In this document: piece after piece, positions 1 to 64,000 of the stretch
Layout of the letters: every line of letters begins with the position of its first letter
Numbering within the stretch: position 1 is the stretch's first letter
Source of the DNA: Escherichia coli
Lineage (GTDB): Bacteria; Pseudomonadota; Gammaproteobacteria; Enterobacterales; Enterobacteriaceae
Assembly: GCF_030013205.1 (NCBI RefSeq)
Contig: NZ_CP122648.1
Length of the DNA stretch: 64,000 nt
Strand: one strand, 5' to 3'
Program-made: the position numbers and the translations under genes
Notes under the pieces: model-generated
What the model was told of the DNA's origin: nothing
Database searches by the model: none
What the model saw: the letters and a program-made list of their open reading frames with translations, nothing else

Positions 1-84
1 TAGTGCGCTTTGTTTATGCCGGATGCGGCTAAATGAACTGCACCCCAAATGTTGGACACAATCTGACATCTGAAGGTGCAGTTT

Positions 85-581
85 ATGAAACATTCATTTG
101 AAGTAAAACTTGCCGCTGTAAATCATTACCTGGCCGGTCATGCAGGCATCATTTCTACGGCAAAACTCTTTCAACTTTCTCACACCAGCCTCTCACACTG
201 GATTAATCTTTTTCTTCTTCACGGTCCTCGGGCACTGGATTGCAGACACAAGCGTAGCTATTCTCCTGAAGATAAACTTTGCGTGGTTCTTTATGCTCTC
301 GGGCATTCTGAGTCTCTACCCCGGGTAGCTGCCCGGTTTAACATTCCCAGCCACAACACGGTTAAAAACTGGATAAAAGGCTACCGCAAATCTGGTAATG
401 AGGCCTTTATCAGGCGCAGGAAGGAGAAAAGCATGACCCGTTCTGATGATACCCATGAAAACGAGGCAAACATGACGCCGGAAGAGATGAAGAATGAGCT
501 GCGTTATCTTCGCGCAGAAAATGCATATCTGAAAGCCATGCAGGAGCATCTCCTGGAAAAAAAGCGCCAGGAGCTGGAGAA

Positions 582-606
<25 letters not shown>
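85..606 (+). CDS. insJ: IS150 OrfA (InsJ), HTH DNA-binding protein
   Basis: ORF-track 76..606 trimmed to ATG MKHSFEV; recognised InsJ sequence, 173 aa. Confidence 0.85.
558..564 (+). other. Programmed -1 ribosomal frameshift heptamer A AAA AAG joining insJ and insK frames
   Basis: Slippery heptamer in insJ frame located where the insK frame (-1) opens; typical of IS3 family. Confidence 0.55.
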
Positions 607-1465
<859 letters not shown>

Positions 1466-1550
1466 AAAACGCCTTATCCGGCCTACAAATTCTACCAAAT
1501 TCAATATATTGCAGAAATCATGTAGGCCTGATAAGCGTAGCGCATCAGGC
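1466..1550. repeat. REP/BIME palindromic units (second half of the REP split by IS150 plus one more REP)
   Basis: cgccttatccggcctaca ... gtaggcctgataagcgtagcgcatcaggc; matching first half gccggatgcggc at 18..30. Confidence 0.7.
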
Positions 1551-1555
1551 AATTT

Positions 1556-2809
1556 TTAGTGACTTTCAGCCCAGGCTCTTTCTATCTCTTCTGCCAGAAT
1601 CTTCACTCCCGCCTCAATTTTCTCCGGCTCCGGCACGTAGTTCATGCGCATACATTGATGTGTATGTGGCCACGGTTTATCCAGCCCTGGGAAGAAGTTG
1701 TGCCCCGGCACCATCAGCACGCCCCGTGCTTTCAGGCGCTGGTAGAGCTGCTCGGTCGTAATTGGCAAATCCTTAAACCATAACCAGAGGAAAATGGCTC
1801 CTTCCGGTTTATGAATCAGGCAGCGATCTTCCGGTAAATAGCGGCGAATGATAGCGATAGTTTCCTGAACACGCTGGTAGTAAAACGGTTTGATGACTGT
1901 TTCAGACAGGCGCAGCAGATCGTTACGCTTAATCATTTCACACATCATCGCCGGACCAATACCGCCAGGTGCCAGGCTGATAATGCCGTTCATATTGGTG
2001 ATGGCGGTGATGATTTTTTCATTGGCGATGATAATGCCGCAGCGGGAGCCTGGTAGCCCCAGCTTGGAAAGACTCATGCACAGTACGATATTCGGATTCC
2101 ACAGCGGGCGCGCTTCGCTGAAGATGATACCCGGGAACGGGACGCCATAAGCGTTATCAATCACCAGCGGAATGCCGTGTTGATTCGCCAGCGCGTCAAG
2201 CTTCAGCAACTCTTCGTCAGTAATCACATTGCCTGTTGGATTCGTCGGCCGGGAGACGCAAATCATCCCGGTTTCTTCGCCAATATGCAGATGCTCAAAA
2301 TCGACGTGGTATTTAAACTGGCCTTCCGGCAGTAGTTCAATATTCGGACGCGCAGAGACAAACAGATCTTCTTCCAGTCCGGCGTCAGCGTAGCCAATGT
2401 ATTCCGGTGCCAGCGGAAACAGCACTTTTTTGACCCGACCATCGGCACGGCGTCCGGCGAACAGATTAAATAAGTAGAAAAACGCGCTCTGGCTGCCGTT
2501 TGTTAGTGCAATATTCTGTGGTTCGATATCCCAGCCCAACTTCTCGCGCAGCATTCCGGCAAGCAGTGTGAGTAGCTCCGTTTTCCCCTGTGGACCGTCG
2601 TAATTGCACAGTGCATCAGTCGCTTTGCCACTTTCCAGCATGTCGGTCAGTAGCGTCTGGAAGTAGTCCTGCATTTCCGGGATCTGCGCTGGATTACCGC
2701 CGCCGAGCATAATCGCGCCAGGCGTGCGTAAACCGTCGTTCAGATCTTCCATCAGCAGCGTAATGCCGGAGTGGCGGGTAAATTTGTCACCAAAAAGGGA
2801 GAATGTCAT
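1556..2809 (-). CDS. avtA: Valine-pyruvate aminotransferase
   Basis: ORF-track 1556..2914 trimmed to MTFSLFGDKF (417 aa); recognised AvtA; PLP aminotransferase motifs. Confidence 0.92.
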   Translation of the reverse strand: MTFSLFGDKFTRHSGITLLMEDLNDGLRTPGAIMLGGGNPAQIPEMQDYFQTLLTDMLESGKATDALCNYDGPQGKTELLTLLAGMLREKLGWDIEPQNIALTNGSQSAFFYLFNLFAGRRADGRVKKVLFPLAPEYIGYADAGLEEDLFVSARPNIELLPEGQFKYHVDFEHLHIGEETGMICVSRPTNPTGNVITDEELLKLDALANQHGIPLVIDNAYGVPFPGIIFSEARPLWNPNIVLCMSLSKLGLPGSRCGIIIANEKIITAITNMNGIISLAPGGIGPAMMCEMIKRNDLLRLSETVIKPFYYQRVQETIAIIRRYLPEDRCLIHKPEGAIFLWLWFKDLPITTEQLYQRLKARGVLMVPGHNFFPGLDKPWPHTHQCMRMNYVPEPEKIEAGVKILAEEIERAWAESH

Positions 2810-2986
2810 AGCGGGATATCTGTCGAACTCTGTAGCAAGGAAGGTAACAATAACGCTACATTTGCTGGGGTGCAAATCGCTCTGTTGAAGAGGGAGCGGT
2901 GCTTTATCCTGCAACGCTGATTAGAGCTGACATTTTATCCTGGTTGGCGGCTTCCCGAGGTACTGACGAACGGGAAGCCGGAAAAG

Positions 2987-5017
2987 TCACTGTTGCCCAG
3001 CCCAGATGACCAGCACTTTATCGTCGCCATGCTCACGAACAAAGCCGTAGCCCTGCTTCATCGAAAGTGTCGTTTGTTTGCCCTCGCCAATTGCGGGATG
3101 GCGGGCGCGGAACTGGCTGATTTTCTGCCAGTGCGCGACGCTGGCGGCAGATTTACCGCTAACATCCTGCCAGTTCATATCCGAACGCGTACCTTGCAGC
3201 GGATCCGAACCGGTGGGGCCGAACGGACGCGAGGATTCATCACCATAAAAGATTTGTACCGCGCCTGGCGCTAATAATAATAACTCTGCTGCTTTGTCGC
3301 CCCCTTCACGGAACAGGCGGGTATCATGCGACGAGAGGTAGCTCAACACGTTGAAATCCTGCAATTTCTCCGCCATTTGCTGCCAGGTCGTATCCATCTG
3401 CGCCAGACAATCGACTGCTTTAGCCGCCTGCTCCTGATAATCGAAATTGATCATCGCATCGAAGCCGTGGCGATAGTAGTCACTTTGCATCACGCCGTGG
3501 CCCCAGGCTTCACCGGTCATCCAGAAAGGTTTGTCATCTAACGCTTTATCGGGGTTCGCTTTTTTCCATTCGCGAAGCGCGGCGCTGGCTTCGGTTTTCA
3601 GTTGCTGCCAGGCGGGCAACTCAACATGTTTGGCGGTGTCGACCCGAAAACCATCAATCCCATAGTCGCGGACCCACTGACTTAACCAGTGGGTTAAGTA
3701 ATCGCGAGGGGTAAAGCCGTCGATGACTTTAGCGTGGGTATCCGTTTTGTTTTTATAGAACACCGGCAGACCAGAAGCGGTCGTTGATTCGGTTTTGATA
3801 TCCGGCAAAAAGGCCAGCGACATAGTGAGATCGTCAAATCCAGGATTGTCGTAATCGCCGATATCGGTTCTGATCCAGTTTTTTCCCCACCATTTATCCC
3901 AGCCTGTTTTGTCGCTGAAATTAATGTAATCGTTAAAGCTATGCCAGGTTTGCCCGGCGGCAGGTTTCCAGTCACTCCAGCGTTCACCCAGCGTTTTTTT
4001 CAGCTCGTCACCAGAAAGATATAACGCGCCAAACTGATACTCCTGCATATCCGCCAGCGTGGCATAGCCGGTGTGGTTCATCACGACATCAAAGAGAATA
4101 CGAATACCGCGCTGATGCGCGCTATCAACCAGCGTCCGTAGATCGGCTTCACTGCCCATATTGGCATCAAGATTCGTCCAGTCCTGTGTGTAATAACCGT
4201 GGTAGGCATAATGCGGGAAATCACCTTTTGTACCGCCGCCGACCCAGCCGTGAATTTGCTCAAATGGGGCGCTTATCCATAAAGCATTAACGCCCAACTG
4301 CTGGAGGTAATCCAGTTTGTTGGTCAGGCCGCGTAAATCGCCGCCGTGAAAAGTGCCAATTTCTGCCATACCGTCTTTATGACGTCCGTAACTCTGGTCA
4401 TTACTGGGATCGCCGTTTTCGAAACGATCTGTCAGCACAAAGTAAACTGTGGCGTTATGCCAGTCAAAAGGGGCAGGGGCGTCAGTTTCTGCCCGTTCCA
4501 GCAGGAGTAAACCGTTGCTGGTGGCAGCGGGTTGTAACGTTATTTGACCGTTCTTCACTATCGCAATTTGCTGGCTGTAATAATCCCGTACGGCGGCTCC
4601 TTCCGGGAAAGTGGCGCTGACATCCAGTGTGAGCGGTAATCCATCCCATTTCGGGCATTCACGGACCAGGCTTGCTACCGGTTCGACGGCGTTCTGGATG
4701 GAAATCATCAATGTTGGTGTACCGGAGCGGGTGTCTAGTTGCAGCGTATATTCGCCGTCCCTGAACAATCGCCATTGAGGCGGCGTGTTGCTACAAGGTT
4801 GCAGGGAAAGCATCTGATTGAGTTTTATCGCATCCGCAGGCTGCCAGCACTGTTGGTCAAAATTTAGCGTTAGTGGACGCGTACCTTTGGGCAACTGTGC
4901 GTGGCTGACAAATGTTCCCGTCCCCTGTTCGCTAAAGGCGGGAAACCCCGGAGAAGTCCAGCTGGCGGCAACGGCGAAGCCAGGAAGGAGCGTCAGAAAA
5001 CAGGCGGCGAGTTTCAT
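2987..5017 (-). CDS. malS: Periplasmic alpha-amylase
   Basis: 676 aa with signal peptide MKLAACFLTLLPGFAVAA; glycoside hydrolase family 13 motifs; recognised MalS. Confidence 0.95.
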   Translation of the reverse strand: MKLAACFLTLLPGFAVAASWTSPGFPAFSEQGTGTFVSHAQLPKGTRPLTLNFDQQCWQPADAIKLNQMLSLQPCSNTPPQWRLFRDGEYTLQLDTRSGTPTLMISIQNAVEPVASLVRECPKWDGLPLTLDVSATFPEGAAVRDYYSQQIAIVKNGQITLQPAATSNGLLLLERAETDAPAPFDWHNATVYFVLTDRFENGDPSNDQSYGRHKDGMAEIGTFHGGDLRGLTNKLDYLQQLGVNALWISAPFEQIHGWVGGGTKGDFPHYAYHGYYTQDWTNLDANMGSEADLRTLVDSAHQRGIRILFDVVMNHTGYATLADMQEYQFGALYLSGDELKKTLGERWSDWKPAAGQTWHSFNDYINFSDKTGWDKWWGKNWIRTDIGDYDNPGFDDLTMSLAFLPDIKTESTTASGLPVFYKNKTDTHAKVIDGFTPRDYLTHWLSQWVRDYGIDGFRVDTAKHVELPAWQQLKTEASAALREWKKANPDKALDDKPFWMTGEAWGHGVMQSDYYRHGFDAMINFDYQEQAAKAVDCLAQMDTTWQQMAEKLQDFNVLSYLSSHDTRLFREGGDKAAELLLLAPGAVQIFYGDESSRPFGPTGSDPLQGTRSDMNWQDVSGKSAASVAHWQKISQFRARHPAIGEGKQTTLSMKQGYGFVREHGDDKVLVIWAGQQ

Positions 5018-5336
5018 GGTGAATGAGTCCTTATTGCTGCGATTTCAGACAGTTTGCCAGCGATAAGCCAGACAAAACTCATCCCTGAGCGGTAAGTCCA
5101 CAGGATGAGAAGCAAGGGTGAGCGATCGCGCGCAAAAAACGGCTGAATTTTGCGATAAACCCCACATTTTCTGCGATTTAGCGCCAATCTGAATCGTTAA
5201 CTCGTGACATAGTTTCAGATTTGGACTATTCCTTGGGGTGCTCTTGACAGCTATTTTTGATATGATTTGAGATTCAACTCTCAAATTTGTGAAAAATATA
5301 AGGTGTTGGAATGATTAAATCCGACCAGGAGACCTG

Positions 5337-6161
5337 ATGATTTTGACTCCCATACGACGATATGGGGCGATGATTCTTATGTTACTCACTCTGGTGTTTT
5401 CGAGTGAGGTGTTAGCGAAGACGCACACAACAACAGCGAGTCAAAAGTCCCACTTAACTAAAGCTAGTAATAAACAGGTAAGCAGTAAACAAGAGTATTC
5501 TCGCAATAGTGCAAAGAGTAGTTCACTTCCTGATTTGCGAAAATACCCTTCCGGAACACCAAGGAAAAAGGCGTTTCTCCGGACTGTGATGCCTTACATT
5601 ACCAGCCAAAATGCGGCCATTACTGCGGAACGTAACTGGCTGATTTCAAAACAGTATCAGGGCCAATGGTCACCTGCTGAGCGTGCGCGTCTGAAAGACA
5701 TCGCCAAACGCTACAAGGTGAAGTGGTCTGGTAATCCGCGAAAAATCCCGTGGAATACCTTGCTTGAACGCGTAGACATTATCCCCACCAGTATGGTAGC
5801 GACGATGGCTGCAGCAGAAAGCGGTTGGGGAACGTCGAAGCTGGCGCGCAACAACAACAATCTGTTCGGCATGAAATGCATGAAAGGACGTTGTACTAAT
5901 GCGCCGGGTAAAGTGAAGGGGTACTCACAGTTTAGTTCTGTCAAAGAATCGGTGAGCGCCTATGTTACTAACCTGAATACGCATCCGGCTTACTCTTCGT
6001 TCCGTAAATCGCGTGCACAGCTGCGTAAAGCAGATCAGGAAGTGACTGCCACAGCGATGATTCACAAGCTGAAGGGCTACTCGACCAAAGGGAAGAGTTA
6101 TAACAACTACCTGTTCGCAATGTACCAGGATAACCAACGGTTAATCGCGGCACATATGTAA
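5337..6161 (+). CDS. bax: Bax protein (putative glucosaminidase-like)
   Basis: 274 aa, recognised sequence and position between malS and xylR. Confidence 0.9.
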   Translation: MILTPIRRYGAMILMLLTLVFSSEVLAKTHTTTASQKSHLTKASNKQVSSKQEYSRNSAKSSSLPDLRKYPSGTPRKKAFLRTVMPYITSQNAAITAERNWLISKQYQGQWSPAERARLKDIAKRYKVKWSGNPRKIPWNTLLERVDIIPTSMVATMAAAESGWGTSKLARNNNNLFGMKCMKGRCTNAPGKVKGYSQFSSVKESVSAYVTNLNTHPAYSSFRKSRAQLRKADQEVTATAMIHKLKGYSTKGKSYNNYLFAMYQDNQRLIAAHM

Positions 6162-6175
6162 TTGCATTTCCTCGA

Positions 6176-6210
6176 GCCTTATCCGACTTGTCGGTCGGAT
6201 AAGGCTTTTG
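6176..6210 (+). terminator. Intrinsic terminator downstream of bax
   Basis: Perfect 12-bp stem gccttatccgac/gtcggataaggc followed by TTTT. Confidence 0.5.
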
Positions 6211-6268
6211 CTCCCATCAGGTGATTGTGCTGAGTTACCTGATGCGACGCCGACAATTCTCATCATCG

Positions 6269-7447
6269 CTACAACATGACCTCGCTATTTACATCGCGAT
6301 ACTCTTTTGGCGTCGTGTCATATGCTTTTTTAAAAACAGAGTAGAAATATTGCAGCGATGGATAACCGCACATTTGCGATATCTCATTGATCGACAAGGT
6401 GGTTGAAATCAGCAGACTGCGCGCTTTCTCCAGCTTCTCGGCATGAATCATGGCATGGATGGTTTCACCCACCTCTTCTTTAAAACGCTTCTCAAGATTG
6501 GAGCGTGATATGCCCACCGCATCCAGTACCTGATCCACTTTAATCCCTTTACAGGCGTGATTACGAATGTAATGCATGGCCTGAATAACGGCGGGATCGG
6601 TCAGCGAGCGGTAATCTGTTGAGCGCCGTTCAATGACGCGAACTGGCGGGACCAAAATCCGCTGTAGCGGCATTTCTTCTTTATCTAATAATCGATGCAA
6701 CAGTTTTGCCGCCTGATAGCCCATTTGCCGCGCGCCCTGAGCGACCGAAGAAAGGGCGACACGCGACAGATAGCGGGTCAGTTCTTCGTTATCGATGCCA
6801 ATCACGCATAATTTTTCCGGTACGGGAATATGTAGATGTTCACATACTTGCAGAATATGCCGCGCCCGGGCGTCAGTAACGGCAATAATCCCGGTTTGCG
6901 GTGGCAGCGTTTGTAGCCAGTCTGCCAGCCGATTTTGCGCGTGTTGCCAGTTCTCTGGCGCGGTTTCTAACCCCTGATAAACCACTCCGCGATACTTTTC
7001 TTCGGCGACAAGCTGACGAAATGCATATTCGCGTTCAGTGGCCCAACGTTTACCGCTTGATTCCGGAAGACCATAAAAAGCAAAGCGGTTAACGCCTTTC
7101 TCTTTTAAATGCAAAAATGCGCTTTCAACCAGCGCATAGTTATCGGTGGCAATGTAATGAACGGGTGGGTAACTTTCGGCAAGGTGATACGAGCCACCAA
7201 CCCCAACAATGGGGACGTCGACATCAGCCAGCGCTTGCTCGATTTGTTTGTCGTCGAAGTCGGCAATGACGCCATCTCCTAACCAGTCCTTGATTTTATC
7301 AATGCGGGCGCGGAAATCTTCTTCAATGAAAATATCCCATTCCGATTGTGACGCCTGTAAATATTCCCCTACGCCTTCTACTACCTGCCGGTCATAGGCT
7401 TTATTGGCATTGAACAGTAATGTGATGCGGTGACGTTTAGTAAACAT
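6269..7447 (-). CDS. xylR: Xylose operon transcriptional activator (AraC family)
   Basis: 392 aa; periplasmic-binding-like N domain plus C-terminal AraC HTH; recognised XylR. Confidence 0.95.
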   Translation of the reverse strand: MFTKRHRITLLFNANKAYDRQVVEGVGEYLQASQSEWDIFIEEDFRARIDKIKDWLGDGVIADFDDKQIEQALADVDVPIVGVGGSYHLAESYPPVHYIATDNYALVESAFLHLKEKGVNRFAFYGLPESSGKRWATEREYAFRQLVAEEKYRGVVYQGLETAPENWQHAQNRLADWLQTLPPQTGIIAVTDARARHILQVCEHLHIPVPEKLCVIGIDNEELTRYLSRVALSSVAQGARQMGYQAAKLLHRLLDKEEMPLQRILVPPVRVIERRSTDYRSLTDPAVIQAMHYIRNHACKGIKVDQVLDAVGISRSNLEKRFKEEVGETIHAMIHAEKLEKARSLLISTTLSINEISQMCGYPSLQYFYSVFKKAYDTTPKEYRDVNSEVML

Positions 7448-7524
7448 GGTTCTTTTCCTGCTGAATCATGCAAAAACTCAAAACCGGTAATACGTTACCG
7501 GCTTTGAGAAAATTTTTATCAAAA

Positions 7525-8706
7525 TCAAGAACGGCGTTTGGTTGCGGAGTCCATCCATACTGCCAGCAACAGAATCGCACCTTTAACGATATACTGCCAG
7601 AAGGTCGGTACATCCATCATACTCATGCCGTTATCCAGTGAAGCCATGATGAATGCCCCCATTACCGCTCCGGCCACGCTCCCGACGCCGCCTGCCAGAC
7701 TGGTGCCGCCAATCACGCATGCTGCAATTGCGTCCAGCTCGGCGATATTTCCCGCAGAAGGTGAACCAGCGCCAAGTCGAGAACTGAGGATTAATCCGGC
7801 GATGGCTACCATTAATCCGTTAATAGCGAACACGGCAAGTTTGGTGCGTTCAACGTTAATCCCGGAGAGCCGTGCTGCTTCCAGATTGCCGCCGATGGCA
7901 TAAATGCGTCGTCCAAATGCCGTCCGCGTTGCCATAAACATTCCGCCGAGTAACAGCAACGTCAGCAGCAGAACAGGAGTGGGAACGCCACGGTAATCAT
8001 TCAACAGCCAGATTGCGCCTAATACGATGATAGCGGTTAAAGCCTGGCGACCGACTACTGCGGTAGAAGCCGGAGACTGCAAACCCAAAGCCTGACGGCG
8101 CATTCTTCCGCGCCATTGCCAGCCAACAAAAGCCATTAAGCCAAGCGCGCCAATGATGAAGCCGGTGCTGGCGGGTAGATAGCTTTGCCCGATTTGTGAC
8201 ATCGCGGCGCTGGTGGGGGAAACAGTCGTGCCGTTGGTGATGCCTATGAGTATGCCGCGAAATGCCAACATGCCCGCGAGGGTGACAATAAATGAAGGGA
8301 CTTTGCGGTACGCGACCCACCATCCGTTCCAGGCACCGAGAAGCAGTCCCAGAACCAAAGTCACAATGATGGTAAGTGGCAAAGGCCAGCCTAGCCAGAC
8401 GTCACAAATCGCCGCGACGCCACCTAACAGCCCCATCATTGAGCCGACGGAAAGGTCGATTTCAGCAGAAATTATGACGAACACCATTCCTACCGCGAGG
8501 ATGCCGGTAATCGCGGTTTGGCGTAACAGGTTGGAGACGTTACGGGCGCTTAAGTAGGCACCATCGGTGGTCCAGGTAAAGAACAGCATGATTGCGATGA
8601 TAGCTGCAATCATCACGAAGACCTGCAAATTCAGTGATTTCAGCCCGGAAAAGCCACCGGATGTCGGTACGGCTAATTTCACTTCAGACGGATTGCTTTT
8701 CGACAT
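7525..8706 (-). CDS. xylH: Xylose ABC transporter permease
   Basis: 393 aa polytopic membrane protein; synteny. Confidence 0.95.
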
Positions 8707-10225
8707 GATGTTCGCTCCTCAATGCGGCTTCCATCACCTGCTCCTGAGTCAGGTTATGATTTATCAGGTTGGCTTTTAGTTTCCCTTCATGCATCACCAG
8801 TACACGATCGCTAAGGCCGAGCACTTCAGGTAATTCGGAAGAGATGACAATAACGGCAATACCCTGCTGGACGAGTTGGTTAATTAATTTGTAGATCTCG
8901 TATTTCGCGCCAATATCGATACCCCTGGTAGGTTCATCAAGAATGAGGATGCGCGGGTTAAGTAACAGACAGCGAGCGAGGATCGCTTTTTGCTGATTGC
9001 CGCCGCTCAAACGTCCAATAGCAAGGTCGGGGGACGACGTTTTAACTTTGAGTTGCTGGATTGATTCCAGAATACATTTTTGCTCTGCAGCGTCATCAAG
9101 CTGGCTAATGCCACCGGTAAATTTATTGAGTGCGGCGAGAGTAATATTTTTACCAACCGCCATTACCGGAACGATGCCGTCGCGCTTTCTGTCTTCGGGT
9201 ACCATCGCAATCCCCTGGGCGATGGCTTGCTGACAGTTACGAATATCTACCTGTTTGCCATCAATATAAATTTTTCCTTCCCATTGTCCGGGCCACACGC
9301 CAAACAGGCACTGAATGGTCTCGGTACGTCCGGCACCAACGAGTCCGGCAATACCCAGTATTTCGCCACGTTTCAGGGAAAACGAGACATCATTAACTCG
9401 TTTAATATGACGATTAACCGGATGCCATGCCGTCAGATGTTCAATACGTAATATTTCATCTCCGGTGGTATGTGGTTCATTTGGGTAAAGCGCGGTTAAC
9501 TCTCGCCCGACCATCATGGTGATAATATCGTCTTCACTCATTCCGGCAGCATCACGCGTACCAATGTGCTGACCGTCGCGAATAACGCAAATCGTATCGG
9601 AAATCGCTTTGACTTCGTTGAGTTTATGCGAAATATAAATACAGGCGATACCGTGCTGTTGTAGATCGCGAATAATATCCAGTAAAACCGACGTTTCCTG
9701 CTCAGTTAATGAGGCTGTCGGCTCATCGAGAATTAACAAACGCACCTGTTTATTAAGTGCCTTGGCAATTTCAACCAGTTGTTGTTGCCCAAGCCCTAAA
9801 TCGCCAACGCGGGTATCTGGTGAAATAGATAAACTGACCTGTACGAGCAGCTTCTGACAGCGTAGTGTCATCAGGTCATAATCCATAATGCCATTGTGGG
9901 TTATTTCGTTACCCAGGAAGATATTTTCCAGCACAGTCAATTCTTTCACCAGGGCCAATTCCTGGTGAATGATGGCGATACCTTTGCGTTCGGTATCGCG
10001 GATGTGACTCGCCTGAATCTCTTCTCCCGCAAAAATAATTTCGCCTTCGTAGGAGCCATGGGGATAAATACCACACAGCACTTTCATCAGCGTTGATTTA
10101 CCAGACCCATTTTCCCCACAGAGTGAGACGATTTCGCCAGCATTCAACCGCAAGCTGACGTTATCAATCGCCTTCACACTGCCGAAGGTTTTGGTAATGT
10201 TCTTCATTTCAAGTAGATAAGGCAT
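8684..10225 (-). CDS. xylG: Xylose ABC transporter ATP-binding protein (tandem ABC domains)
   Basis: 513 aa, two Walker A motifs ([18 protein letters not shown]), LSGG signatures; 23-bp overlap with xylH. Confidence 0.95.
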
Positions 10226-10302
10226 AACGACTCCACCTAAGCCAATTCATTCACGCGGCATGGAGAGAAATCACGCCCCCGCTCCTCGCCGGGGCGTAAC
10301 GC

Positions 10303-11295
10303 TTACAGCTCGCTCTCTTTGTGGAATCCGTCTTTAACTACCGTTTCTTTGATGTTGTTTTTATTCACATCGATCGGTGTCAGCAGGCGGGAGGGAACAT
10401 CTTTCAGACCATTATTCAGAGTGGTATCTGCTTTTGGTTCCTGACCATTGCCCAACTCAACGGCAATTTCTGCGGCAGTATTTGCCAACAATGTAATAGG
10501 TTTATACACCGTCATAGTTTGCGTACCGGCAGCAATACGTTTAATACCTGCGAGATCCGCATCCTGGCCGGAAATTGCTACTTTCCCTGATAAACCTTGC
10601 GCACTTAATGCCTGAATTGCCCCACCTGCGGTGGCATCGTTTGAGGCAACTACAGCATCAATTTTGTTATTATTGGCGGTTAGCGCGTTTTCCATAATTT
10701 TCAATGCGTTTTCCGGTAACCAGCCATCAACCCATTGGTCACCAACGACTTTAATTTTTCCGGAATCAACGTAAGGTTTTAACACTTTCATTTGCCCGGC
10801 GCGGAACAGCTTGGCGTTGTTATCTACCGGCGAGCCGCCCATCAGGAAGTAATTACCTTGCGGAACAATATCGACCAGGGCTTTTGCCTGCAGTTCACCG
10901 ACTTTTTCGTTATCGAAAGAAATATAAAAATCGATATCCGCATCGTTAATCATACGGTCGTAAGCTAATACTTTAATACCTTCTTGTTTGGCTTCTTTTA
11001 CAACGTTACTTAATACCTGACCGTTATACGGAATAATGACAAGAACATCGACGCCCCGGTTAATCATGTTTTCAATCTGCGACATTTGTGTTTCTTCATT
11101 GCCATTTGCAGACTGTACAAATACTTTCGCGCCGAGAGATTCTGCCTTTTTCACAAAAATATCTCGATCTTTTTGCCAGCGTTCAAGACGGAGATCATCA
11201 ATCGCCATACCTATTTTGACTTCTTTGGCGTGTGCCGCAACGTTGGTAAGCAGAAGTGAGGTGCAAAGGGTGAGTAGAATGTTCTTTATTTTCAT
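10303..11295 (-). CDS. xylF: Xylose-binding periplasmic protein
   Basis: ORF-track 10303..11373 trimmed to MKIKNILLTL (330 aa, signal peptide). Confidence 0.93.
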   Translation of the reverse strand: MKIKNILLTLCTSLLLTNVAAHAKEVKIGMAIDDLRLERWQKDRDIFVKKAESLGAKVFVQSANGNEETQMSQIENMINRGVDVLVIIPYNGQVLSNVVKEAKQEGIKVLAYDRMINDADIDFYISFDNEKVGELQAKALVDIVPQGNYFLMGGSPVDNNAKLFRAGQMKVLKPYVDSGKIKVVGDQWVDGWLPENALKIMENALTANNNKIDAVVASNDATAGGAIQALSAQGLSGKVAISGQDADLAGIKRIAAGTQTMTVYKPITLLANTAAEIAVELGNGQEPKADTTLNNGLKDVPSRLLTPIDVNKNNIKETVVKDGFHKESEL

Positions 11296-11660
11296 GGTGT
11301 AGGGCCTTCTGTAGGTAGAGGACAGCTTTAATAAGTAACAATCACCGCGATAAACGTAACCAATTTTTAGCAACTAAACAGGGGAAAACAATTACAGATT
11401 TTTATCTTTCGATTACGATTTTTGGTTTATTTCTTGATTTATGACCGAGATCTTACTTTTGTTGCGCAATTGTACTTATTGCATTTTTCTCTTCGAGGAA
11501 TTACCCAGTTTCCTCATTCCATTTTATTTTGCGAGCGAGCGCACACTTGTGAATTATCTCAATAGCAGTGTGAAATAACATAATTGAGCAACTGAAAGGG
11601 AGTGCCCAATATTACGACATCATCCATCACCCGCGGCATTACCTGATTATGGAGTTCAAT
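11296..11660. promoter_or_regulatory. Divergent xylFGH / xylAB control region (XylR and CRP sites expected)
   Basis: 365-bp AT-rich intergenic region between divergent xylF and xylA; individual sites not mapped by me. Confidence 0.65.
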
Positions 11661-12983
11661 ATGCAAGCCTATTTTGACCAGCTCGATCGCGTTCGTTATG
11701 AAGGCTCAAAATCCTCTAACCCGTTAGCATTCCATCACTATAATCCCGACGAACTGGTGTTGGGCAAGCGTATGGAAGAGCACTTGCGATTTGCCGCCTG
11801 CTACTGGCACACCTTCTGCTGGAACGGGGCGGACATGTTTGGTGTGGGGGCGTTTAATCGTCCGTGGCAGCAGCCTGGTGAGGCACTGGCGTTGGCGAAG
11901 CGTAAAGCAGATGTCGCATTTGAGTTTTTCCACAAGTTACATGTGCCATTTTATTGCTTCCACGACGTGGATGTTTCCCCTGAGGGCGCGTCGTTAAAAG
12001 AGTACATCAATAATTTTGCGCAAATGGTTGATGTCCTGGCAGGCAAGCAAGAAGAGAGCGGCGTGAAGCTGCTGTGGGGAACCGCTAACTGCTTTACAAA
12101 CCCTCGCTACGGCGCGGGTGCGGCGACGAACCCAGATCCTGAAGTCTTCAGCTGGGCGGCAACGCAAGTTGTTACAGCGATGGAAGCAACCCATAAATTG
12201 GGTGGTGAAAACTATGTCCTGTGGGGCGGTCGTGAAGGTTACGAAACGCTGTTAAATACCGACCTGCGTCAGGAGCGTGAACAACTGGGCCGCTTTATGC
12301 AGATGGTGGTTGAGCATAAACATAAAATCGGCTTCCAGGGTACGTTGCTTATCGAACCGAAACCGCAAGAACCGACCAAACATCAATATGATTACGATGC
12401 TGCGACAGTCTATGGCTTCCTGAAACAGTTTGGTCTGGAAAAAGAGATTAAACTGAACATTGAAGCTAACCACGCGACGCTGGCAGGTCACTCTTTCCAT
12501 CATGAAATAGCCACCGCCATTGCGCTTGGCCTGTTCGGTTCTGTCGACGCTAACCGTGGCGATGCACAACTGGGCTGGGATACCGACCAGTTCCCGAACA
12601 GTGTGGAAGAGAATGCGCTGGTGATGTATGAAATTCTCAAAGCAGGCGGTTTCACCACCGGCGGTCTGAACTTCGATGCCAAAGTACGTCGTCAAAGTAC
12701 TGATAAATATGATCTGTTTTACGGTCATATCGGCGCGATGGATACGATGGCGTTGGCGCTGAAAATTGCAGCACGCATGATTGAAGATGGTGAGCTGGAT
12801 AAACGCATCGCGCAGCGTTATTCCGGCTGGAATAGCGAATTAGGCCAGCAAATCCTGAAAGGCCAAATGTCACTGGCAGATTTAGCCAAATATGCTCAGG
12901 AACACAATTTGTCTCCGGTGCATCAGAGTGGTCGCCAGGAGCAACTGGAAAATCTGGTAAACCATTATCTGTTCGACAAATAA
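11661..12983 (+). CDS. xylA: Xylose isomerase
   Basis: ORF-track 11649..12983 trimmed to [10 protein letters not shown] (440 aa); recognised XylA. Confidence 0.95.
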
Positions 12984-13054
12984 CGGCTAACTGTGCAGTC
13001 CGTTGGCCCGGTTATCGGTAGCGATACCGGGCATTTTTTTAAGGAACGATCGAT

Positions 13055-14509
13055 ATGTATATCGGGATAGATCTTGGCACCTCGGGCGTAAAAGTTATTT
13101 TGCTCAACGAGCAGGGCGAGGTGGTTGCTTCGCAAACGGAAAAGCTGACCGTTTCGCGCCCGCATCCACTCTGGTCGGAACAAGACCCGGAACAGTGGTG
13201 GCAGGCAACTGATCGCGCAATGAAAGCCCTGGGCGATCAGCATTCTCTGCAGGACGTTAAAGCATTGGGTATTGCCGGCCAGATGCACGGTGCAACCTTA
13301 CTGGATGCCCAGCAACGGTTATTACGCCCTGCCATTTTGTGGAACGACGGGCGCTGTGCGCAAGAGTGCGCTTTGCTGGAAGCGCGAGTTCCGCAATCGC
13401 GGGTGATTACCGGTAACCTGATGATGCCCGGATTTACTGCGCCTAAATTGCTATGGGTTCAGCGGCATGAGCCGGAGATATTCCGTCAAATCGACAAAGT
13501 ATTGTTACCGAAAGATTACTTGCGTCTGCGTATGACGGGGGAGTTTGCCAGCGATATGTCTGACGCAGCTGGCACCATGTGGCTGGATGTCGCAAAGCGT
13601 GACTGGAGTGACGTCATGCTGCAGGCTTGCCACTTATCTCGTGACCAGATGCCCGCATTATACGAAGGCAGCGAAATTACTGGTGCTTTGTTACCTGAAG
13701 TTGCGAAAGCGTGGGGTATGGCGGCGGTGCCAGTTGTCGCAGGCGGTGGTGATAATGCAGCTGGTGCGGTTGGTGTAGGAATGGTTGATGCTAATCAGGC
13801 AATGTTATCGCTGGGGACGTCGGGGGTCTATTTTGCTGTCAGCGAAGGGTTCTTAAGCAAGCCAGAAAGCGCCGTACACAGCTTTTGCCATGCGCTACCG
13901 CAGCGTTGGCATTTAATGTCTGTGATGCTGAGTGCAGCGTCGTGTCTGGATTGGGCTGCGAAATTAACGGGCCTGAACAATGTCCCAGCTTTAATCGCGG
14001 CTGCTCAACAGGCTGATGAAAGTGCCGAGCCAGTTTGGTTTCTGCCTTATCTTTCCGGCGAGCGTACACCACACAATAATCCCCAGGCGAAGGGGGTTTT
14101 CTTTGGTTTGACTCATCAACATGGCCCCAATGAACTGGCGCGAGCAGTGCTGGAAGGCGTGGGTTATGCGCTGGCAGATGGCATGGATGTCGTGCATGCC
14201 TGCGGCATTAAACCGCAAAGTGTTACGTTGATTGGTGGCGGGGCGCGTAGTGAGTACTGGCGTCAGATGCTGGCGGATATCAGCGGTCAGCGGCTCGATT
14301 ACCGTACGGGGGGGGATGTGGGGCCAGCACTGGGCGCAGCAAGGCTGGCGCAGATTGCGGCGAATCCAGAGAAATCGCTCATTGAGTTGTTGCCGCAACT
14401 GCCGTTAGAACAGTCGCATCTACCAGATGCGCAGCGTTATGCCGCTTATCAGCCACGACGTGAAACGTTCCGTCGCCTCTATCAGCAACTTCTGCCATTA
14501 ATGGCGTAA
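13055..14509 (+). CDS. xylB: Xylulokinase
   Basis: 484 aa FGGY kinase starting MYIGIDLGTSGVK. Confidence 0.95.
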   Translation: MYIGIDLGTSGVKVILLNEQGEVVASQTEKLTVSRPHPLWSEQDPEQWWQATDRAMKALGDQHSLQDVKALGIAGQMHGATLLDAQQRLLRPAILWNDGRCAQECALLEARVPQSRVITGNLMMPGFTAPKLLWVQRHEPEIFRQIDKVLLPKDYLRLRMTGEFASDMSDAAGTMWLDVAKRDWSDVMLQACHLSRDQMPALYEGSEITGALLPEVAKAWGMAAVPVVAGGGDNAAGAVGVGMVDANQAMLSLGTSGVYFAVSEGFLSKPESAVHSFCHALPQRWHLMSVMLSAASCLDWAAKLTGLNNVPALIAAAQQADESAEPVWFLPYLSGERTPHNNPQAKGVFFGLTHQHGPNELARAVLEGVGYALADGMDVVHACGIKPQSVTLIGGGARSEYWRQMLADISGQRLDYRTGGDVGPALGAARLAQIAANPEKSLIELLPQLPLEQSHLPDAQRYAAYQPRRETFRRLYQQLLPLMA

Positions 14510-14676
14510 ACGTTATCCCCTGCCTGACCGGGTGGGGGATAATTCACATCTATATATATCAGTAATTAATTAATATTTAGTATGAATTTATTCTGAAATC
14601 ATTTGTTAATGGCATTTTTCAGTTTTGTCTTTCGTTGGTTACTCGTAATGTATCGCTGGTAGATATGGAGATCGTT

Positions 14677-15018
14677 ATGAAAACCTCAAAGACTGTGGCA
14701 AAAATATTATTTGTTGTCGGGGCGCTGGTTTATCTGCTTGGGCTATGGATCTCATGCCCATTGTTAAGTGGAAAAGGCTATTTTCTTGGCGTGTTAATGA
14801 CGGCAACTTTTGGCAACTATGCATATCTTCGCGCAGAAAAACTCGGGCAACTGGATGATTTTTTTACCCACATCTGCCAGTTAGTTGCGTTAATCACTAT
14901 CGGTCTCTTGTTTATCGGTGTTTTAAACGCACCTATCAATGCTTATGAAATGGTGATCTACCCTATCGCCTTTTTTGTCTGCTTGTTTGGTCAAATGCGT
15001 TTGTTTCGCCCGGCATGA
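14677..15018 (+). CDS. yiaB: Inner membrane protein YiaB
   Basis: ORF-track 14635..15018 trimmed to MKTSKTV (113 aa); paralogous to the next ORF. Confidence 0.8.
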   Translation: MKTSKTVAKILFVVGALVYLLGLWISCPLLSGKGYFLGVLMTATFGNYAYLRAEKLGQLDDFFTHICQLVALITIGLLFIGVLNAPINAYEMVIYPIAFFVCLFGQMRLFRPA

Positions 15019-15063
15019 GCAACATAAAGCTCTTACACATTCAGGAATGAAAGGAATACTGTG

Positions 15064-15501
15064 ATGGACAACAAAATATCAACCTATTCTCCGGCATTCA
15101 GTATTGTGTCATGGATAGCTCTCGTTGGTGGTATCGTTACCTATCTGTTAGGGCTATGGAATGCAGAGATGCAGTTAAATGAAAAAGGATATTATTTTGC
15201 CGTACTGGTATTAGGACTGTTTTCTGCGGCGTCTTATCAAAAGACCGTTCGGGACAAGTATGAAGGCATACCGACCACCTCCATTTATTATATGACCTGC
15301 CTGACTGTCTTTATTATCTCTGTTGCGTTACTGATGGTAGGTCTGTGGAATGCGACGTTATTACTCAGCGAGAAAGGTTTTTATGGACTGGCTTTCTTCT
15401 TAAGCTTGTTTGGTGCAGTAGCGGTGCAGAAGAATATTCGTGATGCCGGAATAAACCCACCAAAAGAAACACAGATTACCCAGGAAGAATACAGCGAATA
15501 A
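15064..15501 (+). CDS. yiaA: Inner membrane protein YiaA
   Basis: ORF-track 15061..15501; internally duplicated YiaAB-type membrane domains. Confidence 0.8.
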
Positions 15502-15508
15502 TTCACAT

Positions 15509-15543
15509 AAGCCCGGTCAGTCCAATGTGACCGGGCTTTTATT
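15509..15543 (+). terminator. Intrinsic terminator between convergent yiaA and wecH
   Basis: Stem agcccggtca/tgaccgggct followed by TTTTATTT. Confidence 0.5.
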
Positions 15544-16538
15544 TAACTCACTAGTCTGTTTCTGTCGATTCGTTGTACCAGCATAGAAAGTAACAAACTC
15601 GCTGCCAACGTCGCGCAAAAGATCCAAATAATATCGAGTATTGGCCAGTTTTTAAGCTCAATCCCCCGGGTGCGCAGTGCATGGATAATCAAGGCGTGGA
15701 ATCCGTATATACCCAACGAATGGCGGGAGATTAAGCCAAGTCCGCGAACAGTACGCGTATCAAGCGTGTTTTTAACCAGAGTCAATAGCGTGGTTGCGCA
15801 GATAAAAACCATCGGCCCACAGTAAAGATACCAGGTATCGGCAAAATTTCCGCGCCACTGCAATTCATATAATGTCCCGCGAGAGATAATAAAAACCCCC
15901 GTCGCAAACAGTGCGGCGCACACCCACGACAGTGCTTTATGCTGTGTGTCCATCATCCCTATAGCGCGGCCCAACATGCCATACAGGATGTAGTAAAAAG
16001 TATCGCCATTGATATATAAGTTAATTGGCAGCCATTCAAAACCGCCGATTTTCTGCGGCACGGTGTTTGGGTTAGCGATAATACCAATTACCACCATTAG
16101 CACCAGCAACATTTTTCCGCCGACGTTCTTCACCTGAATCAGCGGTGAAACCAGATAAATCACCGCAATCGCGAAGAAAAACCATAAGTGGTAAAACACT
16201 GGCTTTTGCAGCAGGTTTTTCAGCGCTAACTCCACATTGATGGAGGTAAACAGCGCAATGTAGAGCAGTGCGATTGCGCTATAAAAAAGCAGACATAAGC
16301 CGATACGCAAGAAATGGCGCGGCTGGGCGCTGCGTTCGCCAAAAAAGAGATAGCCGGAAATCATGAAAAATAGCGGCACGCTGACACGAGAGGCAGAATT
16401 CAGAACATTGGCGATATCCCATGTGACGGGGCTAACACTATGAGCATTGGTCACATACCAGGTAGTGGTGTGAATCATCACCACCATTAAACACGCTATC
16501 CCTCGCAGGTTATCAATCCAGTAAATTTTGGGCTGCAT
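15543..16538 (-). CDS. wecH: O-acetyltransferase WecH (acyltransferase-3 family membrane protein)
   Basis: 331 aa polytopic membrane protein; synteny. Confidence 0.9.
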
Positions 16539-16712
16539 CTGTGTCTCTGTATCTGGTTAAAAAAAGTCTGACCGATAAATCATTCGGTTGGCGCACTGGA
16601 ATAATCTGAGTTTTATCACTACAGCTTATAGAGGCTTAAGGAAATTCGTAAGATATCAGCCACTATACCGATATAAATAATAAGACTCACCTGCAAACCA
16701 GACGGTAATTTA

Positions 16713-17021
16713 ATGATGATGAACTCTTTCTTTCCGGCAATGGCACTTATGGTGCTTATGGCGCTAGTGGGTTGTTCTACACCGCCACCCGTGCAGAAAG
16801 CACAACGGGTAAAGGTTGATCCTCTGCGTTCGTTGAATATGGAAGGGCTATGCAAAGATCAGGCGGCAAAACGCTATAATACAGGTGCGCAAAAAATCGA
16901 CGTCACCGCATTTGAACAGTTCCAGGGGAGCTACGAAATGCGCGGTTATACCTTCCGTAAAGAGCAGTTTGTCTGTTCTTTTGACGCAGATGGCCATTTT
17001 TTGCATCTTTCCATGCGTTAA
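16713..17021 (+). CDS. ysaB: Small lipoprotein YsaB
   Basis: About 100 aa with lipobox LVGCST; exact start among three initial Met codons uncertain. Confidence 0.75.
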   Translation: MMMNSFFPAMALMVLMALVGCSTPPPVQKAQRVKVDPLRSLNMEGLCKDQAAKRYNTGAQKIDVTAFEQFQGSYEMRGYTFRKEQFVCSFDADGHFLHLSMR

Positions 17022-17115
17022 GCCCTGCTTTTTCCCGTTTCGTACTGTATATCTTCCATCCAGCGGGTATACTGATCCCTTCCTTTAAATCCACACGTAT
17101 CCAGCACGAAATAAT

Positions 17116-18027
17116 ATGCAAAAGTTTGATACCAGGACCTTCCAGGGCTTGATCCTGACCTTACAGGATTACTGGGCTCGCCAGGGCTGCACCATTGTTC
17201 AACCATTGGACATGGAAGTCGGCGCGGGAACCTCTCACCCAATGACCTGTCTGCGCGCGCTGGGGCCAGAACCGATGGCGGCTGCTTATGTTCAGCCTTC
17301 TCGTCGCCCGACCGATGGTCGCTACGGCGAAAACCCCAACCGTTTACAGCACTACTATCAGTTCCAGGTGGTCATTAAGCCATCTCCGGACAATATTCAG
17401 GAGCTGTACCTTGGTTCTCTGAAAGAGCTGGGCATGGACCCGACCATCCACGACATCCGTTTCGTGGAAGATAACTGGGAAAACCCGACGCTGGGTGCCT
17501 GGGGGCTGGGCTGGGAAGTGTGGCTGAACGGCATGGAAGTGACGCAGTTCACTTACTTCCAGCAGGTTGGTGGTCTGGAGTGTAAACCGGTTACCGGCGA
17601 GATCACCTACGGTCTGGAACGTCTGGCAATGTACATTCAGGGCGTAGACAGCGTTTACGACCTGGTCTGGAGCAACGGTCCGCTGGGTAAAACCACCTAC
17701 GGCGACGTGTTCCATCAGAACGAAGTGGAGCAGTCCACTTACAACTTCGAATACGCGGATGTGGACTTCCTGTTCACCTGCTTTGAGCAGTACGAGAAAG
17801 AAGCGCAGCAGCTGCTGGCGCTGGAAAATCCGCTGCCGCTGCCAGCCTACGAGCGTATTCTGAAAGCCGCCCACAGCTTCAACCTGCTGGATGCGCGTAA
17901 AGCCATCTCCGTCACCGAGCGTCAGCGCTACATTCTGCGAATTCGCACCCTGACCAAAGCAGTGGCAGAAGCATACTACGCTTCCCGTGAAGCCCTCGGC
18001 TTCCCGATGTGCAACAAAGATAAGTAA
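17116..18027 (+). CDS. glyQ: Glycine--tRNA ligase alpha subunit
   Basis: 303 aa; recognised GlyQ. Confidence 0.97.
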
Positions 18028-18036
18028 GAGGCGGCT

Positions 18037-20106
18037 ATGTCTGAGAAAACTTTTCTGGTGGAAATCGGCACTGAAGAGCTGCCACCAAAAGCACTGCGCA
18101 GCCTGGCTGAGTCCTTTGCTGCGAACTTTACTGCGGAGCTGGATAACGCTGGCCTCGCACACGGCACCGTACAATGGTTTGCTGCTCCGCGTCGTCTGGC
18201 GCTGAAAGTAGCTAACCTGGCGGAAGCGCAACCGGATCGTGAAATCGAAAAACGCGGCCCGGCGATTGCTCAGGCGTTCGACGCTGAAGGCAAACCGAGC
18301 AAAGCGGCAGAAGGCTGGGCGCGTGGTTGCGGTATTACCGTAGACCAGGCTGAGCGTCTGACTACCGATAAAGGTGAATGGCTGCTGTATCGCGCCCACG
18401 TGAAGGGCGAAAGCACTGAAGCACTGTTGCCGAATATGGTTGCGACTTCGCTGGCGAAACTGCCGATCCCGAAACTGATGCGTTGGGGTGCAAGCGACGT
18501 GCACTTCGTGCGTCCGGTGCACACCGTGACCCTGCTGCTGGGCGACAAAGTTATTCCGGCTACCATTCTGGGCATTCAGTCCGATCGCGTGATTCGCGGC
18601 CACCGCTTTATGGGCGAGCCGGAATTCACTATCGACAATGCCGATCAGTATCCGGAAATTCTGCGTGAGCGCGGGAAAGTCATCGCCGATTACGAAGAAC
18701 GTAAGGCGAAGATTAAAGCCGATGCCGAAGAAGCGGCGCGTAAGATTGGCGGTAACGCTGACTTAAGCGAAAGTCTGCTGGAAGAAGTGGCTTCGCTGGT
18801 GGAATGGCCGGTTGTGCTGACCGCAAAATTCGAAGAGAAATTCCTCGCGGTGCCGTCTGAAGCGCTGGTTTACACCATGAAAGGTGACCAGAAATACTTC
18901 CCGGTGTACGCGAACGACGGCAAACTGCTGCCGAACTTTATCTTCGTTGCCAACATCGAATCGAAAGATCCGCAGCAAATTATCTCTGGTAACGAGAAAG
19001 TCGTTCGTCCACGTTTGGCGGATGCCGAGTTCTTCTTCAACACTGACCGTAAAAAACGTCTGGAAGATAACCTGCCGCGCCTGCAAACCGTGTTGTTTCA
19101 GCAACAGCTGGGTACACTGCGCGACAAAACTGACCGCATCCAGGCGCTGGCTGGCTGGATTGCTGAACAGATTGGCGCTGACGTTAACCACGCAACCCGT
19201 GCGGGCCTGCTGTCCAAGTGCGACCTGATGACCAACATGGTCTTCGAGTTCACCGACACCCAGGGCGTTATGGGGATGCACTACGCGCGTCACGATGGCG
19301 AAGCGGAAGATGTTGCAGTGGCGCTGAACGAGCAGTATCAGCCGCGCTTTGCCGGTGATGACCTGCCGTCTAACCCGGTAGCCTGTGCGCTGGCGATTGC
19401 TGACAAGATGGATACTCTGGCGGGTATCTTCGGTATCGGCCAGCATCCGAAAGGCGACAAAGACCCGTTTGCGCTGCGTCGTGCCGCACTTGGCGTGCTG
19501 CGTATTATCGTTGAGAAGAACCTCAATCTTGACCTGCAAACCCTGACCGAAGAAGCGGTGCGTTTGTATGGCGATAAGCTGACAAATGCCAACGTGGTTG
19601 ATGATGTTATCGACTTTATGCTCGGTCGCTTCCGCGCCTGGTATCAGGACGAAGGTTACACCGTTGACACCATCCAGGCGGTACTGGCACGTCGTCCGAC
19701 GCGTCCGGCTGATTTCGATGCCCGAATGAAAGCGGTATCGCACTTCCGTACCCTGGATGCAGCTGCAGCACTGGCGGCGGCGAACAAGCGTGTATCTAAC
19801 ATTCTGGCGAAATCTGACGAAGTGCTGAGCGACCGCGTGAATGCCTCTACTCTGAAAGAGCCGGAAGAAATTAAACTGGCGATGCAGGTTGTGGTGCTAC
19901 GTGACAAGCTAGAGCCGTACTTTGCTGAAGGTCGTTACCAGGATGCGCTGGTCGAACTGGCTGAATTGCGTGAACCGGTTGATGCCTTCTTCGATAAAGT
20001 GATGGTCATGGTTGATGACAAAGAATTGCGAATCAACCGTCTTACCATGCTGGAGAAACTGCGCGAATTATTCCTGCGCGTTGCGGATATTTCGCTGTTA
20101 CAGTAA
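18037..20106 (+). CDS. glyS: Glycine--tRNA ligase beta subunit
   Basis: 689 aa; recognised GlyS; 9-bp spacing from glyQ. Confidence 0.97.
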
Positions 20107-20120
20107 TAACGCCGTTATTA

Positions 20121-20150
20121 AAAAGCCTGCCATCTGGCAGGCTTTTTTAT
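20121..20150 (+). terminator. Intrinsic terminator of glyQS
   Basis: Stem gcctgcca/tggcaggc followed by TTTTTT. Confidence 0.6.
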
Positions 20151-20427
20151 CGCTAAATAATACAGCAACCTTTAATAATCTTCTGATGAATAAAGATTAT
20201 CTCATATATTAATTTTATGAGATTTTTTTAGGATTATATCAAGGAGAAGAAACGAACTTATTAAGCTAGAATAGCCACGGGTGCTTGAGACTGTTTGTCT
20301 CAGGTATTCACCGAAAGGCAGACAGAGAAAAGCCCCACCTAACTATAAATCAAAGTGAGGCTACCCTATGCCTGAACACCATAAGGTTAGCCTCTTACTC
20401 GTTGGAAATCAACACAGGAGGCTGGGA

Positions 20428-20580
20428 ATGCCGCAGAAATATAGATTACTTTCTTTAATAGTGATTTGTTGCACGCTTTTATTTTTCACCTGGATGATAA
20501 GAGATTCACTGTGTGAATTGCATATTAAACAGGGGAGTTATGAGCTGGCGGCATTTTTAGCCTGCAATTTGAAAGAGTAA
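20428..20580 (+). CDS. hokA: Hok-family type I toxin
   Basis: 50-aa ORF MPQKYRLLSLIVICCTLLFFTWMIRDSLCELHIKQGSYELAAFLACNLKE with an in-frame upstream extension in the ORF-track entry 20368..20580. Confidence 0.8.
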   Translation: MPQKYRLLSLIVICCTLLFFTWMIRDSLCELHIKQGSYELAAFLACNLKE

Positions 20581-20712
20581 GAGTCTTCGGCGGGAAGTTA
20601 TTCCCGCCTTTCTTACGGCGTTGCGCATTCTCATTGCACCCAAATTTATTTTTCACAAAAATAATAATAGATTTTATTACGCGATCGATTATTTATTTCC
20701 TGAAAAACAAAT

Positions 20713-20740
20713 AAAAAAATCCCCGCCAAATGGCAGGGAT
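20713..20740 (-). terminator. Intrinsic terminator of cspA
   Basis: On minus strand: stem ccctgcca/ggcgggg followed by TTTTTTT. Confidence 0.55.
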
Positions 20741-20767
20741 CTTAGATTCTGTGCTTTTAAGCAGAGA

Positions 20768-20980
20768 TTACAGGCTGGTTACGTTACCAGCTGCCGGGCC
20801 TTTAGCGCCGCTTTCGATGGTGAAGGACACTTTCTGACCTTCGTCCAGAGATTTGTAACCATCGTTCTGGATAGCAGAGAAGTGTACGAACACGTCTTTA
20901 GAGCCATCGTCAGGAGTGATGAAGCCGAAGCCTTTGTCAGCGTTGAACCATTTTACGATACCAGTCATTTTACCGGACAT
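20768..20980 (-). CDS. cspA: Major cold shock protein CspA
   Basis: 70 aa, [21 protein letters not shown]... exact recognised sequence. Confidence 0.97.
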
Positions 20981-21200
20981 AGTGTATTACCTTTAATAAT
21001 TAAGTGTGCCTTTCGGCGATATGGCGTGCTTTACAGATTTTGAAGCGTTAAAGGAATGTGCACTACGAGGGGTATCAACGATAACTCTTGAAGGGACTTG
21101 CCTTACTACACTGCTTTAATGGTCTGTACGTCAAACCGTTGACGTGCATTAAGCCACGCATTGGCGGGTGATGCAACAATTATTTTTCATATTTATGATT
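20981..21200 (-). promoter_or_regulatory. cspA long 5' UTR (about 160 nt, cold-box) and promoter with AT-rich UP element
   Basis: Minus-strand sequence ACGGTTTGACGTACAGACCATTAAAGCAGTGTAGTAAGGCAAGTCC matches the known cspA leader start; upstream AT-rich tract. Confidence 0.7.
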
Positions 21201-21260
21201 AATCGGTTGGAAAACGGTCCTGTCATCAGGACCGTAAACAGCAATAAAGTGGATAAAAGT

Positions 21261-21551
21261 CTATTCCATCAACTGCTTACTTAATGCCGGGTTGGCTTGA
21301 ATCAAACGCATCAATTTTAGTTCGGCACTTGAAGGCTTCACGCGTCTGGATTCCCATTCCTTTACCATGGCGACTGATACGCCCAAAACCCGGGCGAAAT
21401 CATCGATTTTTAATCCTGTCCCTTTTCGTAACTGCTCAATTTCGGTACAGGATGTTGTTCTGTGCGTCAGGGTAATTTTCTGCGTTTCATCTTTAAAAAC
21501 AATCTGTTCCAGGCTGCTCAACAGCTCATGCATTGGATCTTTATATTCCAT
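21261..21551 (-). CDS. yiaG: HTH-type (XRE-like) transcriptional regulator YiaG
   Basis: 96 aa; HTH motif TGLKIDDFARVLGVSVAMVKEWE. Confidence 0.9.
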   Translation of the reverse strand: MEYKDPMHELLSSLEQIVFKDETQKITLTHRTTSCTEIEQLRKGTGLKIDDFARVLGVSVAMVKEWESRRVKPSSAELKLMRLIQANPALSKQLME

Positions 21552-21984
21552 TGAAAACTCCTCAAATCACACTGCGGGATCGTGAATTGCATCGAAGCTC
21601 ATTAAGAATAGTCGGGAAAAACAGACACAGCGGGGTGTAGTCAGGGCATGCTCTGGCTATGATTCGATTCAGCCAGTCATTTAGCGTGACTTATAGCCAC
21701 CTAACGATCTGATAAATGCCGATATATCTCTTACCACTCCCGGTTTGTAAAGATTTCGAAAATCTAACGTTCTGAGAAGGCGTAAATCTCTGGCAACAAA
21801 AAAAGCAACGGCACTATCATTTTTTAACAATGAAACAACAAATTAACCTTGTTTCATTTTCTCCATGATTTTACCAGGAAGATTACGTAGAAAGGGTATC
21901 CTGCAAGCCTGTCCTGGACTATCCTTGTCACGTCAGACACGCGTGTGTCGTTGTGCGCTTTTTTTGGGTGAAAGGAGTAAGAAA

Positions 21985-22695
21985 ATGGCGACAGGAAAGT
22001 CCTGCTCTCGCTGGTTTGCGCCTCTTGCGGCGTTATTAATGGTAGTTAGCCTGAGTGGGTGTTTTGATAAAGAAGGCGATCAGCGTAAAGCGTTTATCGA
22101 CTTCCTGCAGAATACAGTGATGCGTAGCGGTGAACGTCTACCAACCCTGACTGCCGATCAGAAAAAACAGTTTGGTCCTTTTGTCTCTGATTACGCGATT
22201 CTGTATGGTTATTCTCAGCAGGTGAATCAGGCGATGGATTCCGGTCTGCGCCCGGTCGTAGACAGCGTTAACGCAATTCGCGTACCGCAGGATTACGTTA
22301 CGCAAAGCGGCCCACTGCGTGAAATGAACGGTTCTCTGGGCGTACTGGCGCAACAGCTGCAAAATGCGAAGTTGCAGGCCGATGCTGCGCACTCTGCGCT
22401 AAAACAGAGCGATGACCTGAAACCGGTCTTCGATCAGGCATTCACCAAAGTGGTAACGACGCCAGCTGATGCATTGCAACCGTTGATTCCGGCGGCACAA
22501 ACTTTCACGCAACAACTGGTGATGGTTGGAGACTACATTGCTCAGCAAGGTACTCAGGTGAGCTTTGTCGCAAATGGCATCCAGTTCCCGACTTCGCAGC
22601 AGGCAAGTGAATATAACAAACTGATTGCGCCATTACCGGCACAGCATCAGGCGTTTAATCAGGCCTGGACTACAGCAGTTACTGCAACCCAATAA
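21985..22695 (+). CDS. yiaF: Lipoprotein YiaF
   Basis: ORF-track 21865..22695 trimmed to MATGKSCSRW with lipobox LSGC (236 aa). Confidence 0.85.
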   Translation: MATGKSCSRWFAPLAALLMVVSLSGCFDKEGDQRKAFIDFLQNTVMRSGERLPTLTADQKKQFGPFVSDYAILYGYSQQVNQAMDSGLRPVVDSVNAIRVPQDYVTQSGPLREMNGSLGVLAQQLQNAKLQADAAHSALKQSDDLKPVFDQAFTKVVTTPADALQPLIPAAQTFTQQLVMVGDYIAQQGTQVSFVANGIQFPTSQQASEYNKLIAPLPAQHQAFNQAWTTAVTATQ

Positions 22696-22744
22696 AGAGT
22701 AAAAGCCCGAGCGATTATCGGGCTTTACTCCACGCAGTCGCGGC

Positions 22745-23719
22745 TTAGTCCGCGACGTGCGGATTCACACAGTTCTTCTCAACCTTTCCTTGTAACGCAT
22801 CAATCAAATTATCCACGGCACAGGCGGCCATGCCATAACGCGTCTCATGGGTGGCAGATCCAATATGCGGTACTGCGACGACGTTGGCCATTGAGAGCAA
22901 CGGCGAATCTACGGAAAGTGGCTCTTGTTCGAAGACATCCAGCCCGGCGGCGTGAATTTCCCCTTTCTGCAATGCAGCAATCAGTGCATTTTCATCAACC
23001 ACCGGGCCACGTCCGGCATTAATGAATATGGCGGAGGATTTCATTTTGGCGAATTGTTCTGCGCCAAACAGATGATGCGTTTCATCAGTTAACGGCAGGA
23101 TCAGGCAAACGAAATCTGACTCTTGTAACAGTGTATCCAAATCGCAGTAGCGGGCGTTGAAGCGTTCTTCTGCTTCTTTATGGTGGCGGCGCGCGTTATA
23201 GAGGATGGGCATGTTGAAACCAAAGTGCGCACGTTGTGCCAGCGCCATACCGATCCGTCCCATCCCGACAATGCCCAGTGTTTTATGGTGAACGTCAGTG
23301 CCGTACCAGTCCGGGCCTATGCTCGCGGTCCATTCGCCTGCTTTTACCCGTTCTGCTACCTCCACAACCCGACGAGCGGTAGACAACACCAGCGCCATCA
23401 GCGTATCGGCGACGGTTTCTGTTAATACGGTTGGCGTGTGCATCAGCAGAATTTTTCGGGCGGTAAGCGCATCGACATCAAAATTGTCATAGCCGACGGA
23501 GATCGTTGATGTGGCACGCAGTTTCGGCATTTTTTCCAGCAATGCGGCATCAACATTCTCGTTTGAACCCAGTAAACCTTCAGCTTCGGCAAAAATTGCT
23601 GCATTTTGTTCGATGGTTTGTGGGCTGAGGTTTGCCACCTGGTGAACGGTGAAATGCTCTTGCAGGCGTTGCAGTAAATCATCAGGTAAGGCTTTGTAGA
23701 GGATAACGGACGGCTTCAT
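22745..23719 (-). CDS. ghrB: Glyoxylate/hydroxypyruvate reductase B (2-ketoaldonate reductase)
   Basis: ORF-track 22745..23731 trimmed to [10 protein letters not shown] (324 aa); D-2-hydroxyacid dehydrogenase NAD motif GIVGMGRIG. Confidence 0.93.
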
Positions 23720-23822
23720 GCTTCTCTCCATTCACTGATAAGGCGATCACCTTAGCCTGAAATATGATGAAGGAAAACTGAAGAATGCCAGGTGATTTCT
23801 GCATCACCTGGCATGAAAGGGA

Positions 23823-24482
23823 TTACAGCGGGCTTAAGGTAATTTCTACACGGCGGTTTTGCGCCTTACCTTCTGCGGTGCTGTTGCTGGTGATTGGGTT
23901 AGCCGGGCCAAGGCCCTGAGTACGGATGCGGCTGGCGTCCACGCCCTGGGTGATCAACGCGCTGGCAACGGAATCCGCACGCTGCTGGGAGAGACGCATG
24001 TTCAGGTCGTGACCACCCGTGCTGTCGGTATAACCAATCACGTTAACCGCCGTTTTCGGATACTCTTTCAGCACCATTGCCACGCCGGTCAGGGTGTTAG
24101 CGCCCGCCGGTTTCAGGGTCGCGCTGCTGCTGTCGAAGGTCACATTGTTCGGCATATTGAGGATAATGTTATCCCCGCTGCGGGTTACGCTAACACCAGT
24201 GCCGCGCATTTTGTCACGTAGCTTCGCTTCCTGCACATCCATGTAATAACCCACGCCGCCGCCCAGAGCTGCGCCTGCTGCTGCGCCAATGAGCGCGCCT
24301 TTACCGCGATCTTTCTTCGAAGAAGAGAGCGCACCAATACCCGCGCCCACGAGAGAGCCCAGACCTGCGCCAATAGCAGATTTACCTGCTTCGCGTTCGC
24401 CGGTGTAAGGGTTAGTTGTGCAGCCAGATACCGCCAGAGCGCCACTCACTACTGCGGCAATAAGATAAACACGTTTCTTCAT
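23823..24482 (-). CDS. yiaD: OmpA-domain outer-membrane lipoprotein YiaD
   Basis: 219 aa; lipobox VSGC, glycine-zipper region and C-terminal OmpA-like domain. Confidence 0.9.
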   Translation of the reverse strand: MKKRVYLIAAVVSGALAVSGCTTNPYTGEREAGKSAIGAGLGSLVGAGIGALSSSKKDRGKGALIGAAAGAALGGGVGYYMDVQEAKLRDKMRGTGVSVTRSGDNIILNMPNNVTFDSSSATLKPAGANTLTGVAMVLKEYPKTAVNVIGYTDSTGGHDLNMRLSQQRADSVASALITQGVDASRIRTQGLGPANPITSNSTAEGKAQNRRVEITLSPL

Positions 24483-24634
24483 TGTTAATCCTTAATAACC
24501 TTTTTATTCTTTGCCACGGGTTCCGTGGCGGGAGATTATGCCGCGTGAACATGAAGATTATTCCTGGGAATACTCGGAAATTTGTAAGTAATATTTAACT
24601 GCTCAATACATCTAACCTTTCAGGAGTCTTCGGT

Positions 24635-26968
24635 TTGGCCAACTCATCCTCACGATATTCCGTTCTGACTGCCGCCCACTGGGGGCCCATGCTGGTTGAA
24701 ACTGACGGCGAAACCGTGCTTAGCTCGCGTGGCGCGTTAACCACAGGAATGGAAAACTCCTTGCAGAGCGCGGTTCGCGACCAGGTTCACAGCAATACGC
24801 GGGTACGATTTCCAATGGTGCGCAAAGGCTTTCTTGCGTCACCGGAAAAACCGCAAGGCATTCGCGGGCAGGATGAATTTGTTCGTGTGAGTTGGGATGA
24901 GGCGCTGGAGCTTATTCACCAACAACATAAACGCATTCGTGAGGCTTATGGTCCGGCATCGATTTTTGCTGGTTCCTACGGCTGGCGTTCAAACGGCGTG
25001 CTGCATAAGGCCTCGACATTATTACAACGCTATATGGCGCTGGCAGGCGGTTATACCGGGCATCTGGGGGATTATTCGACCGGTGCAGCACAGGCGATCA
25101 TGCCGTATGTCGTGGGGGGCAGCGAAGTTTATCAACAGCAAACCAGTTGGCCCCTGGTGCTGGAACATAGCGATGTCGTGGTGCTGTGGAGTGCTAATCC
25201 TCTCAATACGCTGAAAATTGCGTGGAATGCATCCGATGAGCAGGGGCTTTCTTACTTTTCCGCACTGCGTGACAGCGGGAAAAAGCTGATCTGCATTGAT
25301 CCAATGCGATCGGAAACCGTCGATTTCTTTGGCGATAAAATGGAGTGGGTGGCACCGCACATGGGCACCGATGTTGCGCTGATGCTGGGGATCGCCCATA
25401 CGCTGGTGGAAAATGGTTGGCACGACGAAGCGTTTCTGGCGCGTTGCACCACCGGTTATGCCGTCTTCGCCTCTTATTTGCTGGGCGAGAGTGACGGAAT
25501 AGCCAAAACCGCCGAATGGGCGGCAGGGATTTGTGGAGTTAACGCAGAGAAAATCCGCGAGCTGGCGGCTCTTTTCCACCAAAACACGACCATGCTGATG
25601 GCTGGCTGGGGAATGCAGCGTCAACAGTTTGGTGAGCAAAAACACTGGATGATCGTCACGCTGGCGGCAATGTTGGGGCAAATCGGCACACCCGGCGGCG
25701 GTTTTGGTCTTTCTTATCATTTTGCCAATGGTGGTAACCCCACGCGGCGTTCTGCGGTGCTCTCTTCCATGCAGGGCAGCTTGCCTGGCGGCACCGATGC
25801 GGTAGATAAAATCCCTGTTGCCCGCATTGTTGAAGCACTGGAAAACCCTGGTGGCGCATATCAACACAACGGTATGAACCGACATTTCCCGGATATTCGT
25901 TTTATCTGGTGGGCGGGCGGTGCCAACTTTACTCATCATCAGGATACCAATCGCCTGATCCGTGCCTGGCAAAAACCGGAGCTGGTGGTGATCTCTGAAT
26001 GCTTCTGGACGGCTGCGGCGAAACACGCGGATATCGTTCTGCCTGCGACTACCTCTTTTGAGCGTAATGATCTCACCATGACCGGTGATTACAGTAATCA
26101 GCATCTGGTGCCGATGAAACAAGTGGTGCCGCCACGTTATGAAGCGCGTAATGATTTTGATGTCTTTGCCGAGTTGAGTGAACGTTGGGAGAAGGGCGGC
26201 TATGCGCGGTTTACGGAAGGAAAAAGTGAGCTGCAATGGCTGGAAACGTTTTATAACGTTGCCCGGCAGCGCGGGGCAAGCCAGCAGGTTGAATTGTCGC
26301 CATTTGCTGAGTTCTGGGAAGCCAACCAGTTAATTGAGATGCCGGAAAACCCGGACAGTGAGCGGTTTATTCGCTTCGCCGATTTTCGCCGCGATCCGCA
26401 GGCGCATCCATTAAAAACCGCCAGCGGTAAGATTGAAATATTCTCGCAGCGTATTGCCGATTATGGTTACCAGGATTGCCCTGGGCATCCGATGTGGCTG
26501 GAGCCGGATGAGTGGCAGGGCAATGCCGAACCAGAACAGTTGCAGGTACTTTCTGCTCATCCGGCACATCGTCTGCACAGCCAGCTGAATTACAGTTCTC
26601 TGCGCGAATTGTACGCGGTGGCAAATCGTGAGCCTGTCACCATTCATCCTGACGATGCCCAGGCGCGCGGCATACAAGATGGCGATATTGTTCGGTTGTG
26701 GAACGCACGCGGGCAAATTCTTGCCGGAGCGGTCATTAGCGAGGGAATTAAACCTGGCGTGATTTGTATTCATGAAGGGGCATGGCCGGATCTGGATTTA
26801 ACCGCTGACGGTATTTGTAAAAACGGCGCGGTGAACGTTCTGACCAAAGATCTCCCCAGCTCGCGGCTGGGGAATGGCTGTGCGGGTAATACGGCACTGG
26901 CATGGCTGGAAAAATACAACGGTCCGGAACTGACACTTACAGCGTTTGAACCACCGGCCAGCTCATAA
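24635..26968 (+). CDS. bisC: Biotin sulfoxide reductase (molybdopterin oxidoreductase)
   Basis: 777 aa; molybdopterin family; recognised BisC; start codon choice uncertain. Confidence 0.92.
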
Positions 26969-27377
26969 TCCAGGTGGGTAGTTGGGTTTCATCCTGCCAT
27001 GCGCAGTCGACAATGTGAAAACCCTGCGCATGGTAAAAATCTATCGCCGGTTGATTTTTTTGATAAACCTCCAGCATCAGATGGGGATGGCGCTGCTGCA
27101 CATACTGCATTAGCGCCTTACCAATACCGCGTCTGACGGCCTTCGGTGCGACAAACATTGCAGCCAGAAATCGGCCTTCCATAATGCTGACAAAACCGAG
27201 AAGCTTACCGTCTTCTTCCCAGACCCAGTTTTGCGCGTTGGCAAGATAGGCATCCCGCACCAGCGGAATGCAATCACGCCAGTAATTCGCTTTTATAAAG
27301 GGATGCCCCCAGGTTGTACTTTCCAGCCACAGTTCGAGGATCGCGGGGAGTTCTGAACGTTGCGCTTCCCGAATCAT
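26937..27377 (-). CDS. yiaC: GNAT-family N-acetyltransferase YiaC
   Basis: 146 aa; GNAT motif RRGIGKALM; converges on and overlaps the bisC 3' end. Confidence 0.88.
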
Positions 27378-27937
27378 GGTTTATTTCCCGGATAGCAACA
27401 GCAGCCAACCACATGATCATTCACCAGCCCACATGCCTGCATAAAGGAGTAACAGATTGTGGTACCAACAAACTTAAAACCACGCTTTTTCAGGGCTTTA
27501 GATAGAGCGTCGGAGGCGGGCGTAGATGTAGGGATTTCGCTCAACGTTGTGGCTTGTGTCACCTGTGGTTGATGATTGACAAACGACCAGACAAAGTCGG
27601 CAAACGGTTCGCCGTTCTGTTCCATTTGCAGGTACGCCCGCGCATTACCAATAATTGCCTGAATTTTCCCGCGATGGCGGATAATCCCGGCGTACTGTAC
27701 CAGTCTTTCGACATCCTCTTCCTGCATTGCAGCCACCTTCACCGGATCGAACTGATGAAAGCTGGCGCGATAGTTTTCGCGTTTTTTGAGGACGGTGATC
27801 CACGATAATCCAGCCTGCTGCCCTTCAAGGCAGATCATTTCGAACAGTTTTTTACTGTCAGTTTCAGGCACGCCCCACTCATTATCATGGTAGGCAATAT
27901 AAAGCGGGTCCTGACTCACCCAGCCGCAACGTTCCAT
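27374..27937 (-). CDS. tag: DNA-3-methyladenine glycosylase I
   Basis: ORF-track 27374..28174 trimmed to MERCGWVSQDP (187 aa); 4-bp overlap with yiaC. Confidence 0.93.
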   Translation of the reverse strand: MERCGWVSQDPLYIAYHDNEWGVPETDSKKLFEMICLEGQQAGLSWITVLKKRENYRASFHQFDPVKVAAMQEEDVERLVQYAGIIRHRGKIQAIIGNARAYLQMEQNGEPFADFVWSFVNHQPQVTQATTLSEIPTSTPASDALSKALKKRGFKFVGTTICYSFMQACGLVNDHVVGCCCYPGNKP

Positions 27938-28094
27938 ACTTTCCCTCGCTATGTACCCGATCGTAAAAATTTCAGCCGCTTTTCTTGACGCATCGGTTAA
28001 AAAGTCAATATTTAATACAGGGCTACTATGCCCGATATCCTTCATACAATGACAATAATATTGCCGAATTCGGCTCTTCCCTGGAGTCGTGTTA

Positions 28095-28793
28095 ATGATC
28101 ATAAAAAAAAGCGGTGGTCGCTGGCAGCTAAGCCTGCTGGCGAGTGTGGTAATCAGTGCCTTTTTTCTCAACACAGCTTACGCCTGGCAACAAGAATATA
28201 TCGTTGATACGCAACCCGGACATTCCACAGAGCGTTACACCTGGGATAGTGACCATCAACCTGATTACAACGATATTTTGTCGCAACGTATTCAAAGTAG
28301 CCAAAGGGCGCTGGGACTGGAAGTCAATCTGGCGGAAGAAACTCCTGTGGATGTGACCAGCAGTATGAGTATGGGCTGGAATTTTCCTTTATATGAGCAG
28401 GTTACAACCGGCCCGGTCGCGGCATTACATTACGATGGCACAACCACCTCGATGTATAACGAGTTTGGCGACAGTACTACCACGCTGGCCGATCCGTTAT
28501 GGCATGCCAGCGTGAGTACCTTAGGCTGGCGTGTTGACTCCCGGCTTGGCGATCTCCGACCCTGGGCGCAAATCAGCTATAACCAGCAATTTGGCGAGAA
28601 TATCTGGAAGGCGCAATCAGGCCTGAGCCGGATGACGGCGACAAACCAGAACGGCAACTGGCTGGATGTCACCGTAGGCGCTGATATGTTGCTCAATCAA
28701 AATATTGCTGCCTATGCTGCGCTATCTCAGGCAGAAAATACCACTAACAATAGCGACTATCTGTATACGATGGGGGTTAGTGCCAGATTTTAA
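28095..28793 (+). CDS. yhjY: YhjY, autotransporter beta-domain-like outer membrane protein
   Basis: About 232 aa, signal peptide, C-terminal ...TMGVSARF beta-barrel ending. Confidence 0.8.
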   Translation: MIIKKSGGRWQLSLLASVVISAFFLNTAYAWQQEYIVDTQPGHSTERYTWDSDHQPDYNDILSQRIQSSQRALGLEVNLAEETPVDVTSSMSMGWNFPLYEQVTTGPVAALHYDGTTTSMYNEFGDSTTTLADPLWHASVSTLGWRVDSRLGDLRPWAQISYNQQFGENIWKAQSGLSRMTATNQNGNWLDVTVGADMLLNQNIAAYAALSQAENTTNNSDYLYTMGVSARF

Positions 28794-28907
28794 CGTTATA
28801 GATACAATTGAAACCATTGGATAACAACAGTTGTGGCGATAGTGGGTGCTAACTTACTAAATAATAAATTTGGTGAATAATTGTCGAGTCATTCATTCCT
28901 GAACTAA

Positions 28908-28938
28908 TGCATTTCATTCCGTTCTGATGGCATTTCAT
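28908..28938 (+). promoter_or_regulatory. Direct repeats TGCATTTCAT / GGCATTTCAT (11-bp spacer), candidate YpdB response-regulator site of the yhjX promoter
   Basis: Two 10-bp direct repeats 21 bp apart, about 85 bp upstream of the yhjX start; matches my memory of the YpdB motif. Confidence 0.55.
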
Positions 28939-29021
28939 GCCGTTTTTCCCCAGGCATAAAGTGCACTTCGTTATGGTTGTCAGCAGAGATTTTTCCTTTT
29001 TATTACTGCAGGAATACTGCC

Positions 29022-30230
29022 ATGACACCTTCAAATTATCAGCGTACCCGCTGGTTGACACTCATCGGTACTATCATTACCCAGTTTGCGCTGGGGTCGG
29101 TTTATACCTGGAGCCTGTTTAACGGCGCGCTTTCTGCCAAGCTGGATGCGCCGGTAAGCCAGGTCGCTTTCTCTTTCGGCTTGTTAAGTCTGGGGCTGGC
29201 AATTTCATCTTCTGTTGCGGGGAAATTACAGGAACGTTTTGGCGTTAAACGCGTCACTATGGCTTCCGGCATTTTGCTGGGATTAGGCTTCTTCCTGACA
29301 GCGCATTCTGACAACCTGATGATGCTGTGGTTAAGCGCCGGTGTGCTGGTCGGTCTGGCGGATGGCGCGGGTTACCTGCTGACGCTCTCTAACTGCGTGA
29401 AGTGGTTCCCGGAGCGTAAAGGTCTGATCTCCGCGTTCGCTATCGGTTCTTATGGTCTGGGTAGCCTGGGGTTCAAATTTATCGACACGCAGCTGCTCGA
29501 AACGGTGGGTCTGGAAAAAACATTTGTGATTTGGGGAGCGATTGCGCTGGTGATGATTGTTTTCGGCGCAACGTTAATGAAAGACGCACCAAAACAGGAA
29601 GTGAAAACCAGCAATGGTGTCGTGGAGAAAGATTACACGCTGGCAGAGTCGATGCGTAAACCGCAGTACTGGATGTTAGCGGTAATGTTCCTGACTGCCT
29701 GCATGAGCGGCCTGTACGTGATTGGGGTAGCGAAAGATATCGCCCAAAGTCTGGCACACCTTGATGTGGTTTCCGCAGCCAATGCAGTCACTGTTATTTC
29801 CATCGCCAACCTTTCAGGTCGTCTGGTTCTGGGGATACTGTCTGACAAAATCGCCCGAATCCGTGTTATCACCATTGGTCAGGTGATTTCGCTGGTGGGT
29901 ATGGCGGCCCTGCTGTTTGCACCATTGAATGCAGTGACGTTCTTTGCAGCGATTGCCTGCGTGGCGTTTAACTTTGGCGGCACTATCACGGTGTTCCCGT
30001 CACTGGTCAGTGAGTTCTTCGGCCTCAATAACCTGGCGAAAAACTACGGTGTGATTTATCTCGGTTTCGGTATCGGCAGCATTTGTGGGTCGATTATCGC
30101 CTCACTGTTTGGCGGCTTCTATGTGACCTTCTACGTGATTTTCGCCCTGCTGATTCTGTCACTGGCGCTCTCTACGACGATTCGTCAGCCAGAGCAGAAA
30201 ATGTTGCGTGAGGCGCATGGCTCCCTTTAA
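29022..30230 (+). CDS. yhjX: MFS transporter YhjX (oxalate/formate antiporter-like)
   Basis: ORF-track 28977..30230 trimmed to MTPSNYQRTRW (402 aa); 12 TM segments. Confidence 0.88.
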   Translation: MTPSNYQRTRWLTLIGTIITQFALGSVYTWSLFNGALSAKLDAPVSQVAFSFGLLSLGLAISSSVAGKLQERFGVKRVTMASGILLGLGFFLTAHSDNLMMLWLSAGVLVGLADGAGYLLTLSNCVKWFPERKGLISAFAIGSYGLGSLGFKFIDTQLLETVGLEKTFVIWGAIALVMIVFGATLMKDAPKQEVKTSNGVVEKDYTLAESMRKPQYWMLAVMFLTACMSGLYVIGVAKDIAQSLAHLDVVSAANAVTVISIANLSGRLVLGILSDKIARIRVITIGQVISLVGMAALLFAPLNAVTFFAAIACVAFNFGGTITVFPSLVSEFFGLNNLAKNYGVIYLGFGIGSICGSIIASLFGGFYVTFYVIFALLILSLALSTTIRQPEQKMLREAHGSL

Positions 30231-30553
30231 TCATCTGCCGCGAGCTACTGGGCTTTAGCCTTAGTGTGAATCAAACGCTTCAACGCAATGTATAAACAAT
30301 GACGCGTAAAATTTGGGCCAGTTAACTGGCCCTTTTTACTGCTTTTTGTAACGCTAAAGTCTCTTTTCAAACTTGCATTTTTGTAAATTTGTGCTTCGTG
30401 CACACTCTTTCCCCACACTTTTTCCCTTTGCTGTGGTCTACTTATTCGCGCGTGTAGATTTTACTTATCTGACTACCTCCGCACTTTTCCCCTGCCTGGC
30501 CTGAAAAGCCATTAAGCAGGGTGTTATCACCTGTTTGTCCAGGGTTTGTTTGC

Positions 30554-32245
30554 ATGAGATACATCAAATCGATTACACAGCAGAAGCTGAGCTTTTTGCT
30601 TGCAATCTATATTGGCCTTTTTATGAATGGCGCGGTTTTTTACCGCCGCTTCGGCAGCTATGCGCACGATTTTACCGTCTGGAAAGGCATTTCTGCTGTT
30701 GTTGAACTGGCCGCCACCGTACTGGTGACCTTCTTTTTACTACGTCTTCTTTCGCTGTTTGGCCGCCGTAGCTGGCGTATTCTGGCGTCGCTGGTGGTGC
30801 TCTTTTCCGCAGGTGCCAGCTATTACATGACCTTCCTTAATGTGGTCATTGGTTATGGCATCATCGCTTCCGTCATGACCACCGATATCGACCTGTCAAA
30901 AGAAGTTGTTGGTCTGAACTTTATTCTCTGGTTAATCGCCGTTAGCGCATTGCCTCTTATCCTTATCTGGAATAACCGCTGTCGCTACACCTTGCTCCGA
31001 CAACTGCGAACCCCAGGGCAGCGTATTCGCAGCCTGGCGGTCGTCGTACTGGCGGGTATTATGGTTTGGGCACCGATTCGTTTGCTGGATATCCAGCAGA
31101 AGAAAGTGGAGAGGGCGACCGGTGTTGATTTGCCCAGCTATGGCGGTGTCGTAGCGAACTCTTATCTGCCATCAAACTGGCTTTCTGCGTTGGGGCTGTA
31201 TGCCTGGGCGCGGGTCGATGAATCTTCCGATAATAATTCATTGCTTAACCCGGCGAAGAAATTCACTTATCAGGCACCGCAAAACGTTGATGACACTTAT
31301 GTCGTGTTTATCATCGGTGAAACCACGCGTTGGGACCATATGGGCATTTTTGGCTATGAGCGTAATACCACGCCGAAGCTGGCCCAGGAGAAAAATCTGG
31401 CAGCGTTCCGTGGTTACTCCTGTGATACCGCAACTAAACTCTCACTGCGTTGCATGTTTGTACGTCAGGGGGGCGCGGAAGATAATCCGCAGCGCACATT
31501 AAAAGAACAGAACATTTTCGCGGTGCTGAAGCAGTTAGGATTCAGTTCTGATCTCTACGCTATGCAAAGCGAAATGTGGTTCTACAGCAACACGATGGCA
31601 GACAACATTGCTTATCGTGAGCAGATTGGTGCGGAGCCACGTAACCGTGGCAAGCCGGTAGATGATATGTTGCTGGTAGACGAAATGCAGCAATCGCTGG
31701 GGCGCAACCCGGATGGCAAGCATCTGATCATTTTGCATACCAAAGGTTCGCACTTTAACTACACCCAGCGTTACCCGCGCAGCTTTGCGCAGTGGAAGCC
31801 GGGATGTATTGGTGTTGATAGCGGCTGTACCAAAGCGCAGATGATCAACTCCTATGACAACTCGGTGACCTATGTGGATCACTTTATCTCCAGCGTGATT
31901 GATCAGGTTCGCGATAAGAAAGCGATTGTGTTCTACGCAGCTGACCACGGTGAGTCAATTAATGAACGCGAGCACCTGCACGGCACACCGCGTGAACTGG
32001 CACCGCCGGAGCAGTTCCGTGTGCCGATGATGGTCTGGATGTCAGATAAATATCTAGAAAATCCGGCCAATGCGCAGGCATTTGCGCAGCTGAAAAAAGA
32101 AGCCGACATGAAAGTGCCACGCCGTCATGTAGAGCTGTACGACACCATCATGGGTTGTCTTGGCTATACTTCACCGGATGGTGGAATTAACGAAAACAAC
32201 AACTGGTGCCACATCCCGCAGGCAAGAGAGGCGGCGGCTAACTAA
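30554..32245 (+). CDS. eptB: Kdo2-lipid A phosphoethanolamine transferase
   Basis: ORF-track 30521..32245 trimmed to [10 protein letters not shown] (563 aa); N-terminal TM domain plus sulfatase-like domain. Confidence 0.9.
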
Positions 32246-32336
32246 GAGGCCTGCTGACTTTCTCGCCGATCAAAAGGCATTTTGCTATTAAGGGATTGAC
32301 GAGGGCGTATCTGCGCAGTAAGATGCGCCCCGCATT

Positions 32337-32756
<420 letters not shown>

Positions 32757-33339
32757 CACCGCACTCATTGTGGGATACAGCGTATCCGTCTTATCCGATC
32801 TAAACGGCAACACACCACACATTTCCCTGCCAAATTTGCGCCCCATATCTCACTATCCATTAATGGATTTGTGACAGAAACCATTGTCTTTTTTTATATT
32901 TGCTTAAATCTTTTTTTGCGTTACTTATGACTGGCGCTGGCATTTTCCGCTGTGCGTTTTAGCGTTCATGGTATTAATCGCTCAGATATCCACCTTTTCC
33001 TCAGATTTTTTTCACTAAATGCATAAAACTTAATCACCAAATGTTGCTAAATATTAAGCTGATTGTTCTGGTCATGTTGGAGTAGCACAAATTTCTCTGC
33101 TGCAAATAGCGGTTTGAAGTTTTTTTAATCTTTGTTTGTGGATTCTCACCGTTGGTGTAAATCCCGGTTGGCTGTATTGACGTTTTCACATTCTGTTGAC
33201 AGATTGTAGGTCACGAGGGGCATTTTATGGAGGATCCGCACTGTTACACTGATGTTAATTAGTACGGCATCCCCACCTCATAACGTTGACCCGACCGGGC
33301 AAAAAACAAAAAAGGTCAGGCGGCGACAACCCACTGCAA

Positions 33340-33377
33340 AGGGTTAAAACAACAAACATCACAATTGGAGCAGAATA
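33340..33377 (+). promoter_or_regulatory. dppA 5' UTR CA-rich segment, known target region of GcvB sRNA
   Basis: aaaacaacaaacatcacaattggagcagaata immediately upstream of the dppA ATG. Confidence 0.5.
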
Positions 33378-34985
33378 ATGCGTATTTCCTTGAAAAAGTC
33401 AGGGATGCTGAAGCTTGGTCTCAGCCTGGTGGCTATGACCGTCGCAGCAAGTGTTCAGGCTAAAACTCTGGTTTATTGCTCAGAAGGATCTCCGGAAGGG
33501 TTTAACCCGCAGTTGTTTACCTCCGGTACTACCTATGACGCCTCTTCCGTGCCGCTTTATAACCGCCTGGTTGAATTTAAAATCGGCACCACCGAAGTGA
33601 TCCCGGGCCTCGCTGAAAAGTGGGAAGTCAGCGAAGACGGTAAAACCTATACCTTCCATCTGCGTAAAGGTGTGAAGTGGCACGACAATAAAGAATTCAA
33701 ACCGACGCGCGAACTGAACGCCGATGACGTGGTGTTCTCGTTCGATCGTCAGAAAAACGCGCAAAACCCGTACCATAAAGTTTCTGGCGGTAGCTACGAA
33801 TACTTTGAAGGCATGGGCTTGCCGGAGCTGATCAGCGAAGTGAAAAAGGTGGACGACAACACCGTTCAGTTTGTGCTGACTCGACCGGAAGCGCCGTTCC
33901 TCGCTGACCTGGCAATGGACTTCGCCTCTATTCTGTCAAAAGAATATGCTGACGCGATGATGAAAGCCGGTACACCGGAAAAACTGGACCTCAACCCAAT
34001 CGGCACCGGTCCGTTCCAGTTACAGCAGTACCAAAAAGATTCCCGTATCCGCTACAAAGCGTTTGATGGCTACTGGGGCACCAAACCGCAGATCGATACG
34101 CTGGTTTTCTCTATTACCCCTGATGCTTCCGTGCGTTACGCGAAATTGCAGAAGAATGAATGCCAGGTGATGCCGTACCCGAACCCGGCAGATATCGCTC
34201 GCATGAAGCAGGATAAATCCATCAATCTGATGGAAATGCCGGGGCTTAACGTCGGCTATCTTTCATATAACGTGCAGAAAAAACCACTTGATGACGTGAA
34301 AGTTCGCCAGGCTCTGACCTACGCGGTGAACAAAGACGCTATCATCAAAGCGGTTTATCAGGGCGCGGGCGTGGCAGCGAAAAACCTGATCCCGCCAACC
34401 ATGTGGGGCTATAACGACGACGTTCAGGACTACACCTACGATCCCGAAAAAGCGAAAGCCTTGCTGAAAGAAGCGGGCCTGGAAAAAGGCTTCTCCATCG
34501 ACCTGTGGGCAATGCCGGTACAACGTCCGTATAACCCGAATGCTCGACGCATGGCAGAGATGATTCAGGCAGACTGGGCGAAAGTGGGCGTGCAGGCCAA
34601 AATTGTCACCTACGAATGGGGTGAGTATCTCAAGCGTGCGAAAGATGGCGAGCATCAGACGGTAATGATGGGCTGGACTGGCGACAACGGGGATCCGGAT
34701 AACTTCTTCGCCACCCTGTTCAGCTGCGCCGCCTCTGAACAAGGCTCCAACTACTCAAAATGGTGCTACAAACCGTTTGAAGATCTGATTCAACCGGCGC
34801 GTGCTACCGACGACCATAACAAACGCGTTGAACTGTACAAGCAAGCGCAGGTGGTGATGCACGATCAGGCTCCGGCACTGATCATCGCTCACTCCACCGT
34901 GTTTGAACCGGTACGCAAAGAAGTTAAAGGCTATGTGGTTGATCCATTAGGCAAACATCACTTCGAAAACGTCTCTATCGAATAA
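33378..34985 (+). CDS. dppA: Dipeptide-binding periplasmic protein
   Basis: 535 aa with signal peptide; recognised DppA. Confidence 0.97.
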   Translation: MRISLKKSGMLKLGLSLVAMTVAASVQAKTLVYCSEGSPEGFNPQLFTSGTTYDASSVPLYNRLVEFKIGTTEVIPGLAEKWEVSEDGKTYTFHLRKGVKWHDNKEFKPTRELNADDVVFSFDRQKNAQNPYHKVSGGSYEYFEGMGLPELISEVKKVDDNTVQFVLTRPEAPFLADLAMDFASILSKEYADAMMKAGTPEKLDLNPIGTGPFQLQQYQKDSRIRYKAFDGYWGTKPQIDTLVFSITPDASVRYAKLQKNECQVMPYPNPADIARMKQDKSINLMEMPGLNVGYLSYNVQKKPLDDVKVRQALTYAVNKDAIIKAVYQGAGVAAKNLIPPTMWGYNDDVQDYTYDPEKAKALLKEAGLEKGFSIDLWAMPVQRPYNPNARRMAEMIQADWAKVGVQAKIVTYEWGEYLKRAKDGEHQTVMMGWTGDNGDPDNFFATLFSCAASEQGSNYSKWCYKPFEDLIQPARATDDHNKRVELYKQAQVVMHDQAPALIIAHSTVFEPVRKEVKGYVVDPLGKHHFENVSIE

Positions 34986-35135
34986 TTAAAAGCCATACCC
35001 GGTGGCGCTGCATCTCTGCGTGCAGCGCCATCCGGCAGCAATACTTCATTCCCTGTCCGGCACGGGCGGGAATTGATTTGTGAGCAATACAGACACGCAG
35101 TTCCAGGCTGCGGGTCACTACAGAGAATCCGGGTT

Positions 35136-36155
35136 ATGTTGCAGTTTATTCTCCGACGTTTGGGACTCGTCATCCCCACGTTTATCGGTATTACCCTTCT
35201 CACATTTGCCTTTGTCCACATGATCCCGGGCGATCCGGTGATGATCATGGCGGGCGAACGTGGGATCTCCCCAGAGCGTCACGCGCAGCTGCTGGCTGAA
35301 CTCGGCTTAGATAAACCGATGTGGCAGCAGTATCTCAATTACATTTGGAGCGTAATGCACGGCGATTTAGGCATTTCGATGAAAAGCCGCATCCCGGTTT
35401 GGGAAGAGTTCGTGCCGCGCTTTCAGGCCACGCTGGAGCTTGGTGTCTGCGCGATGATTTTTGCGACTGCGGTCGGTATTCCAGTCGGTGTGCTGGCTGC
35501 GGTTAAACGCGGTTCCATTTTCGATCACACGGCGGTTGGTCTGGCGCTGACCGGCTACTCGATGCCGATCTTCTGGTGGGGCATGATGCTGATCATGCTG
35601 GTTTCGGTGCACTGGAACCTGACGCCCGTCTCCGGTCGCGTGAGCGACATGGTGTTCCTCGATGATTCCAATCCGTTAACCGGTTTTATGCTAATCGACA
35701 CCGCCATCTGGGGTGAAGACGGTAACTTTATCGATGCCGTCGCCCATATGATCCTGCCCGCCATTGTGCTGGGTACTATCCCGCTGGCGGTCATTGTACG
35801 TATGACACGCTCCTCGATGCTGGAAGTGCTGGGTGAAGATTACATCCGCACCGCGCGCGCCAAAGGGTTGGCCCGCATGCGGGTGATTATCGTCCATGCT
35901 CTGCGTAACGCGATGCTGCCGGTAGTGACCGTTATCGGCCTGCAGGTGGGAACATTGCTGGCGGGGGCGATTCTGACCGAAACCATCTTCTCGTGGCCCG
36001 GTCTGGGGCGCTGGTTGATTGACGCACTGCAACGCCGCGACTATCCGGTAGTGCAGGGCGGCGTATTGCTGGTGGCGACGATGATTATCCTCGTCAACTT
36101 GCTGGTCGATCTGCTGTACGGCGTGGTGAACCCGCGTATTCGTCATAAGAAGTAA
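35136..36155 (+). CDS. dppB: Dipeptide ABC transporter permease
   Basis: ORF-track 35073..36155 trimmed to MLQFILRRLG (339 aa). Confidence 0.93.
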   Translation: MLQFILRRLGLVIPTFIGITLLTFAFVHMIPGDPVMIMAGERGISPERHAQLLAELGLDKPMWQQYLNYIWSVMHGDLGISMKSRIPVWEEFVPRFQATLELGVCAMIFATAVGIPVGVLAAVKRGSIFDHTAVGLALTGYSMPIFWWGMMLIMLVSVHWNLTPVSGRVSDMVFLDDSNPLTGFMLIDTAIWGEDGNFIDAVAHMILPAIVLGTIPLAVIVRMTRSSMLEVLGEDYIRTARAKGLARMRVIIVHALRNAMLPVVTVIGLQVGTLLAGAILTETIFSWPGLGRWLIDALQRRDYPVVQGGVLLVATMIILVNLLVDLLYGVVNPRIRHKK

Positions 36156-36164
36156 GGGGACATC

Positions 36165-37067
36165 ATGTCACAGGTTACTGAAAATAAAGTGATTAGCGCA
36201 CCGGTGCCGATGACCCCGTTACAGGAGTTCTGGCACTATTTTAAACGCAACAAAGGCGCGGTCGTCGGGCTGGTTTACGTCGTCATCGTGCTGTTTATCG
36301 CGATCTTTGCCAACTGGATTGCACCCTATAACCCGGCGGAACAGTTCCGCGATGCACTGCTCGCCCCGCCAGCCTGGCAGGAAGGCGGCAGCATGGCGCA
36401 CTTGCTGGGCACCGATGACGTAGGCCGTGATGTGCTGTCGCGTCTGATGTACGGTGCGCGATTGTCACTGCTGGTTGGCTGTCTGGTAGTTGTGTTATCG
36501 CTGATTATGGGCGTTATTCTCGGCCTGATCGCCGGTTACTTCGGCGGCCTGGTCGATAACATCATCATGCGCGTGGTCGATATCATGCTGGCGCTACCAA
36601 GTCTGCTGTTGGCACTGGTGCTGGTGGCGATTTTCGGCCCGTCGATTGGTAACGCCGCGCTGGCGCTGACCTTCGTTGCCTTGCCGCACTATGTGCGCTT
36701 AACACGCGCCGCCGTGCTGGTGGAGGTGAATCGCGATTACGTTACCGCGTCTCGCGTGGCAGGTGCCGGGGCGATGCGTCAGATGTTTATTAACATCTTC
36801 CCGAACTGCCTTGCGCCTCTGATTGTTCAGGCGTCGCTCGGTTTCTCTAACGCCATTCTCGATATGGCTGCTCTTGGTTTCCTCGGCATGGGGGCGCAGC
36901 CGCCAACGCCGGAGTGGGGCACCATGCTCTCCGACGTGTTGCAGTTCGCGCAAAGCGCCTGGTGGGTCGTGACCTTCCCGGGTCTGGCGATCCTGCTGAC
37001 GGTGCTGGCATTTAACCTGATGGGTGACGGTCTGCGTGACGCGCTCGATCCCAAACTGAAGCAGTAA
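36165..37067 (+). CDS. dppC: Dipeptide ABC transporter permease
   Basis: 300 aa. Confidence 0.95.
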
Positions 37068-37077
37068 GAGGTTCGAG

Positions 37078-51232: not shown

Positions 51233-52162
51233 TTACGCCGGCATCGCCTCACGCGGGATAATCGCGCCGCGATACTGAATAACGGTACTTGCGGTCAGGT
51301 GCCCGCGTTTCGCCGCGTTTTCCGCACTGCCGCCCGTCAAACGTACCGCCAGATAACCGGCACTGAAAGAGTCGCCAGCTGCGGTGGTATCGATCACTTT
51401 TTCTTTCGGCAGTTTCACCGCCGGAACATCCACTAACCCTTCGCCAGCAATGGACACCAGGCAAGAATCCGCCCCGCGTTTCACCACCACTTCTTTCACG
51501 CCCGCGTTATGGGTGCGCGCAATGACGTCTTCCACCGGCTGTTGACCCCACAGCGCGTCTTCGTCGTCCAGCGTCAGGAAGGCGATATCCGTGCATTCCA
51601 GCATTTGCTGGTACACCTGCTGTGTCTCTTCTTTGCTGGCCCACAGGCGCGGACGATAGTTATTGTCGAAAATCACTTTTCCGCCGTTGGCGCGGCATTC
51701 GCGCAGCAGAGAAAGCAGCTTTTCGCGGCTGGTCGGGCTTAAGATCGCCAGGCTAATCCCGCTCAGGTAGAGATAATCGAAATTCGCCAGCTCTTCGCAA
51801 ATCGCCGCAGACTGCTCGCTCTCCAGCCAGAATTTGGCGGCGGCTTCGTTACGCCAGTAGTAGAACGTACGTTCGCCGGTGCTGTCGGTTTCAATGTAGT
51901 AAAGGCCCGGCAGACGGTTTTCCATCCGTTGGGTCAGGGAAGTATCAACGTTCTCGCCGTGCCAGGCGTCCAGCATTTGCTGGCTAAAACTGTCCGTTCC
52001 CAGCGCCGTTACGTAATGAACGGTTAATGCCGCAGGATCGACCTGACGGGCGATATAGACGGAAGTGTTCAGGGTATCGCCGCCGAAACCGCGCTTAACG
52101 TCCGCGCCTTTCTCGGAAAGCTCAATCATGCATTCGCCAATCACGGCAATCTTTTTGGACAT
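51233..52162 (-). CDS. kdgK: 2-dehydro-3-deoxygluconokinase
   Basis: ORF-track 51233..52510 trimmed to MSKKIAVIGECMIEL (309 aa); PfkB-family sugar kinase. Confidence 0.93.
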   Translation of the reverse strand: MSKKIAVIGECMIELSEKGADVKRGFGGDTLNTSVYIARQVDPAALTVHYVTALGTDSFSQQMLDAWHGENVDTSLTQRMENRLPGLYYIETDSTGERTFYYWRNEAAAKFWLESEQSAAICEELANFDYLYLSGISLAILSPTSREKLLSLLRECRANGGKVIFDNNYRPRLWASKEETQQVYQQMLECTDIAFLTLDDEDALWGQQPVEDVIARTHNAGVKEVVVKRGADSCLVSIAGEGLVDVPAVKLPKEKVIDTTAAGDSFSAGYLAVRLTGGSAENAAKRGHLTASTVIQYRGAIIPREAMPA

Positions 52163-52393
52163 AGTCGTGAACCTGATCTGTAAAAAATTAGCGTTAGTTT
52201 GCGCTGTGGTGGTTTGCTGGTCAACCATATTAAAACAGTGTTCCATTATTTTTTTGAGCCAGAACGTATTCCTGAAAGATTCCGTTGTGGAGTGGGGAAA
52301 TTTACCCCGGCCAGGCGGTAAAGTTCTGCCCTTGCGCGCCGATAATCTTTGTCGAGTCCGGGCAGCATCACTTTTAAACACAGGACATCTTTG

Positions 52394-53161
52394 ATGATAA
52401 GGCAGGTTATCCAGCGAATAAGCAACCCTGAAGCAAGCATCGAGAGCTTGCAGGAACGGCGTTTTTGGTTGCAGTGTGAGCGTGCTTACACCTGGCAGCC
52501 GATCTATCAAACATGCGGACGGTTAATGGCCGTGGAGCTATTAACGGTGGTCACGCATCCCTTGAACCCTTCGCAACGCCTGCCGCCGGATCGCTATTTT
52601 ACTGAAATCACCGTCAGCCATCGGATGGAGGTTGTGAAAGAGCAGATTGATTTGCTGGCGCAAAAAGCCGACTTCTTTGTAGAGCACGACCTGCTGGCAT
52701 CGGTCAATATTGATGGCCCTACGCTCATCGCCCTGCGTCAGCAACCAAAAATCCTGCGCCAAATTGAGCGTCTTCCCTGGCTGCGTTTCGAACTGGTGGA
52801 ACACATCCGTCTGCCGAAAGATTCAACCTTTGCCTCGATGTGTGAATTTGGCCCGCTGTGGCTGGATGATTTTGGTACCGGGATGGCAAATTTCTCTGCG
52901 CTAAGTGAAGTGCGTTATGACTACATCAAAATCGCGCGAGAGCTGTTTGTGATGCTGCGTCAGTCGCCGGAAGGACGCACACTCTTTTCTCAGCTTTTAC
53001 ATCTCATGAATCGCTATTGTCGTGGGGTGATCGTCGAGGGCGTAGAAACGCCGGAAGAGTGGCGCGATGTACAGAACTCGCCCGCAATCGCCGCACAAGG
53101 CTGGTTTCTTTCACGCCCGGCACCGATAGAAACGCTGAATACGGCGGTTCTGGCGCTATAA
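52394..53161 (+). CDS. pdeH: c-di-GMP phosphodiesterase PdeH (EAL only)
   Basis: ORF-track 52349..53161 trimmed to MIRQVIQRIS (255 aa); EAL motifs. Confidence 0.9.
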   Translation: MIRQVIQRISNPEASIESLQERRFWLQCERAYTWQPIYQTCGRLMAVELLTVVTHPLNPSQRLPPDRYFTEITVSHRMEVVKEQIDLLAQKADFFVEHDLLASVNIDGPTLIALRQQPKILRQIERLPWLRFELVEHIRLPKDSTFASMCEFGPLWLDDFGTGMANFSALSEVRYDYIKIARELFVMLRQSPEGRTLFSQLLHLMNRYCRGVIVEGVETPEEWRDVQNSPAIAAQGWFLSRPAPIETLNTAVLAL

Positions 53162-53230
53162 GCTGCCTCATTTTCCGCCTGGCTGGACTATCTTTAGGAC
53201 TGGCACAGGAAGAATATGAGGAAGCGAACG

Positions 53231-55291
53231 ATGAGCAAGGCAGGCAAAATAACCGCTGCGATTTCAGGGGCTTTCTTGTTGTTGATTGTCGTGGCGATCA
53301 TTTTGATTGCAACTTTTGACTGGAATCGACTCAAACCGACCATCAACCAGAAAGTCTCTGCGGAGTTGAATCGTCCGTTCGCTATCCGTGGCGATCTGGG
53401 CGTGGTGTGGGAGCGACAAAAACAAGAAACTGGCTGGCGCAGCTGGGTGCCGTGGCCCCATATACACGCGGAAGACATCATTCTCGGCAACCCACCAGAT
53501 ATTCCCGAAGTCACAATGGTGCATTTGCCACGCGTAGAGGCAACGCTGGCCCCGTTGGCGCTGCTGACCAAAACGGTCTGGCTACCGTGGATCAAACTGG
53601 AAAAGCCCGACGCACGCCTGATTCGCCTCTCAGAAAAGAACAACAACTGGACATTTAATCTCGCCAGCGATGATAACAAAGACGCGAATGCAAAGCCGTC
53701 GGCATGGTCGTTTCGGCTGGATAATATTCTGTTCGATCAAGGGCGGATCGCCATTGATGACAAAATAAGCAAAGCGGATCTGGAAATTTTTGTCGATCCG
53801 TTAGGCAAGCCGCTGCCGTTCAGCGAAGTTACTGGATCGAAAGGTAAAGCGGATAAAGAAAAGGTGGGCGATTACGTTTTTGGCCTGAAGGCGCAGGGAC
53901 GTTATAACGGAGAGCCGCTCACTGGTACGGGAAAAATAGGCGGTATGCTGGCGCTGCGTGGCGAAGGGACGCCGTTTCCGGTACAGGCTGATTTCCGCTC
54001 TGGTAACACCCGTGTTGCTTTTGATGGCGTTGTGAATGACCCAATGAAGATGGGTGGTGTCGATTTACGGCTTAAATTTTCTGGCGATTCGCTGGGTGAT
54101 CTCTATGAACTGACGGGCGTTCTGCTGCCCGATACCCCGCCGTTTGAAACGGATGGTCGGCTGGTAGCGAAAATCGACACTGAAAAATCGTCGGTCTTTG
54201 ATTATCGCGGTTTTAATGGGCGAATTGGCGATAGCGATATCCACGGTTCTTTGGTCTACACCACCGGCAAGCCACGACCAAAACTGGAAGGTGATGTTGA
54301 GTCGCGGCAATTGCGGCTGGCGGACTTGGGACCGTTGATTGGCGTTGATTCCGGGAAAGGAGCTGAAAAGTCGAAACGGTCTGAACAGAAGAAGGGGGAA
54401 AAAAGCGTTCAGCCTGCGGGCAAAGTGCTGCCTTATGACCGCTTCGAAACCGATAAATGGGACGTCATGGATGCCGATGTTCGCTTCAAAGGGCGGCGCA
54501 TTGAGCATGGCAGTAGCCTGCCGATTAGCGATCTTTCTACTCATATCATCCTCAAAAATGCTGACCTGCGCCTGCAACCGCTGAAATTTGGCATGGCGGG
54601 CGGCAGCATTGCGGCGAATATTCATCTGGAAGGTGATAAAAAACCGATGCAAGGGCGGGCAGATATTCAGGCTCGTCGGCTGAAACTGAAAGAACTGATG
54701 CCCGATGTAGAACTGATGCAGAAGACGCTGGGGGAAATGAACGGTGACGCGGAACTACGCGGTAGCGGTAACTCGGTGGCGGCGCTTTTAGGCAACAGTA
54801 ACGGCAACCTGAAACTGTTGATGAATGACGGGCTGGTGAGCCGCAACCTGATGGAGATTGTCGGGCTGAATGTCGGTAACTACATTGTCGGTGCGATATT
54901 TGGTGACGATGAGGTGCGGGTGAACTGTGCGGCGGCGAATCTGGATATTGCCAACGGCGTGGCGCGTCCGCAGATTTTTGCTTTTGATACTGAGAATGCG
55001 TTGATCAATGTTACCGGCACGGCAAGTTTTGCTTCGGAGCAACTGGATTTGACTATCGATCCAGAAAGTAAAGGGATTCGGATTATCACGCTGCGTTCGC
55101 CGCTGTATGTGCGTGGGACATTTAAAAATCCGCAGGCTGGGGTGAAAGCCGGGCCGTTGATTGCCCGTGGTGCTGTTGCGGCGGCACTGGCAACGCTGGT
55201 TACGCCAGCGGCGGCGTTACTGGCGCTGATCTCACCTTCCGAAGGGGAGGCTAATCAGTGTCGGACGATATTGTCGCAGATGAAGAAGTGA
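53231..55291 (+). CDS. yhjG: AsmA-family protein YhjG
   Basis: ORF-track 53216..55291 trimmed to MSKAGKITAA (686 aa); N-terminal TM anchor. Confidence 0.88.
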   Translation: MSKAGKITAAISGAFLLLIVVAIILIATFDWNRLKPTINQKVSAELNRPFAIRGDLGVVWERQKQETGWRSWVPWPHIHAEDIILGNPPDIPEVTMVHLPRVEATLAPLALLTKTVWLPWIKLEKPDARLIRLSEKNNNWTFNLASDDNKDANAKPSAWSFRLDNILFDQGRIAIDDKISKADLEIFVDPLGKPLPFSEVTGSKGKADKEKVGDYVFGLKAQGRYNGEPLTGTGKIGGMLALRGEGTPFPVQADFRSGNTRVAFDGVVNDPMKMGGVDLRLKFSGDSLGDLYELTGVLLPDTPPFETDGRLVAKIDTEKSSVFDYRGFNGRIGDSDIHGSLVYTTGKPRPKLEGDVESRQLRLADLGPLIGVDSGKGAEKSKRSEQKKGEKSVQPAGKVLPYDRFETDKWDVMDADVRFKGRRIEHGSSLPISDLSTHIILKNADLRLQPLKFGMAGGSIAANIHLEGDKKPMQGRADIQARRLKLKELMPDVELMQKTLGEMNGDAELRGSGNSVAALLGNSNGNLKLLMNDGLVSRNLMEIVGLNVGNYIVGAIFGDDEVRVNCAAANLDIANGVARPQIFAFDTENALINVTGTASFASEQLDLTIDPESKGIRIITLRSPLYVRGTFKNPQAGVKAGPLIARGAVAAALATLVTPAAALLALISPSEGEANQCRTILSQMKK

Positions 55292-55321
55292 TGAGGTTGG
55301 ATTGTGTTTGCTGGTGAGTTC

Positions 55322-55456
55322 GGGAGCAGCGTGCTCCCCTCACCCTAACCCTCTCCCCAAAGGGGCGAGGGGACTGTTTTGTGCGTGTTGAAACAACGAG
55401 TACCGCTTTTCCGTTCACTTTCTGGGTAGAGGGCCGGGGTGAGGGTGGCAGCCCGC
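55322..55456. repeat. GC-rich intergenic repeat (BoxC-like) with flanking hairpin
   Basis: cccctcaccctaaccctctccccaaaggggcgagggg at ~55336..55373 and partial inverted copy gggccggggtgagggtgg; family member repeated at 57102. Confidence 0.5.
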
Positions 55457-55463
55457 ACGATAC

Positions 55464-56786
55464 TTACAACGACTGATGTCGCGTCTCATGGGTCAGCAGC
55501 AGGGCGATTAACGTCAAGCCAGCCATCGCCGCCAGATATAACCCCACCGCACCTAACCCGTAGTTAGTCTGCAACCAGGCTGCGATATACGGCGCAACGG
55601 AAGCCCCGAGAATCGACGCTACGTTGTAAGAGAACGATGCTCCGGTGTAACGCACTTCTGTCGGGAACAGCTCTGGTAACAGCGCGCCCATCGGCCCGAA
55701 GGTCAGTCCCATCAGACTTAACCCCAGCAGCAGGAAGGCAAAAACCAGAATCGGGTTGCCAGAACCGAGTAGCGGGTTAAAGGCGAACAGCGCGAACAGG
55801 ATGATCAGCGTGGTGATGATTACCATGCTTTTACGGCGACCAAAGGCATCAGCCAGTAATCCGGCGACTGGTACCATCACGCCAAAACCAATCACTGCCA
55901 TCATCAGCATCCACAACACTTCGTTACGCGGCAGGCCAAGCCCAACTGGCGCGGCGGCGGTACTAAAGGTCATAGAGTAGACCGTCATGATGTAAAACAG
56001 CGTATAGGTTGCCAGCATGATGAAGGTACCGAGCACCGTGACGCGTACGTGTTTGGTCAGCAGCGTACCCAGCGGGATCTTCACCTGCTTTTTCGCTTTA
56101 GCGACTTTCTCAAACACCGGCGACTCATGCAGCGACACGCGAACATACAGGCCGATAATGACCAGCACCGCCGAGAAGATAAACGGCACACGCCAGCCCC
56201 AGCTCATAAACTGCTCGTCGGTCAGTAGCCAGGAAAGCAGCAAGAAAGTGCCGTTGGCAAAGAAGAAGCCAATCGGTGCGCCCAGCTGCGGGAAGGAGCC
56301 ATACAGTGCACGTTTGCGCGGTGGGGCGTTTTCAGTCGCCAGCAGCGCCGCGCCGCCCCATTCACCGCCTAAGCCCAGACCCTGACCAAATCGAGCCAGC
56401 GCCAGCAGCAGCGGGGCGAAAATACCAATCGTGGCATAGCCCGGCAGCAGACCAATCACCACGGTCGAAATCCCCATCGTTAGCAACGAGGCGACCAGCG
56501 TCGCTTTACGCCCAACGCGATCGCCAAAATGACCAAAAACGGCAGAGCCAATGGGGCGCGCGACGAAGGCGATGGCGAAGGTGGCGAGCGACTGGAGCGT
56601 TGCTGCCGTAGGATCGCCCTGCGGGAAGAAGATATGCGGAAACACAATAACGGCCGCAGTGGCGTAAATGTAAAAGTCGAAAAACTCAATGGCCGTGCCA
56701 ATGAGAGAGGCGACAAGGACTTTATTACGCGAGTTGATCGGCGTGTATTCTTGCTCGTGGTCGAGTGTTGTGGCTGTTGCTTGCAT
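55464..56786 (-). CDS. yhjE: MFS transporter YhjE
   Basis: 440 aa, 12 TM. Confidence 0.9.
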   Translation of the reverse strand: MQATATTLDHEQEYTPINSRNKVLVASLIGTAIEFFDFYIYATAAVIVFPHIFFPQGDPTAATLQSLATFAIAFVARPIGSAVFGHFGDRVGRKATLVASLLTMGISTVVIGLLPGYATIGIFAPLLLALARFGQGLGLGGEWGGAALLATENAPPRKRALYGSFPQLGAPIGFFFANGTFLLLSWLLTDEQFMSWGWRVPFIFSAVLVIIGLYVRVSLHESPVFEKVAKAKKQVKIPLGTLLTKHVRVTVLGTFIMLATYTLFYIMTVYSMTFSTAAAPVGLGLPRNEVLWMLMMAVIGFGVMVPVAGLLADAFGRRKSMVIITTLIILFALFAFNPLLGSGNPILVFAFLLLGLSLMGLTFGPMGALLPELFPTEVRYTGASFSYNVASILGASVAPYIAAWLQTNYGLGAVGLYLAAMAGLTLIALLLTHETRHQSL

Positions 56787-57101
56787 AATCTTTTCTTATT
56801 TTTTGGCTAACGAATAGCCATATTACGCACAGCAAAAGTGATATTTCAATGTGTAACAAATCGCGGAAATGGTCAAAAACCAGGCAAAAAGGGGATAATG
56901 TTTAGGCCAGTGATTTTTCTTCTATGAAATGCTTCACATAATTTTATAAATAGTGGATAAAACTGGTTTCAGGTTAAATAAAAGTTACCAACTGGATTTA
57001 TATGCTGGGGTTATGAGTTGGCATGAAATTGTTTGCTCCTGAAGAGATGTAGTTTCAGGTGGTTATGTGCATGTCATTGCCTGGCCTCTGGCTGGCTTGT
57101 T

Positions 57102-57140
57102 CCCCCTCACCCTAACCCTCTTCCCGAAGGGGCGAGGGGA
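57102..57140. repeat. Second copy of BoxC-like GC-rich repeat
   Basis: ccccctcaccctaaccctcttcccgaaggggcgagggga. Confidence 0.5.
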
Positions 57141-57177
57141 TCGACCGTGCGTTTATCAGGCATTATAAACCAATGAA

Positions 57178-58191
57178 TTACCGCTGCGTTTTCCCCGGCA
57201 TTCGCGGGTCGTCTTTATATTCGGCGGTGGCAATCCACGCCGCGCAAAACAGCGTCAAACGGGCGAAGAAGTAGAAAAACGCCATCAGCCCCAGCACGGA
57301 ACCAAATGCTGCGCCAGAGGGGGATTTCATCAGCGATGGCAGGGTGTAGGTCATCACGATTTTAATCACTTCAAAACCAATCGCAGCCAGAAATGTTCCA
57401 CGAATCAGGGCTTTTTTGCGCGGACGGTGGCGCGGCAACCGCCAGAAGATCCAGAAGAAAAGCAGATAGTTGGCGAAGATGGAAATCGCCAGGCCAATCA
57501 ACCGCCAAGTCGGTTTCAGCCACTCAATGCTGTTCAGGTGCAGGGCGCTAATAATCATTTGCTGCGCCGAACCGGCAACCGAGGTGATCGAAAGCGTCAC
57601 AATCAGCGCAATCAACAAACCAATCAGCGAAATAAAATCACGCAGATATTTTACCCAGAACTTCTCCTGATCTTGCGGCGAGCGTTCCCAGACATCGCGC
57701 GACTGGGCGCGAATCGCTTCACGCAGGTTACCCATCCAGTTGATGCCGGAATAAAGCGCCACCGCCAGGCCGACAAGCCCTACAGTCGTACGCTGCTGAA
57801 CGGCGGTGTTGATGGTGTTTTTCAACGTGGCGGCTAGCGTCGGATCGCTGATGTTTTGCAGAATTTTGTCGAAGATATCCTGTAGCAACATCGGATGGGA
57901 GGCCAGCACAAAGCCCCCTGCGGCAAACGACACCATCAAAATCGGGATCATCGACAAAAATGAGAAATAGGTGATAGCCGCACCAAACTGGTTACCCAGC
58001 CGATCGTTAAAGCGCTCTGTTGCGCGAATCAGGTGCGCAATAACCGGTTGGCGTTGGACTTTTTCGGCAGTGGTGGTGACGGTTTCCAGCGCCTGGCTAA
58101 CTTTGCCGCCTTTCTCGCTATTATCCAACTGCTTAATCGGCTCGTGCTCCAGATCCTGGGTGGGACGTTTGATCTCGTTTTCCTGCGTCAT
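57178..58191 (-). CDS. yhjD: Inner membrane protein YhjD
   Basis: 337 aa. Confidence 0.88.
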   Translation of the reverse strand: MTQENEIKRPTQDLEHEPIKQLDNSEKGGKVSQALETVTTTAEKVQRQPVIAHLIRATERFNDRLGNQFGAAITYFSFLSMIPILMVSFAAGGFVLASHPMLLQDIFDKILQNISDPTLAATLKNTINTAVQQRTTVGLVGLAVALYSGINWMGNLREAIRAQSRDVWERSPQDQEKFWVKYLRDFISLIGLLIALIVTLSITSVAGSAQQMIISALHLNSIEWLKPTWRLIGLAISIFANYLLFFWIFWRLPRHRPRKKALIRGTFLAAIGFEVIKIVMTYTLPSLMKSPSGAAFGSVLGLMAFFYFFARLTLFCAAWIATAEYKDDPRMPGKTQR

Positions 58192-58239
58192 CCGCTCTTT
58201 TGTCCTTCTGTCGTGGTCATTCTTAAAAAGTATAGTCGG

Positions 58240-59139
58240 TCAGTCCAGGTGCTCTTTCATTACGCCAGCCAGCCACTGCATAAACAGGTTTACACGCCGG
58301 GAAAGCTCCCGACGCTGCGGATAAACCAGCGAAAGGGAGAGCGGCTCGGCACGGTAGCCAGGTAATACTTCAATAAGCCTCCCGGCACGCAGGGCTTCGC
58401 GCACGGCAATGCGCGGGATCTGAATAATCCCCAGACCGGCAAGACCGGCGGCGAGATAGTTTTCGCGACTGTTTACCGTCAACATGCCGCCAGACTTAAA
58501 CCACTGGACGCCATTAACGCTGGCAACCTCAAAACCTAACGGATGTACACCCAGGTGCGGTGTGTAGCGCACTATTGCGTGCGAAGTCAGATCGTCGGGG
58601 CTTTGAGGATAACCAAAGCGCGTCAGATAGTGCGGACTGGCACAGTTGACCATGGTCAGTTTGCCGAGGGGACGGGCGATAACGCCATTTTCCGGTAACG
58701 CGCCAGTGCGTATCACGCAATCAAAACCATCGTGAAGAATATCTACCGGACGGTCATGGCTACTCAGCTCCAGCTCAATTCCCGGATGCAGATAGATAAA
58801 TTCCGACAGGCGCGGCAGTAACAGGCTTTTCGCGATTCCTGGCGGGATGTCGATGCGTAATTTACCGCTGATACTGGTGGCATCCTGTTGAAACAGACCG
58901 TCCAGTTCGCTGAGATTACTCAACACATCTTTTGCCCGTTGATAATAGGTCATGCCTTCTGGCGTGAGTTTGACCCGTCGCGTAGTGCGCTGGAGAAGCT
59001 GGGTGCCAAGTTGATGTTCCAGTGCCTGTATCTGGCGCGAAACACTTCCCTTTGGCAAAGCAAAGAAATCCGCCGCGCGGGAAAAACTTTCCAGCTCCGC
59101 GACTTTGATGAACAACTGCATTGCGTGAATTTTATCCAT
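58240..59139 (-). CDS. yhjC: LysR-family transcriptional regulator YhjC
   Basis: ORF-track 58240..59211 trimmed to MDKIHAMQLF (299 aa); N-terminal LysR HTH. Confidence 0.88.
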   Translation of the reverse strand: MDKIHAMQLFIKVAELESFSRAADFFALPKGSVSRQIQALEHQLGTQLLQRTTRRVKLTPEGMTYYQRAKDVLSNLSELDGLFQQDATSISGKLRIDIPPGIAKSLLLPRLSEFIYLHPGIELELSSHDRPVDILHDGFDCVIRTGALPENGVIARPLGKLTMVNCASPHYLTRFGYPQSPDDLTSHAIVRYTPHLGVHPLGFEVASVNGVQWFKSGGMLTVNSRENYLAAGLAGLGIIQIPRIAVREALRAGRLIEVLPGYRAEPLSLSLVYPQRRELSRRVNLFMQWLAGVMKEHLD

Positions 59140-59659
59140 TTCTTTGACCGATTGTTGTTCACAGCGAAACAGTAACGCGCATATCGCATTGTTTATTGTT
59201 TTTTCTAACATCTAATGCCGGGTTTCACAATGTTGTCATGACGAATGTGGCGATTTCTCAGCAGGAAAAGGGCGGAATAGCTTTATGAGAAAGGTGAATT
59301 TCCCTAAACAGAGCGTTTTTTTTCAGCGATTCCCTTTAAAGTGAACAGAGGACGTGTTGGCTATTTGTGCTTATTTTTGTCTCATTGCCATTTGTTATTT
59401 TTGCTTGTGGTCGCGGAGTTTCATTTTTAATTGCATGCGTACTAACCATCAATATAAGGAAATCCTCAAAATTGTTTTAAATAGTGCCCTCGACATGTAA
59501 TTTTAGGCGTTTAGCTGTAACGATTTATATCGGCAACTATTTTCTACGCGTCATCTCTGTAGAATGGCCACCGCCAAATGGCGAATTCTTATTTTTTCTC
59601 GCGGGTAATACCCTTCCACTACTTAAGTCTTTTTAACGTATTCAGGTGGAGATTCAGTT

Positions 59660-60262
59660 ATGCAAATAGTCATGTTTGACAGGCAGTCAATATTTATTCA
59701 TGGAATGAAAATCAGTTTACAGCAGCGTATTCCAGGAGTGAGTATTCAGGGGGCCGGTCAGGCAGACGAGTTATGGCAGAAGCTGGAAAGTTACCCTGAA
59801 GCCTTAGTGATGCTCGATGGCGATCAGGATGGTGAGTTTTGTTACTGGTTGCTGCAAAAAACCGTGGTGCAATTTCCTGAGGTTAAGGTGTTAATTACGG
59901 CGACGGATTGCAATAAACGGTGGTTACAGGAAGTTATCCATTTTAATGTGCTGGCCATTGTGCCTCGTGGTTCAACCGTTGAGACATTTGCGTTGGCGGT
60001 AAATAGTGCGGCGATGGGGATGATGTTTCTGCCTGGAGACTGGCGAACGACGCCGGAAAAGGACATTAAAGATCTTAGATCGTTAAGCGCCCGCCAGCGG
60101 GAGATTTTAACCATGTTAGCGGCGGGCGAATCAAATAAAGAGATCGGCAGGGCGCTGAATATCAGTACCGGAACGGTAAAAGCGCATCTGGAATCACTGT
60201 ATCGCCGTCTGGAAGTGAAAAATCGCACCCAGGCGGCAATGATGTTAAATATCTCCTCCTGA
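59660..60262 (+). CDS. yhjB: LuxR/FixJ-type regulator YhjB
   Basis: 200 aa; C-terminal LuxR HTH (EILTMLAAGESNKEIGRALNISTGTVKAH). Confidence 0.88.
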   Translation: MQIVMFDRQSIFIHGMKISLQQRIPGVSIQGAGQADELWQKLESYPEALVMLDGDQDGEFCYWLLQKTVVQFPEVKVLITATDCNKRWLQEVIHFNVLAIVPRGSTVETFALAVNSAAMGMMFLPGDWRTTPEKDIKDLRSLSARQREILTMLAAGESNKEIGRALNISTGTVKAHLESLYRRLEVKNRTQAAMMLNISS

Positions 60263-60312
60263 AGAGGATAATTTTACAGCCAGCAGGAAGTTAGCGGCTG
60301 GCTGTAAAAATA

Positions 60313-61992
<1,680 letters not shown>

Positions 61993-62245
61993 TTATAGGG
62001 CTTTTCTTTAAGGGTAGTCATTCGCTCCGCCTGGTGGGCGACAAACCGTGCGGTGGATCACGTTTATTAACTTGTCAAAAAATATAACGCACTAATATCA
62101 ATGGAATTTATAAAAATACGGATTTCGTGTTGTTTTTCATTTTCAGAACATTCAATCCTGCTCTCGCCGCAATCATGATATGCCATTCCTGATCTGGGTA
62201 ATAGGCACAGGCTATCTTATTGATAGTTTATATTCATGTAATTGA

Positions 62246-62259
62246 TTGATTCCTATCAA
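62246..62259 (+). promoter_or_regulatory. Candidate FNR box TTGAT-TCCT-ATCAA in the yhjA promoter
   Basis: Perfect FNR half-sites with 4-bp spacer about 110 bp upstream of the yhjA start; yhjA is reported as FNR/OxyR-activated. Confidence 0.45.
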
Positions 62260-62366
62260 AAAGCGTATTTCCCTGTTTTTTATGATGGCTTTGTCTCGCA
62301 GAGACGTTTGCAGCATTCTGGAAAATTTTCTGGGTCACAATAACTCACCACCGTGAGGGAAGAATA

Positions 62367-63764
62367 ATGAAAATGGTCTCACGTATTACCGCGATCGGCC
62401 TGGCTGGCGTCGCGATTTGCTATTTAGGGTTATCTGGTTATGTGTGGTACCACGATAATAAACGCAGTAAACAGGCTGATGTTCAGGCATCTGCTGTCAG
62501 TGAAAATAATAAGGTTTTAGGCTTTCTCCGCGAAAAAGGATGCGACTATTGCCACACGCCTTCGGCAGAATTACCCGCCTATTATTATATTCCTGGCGCG
62601 AAACAGTTGATGGATTACGACATTAAGCTTGGATATAAATCTTTTAACCTCGAGGCCGTGCGTGCGGCTCTGCTGGCTGATAAACCCGTTTCGCAAAGCG
62701 ATCTGAATAAGATTGAATGGGTGATGCAGTATGAAACCATGCCACCAACGCGTTATACCGCGCTACACTGGGCGGGTAAGGTGAGTGATGAAGAGCGGGC
62801 GGAAATACTCGCCTGGATTGCAAAACAGCGCGCGGAATATTACGCCAGCAATGACACTGCACCGGATCATCGTAATGAACCGGTGCAGCCCATCCCGCAA
62901 AAACTGCCTACCGATGCGCAAAAAGTGGCGTTGGGCTTTGCGCTGTATCACGATCCCCGTTTATCGGCGGATAGCACCATTTCATGCGCTCATTGCCATG
63001 CGTTGAATGCGGGGGGCGTCGATGGCAGAAAAACATCGATTGGTGTTGGTGGCGCAGTGGGGCCGATTAACGCGCCGACGGTATTTAACTCAGTATTTAA
63101 CGTTGAGCAGTTCTGGGATGGTCGTGCGGCAACATTGCAGGATCAGGCTGGTGGACCGCCGTTGAATCCGATTGAAATGGCGTCGAAATCCTGGGACGAA
63201 ATTATTTCTAAGCTGGAAAAAGATCCGCAGCTTAAAGCGCAGTTCCTCGAAGTCTATCCGCAAGGTTTCAGTGGCGAAAATATTACTGATGCCATTGCTG
63301 AATTTGAGAAAACATTAATTACGCCGGATTCCCCATTTGATAAATGGTTGCGTGGAGATGAGAATGCGCTGACGGCACAACAGAAAAAAGGCTATCAATT
63401 ATTTAAAGATAATAAATGTGCAACTTGTCATGGTGGTATTATTCTCGGCGGACGTTCCTTCGAACCGTTGGGGCTGAAAAAAGACTTTAACTTTGGTGAA
63501 ATTACGGCGGCGGATATTGGTCGTATGAATGTTACTAAAGAAGAGCGCGATAAATTGCGTCAGAAAGTACCCGGTTTACGTAACGTTGCACTAACGGCAC
63601 CGTACTTCCATCGCGGTGATGTGCCGACGCTGGACGGGGCGGTGAAACTGATGTTGCGCTATCAGGTAGGCAAAGAGCTGCCGCAGGAGGATGTGGATGA
63701 TATCGTAGCTTTCCTGCACAGTCTGAACGGGGTTTACACGCCGTATATGCAGGATAAACAATAA
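62367..63764 (+). CDS. yhjA: Di-/tri-heme cytochrome c peroxidase YhjA
   Basis: 465 aa; heme-binding CxxCH motifs (CDYCH, CAHCH, CATCH). Confidence 0.93.
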   Translation: MKMVSRITAIGLAGVAICYLGLSGYVWYHDNKRSKQADVQASAVSENNKVLGFLREKGCDYCHTPSAELPAYYYIPGAKQLMDYDIKLGYKSFNLEAVRAALLADKPVSQSDLNKIEWVMQYETMPPTRYTALHWAGKVSDEERAEILAWIAKQRAEYYASNDTAPDHRNEPVQPIPQKLPTDAQKVALGFALYHDPRLSADSTISCAHCHALNAGGVDGRKTSIGVGGAVGPINAPTVFNSVFNVEQFWDGRAATLQDQAGGPPLNPIEMASKSWDEIISKLEKDPQLKAQFLEVYPQGFSGENITDAIAEFEKTLITPDSPFDKWLRGDENALTAQQKKGYQLFKDNKCATCHGGIILGGRSFEPLGLKKDFNFGEITAADIGRMNVTKEERDKLRQKVPGLRNVALTAPYFHRGDVPTLDGAVKLMLRYQVGKELPQEDVDDIVAFLHSLNGVYTPYMQDKQ

Positions 63765-63875
63765 TTAATTTAATCGCCCGAACAGGAATGTTTGGGCGAT
63801 TTTCATTACGATAATAAAGTCTGTTTTTAATATTATCATGTTAAATGTTTATATTATAAAAAGTCGTTTTTCTGC

Positions 63876-63895
63876 TTAGGATTTTGTTATTTAAA
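63876..63895 (+). promoter_or_regulatory. GAD box (GadE binding site) of the gadA promoter
   Basis: Exact 20-mer TTAGGATTTTGTTATTTAAA about 80 bp upstream of the gadA start. Confidence 0.7.
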
Positions 63896-63974
63896 TTAAG
63901 CCTGTAATGCCTTGCTTCCATTGCGGATAAATCCTACTTTTTTATTGCCTTCAAATAAATTTAAGGAGTTCGAA

Positions 63975-64000
63975 ATGGACCAGAAGCTGTTAACGGATTT
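63975..64000 (+). CDS. gadA: Glutamate decarboxylase alpha, 5' end only (runs off the window)
   Basis: ATG at 63975 followed by MDQKLLTDF; position downstream of yhjA and a GAD box. Confidence 0.75.

Follow-up and report, generated by a model that had tools for sequence, protein, structure and literature searches.

An uninterrupted chromosomal hokA-mokA-sokA locus between glyS and cspA in Escherichia coli, with a probable R1-like organisation

The locus described here lies in the spacer between glyS and cspA in the window, i.e., the whole 64-kb stretch of Escherichia coli DNA that was analysed, which is identical to positions 160001–224000 of NZ_CP122643.1 (porcine strain ETEC4079). According to the ORF list and its coordinates, the glyS-cspA intergenic spacer occupies 20107–20767, exactly 661 bases. 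The stop codon of the glyS ORF (18037–20106, plus strand) directly precedes the spacer, and the stop codon of cspA (20768–20980, minus strand) lies at its other edge. The spacer contains the hokA toxin ORF (20428–20580, plus strand), which starts at an internal ATG (20428) and encodes a peptide of 50 aa, MPQKYRLLSLIVICCTLLFFTWMIRDSLCELHIKQGSYELAAFLACNLKE. The mokA reading frame (20368–20580, plus strand) starts at ATG 20368, comprises 70 codons plus a stop and is in frame with hokA. No insertion sequence was found in 20107–20767; the 661 bases align unbroken with complete E. coli genomes (2830 of them). The first-pass annotation of this DNA had reported a complete 50-codon hokA ORF between glyS and cspA, an in-frame upstream extension resembling mok and the lack of an insertion sequence, and all of this agrees with the family models, with the mokA ATG and its Shine-Dalgarno (SD) sequence and with the unbroken alignments. 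The locus type and its uninterrupted state are already known and annotated in RefSeq. In the NZ_CP122643.1 record, hokA is annotated as WP_001135727.1 and sokA has no annotation; the same HokA accession is annotated in at least three strains (K_EC180, NRZ88308, and ETEC4079).

According to the comparison with protein family models, the HokA peptide matches Pfam HOK_GEF (PF01848) with 79.3 bits (E = 1.5e-22, cut-off 22) and, over its full length (1–50), the NCBIfam HokA equivalog NF007290 with 126.5 bits (cut-off 89). The leader region 20279–20430 matches the Rfam sok family RF01794 over the complete model (1–157) with 119.8 bits (E = 5.7e-28, gathering score 59). Cysteines 14, 29, and 46 of the Hok/Gef proteins, which have been implicated in toxicity (PMC12214031), are all present in the window HokA, and an additional Cys15 is allele-specific. 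Antisense to the 3′ end of hokA, a 23-codon ORF, MRNAVRKAGITSRRRLLLFQIAG, was noted at 20557–20628 (minus strand). It corresponds to the small protein YsaE (b4793) of K-12, shows three differences from it, and appears in RefSeq only as a hypothetical protein.

Several further features were observed elsewhere in the window. Three tandem ldr/rdl type I toxin-antitoxin modules with a spacing of 483 bp are located at 40725–41912; the rdlD-type antisense matches lie at 40725–40790, 41208–41273, and 41691–41756 (minus strand), and the Ldr ORFs at 40839–40946, 41322–41429, and 41805–41912. In E. coli C, a single ldrD is annotated between yhjV and bcsG. The adjacent cellulose synthesis cluster (41999–45882) is largely deleted, with the junction at approximately 42826–42841. 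According to RefSeq, the N-terminus is missing from both remaining partial pseudogenes, bcsG (41999–42841, minus strand) and the abutting bcsC (42826–45882, plus strand), and the window lacks bcsF, bcsE, bcsR, bcsQ, bcsA, bcsB, and bcsZ, all of them found in E. coli C. In addition, at 32337–32749 a tRNA-Pro(CGG) gene precedes two repeats of the RtT type (101 and 96 bits); the E. coli C annotation of this region lists the tRNA only and no RtT repeats.

The predicted −10 box of the hokA promoter, TAGAAT (20267–20272, plus strand), is located 6 nt upstream of the mRNA 5′ end. In the alignment with the R1-type sequence it stands opposite the −10 box of plasmid R1 hok, TATGAT, at an equal distance from +1, and the R1 box has been confirmed by mutagenesis (PMC9841398). 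The hokA −10 box is kept in E. coli alleles and in Klebsiella, and the −35 region is weak. The predicted 5′ end of the mRNA coincides with the tac element, GGGUGCUUGAGA (20279–20290, plus strand), which is also the start of the Rfam sok-family match and aligns with the R1 +1 sequence, GGCGCUUGAGG. The ucb element, AAGCCCCAC (20330–20338, plus strand), the anti-SD of mokA, was located by the alignment with the R1-type sequence and by its pairing in the folds and is invariant in 14 of the 14 aligned orthologues. The mokA SD sequence GAGG (20357–20360) and the mokA ATG (20368–20370), both on the plus strand, have the GAGG-N7-AUG layout of R1 mok. In the fold of the window sequence, A20358 faces C20335 as an internal mismatch; the R1 counterpart is A106 facing C74 (PMC9841398). 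The in-frame mokA-hokA arrangement is also found in Klebsiella, Pseudocitrobacter, and the GTDB representative E. coli genome. The hokA SD sequence (20417–20421, plus strand) has the form GGAGG, the ancestral one by cross-genus comparison. According to the MFE fold and the orthologue alignment, the hokA SD and AUG are paired with 20548–20565 in a long conserved helix.

The MAFFT alignment of the hokA locus with the R1-type locus is unreliable over the coding region and the 3′ UTR; therefore, the 3′ elements were placed by folding. A hairpin just past the hokA stop codon (20589–20608, plus strand), called as terminator-like in a scan, would be the terminal hairpin of the processed mRNA; the equivalent R1 hairpin protects the truncated mRNA (PMC9841398). 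The fbi element, UCUCAUUGCACCC (20629–20641, plus strand), is complementary to the mRNA 5′ end in the MFE fold. Another hairpin (20716–20743), detected by the minus-strand terminator scan and by the cspA Rfam match, is shared with the cspA terminator and possibly serves as the end of the primary hokA transcript. Between hokA and cspA, some strains (L004, 2131–2502; L144, 695 onward) have an insertion of ~394 bp, which lies between fbi and the cspA terminator and carries a 123-codon ORF named ‘yidD’ in RefSeq.

On the opposite strand, a sokA antisense RNA of ~56 nt is predicted (20322–20377, minus strand), beginning with a 5′ tail that covers the mokA start and continuing with a hairpin and a U-rich tail. 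The hairpin folds with −19.1 kcal/mol (z = −3.3), and the 3′ end at 20322 is the end of the 35-nt sokA remnant of K-12. The position of the sokA transcription start was deduced from the location of the promoter homologous to that of R1. This predicted promoter, placed by alignment, consists of a −35 box TTGATT (20412–20407), a 17-nt spacer, and a −10 box TAACCT (20389–20384), all on the minus strand. On inspection of the sequences, it lines up with TTGCGC-N17-TATCCT in the R1-like sequence, where the R1 promoter was read rather than mapped. The −35 box is invariant. The −10 box shares only 3 of its 6 bases with the consensus, and its TANNNT pattern is retained throughout E. coli, Kluyvera, Pseudocitrobacter, and Klebsiella. 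In a simple sigma-70 consensus scan, the promoters of hokA and sokA both stayed below the threshold, so that their assignments are based on homology and conservation. In the region of the mokA start and the sokA 5′ tail (20363–20376), two sharply distinct E. coli haplotypes were distinguished, with 5–6 differences in 14 bases; the N-terminus of MokA reads MPEH in one haplotype, and either MHRH or MYRH in the second. As the predicted recognition site of sokA lies here, the two haplotypes may not cross-regulate.

Folding of the full-length 365-nt RNA gave an MFE of −137.3 kcal/mol with z = −7.6, and none of 100 shuffled sequences folded as well. In both the MFE and the centroid folds, tac (20279–20290) is paired with fbi (20629–20641) in a duplex of −18.4 kcal/mol, and in the full-length MFE fold ucb is paired with the mokA SD region (20355–20362). 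RNAs ending at 20609–20616 are predicted to switch to tac/ucb pairing, and in the first 42 nt of the nascent RNA a predicted local hairpin sequesters tac by pairing with 20297–20309. These three predicted conformations reproduce the states of the R1 model (PMC9841398).

Conservation of the structure was assessed in 14 hokA loci of E. coli, Kluyvera, Pseudocitrobacter, and Klebsiella, all of which lie downstream of glyS. Pairing was found in 95.2% of the structure cells, compared with 38–47% when the partners were slid; the tested MFE structure came from the window sequence itself, which inflates the score relative to these controls. Changes on both sides of a pair were detected at 7 pairs, 3 of which belong to the 3′ hairpin (helix 14, 8 pairs) across genera. 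The 5′ UTR is near-invariant in the 14 loci and better conserved than the coding sequence. The tac/fbi helix is paired in 100% of the cells in the hokA orthologues, where tac was fixed by the search pattern in the loci from outside E. coli. The loci of other genomes were collected by scanning with a 15-mer, GGGTGCTTGAGACTG, which yielded at least about 11 usable Enterobacterales loci, two of them cut by the end of the locus; the other matches listed were mostly chance ones in unrelated phyla. Among the matches listed, 12 other full-length hok-family loci were compared, and in 11 of them the 5′ end has its best 3′ partner at +334 to +353.

The position of hokA downstream of glyS was found in Klebsiella pneumoniae, Kluyvera, and Pseudocitrobacter. 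In E. albertii, the conserved 5′ end lies ~177 nt past glyS, and the locus sequence ends thereafter. Pseudocitrobacter faecalis (L047, 949–2219) contains three tandem copies of hokA, ~453 bp apart, between glyS and cspA, each with an in-frame mokA and an fbi of its own. A chance origin of the ORF and of the complementary elements in an AT-rich spacer could draw on the short length of the ORF only. It was rejected as practically inconceivable in view of the E-values (1e-22 to 1e-37 for the window HokA with curated protein models and 6e-28 for the leader with the Rfam model), the fold z-score of −7.6, and the synteny and structure shared across genera.

By homology with plasmid R1 hok/sok, the following mechanism can be proposed for the window locus. 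The weak promoter with the −10 box TAGAAT would direct synthesis of a stable mRNA of ~365 nt or longer starting at 20279, and in the nascent transcript the 5′ end would be kept in the local hairpin. In the full-length mRNA, tac would be paired with the 3′ fbi and ucb would cover the mokA SD, and therefore no translation would take place. Slow trimming of the 3′ end to the hairpin at 20589–20608 would free tac, and the subsequent tac/ucb pairing would expose the mokA SD and start codon. Ribosomes starting at mokA would next unwind the long helix in which the hokA SD and AUG are hidden, and the membrane toxin would be produced as HokA of 50 aa or as the in-frame form of 70 aa. The sokA RNA (~20377 to 20322, minus strand) would pair with the trimmed mRNA around the mokA start, leading to its block or destruction. 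The transcription starts, the 3′ processing, the RNA half-lives, and the killing itself are here inferred.

The common order of elements in plasmid R1 hok/sok (parB) and in the window is as follows: the −10 box, tac, ucb, the mok SD and AUG, the antisense promoter inside mok, the hok SD, the ORF of the Hok/Gef toxin, the 3′ hairpin, and fbi. The R1 system is plasmid-borne, whereas the window locus is chromosomal and vertically inherited beside glyS. According to the reading of the R1 sequence, mok and hok of R1 are in different frames, whereas mokA of the window is in frame with hokA. The two nucleotide sequences are too diverged to be aligned reliably over most of the coding region. In contrast to R1 hok/sok, no plasmid stabilisation phenotype is known for the hokA locus (bioRxiv 10.1101/2025.08.07.668861). 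Comparison with R1, which the first-pass annotation had proposed, together with folding placed the sok promoter, the mok frame, and the fbi/tac elements, and the three RNA states of R1 were recovered in the predicted folds. The suggestion that a hok/sok organisation is retained in this strain thus stands at the sequence level, where all elements of the R1 model could be placed. Taken together, these data make it probable that hokA, mokA, and sokA of the window form a chromosomal type I toxin-antitoxin locus that is uninterrupted and ancestral in form, with an R1-like mechanism by homology.

In K-12 MG1655, the first-pass annotation had expected an IS150 copy and an inactivated locus, and this proved to be so. 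The IS150 element of 1443 bp (3720633–3722075) is located between glyS and hokA (b4455), and mokA (b4647) and sokA (b4614) are annotated as pseudogenes, with the mokA stop being the hokA stop. The hokA gene of K-12 is regarded as inactivated by an insertion element (PMC12214031, PMC7232551). At the K-12 junctions, the flank on the glyS side ends at 20356/20357 and the flank on the hokA side resumes at 20396. As compared with the window, K-12 is without ~39 bp (window 20357–20395), so that the mokA SD, the mokA ATG, and the sokA −10 box and start are missing; the 35-nt annotated sokA remnant of K-12 corresponds to window 20322–20356. The insertion cuts hokA off from its promoter, tac, and ucb, which remain on the glyS side, and the 3′ hairpin and fbi remain downstream of hokA. 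The K-12 HokA is identical to the window HokA at 47 of 50 positions, the changes from K-12 to the window being F15C, E36G, and K47N.

The uninterrupted state is the majority state in the species. The 661 bases were found in one piece in 2830 of 5426 complete E. coli genomes (52%), the K-12-type IS150 junction in 1644 (30%), and a second IS150 junction in 912 (17%). In the second class, IS150 is inserted at ~20352–20356 in the opposite orientation and without a deletion. IS150 has entered the 45-bp mokA/sokA core (~20352–20396; loci L001 and L003) in two ways and in opposite orientations, by simple insertion and by insertion with a loss of ~39 bp, which together account for 47% of complete genomes. 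The two routes into the same core suggest either a target hot spot or selection for disruption. The IS150 flanks are ambiguous as to target-site duplications. A derivation of the K-12 state from the other IS150 allele by deletion was considered and rejected, since the orientation of the element is opposite. Alleles of hokA free of insertion sequences have been described before: such an allele is reported in the AIEC strain NRG857c (PMC7232551), and they have been known since the work of Pedersen & Gerdes (1999), E. coli C included, as cited in a preprint (bioRxiv 10.1101/2025.08.07.668861).

No lesion was found in the window allele when it was compared with the cross-genus consensus and with the R1 model. 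Disabling changes in the sok promoter or in the elements of translational activation, which the first-pass annotation had named as evidence against a functional organisation, were not detected in this comparison. The window matches the cross-genus consensus in the −10 box TAGAAT, tac, ucb, GAGG, the mokA ATG, the sokA TANNNT, GGAGG, Cys14, Cys29, Cys46, and fbi. At position 20419, GGAGG is found in the window, in K-12, in the second IS150 class, and in Klebsiella, Kluyvera, and Pseudocitrobacter, and GGGGG in E. coli C and in the majority of the other uninterrupted alleles of the species. The equivalent change in R1, A163G, is a loss-of-function suppressor near the hok SD (PMC9841398). Other uninterrupted alleles carry lesions of other kinds. 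In EC9682, the −10 box is TGGAAT, which is the same change as A-11G of R1, also a loss of function (PMC9841398). The O145:H28 allele has a 4-nt insertion at the mokA SD, 33F4 has an additional G between the mokA and hokA starts, and REF1 has lost one base ahead of the hokA ATG.

The frequencies of the SD variants were estimated from a spread sample of 60 rows of matches to the regulatory core 20342–20440 rather than from a full count. An exact match to the window core, i.e., uninterrupted with GGAGG, was found in 2 of the 60 rows. The window haplotype with one mismatch accounted for 14 rows (in 3 of the 3 sequenced, the mismatch was A-to-G at 20419), and GGAGG with a 1-nt gap ahead of the hokA ATG for 3 rows, one of which was sequenced. 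SE15 (98% identity) and O145:H28 were represented by one row each. The second mokA-start haplotype, with 7–8 mismatches, occurred in 11 rows and is consistent with GGGGG. The remaining rows showed the simple IS150 insertion (10) or the K-12 type (18). An allele that is clean across 20342–20440 is thus a minority one, amounting to ~3% of the sampled complete genomes.

A rival reading is that allele-specific changes beyond the reach of sequence comparison, namely F15C in HokA, G-to-A at 20341, or promoters that are too weak, have inactivated the window locus in a cryptic way. Among the aligned loci, Cys15 occurs only in the window and in the NRZ88308 allele, and A at 20341 only in the window; K_EC180, which is 100% identical to the window over the region, has both. 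The rarity of these changes, the poor −35 region of hokA and the 3/6 agreement of the sokA −10 box, both below the threshold of the sigma-70 scan, and the occurrence of single-base lesions in other uninterrupted alleles (EC9682, O145:H28, and those with 1-nt indels) all fit such inactivation. On the other hand, residue 15 is naturally variable (Phe, Tyr or Cys), and none of the three conserved cysteines is affected; position 20341 has no pairing partner in the mRNA fold, and in the sokA hairpin it changes only a C-G pair to U-G; and the identical HokA, WP_001135727.1, occurs in K_EC180, NRZ88308, and ETEC4079. Cryptic inactivation is therefore considered improbable.

The closest functional information comes from E. 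coli C, which shares with the window the glyS-hokA-cspA position, the gene set, and the regulatory elements. Its locus differs from the window at 13 of 661 positions (98% identity), position 20419 being among them: E. coli C has the hokA SD GGGGG and Phe15, whereas the window has GGAGG and Cys15. In addition, a 1-nt indel and one substitution between the 3′ hairpin and fbi distinguish the two loci. According to the preprint, the HokA coding sequence is toxic when overexpressed, and hokA of E. coli C reportedly showed neither plasmid stabilisation nor activation by rifampicin; this allele, together with hokB of K-12 and hokC of ECOR24, is reported there to give no post-segregational killing and no rifampicin activation (bioRxiv 10.1101/2025.08.07.668861).

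The organisation of the window locus is intact as judged from its sequence. The negative results with E. coli C, whose locus is so similar, and with hokB and hokC suggest that such a locus may be phenotypically silent, a quiescent or domesticated module whose RNAs are made and which does not kill when sokA is lost; too long a lifetime of sokA or a lack of mRNA activation, for example, could be the reason. Two points speak against this explanation. The E. coli C locus has GGGGG, which is equivalent to the loss-of-function change A163G of R1, so that the negative result may not transfer to the window allele; here, the E. coli C strain used in 1999 is assumed to have the same sequence as the RefSeq genome of E. 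coli C, which has GGGGG. Furthermore, the conservation of the RNA structure and of the 5′ UTR in four genera points to selection that still acts on regulation. On balance, a silent locus is a serious possibility that falls slightly short of an even chance.

The opposite reading is that the window is one of the few lesion-free E. coli hokA/sokA alleles, that chromosomal hokA may be live in strains of this kind, and that the locus has been lost or weakened in most lineages along separate routes, which in this reading comprise the two IS150 insertions, the change from GGAGG to GGGGG, 1-nt indels, and a −10 mutation. We regard it as rather unlikely, if less so than cryptic inactivation.

As found, the window contains an ordinary annotated type I toxin-antitoxin locus in its common state, which in itself matters little. 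The repeated independent disruption of the locus in E. coli is a hint that an active copy is selected against. Should the reading of a live locus be true, the view of chromosomal hok loci as inert would be based in part on a weakened allele, that of E. coli C, the only one with a published functional test. The modest value of the window strain is that of a reference allele, with every element that K-12 has lost and with the ancestral ribosome-binding site of hokA, which is altered in E. coli C and most other uninterrupted strains; since it keeps these elements, it is more suitable than K-12 or E. coli C as a template for the question of whether chromosomal hokA/sokA can still kill.

Follow-up and report, generated by a model that had tools for sequence, protein, structure and literature searches.

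The question raised by this locus is why a gene for a protein of 70 amino acids should lie behind 280 nt of non-coding DNA. In the 64,000-nt stretch of Escherichia coli DNA analysed here (the window), CspA is encoded by an intact open reading frame at 20768..20980 (minus strand; from the list of open reading frames with translation); the same gene is annotated as cspA b3556 in K-12 and is flanked, as in E. coli, by yiaG upstream and by hokA and glyS downstream. An earlier note on this DNA had attributed the gap to a long, temperature-sensing cspA leader carrying a cold box and preceded by an AT-rich tract, and the yiaG-cspA interval is filled in this way: the leader contributes 159 nt, the promoter and its UP-like tract about 60 nt, and a terminator-like hairpin behind yiaG lies in the remainder. 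With a probability of roughly 0.93, the element is the native cspA control region of an E. coli strain, its RNA part identical to that of K-12, in which a strong sigma-70 promoter composed of an UP-like tract, TTGCAT, a 17-nt spacer, TGn and CTTAAT drives a leader whose cold box would act as a re-pairing thermoswitch. The cspA promoter and leader are already known in full and nothing in the element is new, its sole peculiarities being a rare base at -4 of the promoter and a ‘cspE’ label given by PGAP: the mapped start, the probing of two conformers and the effects on mRNA half-life and translation come from the literature, while the present analysis supplies the identity of the locus, its family membership, the conservation of motifs and promoter, and a sequence-specific predicted temperature switch. 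Cold-shock expression vectors are built on the cspA leader, which is the paradigm of a cold-induced mRNA thermosensor; here, the value of finding the element intact lies in correct annotation only, as it implies a strain with the standard E. coli cold-shock circuitry, one that can be inferred to behave like K-12 in the cold regulation of cspA.

Identity of the locus and its transcript

An Rfam scan of 19500..23000 returned the cspA thermoregulator family RF01766 at 21140..20713 (minus strand), end to end over model positions 1-428 of 428, with 501 bits against a gathering score of 78 (E 1.4e-142). The match lies on the same strand as the cspA-type cold-shock-domain coding sequence and includes it; in the same scan the leader matched no further regulatory RNA family. 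The 159 nt running from 21139 to 20981 are 100% identical to the sequence upstream of cspA b3556 in K-12 MG1655, and the 561 bases of 20700..21260 depart from K-12 MG1655 by two substitutions and a one-base difference in the length of a T-run at the 3' end. One substitution is a G for A at 21143 (minus strand), 4 nt upstream of the transcript start; the other is a synonymous codon change, GAC/GAT, in the cspA coding sequence. Set against K-12 cspA and RF01766, the leader, cold box, upstream box, Shine-Dalgarno sequence, downstream box and terminator are thus identical, the -35 and -10 hexamers are the same, and the genomic context is shared (yiaG upstream; hokA and glyS downstream); the differences are the base at -4 (G here, A there), the single synonymous GAC/GAT codon and the hokA/sokA locus, which here carries no IS150. 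The alignment to the characterised cspA mRNA that had been proposed as a check therefore turns out as expected, with a leader that is identical to K-12 throughout and a family model covered from its first position to its last. The 561-base locus is present in 5422 of 5426 complete E. coli genomes, at an identity of at least 99% in 5345 records.

Published cspA leaders measure 159 nt (PMC6719143) or 160 nt (PMC6386945, PMC9947658) and, counted back from the ATG at 20980, place +1 at 21139 or 21140. The 5' untranslated leader accordingly occupies 20981..21139 (minus strand; 160 nt if +1 is 21140) and corresponds to RF01766 alignment positions 1-160. The earlier note had put the start at about 21132, which is 7-8 nt away and falls inside the cold box; the sequence that it quoted as the beginning of the known 5' UTR, ACGGTTTGACGTACAGACCATTAAAGCAGTG, nevertheless begins at 21139, the correct base, and its statement that the minus strand reproduces the start of this UTR is borne out. 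The cspA mRNA, 428 nt in the literature (PMC6386945, PMC9947658), ends near 20713, and an intrinsic terminator at 20716..20743 (minus strand) was found both by the terminator scan and as RF01766 model positions 401-428. Two further open reading frames were considered and rejected: a 34-aa frame at 21075..21179 (minus strand) is ruled out as a leader-encoded peptide, as it begins upstream of the transcript start, and a 140-aa plus-strand frame at 20621..21043, a candidate antisense gene, only mirrors cspA and found no support.

In NZ_CP028192.1, the exact cspA gene (20768..20980, minus strand) bears the PGAP/RefSeq label ‘cspE: transcription antiterminator/RNA stability regulator CspE’, and among the matches listed the other 14 records of 100% identity carry the same ‘cspE’ label. 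The K-12 name being cspA (b3556), the label looks like a naming error of the annotation pipeline.

Promoter and sequence motifs

The -35 hexamer TTGCAT lies at 21171..21176 and is separated by a 17-nt spacer from the hexamer of an extended -10 element at 21148..21156 (both minus strand), in which a TG (21156-21155) and one base, G, precede CTTAAT (21153..21148); from the -10 hexamer to the start there are 7-8 nt. Across 30 orthologous upstream regions, drawn from Escherichia, Citrobacter, Salmonella, Klebsiella, Kluyvera, Superficieibacter, Intestinirhabdus and Enterobacter, TTGC(A/T)T and TG-N-(C/G)TTAAT are invariant while the spacer between them varies freely, and the cold box keeps a conserved spacing from the -10 hexamer, which indirectly supports the start position; invariant hexamers around a variable spacer amount to a clear phylogenetic footprint. 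Such a footprint was used because the cspA promoter is absent from the list of a generic consensus promoter scan, which missed it because the -10 hexamer CTTAAT lacks an A at position 2. Directly upstream of the -35 hexamer, at 21177..21200 (minus strand; -38 to -61), 21 of 24 bases are A or T (0.88), the A-tract GAAAAATAA adjoining the hexamer, so that the AT-rich tract of the earlier note is found where it was said to be. The orthologues retain this character, with an A+T content of 61-88% over the tract (88% at 21200..21177), and those of other genera keep the A-tract GAAAATAA abutting the -35 hexamer. According to PMC4956666, citing Mitta et al. 1997, and to 10.1101/289264, an AT-rich UP element is required for cspA transcription. 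The tract at 21177..21200 is a putative UP element by its composition, stimulation through the RNA polymerase alpha subunit being what has been published for K-12. Beyond it, at 21211..21235 (minus strand), a terminator-like hairpin read from the sequence, ACGGTCCTG-ATGA-CAGGACCGT followed by TTTT, follows yiaG and would putatively end its transcript; it went uncalled by the consensus terminator scan because its T-run has only 4 T.

At position -4 of the promoter, 21143 (minus strand), stands a G that is rare in E. coli; K-12 and most E. coli strains carry an A there. Among about 5400 complete E. coli genomes, 22 contain the exact 61-mer with this G, and the K-12 form of the 61-mer is exact in 4341 of 5414; among the matches listed, the five genomes with the -4 G are from swine, from river water and from soil or drain sediment. 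In other genera this site is shorter by one base. That the variant alters start-site choice or the stability of the open complex, and with it basal or cold-induced CspA, is a speculative idea and quite improbable.

The cold box, GGTTTGACGTACAGACC, occupies 21121..21137 (minus strand), near the 5' end of the leader, as an exact match, with its core TGACGTACAGA at 21133..21123; it is a known component of the cspA leader (PMC6719143), and forms at 37 °C the 6-bp 5' hairpin described in PMC9411577, a hairpin present in the Rfam consensus and in the 37 °C folds. This places the cold box in the leader, as had been claimed. The 17-nt string occurs exactly once in the window, against a chance expectation of 0.07 matches with at most 3 mismatches. 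A cold-box-like match with 3 mismatches at 60317..60333 (plus strand) is taken as chance; it lies antisense inside a 549-aa open reading frame that is presumably trehalase-like. The low-temperature fold pairs the cold box with leader nt 104-118 (21023..21037, minus strand), its distal partner TCTGTAAAGCACGCC, whose core TCTGTA is invariant in 29 orthologues and was not constrained by the search pattern that found them. This segment is followed at 21005..21017 (minus strand) by GCCGAAAGGCACA, a motif that we take to be the upstream box named by Yamanaka et al. 1999; its 3-bp GCC/GGC hairpin belongs to the Rfam consensus, and the motif is kept in cspB, cspG and cspI. The Shine-Dalgarno sequence AAGG stands at 20990..20993 (minus strand), within TAAAGGTAAT, which is invariant in the orthologues. 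The downstream box ATGACTGGTATCGTA, codons 5-9 at 20954..20968 (minus strand), is part of the early coding sequence; in the cold, translation depends on the first 9 codons as well as on the leader (PMC6386945).

Predicted temperature-dependent folding and its conservation

In the proposed mechanism, the sigma-70 promoter would start the transcript at 21139/21140, with a leader of 159/160 nt. At 37 °C the 5'-terminal cold box would be held in its 6-bp local hairpin and the Shine-Dalgarno/AUG region paired with leader nt 74-96, leaving an mRNA that would be short-lived and poorly translated. Upon a shift to the cold, the cold box would re-pair with the conserved nt 104-118, about 100 nt downstream, and the resulting long run of stems would both stabilise the mRNA and free the start region for the synthesis of bulk CspA, which, as it accumulates, binds its own mRNA in a feedback loop (PMC9947658, PMC8034633). 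Two conformers and a thermosensor function have been described for cspA (PMC6386945, PMC9947658, PMC8034633); in PMC9411577, which summarises Zhang et al. 2018, the 37 °C form has the 6-bp cold-box hairpin and the 10 °C form the distal pairing with a long run of stems.

Equilibrium folding of a 187-nt fragment (the leader and 27 nt of coding sequence) predicts this exchange of partners. At 37 °C the local cold-box hairpin has a probability of 0.95 and the distal pairing one of 0.03; at 10 °C the respective values are 0.11 and 0.89, and equal energy of the two folds is reached at about 25-30 °C; the two predicted folds are the structures described in PMC9411577. When the cold box was held fixed and the remainder dinucleotide-shuffled, the switch appeared in none of 200 controls, and the observed distance of 97 between minimum-free-energy structures was reached by 4 of 200 shuffles of the whole sequence; as modelled, the predicted switch is specific to the cspA sequence. 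The fragment is no stabler than its shuffles (z = 0.07), and the unpaired probability of the Shine-Dalgarno/AUG region is nearly constant with temperature even within it.

The prediction depends on the length of the RNA. Fragments of 137-160 nt pair the cold box with nt 104-118 in an extended fold whatever the temperature, and fragments of at least 210 nt keep the local hairpin at all temperatures, with the single exception of a 250-nt fragment, which loses the hairpin and engages its cold-box bases in other pairings. In the full 428-nt RNA, equilibrium folds at 10-42 °C leave the cold-box hairpin and the Shine-Dalgarno/AUG pairing unchanged at every temperature, and a change of minimum-free-energy structure between 15 and 20 °C is limited to long-range helices between leader and coding sequence. 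Folds thus switch only when the first ~27 nt of the coding sequence are included, a modelled dependence that fits the requirement for leader plus 9 codons in PMC6386945. The temperature sensor announced by the earlier note is in this sense predicted as well as published; what does not hold is that the leader alone suffices, as those first ~27 nt are also needed (PMC6386945; folds). Its suggestion of comparing folds at 37 and 10 °C is likewise rewarded in part: the cold box of the 187-nt fragment changes partner, but the cold-box and Shine-Dalgarno/AUG pairing of the full-length RNA does not. A by-product for method is that the published re-pairing is seen in the 187-nt equilibrium fold at 10 versus 37 °C, and in neither the leader alone nor the full mRNA. 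In-vitro probing disagrees with the 187-nt prediction, as fragments of 87-187 nt were found unchanged with temperature (PMC9947658); equilibrium folding is itself blind to co-transcriptional trapping and to ribosome occupancy.

Conservation was followed with a scan of a genome collection that was anchored on the upstream box and the first codons and left the 5' part of the leader unconstrained. The cold box and AATCTGTAAAGCACGCC (leader nt 101-118) are both near-invariant among the leaders of 29 cspA orthologues, which represent about ten enterobacterial genera; leaders are 69-100% identical to the window and coding sequences 91-100%, while the 60 nt upstream reach 38-97%. The figure for the coding sequence includes most synonymous sites and is far above flanking DNA across these genera, which fits a strong codon or RNA-structure constraint that may act on the whole cspA mRNA. 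The anchor pattern also matched a metagenome bin of rumen Clostridia, and this ‘MSGKMT’ match was rejected as a csp gene and attributed to chance, the reading frame breaking down after 6 codons. Among the 28 usable orthologues, about 21 shift their predicted folding in the same direction and 7 show no predicted switch; as about one quarter of the orthologous leaders lack the predicted re-pairing, some genera might regulate cspA differently, a notion that carries very little weight.

Covariation was sought in an alignment of 30 sequences (29 distinct rows). In the Rfam consensus, 92% of cells are paired and double changes occur in 7 of 124 pairs, and in the low-temperature fold 88% of cells are paired, with double changes in 2 of 55 pairs, both counts being near the shuffle mean; the pairs between the cold box and its distal partner (helices 1-2 of the low-temperature fold) are 99-100% kept. 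Support from covariation is nearly nil because the leaders are too conserved, offering too few substitutions. Since the local and the distal cold-box pairings both consist of invariant bases, the comparative data fit both folds and prove neither.

Like cspA, the cspB, cspG and cspI genes possess long leaders, of 145-160 nt (PMC6719143). They share with it the upstream box, as GCC(G/C)AA(A/G)GGC, and the first codons, and K-12 cspB and cspG have in common with cspA a 5'-terminal cold-box core, GGTTTGA...ACAGAC. Over the cold box the alignment of the cspI leader is poor, and mean column identity is only about 64%; these are different genes, residing in prophages or at other loci. In cspB/G/I-type paralogues of other genera, a cold-box-like core was found 152-171 nt upstream of the ATG in 13 of 21 cases, against 2 of 1050 shuffles. 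More distant counterparts are the Staphylococcus aureus cspB and cspC and Listeria monocytogenes cspA leaders, which adopt two exclusive folds, the cold one permitting translation, with modulation by Csp proteins (PMC8034633); in comparison with cspA, these Gram-positive thermoswitches have no sequence similarity, use different helices and fall outside RF01766.

Alternative readings and neighbouring features

That the resemblance to cspA is coincidental, or the region a non-functional remnant, found no supporting point. Chance resemblance is excluded, being refuted by the 501-bit Rfam match, by a leader wholly identical to that of K-12 and by the presence of the locus in 5422 of 5426 genomes; the intact coding sequence and the conservation across genera also speak against a remnant.

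The remaining alternatives concern what the leader does. The cold box could serve mainly negative autoregulation at the level of transcription, CspA or another factor causing a pause or attenuation late in acclimation, and the leader would then be a feedback target rather than a thermometer. As the principal function of the cold box this reading, which reportedly goes back to papers from the Inouye laboratory, is possible but unlikely. The CspA binding sites at leader nt 12-36 do overlap the cold box (PMC9947658), the RNA reportedly does not rearrange in bacteria devoid of csp open reading frames (PMC8034633, summarising Zhang 2018), and the cold box sits at the extreme 5' end with its sequence, and not its pairing alone, conserved. 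However, the terminator scan found no terminator-like element after the cold box within the leader, and the re-pairing predicted with temperature is sequence-specific; autoregulation is moreover compatible with thermosensing, as both can act on one RNA. A leader that is mainly an instability determinant, attacked by RNases at 37 °C and yielding cold induction through slower decay with no conformational sensing, is distinctly improbable. It would account for a cspA mRNA half-life of about 12 s at 37 °C that becomes much longer in the cold (10.1101/289264; PMC9411577), and folding predicts no unusual stability for the leader fragment (z = 0.07), yet the conformers differ in 30S binding and translation in purified translation systems that contain no decay machinery (PMC9947658, PMC6386945), and the predicted switch is, here too, specific to the cspA sequence. 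Autoregulation and instability both rank below the cold-box thermoswitch, and neither is exclusive of it.

Several features lie downstream of cspA. At 20114..20180 (both strands), just after glyS, a match to the enterobacterial sRNA family STnc370 stays below threshold (44.5 bits against a gathering score of 54); this GC-rich hairpin, flanked by A- and T-runs, looks like a probable bidirectional terminator. The hokA toxin locus at 20279..20580 (plus strand) is uninterrupted and has a full-length match to the Rfam ‘sok’ family RF01794 (119.8 bits). K-12 has an IS150 between hokA/mokA and a sokA remnant, and the present strain appears to carry an uninterrupted hok/sok-type locus about 190 nt downstream of cspA. 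The small open reading frame known in K-12 as ysaE, at 20557..20628 (minus strand), is located beyond the cspA terminator and overlaps, from the opposite strand, the 3' end of hokA; in NZ_CP028192.1 it is annotated as ‘hypothetical protein’.

Follow-up and report, generated by a model that had tools for sequence, protein, structure and literature searches.

The convergently transcribed genes bisC and yiaC share 32 bp at their 3' ends in a 64,000-nt stretch of Escherichia coli DNA (referred to as a whole as the window), and the arrangement is probably an ordinary, ancient and passively maintained tail-to-tail overlap of two real genes. The gene coordinates, the conservation of the overlap, the asymmetry of the constraint acting on it, the structural end of YiaC and the lack of an intrinsic terminator motif are results of the present analysis; the Rho-dependent region, the transcript overlap and the polycistronic nature of tag-yiaC come from published work; the passive (non-regulatory) nature of the overlap is what we infer. 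Against a passive reading, a selected regulatory function could likewise explain why the overlap is kept in at least nine genera.

Gene layout and conservation of the overlap

The 32-bp overlap described in an earlier note is borne out by open reading frame coordinates, by the raw sequence and by the annotation of two further genomes; the 4-bp ATGA overlap between tag and yiaC described alongside it is equally present, and is annotated in the same two genomes. NCBI PGAP coordinates for the three genes are identical in strain K_EC180 (100% identical), and the RefSeq record of K-12 MG1655 has the same arrangement (yiaC 3713652..3714092, bisC 3714061..3716394, tag 3713092..3713655). Both overlaps were already known: they stand in the reference annotation, the 4 nt shared by tag and yiaC appear in the YiaC literature, and the bisC/yiaC pair is included in a 2025 catalogue of transcript overlaps. 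That bisC and yiaC are bona fide protein-coding genes is evident from Pfam matches (GNAT in YiaC; Molybdopterin and Molydop_binding in BisC), from orthologues in at least nine genera and from the published enzymology of YiaC (PMC6199490, PMC9636275). The TTG start of bisC is preceded by a CAGGAG Shine-Dalgarno sequence (24621-24626) and is kept across genera.

Table 1. Features of the bisC/yiaC/tag region (window coordinates)
Feature	Position	Strand	Description
bisC CDS	24635..26968	+	Biotin sulfoxide reductase, 777 aa; TTG start; TAA stop 26966-26968, inside yiaC on the opposite strand
yiaC CDS	26937..27377	-	GNAT lysine acetyltransferase/lactylase, 146 aa; ATG 27377-27375; TAA (complement 'tta') 26937-26939, inside bisC on the opposite strand (ORF list and raw sequence)
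tag CDS	27374..27937	-	3-methyladenine DNA glycosylase I, 187 aa; TGA stop 27376-27374
bisC/yiaC convergent CDS overlap	26937..26968	both	32 bp, phase 123:132
Overlap head	26958..26968		yiaC nt 410-420; constrained by both genes
Overlap tail	26937..26957		yiaC nt 421-441; BisC LTAF(D/E)PP, conserved; YiaC residues 141-146 and stop, unconstrained
Hairpin (26852-26874) and weak U-tract UCUUUGGU	26842..26874	- (yiaC-sense)	Candidate weak terminator or 3'-end structure
Untranslated C>G stretch of tag-yiaC transcript	26657..26936	-	Antisense to bisC; C/G 1.26-1.92
ATGA, tag TGA sharing bases with yiaC ATG	27374..27377	-	From sequence; published in PMC6199490
Weak Shine-Dalgarno-like GGGA	27386..27389	-	8 nt upstream of yiaC ATG, inside tag

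Conservation across species, which the earlier note had proposed as a check, is complete among the loci compared. The bisC stop falls at yiaC nt 410-412 in all 15 loci, drawn from at least nine genera of Enterobacteriaceae (Escherichia spp., Salmonella, Citrobacter, Raoultella, Enterobacter, Kosakonia, Lelliottia, Pseudescherichia and one further genus), and the overlap measures 32 bp in 13 of them and 38 bp in the remaining two. Five Escherichia loci were obtained by scanning contigs with the YiaC protein; those of other genera were reached through homologous proteins and the contigs that encode them. Within E. coli, 5,420 of 5,426 complete genomes carry a 211-bp segment spanning the junction (at least 95% identity). 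YiaC homologues are mostly 146 or 148 aa long, and 143-aa variants also occur among cluster representatives.

These observations bear on the possibility that the overlap is an artefact of a sequencing frameshift or a mis-called stop in either gene. A few singleton database proteins carry long read-through tails, indicating that such errors or variants exist elsewhere, and we found no other support for it. Against it stand the same arrangement in K-12, in the 100%-identical strain, in 5,420 genomes and, with the same stop positions, in at least nine genera; the prevalence of 146 and 148 aa among YiaC homologues; and the C-terminus of BisC, which coincides with that of its structurally characterised homologues. 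An artefact, which the earlier note had named as the finding that would overturn its reading, is thus ruled out for practical purposes.

The phase of the overlap (123:132) places yiaC codon position 1 opposite bisC position 1, position 2 opposite 3, and position 3 opposite 2. Convergent coding overlaps in E. coli number 75 (PMC4161906) or 58 (PMC2174442), and phase 123:132 is the commonest among short ones (PMC4161906, PMC2174442): in phase and length the bisC/yiaC overlap is therefore of the commonest type among the 58-75. Like other convergent pairs in this phase (PMC2174442, PMC4161906) it joins bona fide genes that share tens of 3' bases, sets the wobble base of each gene opposite the second base of its partner, has its extent set by stop-codon position and is kept among related genomes. 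There is no essential difference; what bisC/yiaC adds is constraint dominated by bisC and an apparently disordered six-residue run-on of YiaC. The locus illustrates asymmetric constraint in a 123:132 convergent overlap with textbook clarity. In the window, two of 11 convergent junctions overlap. In 2002 Rogozin et al. reportedly described prokaryotic gene pairs whose convergent (tail-to-tail) overlap is conserved.

Constraint on the shared bases

Variability in the overlap tail follows bisC. Variable columns by bisC codon position 1, 2 and 3 are 0/7, 0/7 and 7/7 in the tail, and 12/40, 6/40 and 39/40 in the adjacent bisC-only region (indel-free nt 442-561): the tail displays the normal codon pattern of bisC. 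(A Raoultella locus carries a one-codon indel within nt 442-681.) Read in the yiaC frame, the pattern is reversed relative to upstream sequence, with codon position 3 variable in 0/7 tail columns vs. 33/36 upstream (Fisher P = 4e-6) and codon position 2 variable in 7/7 vs. 9/36 (P = 4e-4). In the overlap head, which codes both for YiaC I137-M138-x-W140 (the end of the last beta strand) and for BisC Ala775-x-x-stop, the bisC wobble bases that face YiaC M138 and W140 are invariant. Judged from these sequence comparisons, the evolution of the overlap appears to be wholly explained by protein-coding constraint, chiefly that of bisC.

The tail of BisC aligns with Rhodobacter DorA (DMSO reductase) as far as residue 820 of 823, and with TMAO reductase as far as residue 809 of 813; since the alignment with the Rhodobacter enzyme reaches almost to its C-terminus, the BisC tail is taken to be ancestral. 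For YiaC, the AF2 model (mean pLDDT 95) assigns the last strand to residues 133-140, with mean pLDDT falling to 60 over residues 141-146: the predicted fold ends at W140, and the six residues that follow, modelled with low confidence, appear to run on without constraint. The Pfam domain models cover neither of the overlapped tails. The length of the YiaC tail is nevertheless not wholly free, because the rare Leu codon CTT/CTC, which keeps the yiaC stop, is found in seven of nine genus-level lineages, whereas bisC codon usage would predict 26% (binomial P = 0.002); yiaC therefore places some constraint on bisC.

These data suggest how the overlap would be maintained passively. The 3' end of bisC, held by purifying selection, encodes a C-terminal tail that is ancestral in the DMSO-reductase family. 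W140, where the YiaC fold ends, lies 11 nt in from the bisC 3' end, and the yiaC frame continues for six codons through bisC antisense until halted by the first in-frame stop – a TAA furnished by the complement of conserved bisC Leu-Thr codons (CTT-ACN). Where that stop is lost through a change synonymous in bisC, yiaC instead runs on for eight codons. The constrained regions of the two genes abut, so that the genes cannot be separated without duplicating the shared bases; it is for this reason, we suggest, that the arrangement is frozen across Enterobacteriaceae.

Transcript ends and the question of regulation

Because there is no intergenic space, each transcript must enter the partner gene. 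The antisense overlap of the bisC and yiaC mRNAs, a further claim of the earlier note, is implied by the overlap of the coding sequences and fits both the entry for yiaC-bisC in a set of 165 convergent transcript overlaps from MG1655 (ExcludonFinder, PMC12288877) and a Rho-dependent region reported downstream of yiaC (PMC7815308). That region, antisense to bisC and ~252 nt beyond the yiaC stop, has a score of 7.3 (P = 5e-14; PMC7815308 supplementary file 2), although the data derive from 800-nt windows with low read counts. Its position, MG1655 3,714,344 on the + strand, corresponds to ~26685 in the window, assuming no indels in the coordinate transfer. Transcription in the tag-yiaC sense covers ~250 nt of bisC antisense and goes beyond this if Rho is inhibited (PMC7815308). 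As in Rho termination of untranslated or antisense RNA (PMC7815308), C-rich untranslated RNA past the yiaC stop is followed ~250 nt on by a BCM-sensitive region; the signal here differs in being of low resolution, and it could stem from an independent antisense promoter inside bisC instead of read-through from tag-yiaC. Under the passive reading, the tag-yiaC RNA is untranslated past the yiaC stop and would be ended mainly by Rho after a few hundred nucleotides of bisC antisense; for bisC, too, Rho or polymerase collision would presumably stop transcription, inside yiaC/tag antisense. Peters et al. reportedly described Rho-dependent termination of untranslated or antisense RNA in 2012.

Intrinsic termination fits the junction less well. 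No bidirectional intrinsic terminator (a GC-rich hairpin with A-tract and U-tract, acting on both strands) is found at the bisC/yiaC junction, and on the bisC-sense (+) strand no terminator-like site occurs in 24300-28400, nor at the junction itself. A 10-bp perfect inverted repeat, CCATGCGCAG...CTGCGCATGG (26998-27034, +), ~30 nt past the bisC stop, was considered as a terminator of bisC and rejected: no U-tract follows it, and in K-12 the repeat is broken (CCAGGCACAG). On the yiaC-sense strand a hairpin lies 63 nt beyond the yiaC stop, inside the bisC codons for DLPSSRLG, and could in principle be an intrinsic terminator of tag-yiaC that forces the tight packing. Its GC-rich stem of 9 bp (dG about -16 kcal/mol) precedes UCUUUGGU, and the hairpin persists in E. 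coli, Enterobacter, Lelliottia and C23F. Predicted intrinsic terminators lie inside the partner for ~20% of the genes that take part in convergent overlaps in E. coli (PMC2174442). However, the U-tract is weak and on one strand only; the stem codes for a conserved BisC peptide, so that conservation of the hairpin is confounded; Kosakonia, Pseudescherichia, Raoultella and Salmonella have lost or altered the fold; no Term-seq 3' end maps to it, and Rho-dependent read-through is found further downstream (PMC7815308). That an embedded terminator explains the packing is thus highly improbable. An Rfam scan of 24000-29000 at E<=1 returned no match.

bisC and tag-yiaC might form a functional excludon, in which complementary 3' ends lead to mutual antagonism because polymerases collide, RNase III cleaves the duplex, or both, the arrangement being conserved for that reason. 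The pair does belong to the MG1655 'excludome', defined by overlap in at least 50% of 58 transcriptomes (PMC12288877), transcript overlap is obligatory given that the coding sequences overlap, the tag-yiaC-sense RNA extends into bisC antisense, more so with Rho inhibited (PMC7815308), and all 15 loci keep the arrangement. Yet the ExcludonFinder listing is automatic from the coding overlap and says nothing of an effect on expression, while coding constraint and the difficulty of un-overlapping the genes suffice to explain conservation. Moreover, a structured or recognised RNA element predicts extra conservation, whereas the bisC wobble sites of the 21-nt tail vary in 7 of 7 cases. Term-seq 3' ends for tag, yiaC and bisC are absent from the data of Adams et al. 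2021 (PMC7815308), which also counts against the idea, although low expression may explain this. Like excludons (PMC12288877), the pair consists of oppositely oriented neighbours with overlapping transcripts, and it is explicitly listed for MG1655; it differs in that the overlap is obligatory from the coding sequences rather than produced by long UTRs. The pair is placed among excludons by its overlapping transcripts, whereas the marks of a regulatory excludon are mutually exclusive expression and processing by RNase III. A functional excludon is, on balance, unlikely. Still less likely is a selected antagonistic switch, in which tag-yiaC transcription into bisC antisense tunes BisC (or the reverse) and is kept across Enterobacteriaceae for that purpose; were it true, it would link DNA alkylation repair and a lysine acetyl/lactyl-transferase to a biotin/methionine sulfoxide reductase that repairs oxidised metabolites. 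The earlier suggestion of transcriptional interference or antisense regulation is without support: coding constraint accounts for the sequence, and no Rfam family matches. YiaC, the lysine acetyl/lactyl-transferase, is reported to rise under oxidative stress.

The tag/yiaC junction and manipulation of the locus

The genes tag and yiaC are polycistronic with a stated 4-nt overlap (PMC6199490). They are co-transcribed, with yiaC probably translated from its own Shine-Dalgarno sequence inside tag, and termination-reinitiation at the ATGA may aid yiaC translation in E. coli. As in other ATGA operon overlaps, the tag TGA and the yiaC ATG share bases in co-oriented genes reported to be polycistronic (PMC6199490); the difference is that only some Escherichia have the 4-bp form. 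Among the 15 loci the ATGA junction is not conserved across orthologous operons: the overlap is 4 bp in E. coli, E. albertii and two other Escherichia loci, 1 bp in E. whittamii and E1V33, 20 bp in Kosakonia and 23 bp in seven other genera, and in most other genera GGAGG replaces GGGA. Given these different overlaps and the stronger GGAGG, termination-reinitiation coupling is not a conserved requirement. Of the 'ATGA-type coupling' proposed earlier, the stop/start overlap therefore stands and coupling is plausible, but as a feature restricted to some Escherichia. At the same junction, a hairpin on the bisC-sense strand (~27339-27376; dG -14, then UGGUUUAUUU) is not conserved, since it is encoded by the poorly conserved N-terminus of YiaC.

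The locus matters little for discovery. In practice, a deletion or a tag at the 3' end of either gene, bisC or yiaC, changes the other. C-terminal tags on YiaC would replace a presumably dispensable tail, while changes to the BisC tail touch a conserved feature of the family. In the engineered RefSeq strain BE104 the last 40 nt of bisC are kept, and yiaC is thereby intact.

Gene boundaries and their conservation

The earlier note held that bisC (biotin sulfoxide reductase) and yiaC (GNAT lysine acetyltransferase/lactylase) share 32 bp tail to tail, and that yiaC overlaps tag (3-methyladenine DNA glycosylase I) by 4 bp (ATGA): both overlaps are borne out by the ORFs, the raw sequence and the annotation of two genomes. 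K_EC180 (NZ_CP062203) is 100% identical over the 3.7 kb around bisC-yiaC-tag, a region found in 5,419 of 5,426 complete E. coli genomes, and its PGAP coordinates are exactly those read here for the three genes; the K-12 MG1655 reference (tag 3713092..3713655, yiaC 3713652..3714092, bisC 3714061..3716394) has the same relationships. Both overlaps, being already in the reference annotation, are known: all that we add is that the overlap is invariant across genera and that its constraint is clearly asymmetric, as described below.

Features of the bisC-yiaC-tag region (window positions)
Feature	Position	Strand	Details
bisC	24635..26968	+	777 aa; TTG start; TAA stop 26966-26968 (ORF list and raw sequence)
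yiaC	26937..27377	-	146 aa (ORF list and raw sequence)
tag 3' end	27376-27374	-	TGA (ORF list and raw sequence)
bisC/yiaC shared bases	26937..26968	convergent	32 bp
tag/yiaC shared bases	27374..27377	-	ATGA
Zone 1 of overlap	26968-26958		yiaC nt 410-420; YiaC I137-M138-x-W140; last three BisC codons and stop
Zone 2 of overlap	26957-26937		yiaC nt 421-441; BisC LTAF(D/E)PP; YiaC 141-146
GC-rich hairpin, weak U-tract	26874-26852	- (yiaC-sense)	inside bisC codons for DLPSSRLG

Conservation was examined at two scales. Within E. coli, 5,420 of the 5,426 complete genomes carry the 211-bp junction (identity ≥95%); the one clear exception inspected, BE104 (NZ_CP040643; positions 3417-3500 of the extracted locus), carries an engineered bisC deletion whose Datsenko-Wanner FRT scar leaves the sequence from the final 40 nt of bisC into yiaC intact. 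For the wider comparison, five further Escherichia loci came from a YiaC contig scan, and a protein search plus eight contig look-ups brought in Salmonella, Citrobacter, Raoultella/Enterobacteriaceae, Enterobacter, Kosakonia, Lelliottia, Pseudescherichia and one further Enterobacteriaceae genus. The order tag, yiaC, convergent bisC is found in all 15 loci, as is a bisC stop at yiaC nt 410-412. The last nucleotide of yiaC is nt 441 in 13 of the 15; for Kosakonia and Lelliottia it is nt 447. The overlap, whose conservation across species the earlier note had proposed to check, is thus 32 or 38 bp throughout. Among database cluster representatives the YiaC tail past the PTWIM motif is mostly 13 or 15 residues long and occasionally 10, with rare singleton read-through tails.

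The bisC start codon is preceded by a CAGGAG Shine-Dalgarno sequence (window 24621-24637). Both start and Shine-Dalgarno occupy the corresponding place in most of the genera examined, where automatic gene callers picked different starts, giving proteins of 759-804 aa.

An overlap of this kind is not unusual. E. coli has 75 convergent pairs among 663 overlapping adjacent pairs (PMC4161906), or 58 convergent overlaps by another count (PMC2174442), and two of the 11 convergent junctions in the window overlap (bisC/yiaC, and hokA with a 23-aa ORF). The bisC/yiaC phase is 123:132 (yiaC codon position 1 against bisC position 1, 2 against 3, 3 against 2), which is the commonest convergent phase in E. 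coli (46% observed vs 39% expected from simple stop-codon mutation) and also in general for overlaps below about 50 bp (PMC2174442). The pair is a typical member of the conserved convergent overlapping genes of this phase, and does not belong with bidirectional-terminator junctions.

Asymmetric constraint within the overlap

A per-column table of variation divides the overlap into two zones. In zone 1 the bisC wobble bases facing M138 and W140 never vary, and a TAA/TGA switch in the bisC stop is a synonymous ATT/ATC (Ile) change in yiaC. In zone 2 all seven variable columns are bisC third positions and none of the 14 first and second positions varies, so that the BisC sequence is kept; in the adjacent 40 bisC-only codons 12, 6 and 39 of 40 columns vary at positions 1, 2 and 3, respectively. 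Zone 2 is therefore a normal bisC coding pattern. Read from the yiaC side it is inverted: 0/7 third positions vary vs 33/36 upstream (P=4e-6), and 7/7 second positions vs 9/36 (P=4e-4). Since second positions vary while third positions are fixed, YiaC 141-146 drifts freely (PVVQTL, QADQTP, QAGQTP, PADQTL and others).

Independent evidence on the protein ends fits this division. The BisC tail can be aligned to Rhodobacter DMSO reductase up to residue 820 of 823 and to a TMAO reductase up to residue 809 of 813, which makes it an ancestral trait of the family rather than an extension. In the AlphaFold2 model of YiaC (mean pLDDT 95) the last beta strand ends at residue 140 and residues 141-146 have no secondary structure (mean pLDDT 60); conservation in a 64-sequence alignment extends through W136, M138 and W140. 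Pfam domain models exclude both overlapped tails.

Complementing the Leu-Thr codons of bisC (CTT-ACN) gives NGT-AAG, which supplies the yiaC stop. A CTC Leu codon yields TGA in Enterobacter; CTG abolishes the stop in Kosakonia and Lelliottia, where a backup TAA comes from the next 'LT', two codons further. Stop-compatible Leu codons occur in seven of nine genus-level lineages, which are not fully independent, whereas bisC codon usage predicts 26% (P=0.002): a hint suggesting that weak selection may act against further yiaC run-on.

Judged from these constraint patterns, the best explanation is a passive overlap, which needs no regulatory function. The constrained ends of BisC and YiaC would abut, interpenetrating by 11 nt, and yiaC would then run through the conserved ancestral bisC tail to the first antisense stop. 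Because separating the genes would need duplication of the shared bases, the arrangement would be frozen; in practice, neither 3' end can be manipulated without affecting the other gene.

Transcription across the junction

The earlier note had raised transcriptional interference or antisense regulation as a possibility. Since the coding sequences overlap, co-expression of bisC and yiaC in one cell necessarily gives overlapping transcripts, and the antisense overlap deduced there is real: on the yiaC side it exceeds 32 nt, given a Rho termination region classed as antisense to bisC (MG1655 3,714,344, + strand; Rho score 7.3, P=5e-14; Adams et al. 2021, PMC7815308, supplementary file 2). This region lies 252 nt beyond the yiaC stop (about window 26685, - strand), and the intervening RNA has more C than G (C/G 1.26-1.92), as expected for Rho loading on untranslated RNA. 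The same dataset contains zero Term-seq 3' ends for tag, yiaC and bisC and zero Rho regions antisense to yiaC or tag, which may reflect low expression. ExcludonFinder places yiaC-bisC among 165 convergent overlaps found in at least half of 58 MG1655 transcriptomes (PMC12288877); because overlap of coding sequences yields such a listing automatically, it is not evidence of an effect, and the pair is an excludon in the descriptive sense only, the defining features of an excludon being regulatory. Nothing shows interference or regulation by the overlap.

As to terminators, the GC-rich hairpin is kept in several genera, not all, and its retention is confounded with coding conservation. The bisC-sense strand has no intrinsic-terminator motif for at least 1.4 kb, and Rfam gave no match within 24000-29000. 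A perfect 10-bp inverted repeat, CCATGCGCAG / CTGCGCATGG (26998-27034, +), within yiaC just past the bisC stop, was rejected as a bisC terminator: no U-tract follows, and the repeat is disrupted in K-12.

The tag/yiaC junction and other features of the window

The 4-nt tag/yiaC overlap and polycistronic arrangement were given in the YiaC paper (PMC6199490). The junction (window 27374-27400) differs between lineages: ATGA is found in E. coli, E. albertii and two further Escherichia loci, and a 1-bp TAATG overlap in E. whittamii and Escherichia sp. E1V33; in Kosakonia 20 bp are shared, and in the seven remaining genera 23 bp. In Escherichia the stretch from the Tag Cys-cluster codons to the yiaC ATG is one nucleotide longer, and the resulting frame shift leaves Tag with 186-187 aa instead of 193. 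In every locus yiaC has a Shine-Dalgarno sequence upstream, within tag (GGAGG in most genera, weakened by the same change to GGGA in E. coli). Judged from sequence, tag-yiaC translational coupling is plausible, in a form not conserved across genera.

Elsewhere in the window, hokA (+, 20428-20628) overlaps the opposite-strand 23-aa hypothetical ORF by 24 bp; ysaE-hokA is likewise on the ExcludonFinder list (PMC12288877). At 87-1435 lies a transposase of IS1397 (IS3 family) that has a programmed frameshift, and yiaB (14679-15019) carries a frameshifted-pseudogene annotation in this strain. A tRNA-Pro with two RtT sRNA repeats after it spans about 32337-32749, and three tandem Ldr type I toxin genes about 40839-41912. 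bcsG (-) and bcsC (+), at about 41999-45882, abut and are annotated as partial pseudogenes with missing N-termini, which indicates that rearrangement or deletion took most of the bcs cellulose-synthesis region in this strain.

Follow-up and report, generated by a model that had tools for sequence, protein, structure and literature searches.

LytTR-type response regulators bind operators made of two repeats of 9-11 nt, spaced 11-13 nt apart, for which no family-wide consensus exists and in which the flanking DNA matters (PMC4847170). The YpdB operator of the yhjX promoter (PyhjX) of Escherichia coli K-12 was characterized in Behr et al. 2016 (PMC4847170), Table 1 of which prints the PyhjX fragment used for surface plasmon resonance with YpdB. 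After removal of the G/C clamps, this fragment reads CGCGTCATTCATTCCTGAACTAAGGCATTTCATTCCGTTCTGATGGCATTTCATGCCG; it is said to equal all DNase I-protected nucleotides, the limits of the footprint being relayed there at second hand. The mutant oligonucleotides of that paper define the upstream copy of the repeat as site A and the downstream copy as site B.

Two interactions were seen with the intact fragment; the on/off rates were slow for that of 1.2 nM and fast for that of 21 nM (PMC4847170). Inactivation of site A led to the loss of all YpdB-D53E binding, from which the authors concluded that site B requires an occupied site A, and when site B was inactivated, one binding event persisted (KD of 23 nM). 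The affinity of site B was about 10-fold lower, and its on/off rates were fast. A sequential 'AB-BA' model was proposed, in which site A fills first, followed by site B, and site B empties first; the flanking nucleotides were stated to 'influence expression in vivo' (PMC4847170). Induction of yhjX by pyruvate proceeds through YpdA/YpdB (PMC5552118, PMC7730263), and 3 mM pyruvate induced the gene 678-fold in K-12 (PMC7660256). The site, the regulator, the stimulus, and the binding kinetics are already known from these publications.

The yhjX locus and its direct repeat

The window, i.e., the whole stretch of E. coli DNA analyzed here (64 kb), carries the gene order ghrB-yiaD-bisC-yiaC-tag-yhjY-yhjX-eptB-proK-dppA, the same as at 3.71 Mb in K-12 but in reversed orientation; the yhjY-yhjX-eptB synteny is common to the window and the E. 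coli genomes. Of 5426 complete E. coli genomes, 5422 were matched by a 601-nt query around the site; all matches were chromosomal, and the annotation beneath them was yhjY followed by yhjX. The name yhjX was taken from the annotation of identical RefSeq genomes. The regulated gene and its ribosome-binding region were located as follows:

29022-30230, plus strand: yhjX, the regulated gene, encoding a 402-aa MFS transporter of the oxalate/formate antiporter family (RefSeq annotation; TIGR00890, 478.7 bits; PF07690, MFS_1)
29010-29013, plus strand: Shine-Dalgarno-like AGGA, followed by 8 nt and the ATG (read from the window)

The start codon of yhjX occupies positions 29022-29024, and the stop of yhjY is at 28793. 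The block GCAGGA...CTGCCATG in front of the gene is partly conserved (at least 70%) across genera. A palindrome, TATTACTGCAGGAATA, was found at 29001-29016, where it overlaps the AGGA in front of yhjX. Behr and colleagues reportedly described in 2014 that CsrA controls yhjX at the post-transcriptional level, and the GGA motifs near 29001-29016 could be relevant to it. Inverted repeats detected in the region were put down to chance or to the Shine-Dalgarno context; examples are the pairing of 28895-28908 with 29002-29015 and the palindrome with the PstI site (29001-29016).

The gene encoding the regulator, ypdB, lies outside the 64-kb window and was present in 5422 of the 5426 complete E. coli genomes; its product comprises a Response_reg and a LytTR domain. 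In the current RefSeq record of K-12, ypdA/ypdB are named pyrS/pyrR (2498671-2501117 of K-12), and most other E. coli records keep the name ypdB, so both names, ypdB and pyrR, are needed for literature searches.

The repeat was read in the yhjY-yhjX intergenic region with the following extent:

28908-28917, plus strand: upstream 10-mer (site A), TGCATTTCAT (read from the window)
28918-28928, plus strand: 11-nt spacer between the 10-mers, TCCGTTCTGAT (read from the window)
28929-28938, plus strand: downstream 10-mer (site B), GGCATTTCAT (read from the window)
28909-28923, plus strand: first copy of the extended 15-nt repeat, GCATTTCATTCCGTT (repeat search)
28930-28944, plus strand: second copy of the extended 15-nt repeat, GCATTTCATGCCGTT (repeat search)

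The original prediction, made from the letters of the sequence, had placed two (T/G)-headed copies separated by 11 bp at 28908-28938, about 85 bp upstream of yhjX. The coordinates proved exact, and the gap measured from the end of the site B 10-mer to the ATG (29022) was 83 nt. The segment 28900-28960 includes ...ctaaTGCATTTCATtccgttctgatGGCATTTCATgccgttttt..., and the first three bases of the spacer, TCC, form part of the conserved core of site A in the alignment described below. As found by the repeat search, the repeat extends to 15 nt, GCATTTCAT(T/G)CCGTT, with 14 of 15 bases identical and a distance of 21 bp from start to start.

The 64-kb window holds three occurrences of the 10-mer KGCATTTCAT, where 0.63 are expected, and the pair GCATTTCAT-N12-GCATTTCAT with up to three mismatches is expected 0.13 times. 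The operator repeat was the sole 15-mer (up to one mismatch) recurring at an offset of 12-40 bp within the window. When the 228-bp yhjY-yhjX intergenic region was shuffled 5000 times with its dinucleotides preserved, such a repeat arose in only three shuffles.

Identity with the K-12 operator and conservation across genera

The segment of the window corresponding to the published fragment was identified:

28885-28942, plus strand: equivalent of the K-12 PyhjX fragment, 56 of 58 bases identical to the oligo of PMC4847170, Table 1

The two differences are A at 28887 (C in K-12) and T at 28908 (G in K-12). Site B and all three 12-mer cores discussed below are the same in the window and in K-12. 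Of the 20 motif bases, 19 are as published and the spacer is exactly 11 bp; the single mismatch is the first base of site A, where the (T/G) of the original prediction accurately captured a real strain polymorphism. The other elements of that prediction were likewise borne out. YpdB, named as a LytTR-type response regulator, does combine a receiver domain with a LytTR domain; pyruvate-dependent activation of yhjX through YpdA/YpdB is documented (PMC5552118, PMC7660256, PMC7730263); and the published footprint, with which a comparison had been proposed, falls on 28885-28942 and, as its limits are relayed in PMC4847170, not elsewhere. The interpretation was correct, since the motif, sites A and B, and the protected fragment all coincide with this segment. 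Thus, the repeats are almost certainly the YpdB (PyrR) operator of the yhjX promoter in an E. coli strain other than K-12, as judged from the sequence match. The original prediction was thereby confirmed and tied to exact coordinates.

Conservation of the operator was analyzed by a scan with one genome per species. YhjX orthologues with 84-99% identity were found at 80 loci, which represent about 25 Enterobacteriaceae genera. The A/B pair was placed in 79 of these loci, one (L078) being left out because its diverged site B failed the two-mismatch cutoff; counts "of 80" below refer to the 79 loci and the window. Sites A and B were found at 21-bp spacing in all 80 sequences, and the alignment redefined their extent:

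28908-28920, plus strand: site A, with the core GCATTTCATTCC at 28909-28920; the 10-mer is TGCATTTCAT here and GGCATTTCAT in K-12; core columns 91-100% conserved
28929-28946, plus strand: site B, with the core GCATTTCATGCC and then (G/T)TTTT at 28930-28946; the 10-mer is GGCATTTCAT (cross-species alignment)

The conserved core is a 12-mer, GCATTTCAT(T/G)CC; at site B it reads GCA(T/C)TTCATGCC across species and is followed by (G/T)TTTT. These cores are nearly invariant across about 25 genera, whereas the spacers are variable (about 40-70% per column). The base leading into the core was G in 64% and T in 36% of the sequences at site A, and T in 52%, G in 38%, C in 8%, and A in 2% at site B. The leading G of the published 10-mer is outside the conserved core, and, since the leading base varies across species, the T of the window lies within normal variation.

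One of the loci, L033, lies on a contig named 'Chryseobacterium sp. 18061' (CACSKA010000004.1). This yhjX locus shares 90% identity with E. coli YhjX and hardly differs from the locus of Citrobacter sp. 18056 (L028); the assembly is probably mislabelled or contaminated. In the window itself, a lone perfect 12-mer, GCATTTCATGCC, equal to the site B core, was observed at 5868-5879 on the minus strand, antisense inside the bax coding sequence. Exact 12-mers are expected about 0.015 times per window (an estimate). A partner for the bax 12-mer was sought at 21 bp on either side and was absent, and the match is probably coincidental.

The T allele of site A and alternative explanations

An 80-mer of the window centred on the operator was identical in 1624 of 5421 complete E. 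coli genomes, including an O25b:H4-ST131 strain, and the K-12 version of the 80-mer was identical in 3539. Strain UTI89 (ST95) carries the window allele, and its promoter is identical to that of the window over 28875-28961. About 30% of sequenced E. coli, ST131 and ST95 among them, therefore have T at the leading base of the essential site A. Other species of Escherichia as well as Citrobacter have G at this position, indicating that T is derived within E. coli.

The change from G to T might weaken or retune YpdB binding, so that strains with T (about 30%, B2 lineages such as ST131 and ST95) would differ in the pyruvate threshold or in the pulse of yhjX expression. Such an effect is conceivable at this place: site A is the nucleating, high-affinity site, without which all binding is abolished (PMC4847170), the allele divides E. 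coli into two main haplotypes, and T is the derived state. Against it stands the variability of the position, the least conserved of the published 10-mer, with T frequent in site A and prevailing in site B. The second E. coli polymorphism, 28887, occupies the position in front of unit 0 (the upstream copy described below) that is equivalent to 28908, and both polymorphisms affect the variable base that immediately precedes a 12-mer core, which suggests that both changes are tolerated. None of the 11 intergenic differences between the window and K-12 falls into the 36 core bases, against about 1.7 expected, a difference too weak to discriminate; the argument is carried by the cross-genus footprint instead.

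Expression data exist for a native promoter with the operator allele of the window. The yhjX transcript of UTI89, quantified by RT-qPCR, surged after acid or pyruvate in the wild type and did not in the btsS ypdB double deletion (PMC9765748). The lux reporter of the same study was a plasmid with the K-12 promoter, so only the RT-qPCR, performed with a double mutant, bears on the native T allele; it demonstrates strong induction that depends on btsS/ypdB. The T allele is thus presumably neutral in function. A retuned affinity is the only live alternative and an unlikely one, given the natural variability of the position and the inducibility of UTI89.

Binding of the repeat mainly by another regulator, e.g., the paralogous LytTR regulator BtsR, is very improbable. 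The BtsSR and YpdAB systems are interconnected, and yhjX receives signals from the kinase BtsS in uropathogenic E. coli (PMC5552118, PMC9765748); according to the authors, however, this cross-talk runs through YpdB, i.e., through the same DNA site (PMC9765748), and YpdB-D53E binds the K-12 DNA at nanomolar affinity (PMC4847170). The BtsR/YehT-type pair ACCRCTYA-N13-ACCRCTYA, sought with up to three mismatches, was absent from the yhjX promoter and the whole yhjY-yhjX intergenic region; five such pairs elsewhere in the window, against 3.68 expected, correspond to the chance level. That the repeat arose by chance or through a mutational duplication and plays no part in regulation, a view for which one can adduce only that short repeats are generally frequent in AT-rich intergenic DNA, is refuted by the shuffling statistics and the uniqueness of the repeat in the window, by the near-invariant cores between variable spacers, and by the direct biochemical evidence for the K-12 sequence (PMC4847170).

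Additional units, the putative promoter, and comparison with known operators

Beyond sites A and B of the YpdB operator, three further elements of the promoter region were recognized:

28888-28899, plus strand: unit 0, a degenerate direct copy, GTCATTCATTCC; a phased match with three mismatches, exactly 21 bp upstream of site A
28953-28964, minus strand: decayed inverted copy, GCACTTTATGCC, with two mismatches to the core, one of them at an otherwise invariant C
28972-28977, plus strand: putative -10 hexamer TATGGT; conserved, with the T, A, T, and final T columns at least 85%

The best offset of unit 0 was 21 bp in all 80 sequences. Conservation of its columns is 76-100% (mean of about 95%), on a par with sites A and B and above the spacers (about 40-70%); its consensus across species is G(T/C)CATTCATTCC. 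At 10.5 bp per turn, three units 21 bp apart would lie on one face of the helix. Unit 0 is within the published footprint fragment, which, with the limits relayed in PMC4847170, extends 23 nt upstream of site A and only 4 nt downstream of site B. This suggests that unit 0 may also be contacted by YpdB. The fragment with a mutated site B and an intact unit 0 gave one binding event at up to 50 nM (PMC4847170), which argues against strong binding at unit 0, either independent or cooperative with site A, in this concentration range.

The inverted copy is located between site B and the -10-like element; in 63 of 81 sequences, its offset from site B is fixed at 22-23 nt. It was found with up to two mismatches in 29 of the 81, and only 0.3% of shuffles reached even three or fewer. 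A perfect inverted 12-mer, GGCATGAAATGC, is present at the same offset in nine other species, including members of Yokenella, Pseudescherichia, Kosakonia, and Phytobacter; among the 81 sequences compared, those of Enterobacter, Lelliottia, and Klebsiella had no inverted copy at this offset. The copy at 28953-28964 is outside the K-12 footprint fragment, as delimited in PMC4847170, and is treated here as a putative relic or weak site. If the assignment is true, the inverted copy could give self-limiting, pulse-like expression in the lineages retaining it.

Counted from the first G of site B, a TAnnnT element follows at 41 or 42 nt in every one of the 80 sequences; in the window, TATGGT follows at 42 nt. 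We failed to find a match to the -35 element 17 bp upstream of TATGGT, where CCCAGG (28949-28954) is present; this is as expected for an activator-dependent promoter. We infer that TATGGT would serve as the -10 element of such a promoter, with yhjX transcription starting at about 28983-28985 and the core of site B centred near -48; the start is a predicted one. A full-text literature search gave no published yhjX start, and the supplements of Kim 2012 and Mendoza-Vargas 2009 had no yhjX entry. A consensus promoter scan did not call TATGGT; its single hit, a weak one at 28780-28808, spans the end of yhjY, and no terminator was detected. Such a scan is uninformative where a promoter depends on an activator. 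CATAAA (28955-28960) was rejected as an alternative -10 element: it is poorly conserved and would centre site B near -31, whereas TAnnnT keeps its distance in all 80 sequences.

It is possible, if doubtful, that the complete operator consists of three in-phase 12-mers, with unit 0 acting as a weak YpdB contact for full activation or DNA bending, and of an ancestral fourth, inverted copy over the core promoter. The 12-mer core, the third unit, and the inverted copy are modest leads that refine a known operator and could be of interest to those studying LytTR regulators or the way in which uropathogenic E. coli senses pyruvate.

As to the mechanism, the signal is external pyruvate, which activates YpdA or, in uropathogenic strains, the cross-talking kinase BtsS. 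Once phosphorylated, YpdB would bind site A (28908-28920) first and tightly, and then site B (28929-28946), more weakly and transiently. YpdB binding, the essential role of site A, and the binding order have been demonstrated in the literature for the K-12 sequence (PMC4847170); the identity of the segment with the K-12 fragment and the conservation of the operator across genera come from the present analysis.

The closest described system, the YpdB operator of K-12 PyhjX (Fried et al. 2013; PMC4847170), agrees with the window in locus, orientation, 11-bp spacer, and flanks, and differs in having G for T at the first base of site A and C for A just 5' of unit 0. The BtsR (YehT) operator of yjiY/btsT resembles it in the direct repeats, about 21 bp from start to start, and in being recognized by the LytTR regulator of a pyruvate-sensing two-component system, and each of the two operators drives a single transporter gene. 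Unlike the YpdB operator, it has the unrelated motif ACC[G/A]CT[C/T]A and a 13-bp spacer, and no such pair is present at yhjX. This motif with a 13-bp spacer is said to have been described for BtsR/YehT by Kraxenberger and colleagues in 2012. Here, the BtsR motif type was read from the PyjiY control oligo (PMC4847170, Table 1). Inspection of this oligo by eye showed a pair of ACCRCTYA boxes at a distance of 21 bp and, another 20 bp upstream, a third box of similar sequence, GCCGCTCA. There are hints of a three-unit layout common to both paralogous LytTR operators (YpdB, BtsR).

Among LytTR operators in general, AgrA P2/P3 of S. aureus, the VirR boxes of C. perfringens, and the PlnC/D and ComE sites have the same architecture, represented here by 10-nt repeats and an 11-nt spacer, whereas the sequence in the window is YpdB-specific. 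In comparison with the two-unit LytTR operators, the phylogenetic footprint obtained here points to three in-phase units and a probable inverted relic.

Follow-up and report, generated by a model that had tools for sequence, protein, structure and literature searches.

The C/A-rich element AACAACAAACATCACAA, found at 33348..33364 (+ strand) of the 64-kb stretch of Escherichia coli DNA analyzed here (the window), is very probably a canonical target of the G/U-rich R1 region of the sRNA GcvB, located in the dppA 5′ UTR and acting at the same time as an ACA translational enhancer. This 17-mer, which constitutes the core of the GcvB R1 target and has a single exact occurrence in the window, covers positions -30..-14 relative to the dppA ATG at 33378 and lies within the interval 33340..33377, which reads AGGGTTAAAACAACAAACATCACAATTGGAGCAGAATA. 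It ends 2 nt (TT/UU) upstream of the Shine-Dalgarno (SD) GGAG (33367..33370, + strand), which is followed by a 7-nt spacer to the ATG and whose first G forms a predicted pair with C62 of GcvB. Four ACA motifs occur within 33349..33363, the last one 3 nt before the SD, in a region predicted to be unpaired. A sequence-only reading of this DNA had already placed a C/A-rich element of the type bound by GcvB R1 immediately upstream of the dppA SD, which agrees with the position and pairing described here, and the enhancer role of the same element is absent from that reading.

The ORF at 33378..34985 (+ strand; 535 aa) is identified as DppA, the periplasmic dipeptide-binding protein of the DppABCDF ABC transporter, by the NCBIfam equivalog NF043070 (DppA_dipep), with a full-length match of 1178 bits (cut-off, 1005). 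Of 5426 complete E. coli genomes, 5422 contain the region 33000..33500, which has 100% identity to several swine isolates; together with the equivalog match, this indicates that the window comes from E. coli and that the gene is, as had been proposed, dppA. The locus carries a dppA annotation in 5422 E. coli genomes, and the strain background is nearest to swine ETEC/O139 isolates. The order of the genes is eptB (30521..32245), tRNA-Pro(CGG) proK (32337..32413), dppA, dppB and dppC. In the case of dppB, the mechanical ORF (35073-36155, + strand) opens with a TTG at 35073, 21 codons upstream of the start of the NCBIfam DppB model; as this model begins at residue 22, the true dppB start is probably near 35136, leaving a dppA-dppB intergenic gap of ~150 nt. 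Directly 3′ of proK, two tandem RtT-type repeats were detected at 32448-32581 and 32614-32749 (+ strand; Rfam RF00391, 101 and 96 bits, both full-length). Neither repeat is annotated in the K-12 RefSeq, which has no annotated feature between proK and dppA, and the classical description of RtT places it downstream of tyrT.

The 5′ untranslated leader of dppA (33213..33377, + strand) would be about 165 nt long, in line with the length known from the literature. Its 5′ end was set near 33212-33213 from a conserved promoter block and from the Salmonella construct described as the '5′ 166 nt of DppA mRNA' in Tree et al. 2014 (PMC4104026). The putative promoter (33177..33205, + strand), deduced from conservation, would be of the extended -10 type, with TTGACG (33177-33182), 17 nt and (TGa)CAGATT (33200-33205), and forms a nearly invariant block in 12 genera. 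A sigma-70 consensus scan did not report this dppA promoter, because its -10 hexamer matches the consensus at only 3/6 positions, and Rfam gave no described RNA family within the leader. A longer promoter-proximal block (33118-33212, + strand), with stretches such as AGTTTTTTTAATCTTTG and CTGTATTGACGTTTTCACATTCTGTTGACAGATTGTAGG, the latter containing two TTGAC motifs, is almost invariant in 12 enterobacterial genera; this conservation reaches far past a minimal promoter, which suggests that regulators may bind densely there. Near-invariance across the 12 genera extends to the initial ~50 nt of the leader, and a small uORF (33228-33263, + strand; start ATGGAGGATCCGCACTG, peptide MEDPHCYTDVN) begins about 15 nt past the putative TSS. 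The first ~6 codons of this uORF (ME[ND]PHC) recur in many genera. As a conserved leader peptide it was rejected, given a length that ranges from 10 to 39 aa and its absence in many genera, and its start more likely reflects the nucleotide conservation of the 5′ leader rather than a conserved peptide. It seems unlikely that, besides the GcvB/ACA site, the dppA leader holds other regulation not yet described.

Pairing was predicted with the gcvB gene of K-12 MG1655 (NC_000913.3, 2942696..2942901; confirmed by Rfam RF00022, 199 bits), used as a proxy for the copy of the source strain, since gcvB lies outside the 64-kb window. Of 5426 complete E. coli genomes, 5425 carry the gene (with at least 99% identity in 5389 of them), so the source strain almost certainly has it. 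RNAduplex was limited to 30-nt windows, as an unrestricted run with full-length GcvB gave a meaningless 190-nt 'duplex'. The best hybrid between GcvB and the leader involves GcvB 57-83 and positions -31..-6 (33347..33372, + strand), at -29.5 kcal/mol, and this maximal predicted footprint runs through the UU and the SD. In the prediction, A33348-A33354 pair with U82-U76, G75 is bulged, and A33355-G33367 pair with U74-C62 through ten Watson-Crick pairs (AACAUCACAA with UUGUGAUGUU) followed by two G-U pairs and one G-C. Over GcvB 62-82, the element thus offers 17/18 Watson-Crick positions with one bulged GcvB base, plus the two G-U and the G-C. An optional 3′ extension, in which G33368-C33371 would pair with GcvB U60-G57, is less certain because the base of GcvB stem-loop 1 must open.

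The raw hybridization energy of such a G/U-rich strand is non-specific, because it wobble-pairs promiscuously. For R1 (nt 61-92), values of -28 to -35 kcal/mol were obtained at many coding-region positions in a scan of both strands of the window, so that energy alone would not pick the dppA site. When the comparison was restricted to Watson-Crick pairs, through a local alignment of the reverse complement of GcvB 61-92 with both strands of the 64 kb (128 kb), the dppA element ranked first as R1 complement, with a score of 29, followed by a runner-up with 23 and over a background of 10.1 ± 2.3. The base composition of the element by itself is only mildly unusual: at least 16 A/C in 17 bases are found at 5 places per strand (10 in total) across the 64 kb. 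Exact 10-mers complementary to R1 were seen 7 times in the window, for 2.8 expected. A perfect 11-nt R1 complement, ACACAACAACA, maps to 5425-5435 (+ strand) within the bax ORF (5337-6161), 88 nt past its ATG, and is probably a chance match. As to the R1 sequence itself, the 11-mer TGTGATGTTGT, identical to GcvB R1 nt 67-77, occurs at 48053-48063 (+ strand) in the intergenic region between a pdeK/hmsP-like gene and dctA, whose ATG (48135) follows 72 nt downstream; the frequency of this kind of match is at the level of chance (2 such 11-mers, 0.67 expected).

With accessibility taken into account, the C/A element is the sole GcvB site of the leader with a favourable energy: -13.6 kcal/mol for the core and -14.9 kcal/mol for the full duplex after correction, with an overlapping variant at -10.7, whereas the non-overlapping candidates (-104..-77, -59..-32 and -10..+18) are all unfavourable after opening energies, at +2.9 to +4.5 kcal/mol, and were discarded. 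The MFE and centroid predictions alike leave the element single-stranded, and its mean predicted probability of being unpaired is 0.88, compared with 0.51 for the whole leader. On the mRNA side, the predicted opening energy is 0.8-0.9 kcal/mol, and nt 71-90 of GcvB are predicted to be 0.6 unpaired.

Conservation was followed in one genome per species, which gave 80 dppA loci whose DppA has an identity of at least 90%, and 62 distinct leaders of Enterobacteriaceae, from Escherichia, Salmonella, Citrobacter, Klebsiella, Raoultella, Enterobacter, Kluyvera, Buttiauxella, Cedecea, Franconibacter and other genera. All 62 leaders show a C/A-rich, G-free tract at the position of the element. Anchored on the SD, positions -20 to -3 have an A+C content of 0.8-0.97 and a G content of about 0, compared with an A+C content of about 0.5-0.6 farther upstream. 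With the E. coli R1 as query throughout, the best Watson-Crick complement falls in -45..-8 in 62/62 leaders, and the mean score is 26, for 13.5 ± 2.4 in shuffled leaders. The SD region GGAGCAGAA is conserved in the 80 related loci. Within the species, 5409 of 5422 complete E. coli genomes show at least 99% identity over a 56-nt region around the site, and the leader equals that of K-12 MG1655 exactly from -55 to the ATG, with the same site, SD and spacer, which upholds the earlier statement that the site is intact. The sole leader difference from K-12 MG1655 is a SNP at 33322, 26 nt upstream of the site, with G here and A in K-12; A is also present in the Escherichia loci L002-L004. What the present analysis shows is the sequence of the element, its position, its complementarity to R1, its predicted accessibility and its conservation.

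The repression of dppA, its dependence on R1 and Hfq and the enhancer activity come from the literature, and would apply to this strain by analogy. The proposal that dppA is a classic GcvB target is in line with Table 1 of Miyakoshi et al. 2022 (PMC9299463), which assigns it to the R1 seed, marks it as 'Verified' for both E. coli and Salmonella, and records support from RIL-seq, CLASH and MAPS. Control of the E. coli K-12 dppA leader by GcvB goes back to Urbanowski 2000 and Pulvermacher 2008, according to PMC3658540 and PMC9299463. Direct interaction of GcvB with dppA at R1, through a GcvB deltaR1 mutant and footprinting, is described by Tree et al. 2014 (PMC4104026, citing Sharma 2007) as rigorously demonstrated. 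In the same paper, repression persisted after a 4-nt change in either dppA or GcvB, hence it offers no compensatory base-pair proof for dppA; the length of the dppA-GcvB pairing, of about 20 bp, would explain why such mutations leave repression. More recently, GcvB has been localized on dppA by in vivo proximity ligation (2025 preprint, bioRxiv 10.1101/2025.09.11.675593). As for where in the leader the published duplex falls, the mapping at the nucleotide level is taken from secondary citations and from the Salmonella primer sequences of Yang 2014, whose segment coincides with 33349..33363, and among these sources no duplex is published elsewhere in the leader.

The element resembles those of other C/A-rich GcvB R1 targets, such as oppA, gltI, argT, livJ, livK and yifK, the shared traits being an mRNA for a periplasmic-binding protein or transporter, an unstructured C/A-rich element located within its RBS or immediately before it, and the double condition of this element as enhancer and sRNA target. 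In the case of gltI, the C/A-rich element is said to lie far upstream of the RBS. The dppA duplex, on the other hand, is unusually long compared with those of the other R1 targets.

The closest known system is dppA of Salmonella Typhimurium, where the GcvB target comprises a segment of 15 nt, adjoining the SD, with four ACA motifs (Yang et al. 2014, PLoS Genet, PMC3879156). The primer ppN85 of that work, which reads ...GCAAAGGGCAAA[NNNNNNTNNNTCNNN]ATTGGAGCAGAAGAATGAGT, puts the ACA segment directly 5′ of ATTGGAGCAGAA. Gene, partner (the G/U-rich R1 of GcvB) and the four ACAs in 15 nt are the same in both organisms, and so is the position: Salmonella shows ACA-ACA-T-ACA-TC-ACA before ATTGGAGCAGAA, and the window shows ACA-ACA-A-ACA-TC-ACA (33349..33363) before ATTGGAGCAGAA. 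The segment contains one substitution, ACAACAAACATCACA in E. coli and ACAACATACATCACA in Salmonella, and the flanks show other differences, such as GGGTTAAA in E. coli for GGGCAAA in Salmonella, or AATAATG for AAGAATG. The A found here at 33355, in place of the U of Salmonella, would alter the duplex beside the bulged G75 at most slightly. In Salmonella, deletion of the 15-nt segment lowered dppA-lacZ by 96% independently of GcvB, and randomization of the four ACAs caused losses of expression of up to >100-fold (PMC3879156). From the near-identity of the two segments, we infer an enhancer role in E. coli as well.

Such strong effects could be taken to mean that the tract is a translational enhancer only, acting through its ACA motifs or as an unstructured A-rich ribosome standby site, with an incidental complementarity to GcvB, which would act elsewhere or indirectly. 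The near-abolition of dppA expression in Salmonella upon loss of the ACAs, a GcvB-independent effect, would fit this explanation, as would the enrichment of ACA among the 62 leaders (4.3 in the 25-nt slot and 0.5 per 25 nt elsewhere in the leader) and the fact that the exact sequence drifts across genera while the composition is maintained. However, no sequence in the window complements R1 better than the element, and the leader offers no second favourable GcvB site. Moreover, 52/62 leaders keep ATCAC at a constant distance of 8-9 nt from the SD, and this pentamer is the complement of GcvB G67-U71, which takes in A70, the sole A of the G/U tract. A conserved register of this kind favours a pairing site and is not expected of a generic ACA enhancer; the remaining ten leaders, which lack the registered ATCAC, still carry other R1-complementary strings. 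Together with the R1-dependent repression and footprinting reported in PMC4104026 and the in vivo chimeras on dppA (PMC9299463, bioRxiv 10.1101/2025.09.11.675593), these data make an exclusive enhancer very improbable: the tract does act as an enhancer, in addition to its GcvB role and not in place of it.

Slightly less probable still is that the tract serves mainly as a site for the distal face of Hfq, through an A-R-N repeat, or as a target of other G/U-seeded sRNAs or sponges, for example DapZ-type 3′UTR sRNAs, which are known from Salmonella, or AgvB in EHEC. The stretch AAC-AAC-AAA at 33348..33356 is made of three consecutive A-R-N triplets and would fit the distal-face repeat. According to PMC4104026, Hfq has an affinity for the dppA leader about 10-fold higher than for GcvB, with contacts probably made through its distal face, and AgvB, an EHEC prophage anti-sRNA, relieves repression through mimicry of such targets. 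The same paper, however, describes a ternary complex of Hfq, GcvB and the dppA leader, so these roles would accompany the control by GcvB, with no competition between them. Finally, a functionless, chance C/A-rich run, to which the ten similarly A/C-rich 17-nt stretches on both strands of the window and the near-chance frequency of exact 10-11-mers complementary to R1 might point, is ruled out by the conservation of position and composition in 62/62 leaders of many genera beside a divergent adjacent leader, and is further opposed by its near-invariance in 5409 of 5422 E. coli genomes and by the strong phenotype of its deletion in Salmonella (PMC3879156).

The dual element, as a GcvB-R1 target and ACA enhancer, would work as follows. 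When GcvB is absent, the unstructured C/A tract, with its four ACAs directly 5′ of the SD, would boost the initiation of dppA translation. In rich medium or with glycine, GcvA would drive the production of GcvB, whose single-stranded, G/U-rich R1 (nt ~62-83) would anneal with the assistance of Hfq to leader positions -30..-11, forming about 20 base pairs with G75 bulged. The resulting duplex would abut and partly cover the SD and mask the enhancer, and the binding of the 30S subunit would be blocked, repressing the synthesis of the dipeptide-binding protein. We infer that the source strain behaves like K-12 in this respect.

A last point is related to what can be drawn from this site. As to method, the case illustrates that wobble-inclusive duplex energy is non-specific for G/U-rich seeds, and that the true site is recognized by its Watson-Crick complementarity, its accessibility and its conservation. 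With regard to biology, both roles of the element, ACA enhancer and GcvB/Hfq repression site, are already known, and the finding entails no new biology. Its value is that of a correct annotation: the dual-function element, enhancer and sRNA target at once, is intact, and dppA in this strain would be under the textbook GcvB/Hfq control of peptide uptake.

Follow-up and report, generated by a model that had tools for sequence, protein, structure and literature searches.

Repeated motifs in the spacers flanking yhjE

The gene yhjE, which encodes an MFS transporter, lies between yhjG, with which it is convergent, and yhjD in a 64-kb stretch of Escherichia coli DNA, referred to below as the window. 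The gene names in the original prediction, which had been made from the sequence alone, agreed with the RefSeq annotation of E. coli K_EC180, whose genome was 100% identical to the window over the yhjG-yhjE-yhjD region. That prediction had described a GC-rich motif in the same orientation on both sides of yhjE, and the pair was readily recovered: the degenerate 36-mer CCCTCACCCTAACCCTCTYCCCRAAGGGGCGAGGGG had exact matches on the + strand at 55337-55372 and 57104-57139, and no further site was detected in the 64-kb window at ≤3 mismatches. Extension of these matches produced a 38-nt direct repeat (the left and right copies in Table 1) with 36 of 38 positions identical (95%) and a spacing of 1767 nt. 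Chance similarity within GC-rich intergenic DNA can be dismissed as the source of this resemblance, given that 100 dinucleotide-preserving shuffles contained 0 matches to the motif at ≤3 mismatches and that thousands of homologous copies exist across genomes.

The partial inverted copy described beside the left repeat was also real. A repeat search detected inverted arms at 55332-55359 and 55423-55450 that were 79% complementary, and the core CCCTCACCCCGGCCCTCT was present on the - strand at 55428-55445, with 0 occurrences expected by chance. The sites had been placed correctly, apart from an offset of at most 1 base in the right copy and of a few bases in the partial one. A gap of 44 nt separated the yhjG stop codon from the left copy. 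The right copy followed the stop codon of yhjD at a distance of 37 nt, with the start codon of yhjE 316 nt downstream of it. The left and the inverted partial copies, together with the 51 nt between them, formed a composite palindrome that occupied most of the spacer between yhjG and yhjE.

Table 1. Positions of the repeats and neighbouring genes in the window
Feature	Position	Strand	Basis
Left BoxC/PIT/TM_ECO copy, intact, type A 'mm'	55336..55373	-	Exact consensus match, 55337-55371
Truncated type B copy	55425..55445	+	One mismatch to GGGNGAGGGNNNGGGNGAGGG
Composite imperfect palindrome, 119 nt	55332..55450	.	Inverted repeat; RNA and DNA folds
Right BoxC copy, type A, slightly degenerate	57103..57140	-	One mismatch, two-G-block consensus
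Extended BoxC unit round the right copy	57089..57152	-	Alignment with copies at other E. coli loci
yhjE (MFS transporter), bracketed gene, outside the repeat	55464..56786	-	ORF list and RefSeq annotation
yhjG	ends 55291	+	RefSeq annotation of K_EC180
yhjD	57178-58191	-	RefSeq annotation of K_EC180

Assignment of the copies to the BoxC/PIT/TM_ECO family

A single interspersed repeat of enterobacteria has been given three names: BoxC (Bergler 1992), PIT (Hoyne/Maher 2000), which stands for potential intrastrand triplex element (Hoyne et al. 2000), and TM_ECO (Holder 2015) (PMC4666352). The TM_ECO consensus is 5'-CCCTCNCCC-N3-6-GGGNGAGGG-N3-GGGNGAGGG-3' (Holder et al. 2015, PMC4666352). The left copy, which reads TCCCCTCGCCCCTTTGGGGAGAGGGTTAGGGTGAGGGG on the - strand, fitted this consensus exactly. 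Its loop 2 was TTA, as in type A, it carried the usual single mismatch ('mm'), and its sequence was that of the 'type A mm' oligonucleotide of PMC4666352, a four-G-to-C mutant of which was the control oligonucleotide in the same study. The right and partial copies each had 1 mismatch in the two-G-block part of the consensus. In the right copy, which was also of type A, block 2 was GGAAGAGGG in place of GGGAGAGGG, and this one extra substitution caused it to fail the strict consensus pattern. The partial copy retained blocks 2 and 3, as GGTAGAGGG CCG GGGTGAGGG, and had lost block 1; the CCG of its loop 2 was that of type B. Types A and B of TM_ECO are found as inverted pairs (PMC4666352), and the left site exhibited this inverted A+B pairing.

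Copies from the gldA-yijF, entC-fepB, ytfR-ytfQ, ygfF-gcvP and flgG-flgF spacers aligned over the 38-mer and its flanks. In this five-spacer alignment, the shared sequence extended beyond the 38-mer by ~12 nt upstream (GCTGGCCTGTT) and included GxGC a few bases downstream; around the right copy, an upstream GCTGGCTTGTT and a downstream GTGCG were common to copies at other E. coli loci. The resulting aligned unit of ~50-56 bp agreed with older descriptions of BoxC, in which its length is put at 50-56 bp (PMC2267715).

No match at the gathering score was obtained at the copies with the Rfam 15 covariance models, and the sub-threshold hits, to eukaryotic miRNA and frameshift models, were at chance level (E values of 0.13 to 0.29). 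Elsewhere in the window, gathering-score hits (20279-21140, 32337-32749, 40725-41756 and 1487-1529) included the cspA thermoregulator and a sok antitoxin RNA. Further hits were to a tRNA followed by two RtT repeats, to three rdlD antitoxin RNAs (ldr/rdl cluster) and to the ES036 sRNA; all were ordinary for that part of the E. coli chromosome.

As judged from sequence, the three motifs are assigned as copies of the known BoxC/PIT/TM_ECO repeat, one intact, one slightly degenerate and one truncated. They shared with it the consensus, the A (TTA) and B (CCG) loops, the 'mm' form and the inverted A+B pairing, as well as an intergenic location, a similar copy number and a variability that takes the form of local indels. 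The element is an already known one, having been described since 1992 and characterised biophysically and comparatively between 2000 and 2015. The label 'BoxC-like' in the original prediction was therefore apt, since the published consensus was matched and the family is dispersed and multi-copy in E. coli.

Copy number and wider distribution

For K-12, 23 copies of the repeat have been tabulated, within a reported range of 23-32 (PMC4666352). Using 51 nt around the left copy as a blastn query against 5426 complete E. coli genomes, the family was detected in 5407, with 1 to 29 places in each (median 15). None of the 30 listed hits was overlapped by an annotated feature, and these hits were intergenic. 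The family size is ~15-25 copies per E. coli genome. This genome-wide search established that the motif is widespread and that the two copies flanking yhjE are related. Plasmids accounted for 46 of the 76538 places across all genomes. A perfect BoxC core was also observed between flgG and flgF on p94_0962-1 (NZ_CP074792.1), a 155-kb record that is annotated as a plasmid and carries flagellar genes.

When the strict consensus was run against representative genomes, the matches listed included more than 100 loci of Mitsuaria chitosanitabida and others in Methylomirabilota, Contendobacter and unclassified metagenome-assembled genomes (MAGs); they come from four assemblies, do not amount to a census and include no E. 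coli representative. Among the matches listed, the three blocks were the same as in E. coli, copy number was very high and the loops were lineage specific (GCTTGC in Mitsuaria). The N of block 1 alternated between T and G in Mitsuaria as it does in E. coli. The motifs of these distant bacteria, among the matches listed, were often in inverted pairs 80-300 nt apart. The wide taxonomic occurrence agrees with the report of the motif from >260 prokaryotes (PMC4666352).

Allelic variation of the two spacers

An alignment of both yhjE-flanking spacers (55292-55463 and 57062-57180 in the window) from eight strains detected a dimorphism at each site, with a BoxC allele and a non-homologous REP/BIME allele. 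The BoxC form of the yhjG-yhjE spacer was found in the window and, with a complete A+B pair, in STEC346. The REP form, found in MG1655, Nissle 1917 and others, had two REP units after a short hairpin. In UTI89 this spacer was only 40 nt long and contained the hairpin alone (GCCGGATGTCTGACATCCGGC), which may be the minimal or ancestral state; a 40-nt spacer was typical of B2-type or UTI89-like (~94% identity) genomes. The distal half of the yhjE-yhjD spacer contained either a single BoxC (window, CUVET16-394 and AF57) or a BIME (MG1655, STEC346, UTI89 and others). YhjD ended (positions 57178-57183 in the window) in Arg alongside the BoxC allele (WP_000191259.1) but in Pro alongside the REP allele (WP_000191257.1), and this tracking of the last codon with the spacer allele indicated that the allelic replacement extends into the coding sequence.

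REP/BIME (PU) elements resemble BoxC in being short, GC rich, hairpin forming and intergenic, in following stop codons and in occupying the same two spacers, but they are an unrelated sequence family (GCCGGATGCGGCG...). No REP consensus (a palindromic unit of the GCCGGATGCGGCG...CGCCTTATCCGGCCTAC kind) was present in the spacers of the window, REPs being found only in the alleles of other strains. REP elements protect mRNA 3' ends, bind gyrase and IHF, and are mobilised by RAYTs; to our knowledge, none of these roles has been shown for BoxC.

Of the 5426 genomes, allele-specific queries detected the left BoxC allele in 1599 and the right one in 599, the left-site BoxC being absent from ~70% of strains and the right-site BoxC from ~89%. 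All four left/right combinations occurred. Both BoxC alleles were present together in at least 60 genomes, and inspection of haplotypes at 60 evenly spaced ranks found 2 with both BoxC alleles, 16 with the left only, 5 with the right only and 36 with neither. The haplotype in which BoxC brackets yhjE was thus present in roughly 2-3% of genomes, near the expectation for independent assortment. K-12 MG1655 had REP alleles at both sites, which places the copies described here outside the 23 tabulated for that strain. When yhjE, yhjD and yhjG were looked for in the supplements of PMC4666352, none was found; the absence of these loci from the K-12 table and supplements of that study is explained by K-12 carrying REP at both sites.

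Relative to STEC346, the window lacked 61 nt between two CTTTC(T/A)GGG motifs, which constitute a microhomology. This deletion removed block 1 of the type B copy and left the long imperfect palindrome. The STEC346 spacer itself contained a complete type B copy and an internal partial duplicate of that copy. From the arrangement of the sequence, the loss of the 61 nt would be consistent with replication slippage. A 'palindrome effect' has been described for inverted TM_ECO pairs (PMC4666352), and the 61-nt deletion within the inverted A+B pair matches the effect of Holder et al. Overall, comparison of the yhjG-yhjE-yhjD region among strains detected dimorphic spacers and no large rearrangement of yhjE.

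These alleles bear on whether BoxC moves, or once moved, as a non-autonomous element, either in the manner of a MITE or, like REP, through a structure-specific enzyme supplied in trans, with the two copies being independent insertions. Mobility of this kind would account for near-identical dispersed copies with conserved units of ~50 nt, for a per-genome copy number that varies from 1 to 29 and for the occurrence of the same three-block architecture, at high copy and with lineage-specific loops, in the unrelated Mitsuaria, a Methylomirabilota MAG and a Contendobacter MAG. However, in the eight strains the alternative allele at both sites was a non-homologous spacer and not an empty site, so that simple insertion into either of the other forms, REP or minimal, does not account for the BoxC allele. 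Furthermore, neither terminal inverted repeats nor target-site duplications were visible in a seven-copy alignment, and no link to transposons, phages or plasmids was found by Holder et al. (PMC4666352). Independent insertion of a mobile element was consequently considered quite unlikely. We know of no enzyme that is a candidate for moving BoxC. Another account, which we regard as very unlikely, is that BoxC and REP are 3'-end modules of interchangeable function, exchanged as whole spacers among E. coli lineages, or that BoxC is an element defined by its structure and spread by a trans-acting enzyme; an enzyme of this type would fit the finding of the same blocks, lineage-specific loops and the T/G choice in E. 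coli, Mitsuaria and Methylomirabilota.

Search for deletion or duplication of yhjE

Two like-oriented repeats that match at 36/38 positions, with a spacing of 1767 nt, could serve as a recombination substrate by which the intervening gene is deleted or tandemly duplicated. This possibility had been raised in the original prediction, and Holder et al. (PMC4666352) mention that TM_ECO sites far apart could, in principle, recombine. The population data argued against it. The yhjE gene was present in 5422 of the 5426 genomes, essentially always as a single copy. Synthetic queries for the junction expected from a BoxC × BoxC deletion and for the junction expected from a tandem duplication of yhjE each detected 0 of 5426 genomes at ≥80% coverage. 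The longest uninterrupted identity between the two copies was only 19 nt (19+1+3+1+14). The minimum efficient processing segment for RecA-dependent recombination in E. coli is roughly 23-27 bp, and hence the perfect identity between the copies falls below the length for efficient RecA-dependent exchange. Moreover, the opportunity is restricted to the few genomes (~2-3%) that have both copies. Deletion or duplication of yhjE through this pair was accordingly judged to be highly improbable and is already largely refuted at the population level.

Folding of the repeats and transcription termination

The repeats had also been proposed to form stable hairpins and to act as terminators or mRNA stabilisers. 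Hairpins were indeed predicted. For single copies, the RNA hairpins had energies of -18.6 to -24.5 kcal/mol (z scores of -0.4 to -1.9 versus shuffles) and the DNA folds had energies of ~-8 to -9 kcal/mol (z scores of -0.6 to -1.4). An exceptional stability of single copies was rejected, as both the RNA and the DNA energies were within the range of shuffled sequences. In these models, the C block (block 1) paired equally well with either G block, which would be a signature of a triplex rather than of a dedicated hairpin. Only the 119-nt palindrome folded clearly better than shuffled sequence: the predicted RNA fold of 55320-55465 was -69.7 kcal/mol for the + strand and -64.7 kcal/mol for the - strand (z scores of -3.98 and -3.75, respectively), and the DNA fold of the palindrome was -24.3 kcal/mol (z score of -2.3).

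A terminator scan detected no terminator-like site at either copy on either strand. Neither hairpin was followed by a T tract, the + strand continuing with ACTGTTTTGTG and ATCGACCGTG and the - strand having no T run. The lack of a T/U tract and the empty consensus scan spoke against a rho-independent terminator at either copy. As cited in PMC4666352, Hoyne & Maher (2002) found neither promoter nor terminator activity for these elements. Of the proposal made in the original prediction, the hairpins stood, at a stability no better than that of shuffled sequence for single copies, and termination was supported by neither a site nor an activity.

A broader form of this proposal is that the BoxC copies are RNA 3'-end structures, either terminators or exonuclease barriers, and the functional equivalents of the REP elements at the same sites. 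Their location after the stop codons of yhjG and yhjD (44 and 37 nt, respectively) and 13-18 nt from that of yhjE would suit such a role, as would the hairpin and REP/BIME content of the alternative alleles in these positions and the predicted fold of the composite palindrome on both strands (-65 to -70 kcal/mol; z of ~-4). From this fold, the palindrome may act as a modest 3' barrier between the transcripts of yhjG and yhjE, which converge, and such a barrier may parallel the REP and hairpin content of the alternative alleles. Against an RNA-level role, neither copy had a T/U tract or a terminator-like site, single copies folded no better than shuffles (z of -0.4 to -1.9), no Rfam family was matched and the published assays, as cited in PMC4666352, were without terminator or promoter activity. 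In addition, BoxC is missing from the left site in ~70% of strains and from the right site in ~89%, and B2-type strains manage with a 40-nt yhjG-yhjE spacer. On balance, a function for the copies as RNA 3'-end structures appeared unlikely.

Potential triplex formation and a proposed origin of the local variation

As an isolated oligonucleotide, the G-rich strand of TM_ECO forms a stable class II purine-motif intrastrand triplex with a Tm of 70-82 C, and the oligonucleotide identical to the left copy folds with a Tm of 74 C as determined by CD/NMR (PMC4666352). By simple base-triad rules, 8 of 9 purine-motif triads were intact in the left copy and 7 of 9 in the right copy. BoxC is similar to the mirror repeats of H-DNA, or intramolecular triplexes, in that a purine-rich block accepts a third strand and in its association with polymerase stalling and genetic instability. 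It differs from H-DNA in that one strand, with its three consecutive blocks, suffices and in that the stems are of 9 nt; moreover, the triplex was detected neither in duplex DNA nor by in vivo DMS footprinting (PMC4666352). TM_ECO loci differ more between strains than control spacers do, and small intergenic changes account for most of this excess (PMC4666352).

Our preferred interpretation, which we hold to be highly likely, is that the copies flanking yhjE belong to a known repeat whose transient folding gives rise to local indels, that they have no dedicated role at yhjE and that the bracketing of this gene is coincidental. In the duplex state, the BoxC copies would be inert. When transiently single stranded during replication or repair, the C block and the two G blocks could fold into alternative hairpins or a triplex, and this folding would lead to polymerase stalling and local slippage with the production of small indels, such as the 61-nt deletion in the type B copy. 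The copies would have no dedicated role in the expression of yhjE, and the bracketing would be a coincidence of two independent spacer polymorphisms that occur together in ~2-3% of strains. We infer the step from a transient non-B structure to slippage; Holder et al. saw no triplex in vivo. The variability of these spacers may also reflect a tolerance of change at the 3' ends of genes and not a property of BoxC, as the REP alleles of the same sites are equally 'variable'.

The gain from this analysis is locus specific and modest, and consists of a BoxC/REP dimorphism at both yhjE spacers, documented in 5426 complete genomes and in all four combinations. For the family as a whole, the absence of yhjE deletions and duplications is a small negative data point against BoxC driving large rearrangements, and the lack of a large rearrangement at yhjE is consistent with the published link of BoxC to small local indels.

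Follow-up and report, generated by a model that had tools for sequence, protein, structure and literature searches.

The FNR box upstream of the Escherichia coli cytochrome c peroxidase gene ccp (yhjA) and its conserved promoter context

The 14-bp sequence TTGATTCCTATCAA, read on the + strand at positions 62246-62259 (centre 62252.5) of the 64-kb E. coli stretch analysed here (the window), is very probably the FNR operator of the ccp (yhjA) promoter, where it would serve as a class II activator site. Its half-sites, TTGAT and ATCAA, form a palindrome, and it is the single exact match to TTGAT-N4-ATCAA in the window, so that the perfect consensus claimed for it in the initial annotation of this DNA is borne out. 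The site and its regulation are already known, and confirming them adds no new biology. Two points go slightly beyond the reports that we consulted: the strict spacing of an OxyR site, the FNR box and the -10 hexamer across genera, and the contrast between the function of this box and its unoccupied state in genome-wide ChIP.

The box between treF and ccp

The 3' end of the window corresponds to the treF - ccp (yhjA) - gadA region of E. coli, and RefSeq labels the genes that flank the box 'treF: alpha,alpha-trehalase' and 'ccp: cytochrome c peroxidase'. The ccp open reading frame (62367-63764, + strand) encodes a tri-haem, membrane-anchored cytochrome c peroxidase of 465 residues, in which Pfam recognizes the Haem_bd, CCP_MauG (6e-57) and Cytochrom_C domains. 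The RefSeq label and the CCP_MauG match uphold the earlier identification of the downstream gene as yhjA. The divergent neighbor of ccp is treF, which encodes the cytoplasmic trehalase (60313-61962, - strand; open reading frame and RefSeq annotation), and the two genes share an intergenic region of 404 bp with a G+C content of 36-41%. A 551-bp stretch over this region is present in 5422 of 5426 complete E. coli genomes, with an identity of 100% in strain CFSAN018748 and of 98.4% in K-12 MG1655. The strain of the window is not K-12 and has a few substitutions in the flanks, and nothing of substance distinguishes the window from the K-12 yhjA (ccp) promoter: the locus and the 14-mer are the same, and the OxyR site, FNR box and -10 hexamer are identical. 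The end of the box lies 107 bp, and its centre 114.5 bp, from the ccp ATG (62367), in agreement with the original estimate of roughly 110 bp.

By itself, the motif is only weak evidence, being mildly unexpected in 64 kb. Shuffled versions of the window contain 0.10 exact matches on average, with at least one match in 10 of 100 shuffles, and when up to one mismatch to the FNR consensus is allowed, the window holds 5 matches against 2.98 expected, which is no enrichment. The weight of the FNR assignment therefore comes from the context and conservation of the box rather than from the motif count. We also scored the window with a weight matrix built from the 63 ChIP-seq-bound FNR sites in Table S6 of Myers et al. 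2013 (PMC3688515). The box reaches 14.9 bits, the best score in the window (the runner-up scores 13.4), and would rank 39th among the 63 bound sites, which range from 11.9 to 21.3 bits. On this matrix the half-sites are perfect, and the spacer, TCCT, is an ordinary one rather than the preferred one.

Layout of the ccp promoter

The probable -10 element of ccp is the hexamer TATGAT at 62281-62286 (+ strand), whose first base lies 28.5 bp 3' of the centre of the FNR box. The -35 position (62258-62263) reads AAAAAG, with one of six matches to TTGACA, and a consensus scan found no stand-alone sigma-70 promoter on the + strand of the intergenic region. The sole sigma-70-like promoter that the scan returned in this region, ATGACT-18-TATAAT (62021-61992, - strand; 10 of 12 matches), points to treF. 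If the -10 hexamer of ccp occupies positions -12 to -7 (or -13 to -8), transcription would start at 62293-62294 on the + strand, 7-8 nt past the hexamer, which would place the centre of the FNR box at about -40.5/-41.5 and give a 5' UTR of about 73 nt.

This layout supports the assignment of ccp as an activator-dependent class II promoter, with a geometry deduced from the -10 hexamer. The box is the 14-bp TTGAT-N4-ATCAA inverted repeat expected of a class II FNR promoter, and in Myers et al. 2013 (PMC3688515) the FNR site lies at -41.5 +/- 4 in 19 of the 23 FNR-activated promoters with a known start. The class II position that the initial annotation had considered thus gains support from the conserved TATGAT, from which the centre of about -40.5/-41.5 is derived. 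Known class II FNR promoters with sites at -40.5/-41.5 (narG, nirB, dmsA, yfiD and focA-pflB) resemble ccp in that the box overlaps the (at ccp, predicted) -35 position, the -35 element is weak or absent, and the -10 hexamer lies about 29 bp from the box centre. They differ from ccp in two respects. Those promoters fire on FNR alone or together with NarL or NarP, whereas ccp is described as also needing OxyR, and the ccp site is unoccupied in ChIP-seq in anaerobic glucose medium.

A second activator site adjoins the FNR box. At 62201-62237 (+ strand), 8 bp 5' of the box, lies an OxyR-type four-tetrad site, ATAG-N7-CTAT-N7-ATAG-N7-TCAT, which reads ATAG-GCACAGG-CTAT-CTTATTG-ATAG-TTTATAT-TCAT. 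The first three tetrads are exact; the fourth is TCAT here and CCAT in Citrobacter. The site thus has the four ATAG/CTAT-type tetrads with 7-bp spacers of the OxyR pattern (ATAGnTnnnAnCTAT-N7-ATAGnTnnnAnCTAT). The three-tetrad core, ATAG-N7-CTAT-N7-ATAG, occurs exactly and only once in the window, and 0.09 matches are expected at up to one mismatch. Relative to the predicted ccp start, the site would span about -92 to -56. The order of the cassette is therefore OxyR site, 8 bp, FNR box, 21 bp and -10 hexamer. The OxyR-controlled promoters of katG, ahpC, oxyS and dps share with ccp the four-tetrad ATAG/CTAT site with 7-bp spacers, placed just 5' of the core promoter. In classical OxyR promoters, the OxyR site abuts the -35 element. 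The ccp promoter departs from this arrangement in that an FNR dimer would be interposed and the proximal end of the OxyR site would lie at about -56.

The region around the box holds several further elements. An inverted repeat, GTCTC-GCA-GAGAC (62293-62305, + strand), lies at the predicted 5' end of the ccp mRNA. Among 24 distinct orthologous ccp promoters, 15 carry a hairpin of at least four Watson-Crick pairs that starts 5-9 nt past the -10 hexamer, against 3.1 +/- 1.6 in shuffles, and the same test at other offsets finds 3-8 of the 24. The stems vary among genera (GTCT/AGAC, GTCC/GGAC, GGCCAA/TTGGCC and GTCGCG/CGCGAC), and a strict count of in-register covariation is not above controls. 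One possible role of the repeat is to stabilize the mRNA as a hairpin at its 5' end; another is that of an operator. A second hairpin, CTCAC-cacc-GTGAG (62344-62357, + strand), overlaps the ccp ribosome-binding site GAGGG with its 3' arm; it appears both in the predicted fold of the UTR and in a scan for terminator-like structures, and across Escherichia, Citrobacter and Pluralibacter its stem is conserved and its loop is variable. The fold of the whole ccp 5' UTR is not unusually stable (z = -0.73), and an Rfam search of 61900-62500 returned no family at E <= 1. On the - strand, a weak match to the IHF core consensus, AATCAATCAATTA (consensus WATCAANNNNTTR; 62239-62251), overlaps the left FNR half-site. 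The window contains 4 such matches against 2.2 expected, which is not significant alone, and this one falls within an IHF ChIP-chip interval of Myers et al. 2013 (PMC3688515).

Conservation of the cassette across the Enterobacterales

Orthologs were collected by a scan for the Ccp protein with one genome per species, which yielded 41 loci, and we applied the FNR matrix to the 350 bp 5' of each ccp ortholog and took the best match. A strong FNR box (12-18 bits) precedes ccp in Escherichia, including E. albertii, in many Citrobacter, in Pluralibacter and Trabulsiella and at one of the Entomohabitans copies, as well as in Hafnia, Enterobacillus, Providencia and Yersinia. The distance from box to ccp ATG is 86-121 bp in most of these loci; the outliers are one Providencia locus (226 bp) and Yersinia (about 128 bp, corrected for a protein match whose first residue is 11). 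The whole cassette, in which 8 bp separate the OxyR site from the FNR box and the -10 hexamer follows, recurs in Escherichia, Citrobacter, Pluralibacter, Trabulsiella, Hafnia, Enterobacillus, Providencia and Yersinia. Among the 38 ccp promoters scored (the window included), 34 keep the OxyR-FNR gap at exactly 8 bp, from Escherichia to Providencia and Yersinia similis. The first base of the -10 hexamer falls at +28.5 to +30.5 from the FNR centre in nearly all promoters scored, and almost all orthologs have a TAnnAT or CAnnAT hexamer at the -10 offset or 1-2 bp further on. The cassette is absent before ccp in the non-enterobacterial Saezia sanguinis and before the second Entomohabitans copy. Buttiauxella has a degenerate box (TTGATAGCCCGCAA, 5.5 bits) that still lies 8 bp from an OxyR-like site. 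As judged from these alignments, the cassette is held intact across several Enterobacterales families.

The pattern of conservation within the cassette is also informative. In an alignment of 15 ccp promoter sequences with a mean column identity of 51%, no change is seen in the TTGA and CAA of the box, in the OxyR tetrads, or at A2, A5 and T6 of the -10 hexamer. The FNR spacer varies widely among the orthologs (TCCT, TCTT, ACTT, AATT, TAAC, GAAT, AAAA, ACCC, GGTG, AGTG, CTGT and AAGG). Invariant half-sites around a varying spacer are the signature of selection on the half-sites that the protein contacts. With half-sites, position and -10 offset all kept across genera, ccp shows the phylogenetic footprint of a class II FNR promoter. 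Among the E. coli strains aligned, the FNR box is identical and the neighboring bases vary, and a 34-bp query centred on the box matched 5391 of 5426 complete E. coli genomes, where a match needs a shared exact word of 28 bases.

Two E. coli strains carry insertion sequences at this promoter. In AR_0118 (NZ_CP020048.1), an IS1A, which runs from about position 181 of the locus sequence, lies 6 bp 3' of the FNR box and before the -10 hexamer, at about window position 62266, and this insertion should uncouple ccp from FNR and OxyR in that strain. In fS54a (NZ_CM176577.1), an IS5-like ISKpn26, at 2056-3270 of the locus sequence, sits inside the FNR box itself at the equivalent of window positions 62253-62256; the junction reads TTGATTCCTAT-IS-CTATCAA, with a 4-bp CTAT duplication, and the half-sites are about 1.2 kb apart.

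Regulation, occupancy and alternative readings

The motifs, their uniqueness, their spacing and their conservation are observations of this analysis, and the dependence of ccp on FNR and OxyR, like binding in vivo, is taken from the literature. The K-12 yhjA (ccp) promoter was reportedly shown to be governed by FNR plus OxyR in work by Partridge, Poole and Green (Microbiology 2007, 153:1499). Later papers place yhjA under the double control of FNR and OxyR (PMC10301912, citing Partridge 2007) and state that FNR activates it under anaerobiosis and that OxyR activates it (PMC4207228, citing Partridge 2007). Reviews from the Imlay laboratory (including PMC8115020) relate that OxyR induces Ccp under hypoxia and that H2O2 serves as a respiratory terminal acceptor via Ccp. 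In Table S12 of Myers et al. 2013 (PMC3688515), the aerobic/anaerobic ratio of yhjA is 0.50, that is, an approximately 2-fold rise under anaerobic conditions in glucose minimal medium, the direction of the ratio being fixed by the entries for cyo, sdh, nar and dms in that table. The anaerobic induction of yhjA mentioned in the initial annotation is thus on record, with the qualification that FNR alone is described as insufficient at ccp and that OxyR is also required.

The ChIP evidence for FNR, which the same annotation had proposed as a check, divides. FNR ChIP-qPCR was positive for yhjA and treF (Lemmens 2009, PMC2690998), in a paper that likewise cites Partridge 2007 on the control of yhjA. 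The genome-wide data of Myers et al. 2013 (PMC3688515) list the same 14-mer in Table S6, as its reverse complement TTGATAGGAATCAA and under yhjA/treF (PatSer 14.16), as a predicted site that lacks an FNR peak in ChIP-seq and is overlapped by ChIP-chip enrichment of H-NS and IHF. This no-peak result comes from ChIP-seq and ChIP-chip in anaerobic glucose minimal medium, and the anaerobic K-12 intervals over the region are 3661953-3667384 for H-NS and 3667035-3667586 for IHF. The same study lists yhjA neither among its FNR peaks for the hns/stpA double deletion strain nor among the operons whose expression differs between the wild type and an fnr deletion, the cultures having been grown without H2O2. 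In such cultures OxyR would be reduced and inactive. A promoter that depends on both regulators should then show hardly any activity. Grainger 2007, a ChIP-chip study, does not mention yhjA in its main text, and the Federowicz 2014 supplements (ChIP-exo) have no yhjA or b3518 entry.

Three other readings of the box deserve consideration, which together hold only a small part of the probability. The strongest of them, itself very improbable, takes the box as a silent FNR motif, hidden at all times under H-NS and IHF in the AT-rich treF-ccp-gad region, with OxyR alone driving ccp. The ccp site is indeed among the nucleoid-masked FNR sites of Myers et al. 2013 (PMC3688515) that are called silent, with no peak and with H-NS and IHF overlap. 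The low G+C content of the intergenic region (36-41%), the IHF core match over the left FNR half-site and the chance rate of an exact match (about 0.1 per window) are all compatible with such a role. Most of those silent sites, however, lie within genes and are without evidence of function, whereas the ccp site lies in a promoter, has a predicted class II geometry, is conserved across genera and comes with independent evidence of FNR control. A permanently idle motif also fits poorly with half-sites that do not change across several Enterobacterales families even as spacer and flanks diverge, with the fixed distance of the box to the OxyR site and to the -10 hexamer, and with a ccp promoter that, without the box, has no -35. 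FNR has moreover been seen at yhjA/treF by ChIP-qPCR (PMC2690998), the literature states FNR dependence, and the cultures that gave no peak were free of H2O2, with OxyR inactive.

It is highly improbable that FNR instead acts through the box on the divergent treF, alone or besides ccp, and activates or represses it from upstream. The box does lie within the 404 bp that the two genes share; treF is a high-confidence FNR target in the DISTILLER predictions, and the ChIP-qPCR amplicon gave a positive signal (Lemmens 2009, PMC2690998), but ChIP-qPCR cannot resolve two genes that share one site. An O2-dependent change in treF is on record as well, although only in the hns/stpA deletion background (Table S11 of Myers et al. 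2013, PMC3688515). The distances speak against a role at treF: about 290 bp separate the box centre from the treF ATG, and about 267 bp separate it from the start estimated for the treF promoter-like site, a few bases past its -10, a distance far beyond the class I positions of -61.5 to about -92.5. In other genera, furthermore, the cassette accompanies ccp and lies at a fixed distance from the ccp ATG. We rejected treF as the target because its only promoter-like site lies about 267 bp away from the box.

FNR and CRP sites are told apart by a T or a G in the half-site. Binding of the inverted repeat by CRP or YeiL, which belong to the CRP/FNR family as well, has a nearly negligible probability, for although CRP and FNR share the 5-4-5 (or 5-6-5) palindrome and the third E. 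coli member is poorly characterized, both half-sites here carry TTGA where CRP requires GTGA, the box scores well on a matrix built solely from FNR-bound sites, and the literature names FNR. The CRP reading was rejected on the half-sites, which have T instead of G at the discriminating position and so do not match TGTGA/TCACA.

With the box read as the FNR operator of ccp, a mechanism can be proposed. In anoxia, a [4Fe-4S] FNR dimer would bind TTGAT-N4-ATCAA at about -40.5/-41.5, take the place of the missing -35 element, and contact and recruit sigma-70 RNA polymerase to the -10 hexamer TATGAT. OxyR, bound directly upstream at about -92 to -56 with the fixed 8-bp gap, would provide the second signal. 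The ccp promoter would then work as an AND gate for the absence of oxygen (FNR active) and the presence of hydrogen peroxide (OxyR oxidized). Such a gate fits the role of the enzyme, which is respiration on H2O2 as electron acceptor when O2 is absent. At class II promoters, the alpha C-terminal domain of the polymerase is located just upstream of the activator. Cooperation between FNR and OxyR would most likely proceed through this domain and/or through relief of H-NS/IHF occlusion; here, as with the exact start and the polymerase contacts, we infer the details from the layout described above. A more specific proposal, possible though doubtful, is that oxidized OxyR removes H-NS and IHF from the masked box and in this way licenses the binding of FNR, and that the conserved hairpin at the predicted +1 may stabilize the transcript. 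Licensing by OxyR would explain why ChIP-seq of anoxic, peroxide-free cultures gave no peak at a box whose half-sites are perfect.

The box belongs to the switch that restricts the cytochrome c peroxidase of E. coli to conditions in which oxygen is absent and hydrogen peroxide is present. Hydrogen peroxide is thereby made usable as a respiratory electron acceptor at oxic/anoxic interfaces, for example at the gut epithelium. The ccp site is also a clear example of an FNR box that functions and yet was scored as unoccupied in genome-wide ChIP, and it illustrates that occupancy can hinge on a second signal.

Follow-up and report, generated by a model that had tools for sequence, protein, structure and literature searches.

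The GAD box of the gadA promoter at the ccp/gadA boundary of the acid fitness island in a porcine lineage of Escherichia coli

Introduction

The GAD box of gadA in Escherichia coli K-12 reportedly goes back to work by Castanie-Cornet and Foster in 2001 and by Ma and co-workers in 2003. It is an element of 20 bp centred 63 bp upstream of the transcription starts of both gadA and gadBC, and at K-12 gadA 16 bp separate it from the -35 element downstream (PMC2887963). Seo et al. (2015, PMC4918353) give the 20-mer TTAGGATTTTGTTATTTAAA as the GadE-binding site characterised in earlier work. RcsB and GadE together give a DNase I footprint from -50 to -76 (Castanie-Cornet et al. 2010, PMC2887963), and GadE purified free of RcsB neither binds nor protects the box (PMC2887963). 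Electrophoretic mobility shift assays (EMSAs) with mixed tags indicate that RcsB and GadE bind as a heterodimer, for which the apparent Kd is ~10 nM, and a G-to-C change within the box (M1) abolishes both RcsB/GadE binding and GadE-dependent activation (PMC2887963). Binding and activation by the heterodimer were shown both in vitro and in vivo on a K-12 fragment extending from -101 to +24 (PMC2887963).

The promoter contains a second RcsB site, an RcsB box that sits directly upstream of the -10 element, which is of low affinity and represses when RcsB is abundant; it is kept in gadB as well, where only its left end differs, having C instead of G (PMC2887963). The regulatory model drawn from these data has separate GadXW, GAD, and RcsB boxes (PMC2887963).

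Here we describe the GAD box found close to the right edge of a 64-kb stretch of E. coli DNA, referred to throughout as the window, and compare it with the corresponding elements of K-12 and of other Escherichia genomes. The sequence of the box, its position, its conservation, and the identity of its neighbouring genes are observed directly in these genomes, and its function is taken from the literature.

Results

The GAD box and the gadA promoter

The right edge of the window includes the end of one transcription unit and the start of another, with the following features.

62367 to 63764, + strand: ccp (yhjA), cytochrome c peroxidase, a 465-aa open reading frame, named ccp in genomes that are 100% identical here
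63772 to 63801, + strand: likely intrinsic ccp terminator, with a 13-bp stem and a GGAA loop followed by a T-rich tail
63817 to 63836, + strand: candidate GadX/GadW (AraC-type) site AAGTCTGTTTTTAATATTAT, a consensus match
63876 to 63895, + strand: GAD box, activator site of the RcsB/GadE heterodimer; exact match, with function from the literature
63912 to 63917, + strand: -35 element TTGCTT, placed from its spacing, 16 bp after the box
63925 to 63936, + strand: RcsB box, a site for repression by RcsB homodimers, adjoining the -10 element; right limit approximate
63935 to 63940, + strand: -10 element TACTTT, separated by 17 nt from the -35 element and preceded by a C at 63934
63963 to 63968, + strand: gadA Shine-Dalgarno sequence AAGGAG, 6 nt ahead of the ATG
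63975 to 64000, + strand: the first 26 nt of gadA, translated as MDQKLLTD, the GadA N-terminus, and cut by the end of the window

The 20-mer TTAGGATTTTGTTATTTAAA at 63876–63895 on the + strand is an exact match to the published GAD box, as the preliminary description of this DNA had proposed, and it is present as one copy: a search of both strands of the 64-kb window with up to 3 mismatches revealed no other. None of 100 dinucleotide-preserving shuffles contained a match at the same threshold, and the chance expectation is 0. The gap between the box and the -35 element is exactly 16 nt (63896–63911), and 79 nt separate the end of the box from the gadA ATG at 63975, in agreement with the earlier estimate of about 80 bp. 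The element has the 20-bp identity, the geometry relative to the -35 element and the start codon, the location in a glutamate decarboxylase promoter, and the conservation between paralogues that characterise GAD boxes, and we consider it almost certain that it is the GAD box of the gadA(-gadX) promoter and an upstream activator site bound by RcsB/GadE. Its description as 'GadE-binding' is accurate in that this is the published GadE site but is incomplete, as the binder is the RcsB/GadE heterodimer and GadE alone fails to bind (PMC2887963); the label is an older and simplified description of the GAD box. The identification is correct, already known, and ordinary.

A generic scan of the window for promoters and terminators (sigma-70) did not pick up the gadA promoter or the ccp terminator, and the promoter elements were assigned from the published spacing and the terminator from RNA folding. 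With the published box centre at -63 and the footprint at -50 to -76, gadA transcription would begin at approximately 63948, 7 nt past the -10 element and 27 nt before the ATG, and the RcsB/GadE footprint corresponds to 63872–63898 of the window. The G/C difference that distinguishes the RcsB boxes of gadA and gadB aligns at 63925, the left end of the box.

Upstream of the GAD box, ccp is the last gene outside the acid fitness island; the matches of its product to the di-haem MauG/MbnH-type families are below the cut-offs of those families. The hairpin at 63772–63801 is most likely the ccp terminator, folding with -20.3 kcal/mol (z = -5.66), a value that none of 200 shuffles attained. Its stem is kept upstream of gadA in other E. 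coli genomes and in E. albertii, with some stem positions changed. The ccp–gadA intergenic region has a GC content of 28–30%. This AT-rich region is a reported H-NS target.

The candidate GadX/GadW site lies ~40 bp upstream of the GAD box. Its sequence AAGTCTGTTTTTAATATTAT agrees with the GadX/GadW consensus AtGtcTGATtTttatattat, as quoted in PMC4918353, at 17 of 20 positions, and 63817–63836 is the sole match to this consensus in the window at up to 3 mismatches, where 0 are expected. This position fits the separate GadXW box of the published model.

Comparison with the K-12 gadA and gadBC promoters

Only three positions in the ccp–gadA intergenic region (63772, 63786, and 63804) differ between the window and K-12, and all are upstream of approximately -140. 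From 63805 to its end the window is identical to K-12, and this segment takes in the -101 to +24 fragment of the published lacZ fusions. Because the gadA control region is identical to the K-12 promoter that has been dissected, what is known for K-12 (activation by RcsB/GadE, repression by RcsB, and the input of GadX/GadW and H-NS) should transfer to the porcine lineage.

Alignment of the gadA and gadB promoters, which had been suggested as a check on the identification, bears it out in that the 20-mer is common to both and the flanking sequences are divergent. When the gadA and gadBC promoters of K-12 are aligned the box is identical and both flanks diverge at once, with sequence shared again at the -35 core, at the RcsB box together with the -10 element, and at the ribosome-binding site.

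Conservation of the box

Of 5426 complete E. coli genomes searched by blastn using a 40-nt query centred on the box, 5425 have matches, at a median of two places in each. Over the aligned stretch, identity at the best place is at least 99% in 5133 records, and in 5396 records at least 80% of the query is covered at one place. Six places are on plasmids, and some genomes have three places instead of two; a gad promoter may thus occasionally be present in additional or mobilised copies. Of the 5426 genomes, 5414 have a match to the last 601 nt of the window, always on the chromosome and with ccp and gadA annotated there.

The exact 20-mer occurs 11 times when one genome is scanned for each of 100,044 species (298 Gb). 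Escherichia accounts for eight of these occurrences (E. coli-type representatives, E. albertii, E. whittamii, and Escherichia sp. E1V33), and in all eight a gadA- or gadB-type start follows after 79–80 nt; association of the 20-mer with a gad gene is restricted to Escherichia among the 100,044 species genomes. The other three matches, in metagenome-assembled genomes (MAGs) of one Lentisphaeria and two Bacteroidales, were set aside as chance occurrences, being in coding-like sequence that is not followed by a gad gene at 79 nt. Their number fits chance, since the expectation for a 20-mer in 298 Gb is estimated at ~0.5 or more.

Eleven Escherichia gadA and gadB promoters were aligned, and they are invariant at the box, at CTTGC (63911–63915) in the -35 region, at the block 63930–63944 that includes the RcsB box and the -10 element, at the Shine-Dalgarno block TTAAGGAGTT, and at the start codon. 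The region of the RcsB box keeps GAT(A/T)AATCCTAC throughout Escherichia. The GAD box itself is invariant in this alignment by construction, as the loci were chosen by exact match to it, and the blastn search of E. coli genomes provides the unbiased check. In Escherichia sp. E1V33 and E. whittamii (loci L010 and L013) the region upstream of the gadA box is unrelated to the terminator and GadX/GadW-like region of E. coli, and the box and all of the sequence downstream are conserved. This suggests that gadA in these two genomes may have a different upstream neighbour or island boundary.

The two halves of the box

A GadE motif derived from ChIP-exo data, TTARGAWWWWAAATA (Seo et al. 2015, PMC4918353), has no match in the window at up to 1 mismatch, and it agrees with the canonical GAD box in the left half, TTAGGATTTT, only. 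As a scanning pattern TTARGAWWWWAAATA does not recover the canonical box and was dropped. Mutagenesis gave no assignment of the right half, GTTATTTAAA, to either protein (PMC2887963), and this half does not vary in the Escherichia gad promoters examined, which were chosen by exact match to the box. The disagreement with the ChIP-exo motif and the lack of a published protein assignment, set against this lack of variation, raise the idea that GTTATTTAAA is read otherwise than by simple GadE half-site contact, for example through DNA shape or by a further factor, although we regard this as highly unlikely.

The acid fitness island beyond the edge

The porcine E. coli isolate K_EC180 (NZ_CP062203.1) is identical to the window at 24,643 of the 24,644 bases that overlap. 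A sequence past the edge that encodes no glutamate decarboxylase had been named as refuting the identification, but in K_EC180 the gene at the edge is full-length (466 aa) and scores 692 bits on TIGR01788, the glutamate decarboxylase equivalog, for which the cut-off is 380 bits. RefSeq annotates this gene as gadA in genomes that are 100% identical there.

The gene order past the edge in K_EC180 is gadA, gadX, gadW, mdtF, mdtE, gadE, hdeD, hdeA, hdeB, yhiD, a chu/shu haem-uptake cluster, dctR, and slp, and the acid fitness island block is directly after the window edge in the annotations of both K_EC180 and E. coli 042. The gadE gene is annotated as intact 8.7 kb past gadA in K_EC180, and gadE, gadX, gadW, hdeAB, and hdeD have no pseudogene flags; the rcsB gene maps to another part of the chromosome. 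The preliminary description had placed the start of the island just beyond the window; island genes do follow the edge, but the boundary itself is inside the window, which contains the gadA promoter and the first 26 nt of the gene. The finding serves only as an annotation anchor, with the right edge of the window being the ccp/gadA boundary of the acid fitness island.

The chu/shu haem-uptake insert is located between yhiD and dctR (36995–45948 of the K_EC180 segment L016); it is also present in 042 and is absent from K-12. In the part of the K_EC180 island past the edge there are no near-copies of the GAD box with up to 3 substitutions. A match with 4 substitutions is present at 28502 of L016, and there are matches with 5, one of which is at 35280 of L016 in the gap between hdeD and hdeA.

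Other features of the window

The bcs cellulose locus contains a deletion of ~10.3 kb that joins remnants of bcsG and bcsC, with the junction at 42826–42841 and a microhomology of CGCCGCCGG. Part of bcsG, all of bcsF, bcsE, bcsR, bcsQ, bcsA, bcsB, and bcsZ, and the 5′ part of bcsC have been removed, leaving two remnants.

~41999 to 42841, - strand: bcsG′ pseudogene remnant
42826 to 45882, + strand: ′bcsC pseudogene remnant

The junction is rare, occurring in 17 of 5426 complete E. coli genomes, and the 12 junction genomes listed of these 17 are all pig isolates, including the O139:H1 edema-disease type and porcine enterotoxigenic E. coli (ETEC). No published description of the bcs deletion surfaced in a literature search.

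Three tandem copies of an ldr/rdl type I toxin-antitoxin system are present at ~40600–42000, with rdlD matches at 40725–40790, 41208–41273, and 41691–41756. The copy number varies, there being five copies at the same place in 042, and the sole mismatch to K_EC180 (window position 40925) falls within this repeat. The last 601 nt of the window are 100% identical to 042, yet the window is not collinear with that genome. The yhjJ–kdgK gap (51138–51238) is ~100 nt in the window and in K_EC180 and contains five hypothetical genes (~2.3 kb) in 042. The segments 20279–21140 and 32337–32749 contain ordinary RNA features. A sok antitoxin RNA of the hokA locus adjoins a full-length cspA thermoregulator 5′UTR; this leader was recognised by an Rfam match, and the gene adjoining it is named cspE in 042. 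A tRNA-Pro(CGG) is followed by two RtT repeats.

Discussion

By analogy with the published K-12 experiments on an identical sequence, a heterodimer of RcsB and GadE, two helix-turn-helix proteins of the LuxR/FixJ type, would bind the GAD box at 63876–63895, and once bound it would activate gadA, which encodes glutamate decarboxylase A, in stationary phase and under acid stress. Activation would occur from a class-I-like position at -63, presumably through contact with the C-terminal domain of the RNA polymerase alpha subunit. Control is probably composite, with a GadX/GadW-like site ~40 bp upstream, an RcsB box at the -10 element that would repress at high levels of RcsB, and H-NS acting on the region as a target. 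The acid fitness island, whose first gene is gadA, extends past the window edge.

The 20-mer could in principle be a chance AT-rich match without specific function, as it is in an intergenic region of 28–30% GC and the same sequence has arisen by chance in coding-like sequence of three MAGs. This reading has a negligible probability, and chance is excluded by the statistics together with the pattern of conservation: shuffled sequences yield no match in 100 trials even with 3 mismatches allowed, the box holds a fixed position relative to the -35 element and the ATG in both paralogues and across Escherichia while its flanks diverge, and nearly every E. coli genome has it, usually at two places. 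Published mutagenesis and footprinting on the identical sequence (PMC2887963) also contradict a lack of function. We regard it as very improbable that the box is intact but idle in a strain in which the system has decayed, whether through a gadA pseudogene or through loss of gadE or rcsB. Such decay has a precedent in the deletion by which this same lineage lost its bcs cellulose genes in this window, but gadA is full-length at 466 aa and gadE, gadX, gadW, hdeAB, and hdeD are intact in the near-identical K_EC180, and the promoter from 63805 onward does not differ from that of K-12.

It is unlikely, if somewhat less so than decay of the system, that the box serves chiefly GadX and GadW, two AraC-type regulators that would compete or repress at it as their operator, and not RcsB/GadE as an activator site. 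Both proteins can repress by competing for the gad box under some conditions (discussed in PMC6128205). However, their consensus falls at 63817–63836, ~40 bp upstream of the box and not on it, the published model keeps the GadXW and GAD boxes apart (PMC2887963), and the M1 mutation of the box abolishes RcsB/GadE binding as well as GadE-dependent activation (PMC2887963). Action of GadX/GadW at the box is best seen as an additional layer on activation by RcsB/GadE and not as an alternative to it.

The closest relative of the element is the K-12 gadA GAD box, which has the same 20-mer at the same distances, 16 bp from the -35 element and 79 nt from the ATG, and is likewise flanked by ccp and gadA. 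The functional region of the promoter has no differences from K-12, and the lineages are distinguished by the three SNPs in and around the ccp terminator and by the porcine background of the present one. The gadBC promoter shares with gadA the 20-mer, the distance to the ATG, the RcsB box, the -10 element, and the Shine-Dalgarno blocks, but differs in having an unrelated upstream region, no ccp terminator, and another sequence at the GadX/GadW-like position, and its coding region starts with MDKKQVTD (gadB) rather than MDQKLLTD (gadA). Among sites used by RcsB with a partner, such as the RcsAB box and those of other LuxR/FixJ partners, RcsB likewise pairs with an auxiliary LuxR-type protein (PMC2887963), and the left half of the GAD box, TTAGGA, resembles an RcsB half-site (PMC2887963). 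The GAD box differs from the RcsAB box in that the partner is GadE and not RcsA, and in being asymmetric. At the scale of the acid fitness island, the gene content and order from gadA to slp are those described in E. coli and Shigella, with the interval expanded by the chu/shu insert to ~22.6 kb in this lineage from ~13.6 kb in K-12.
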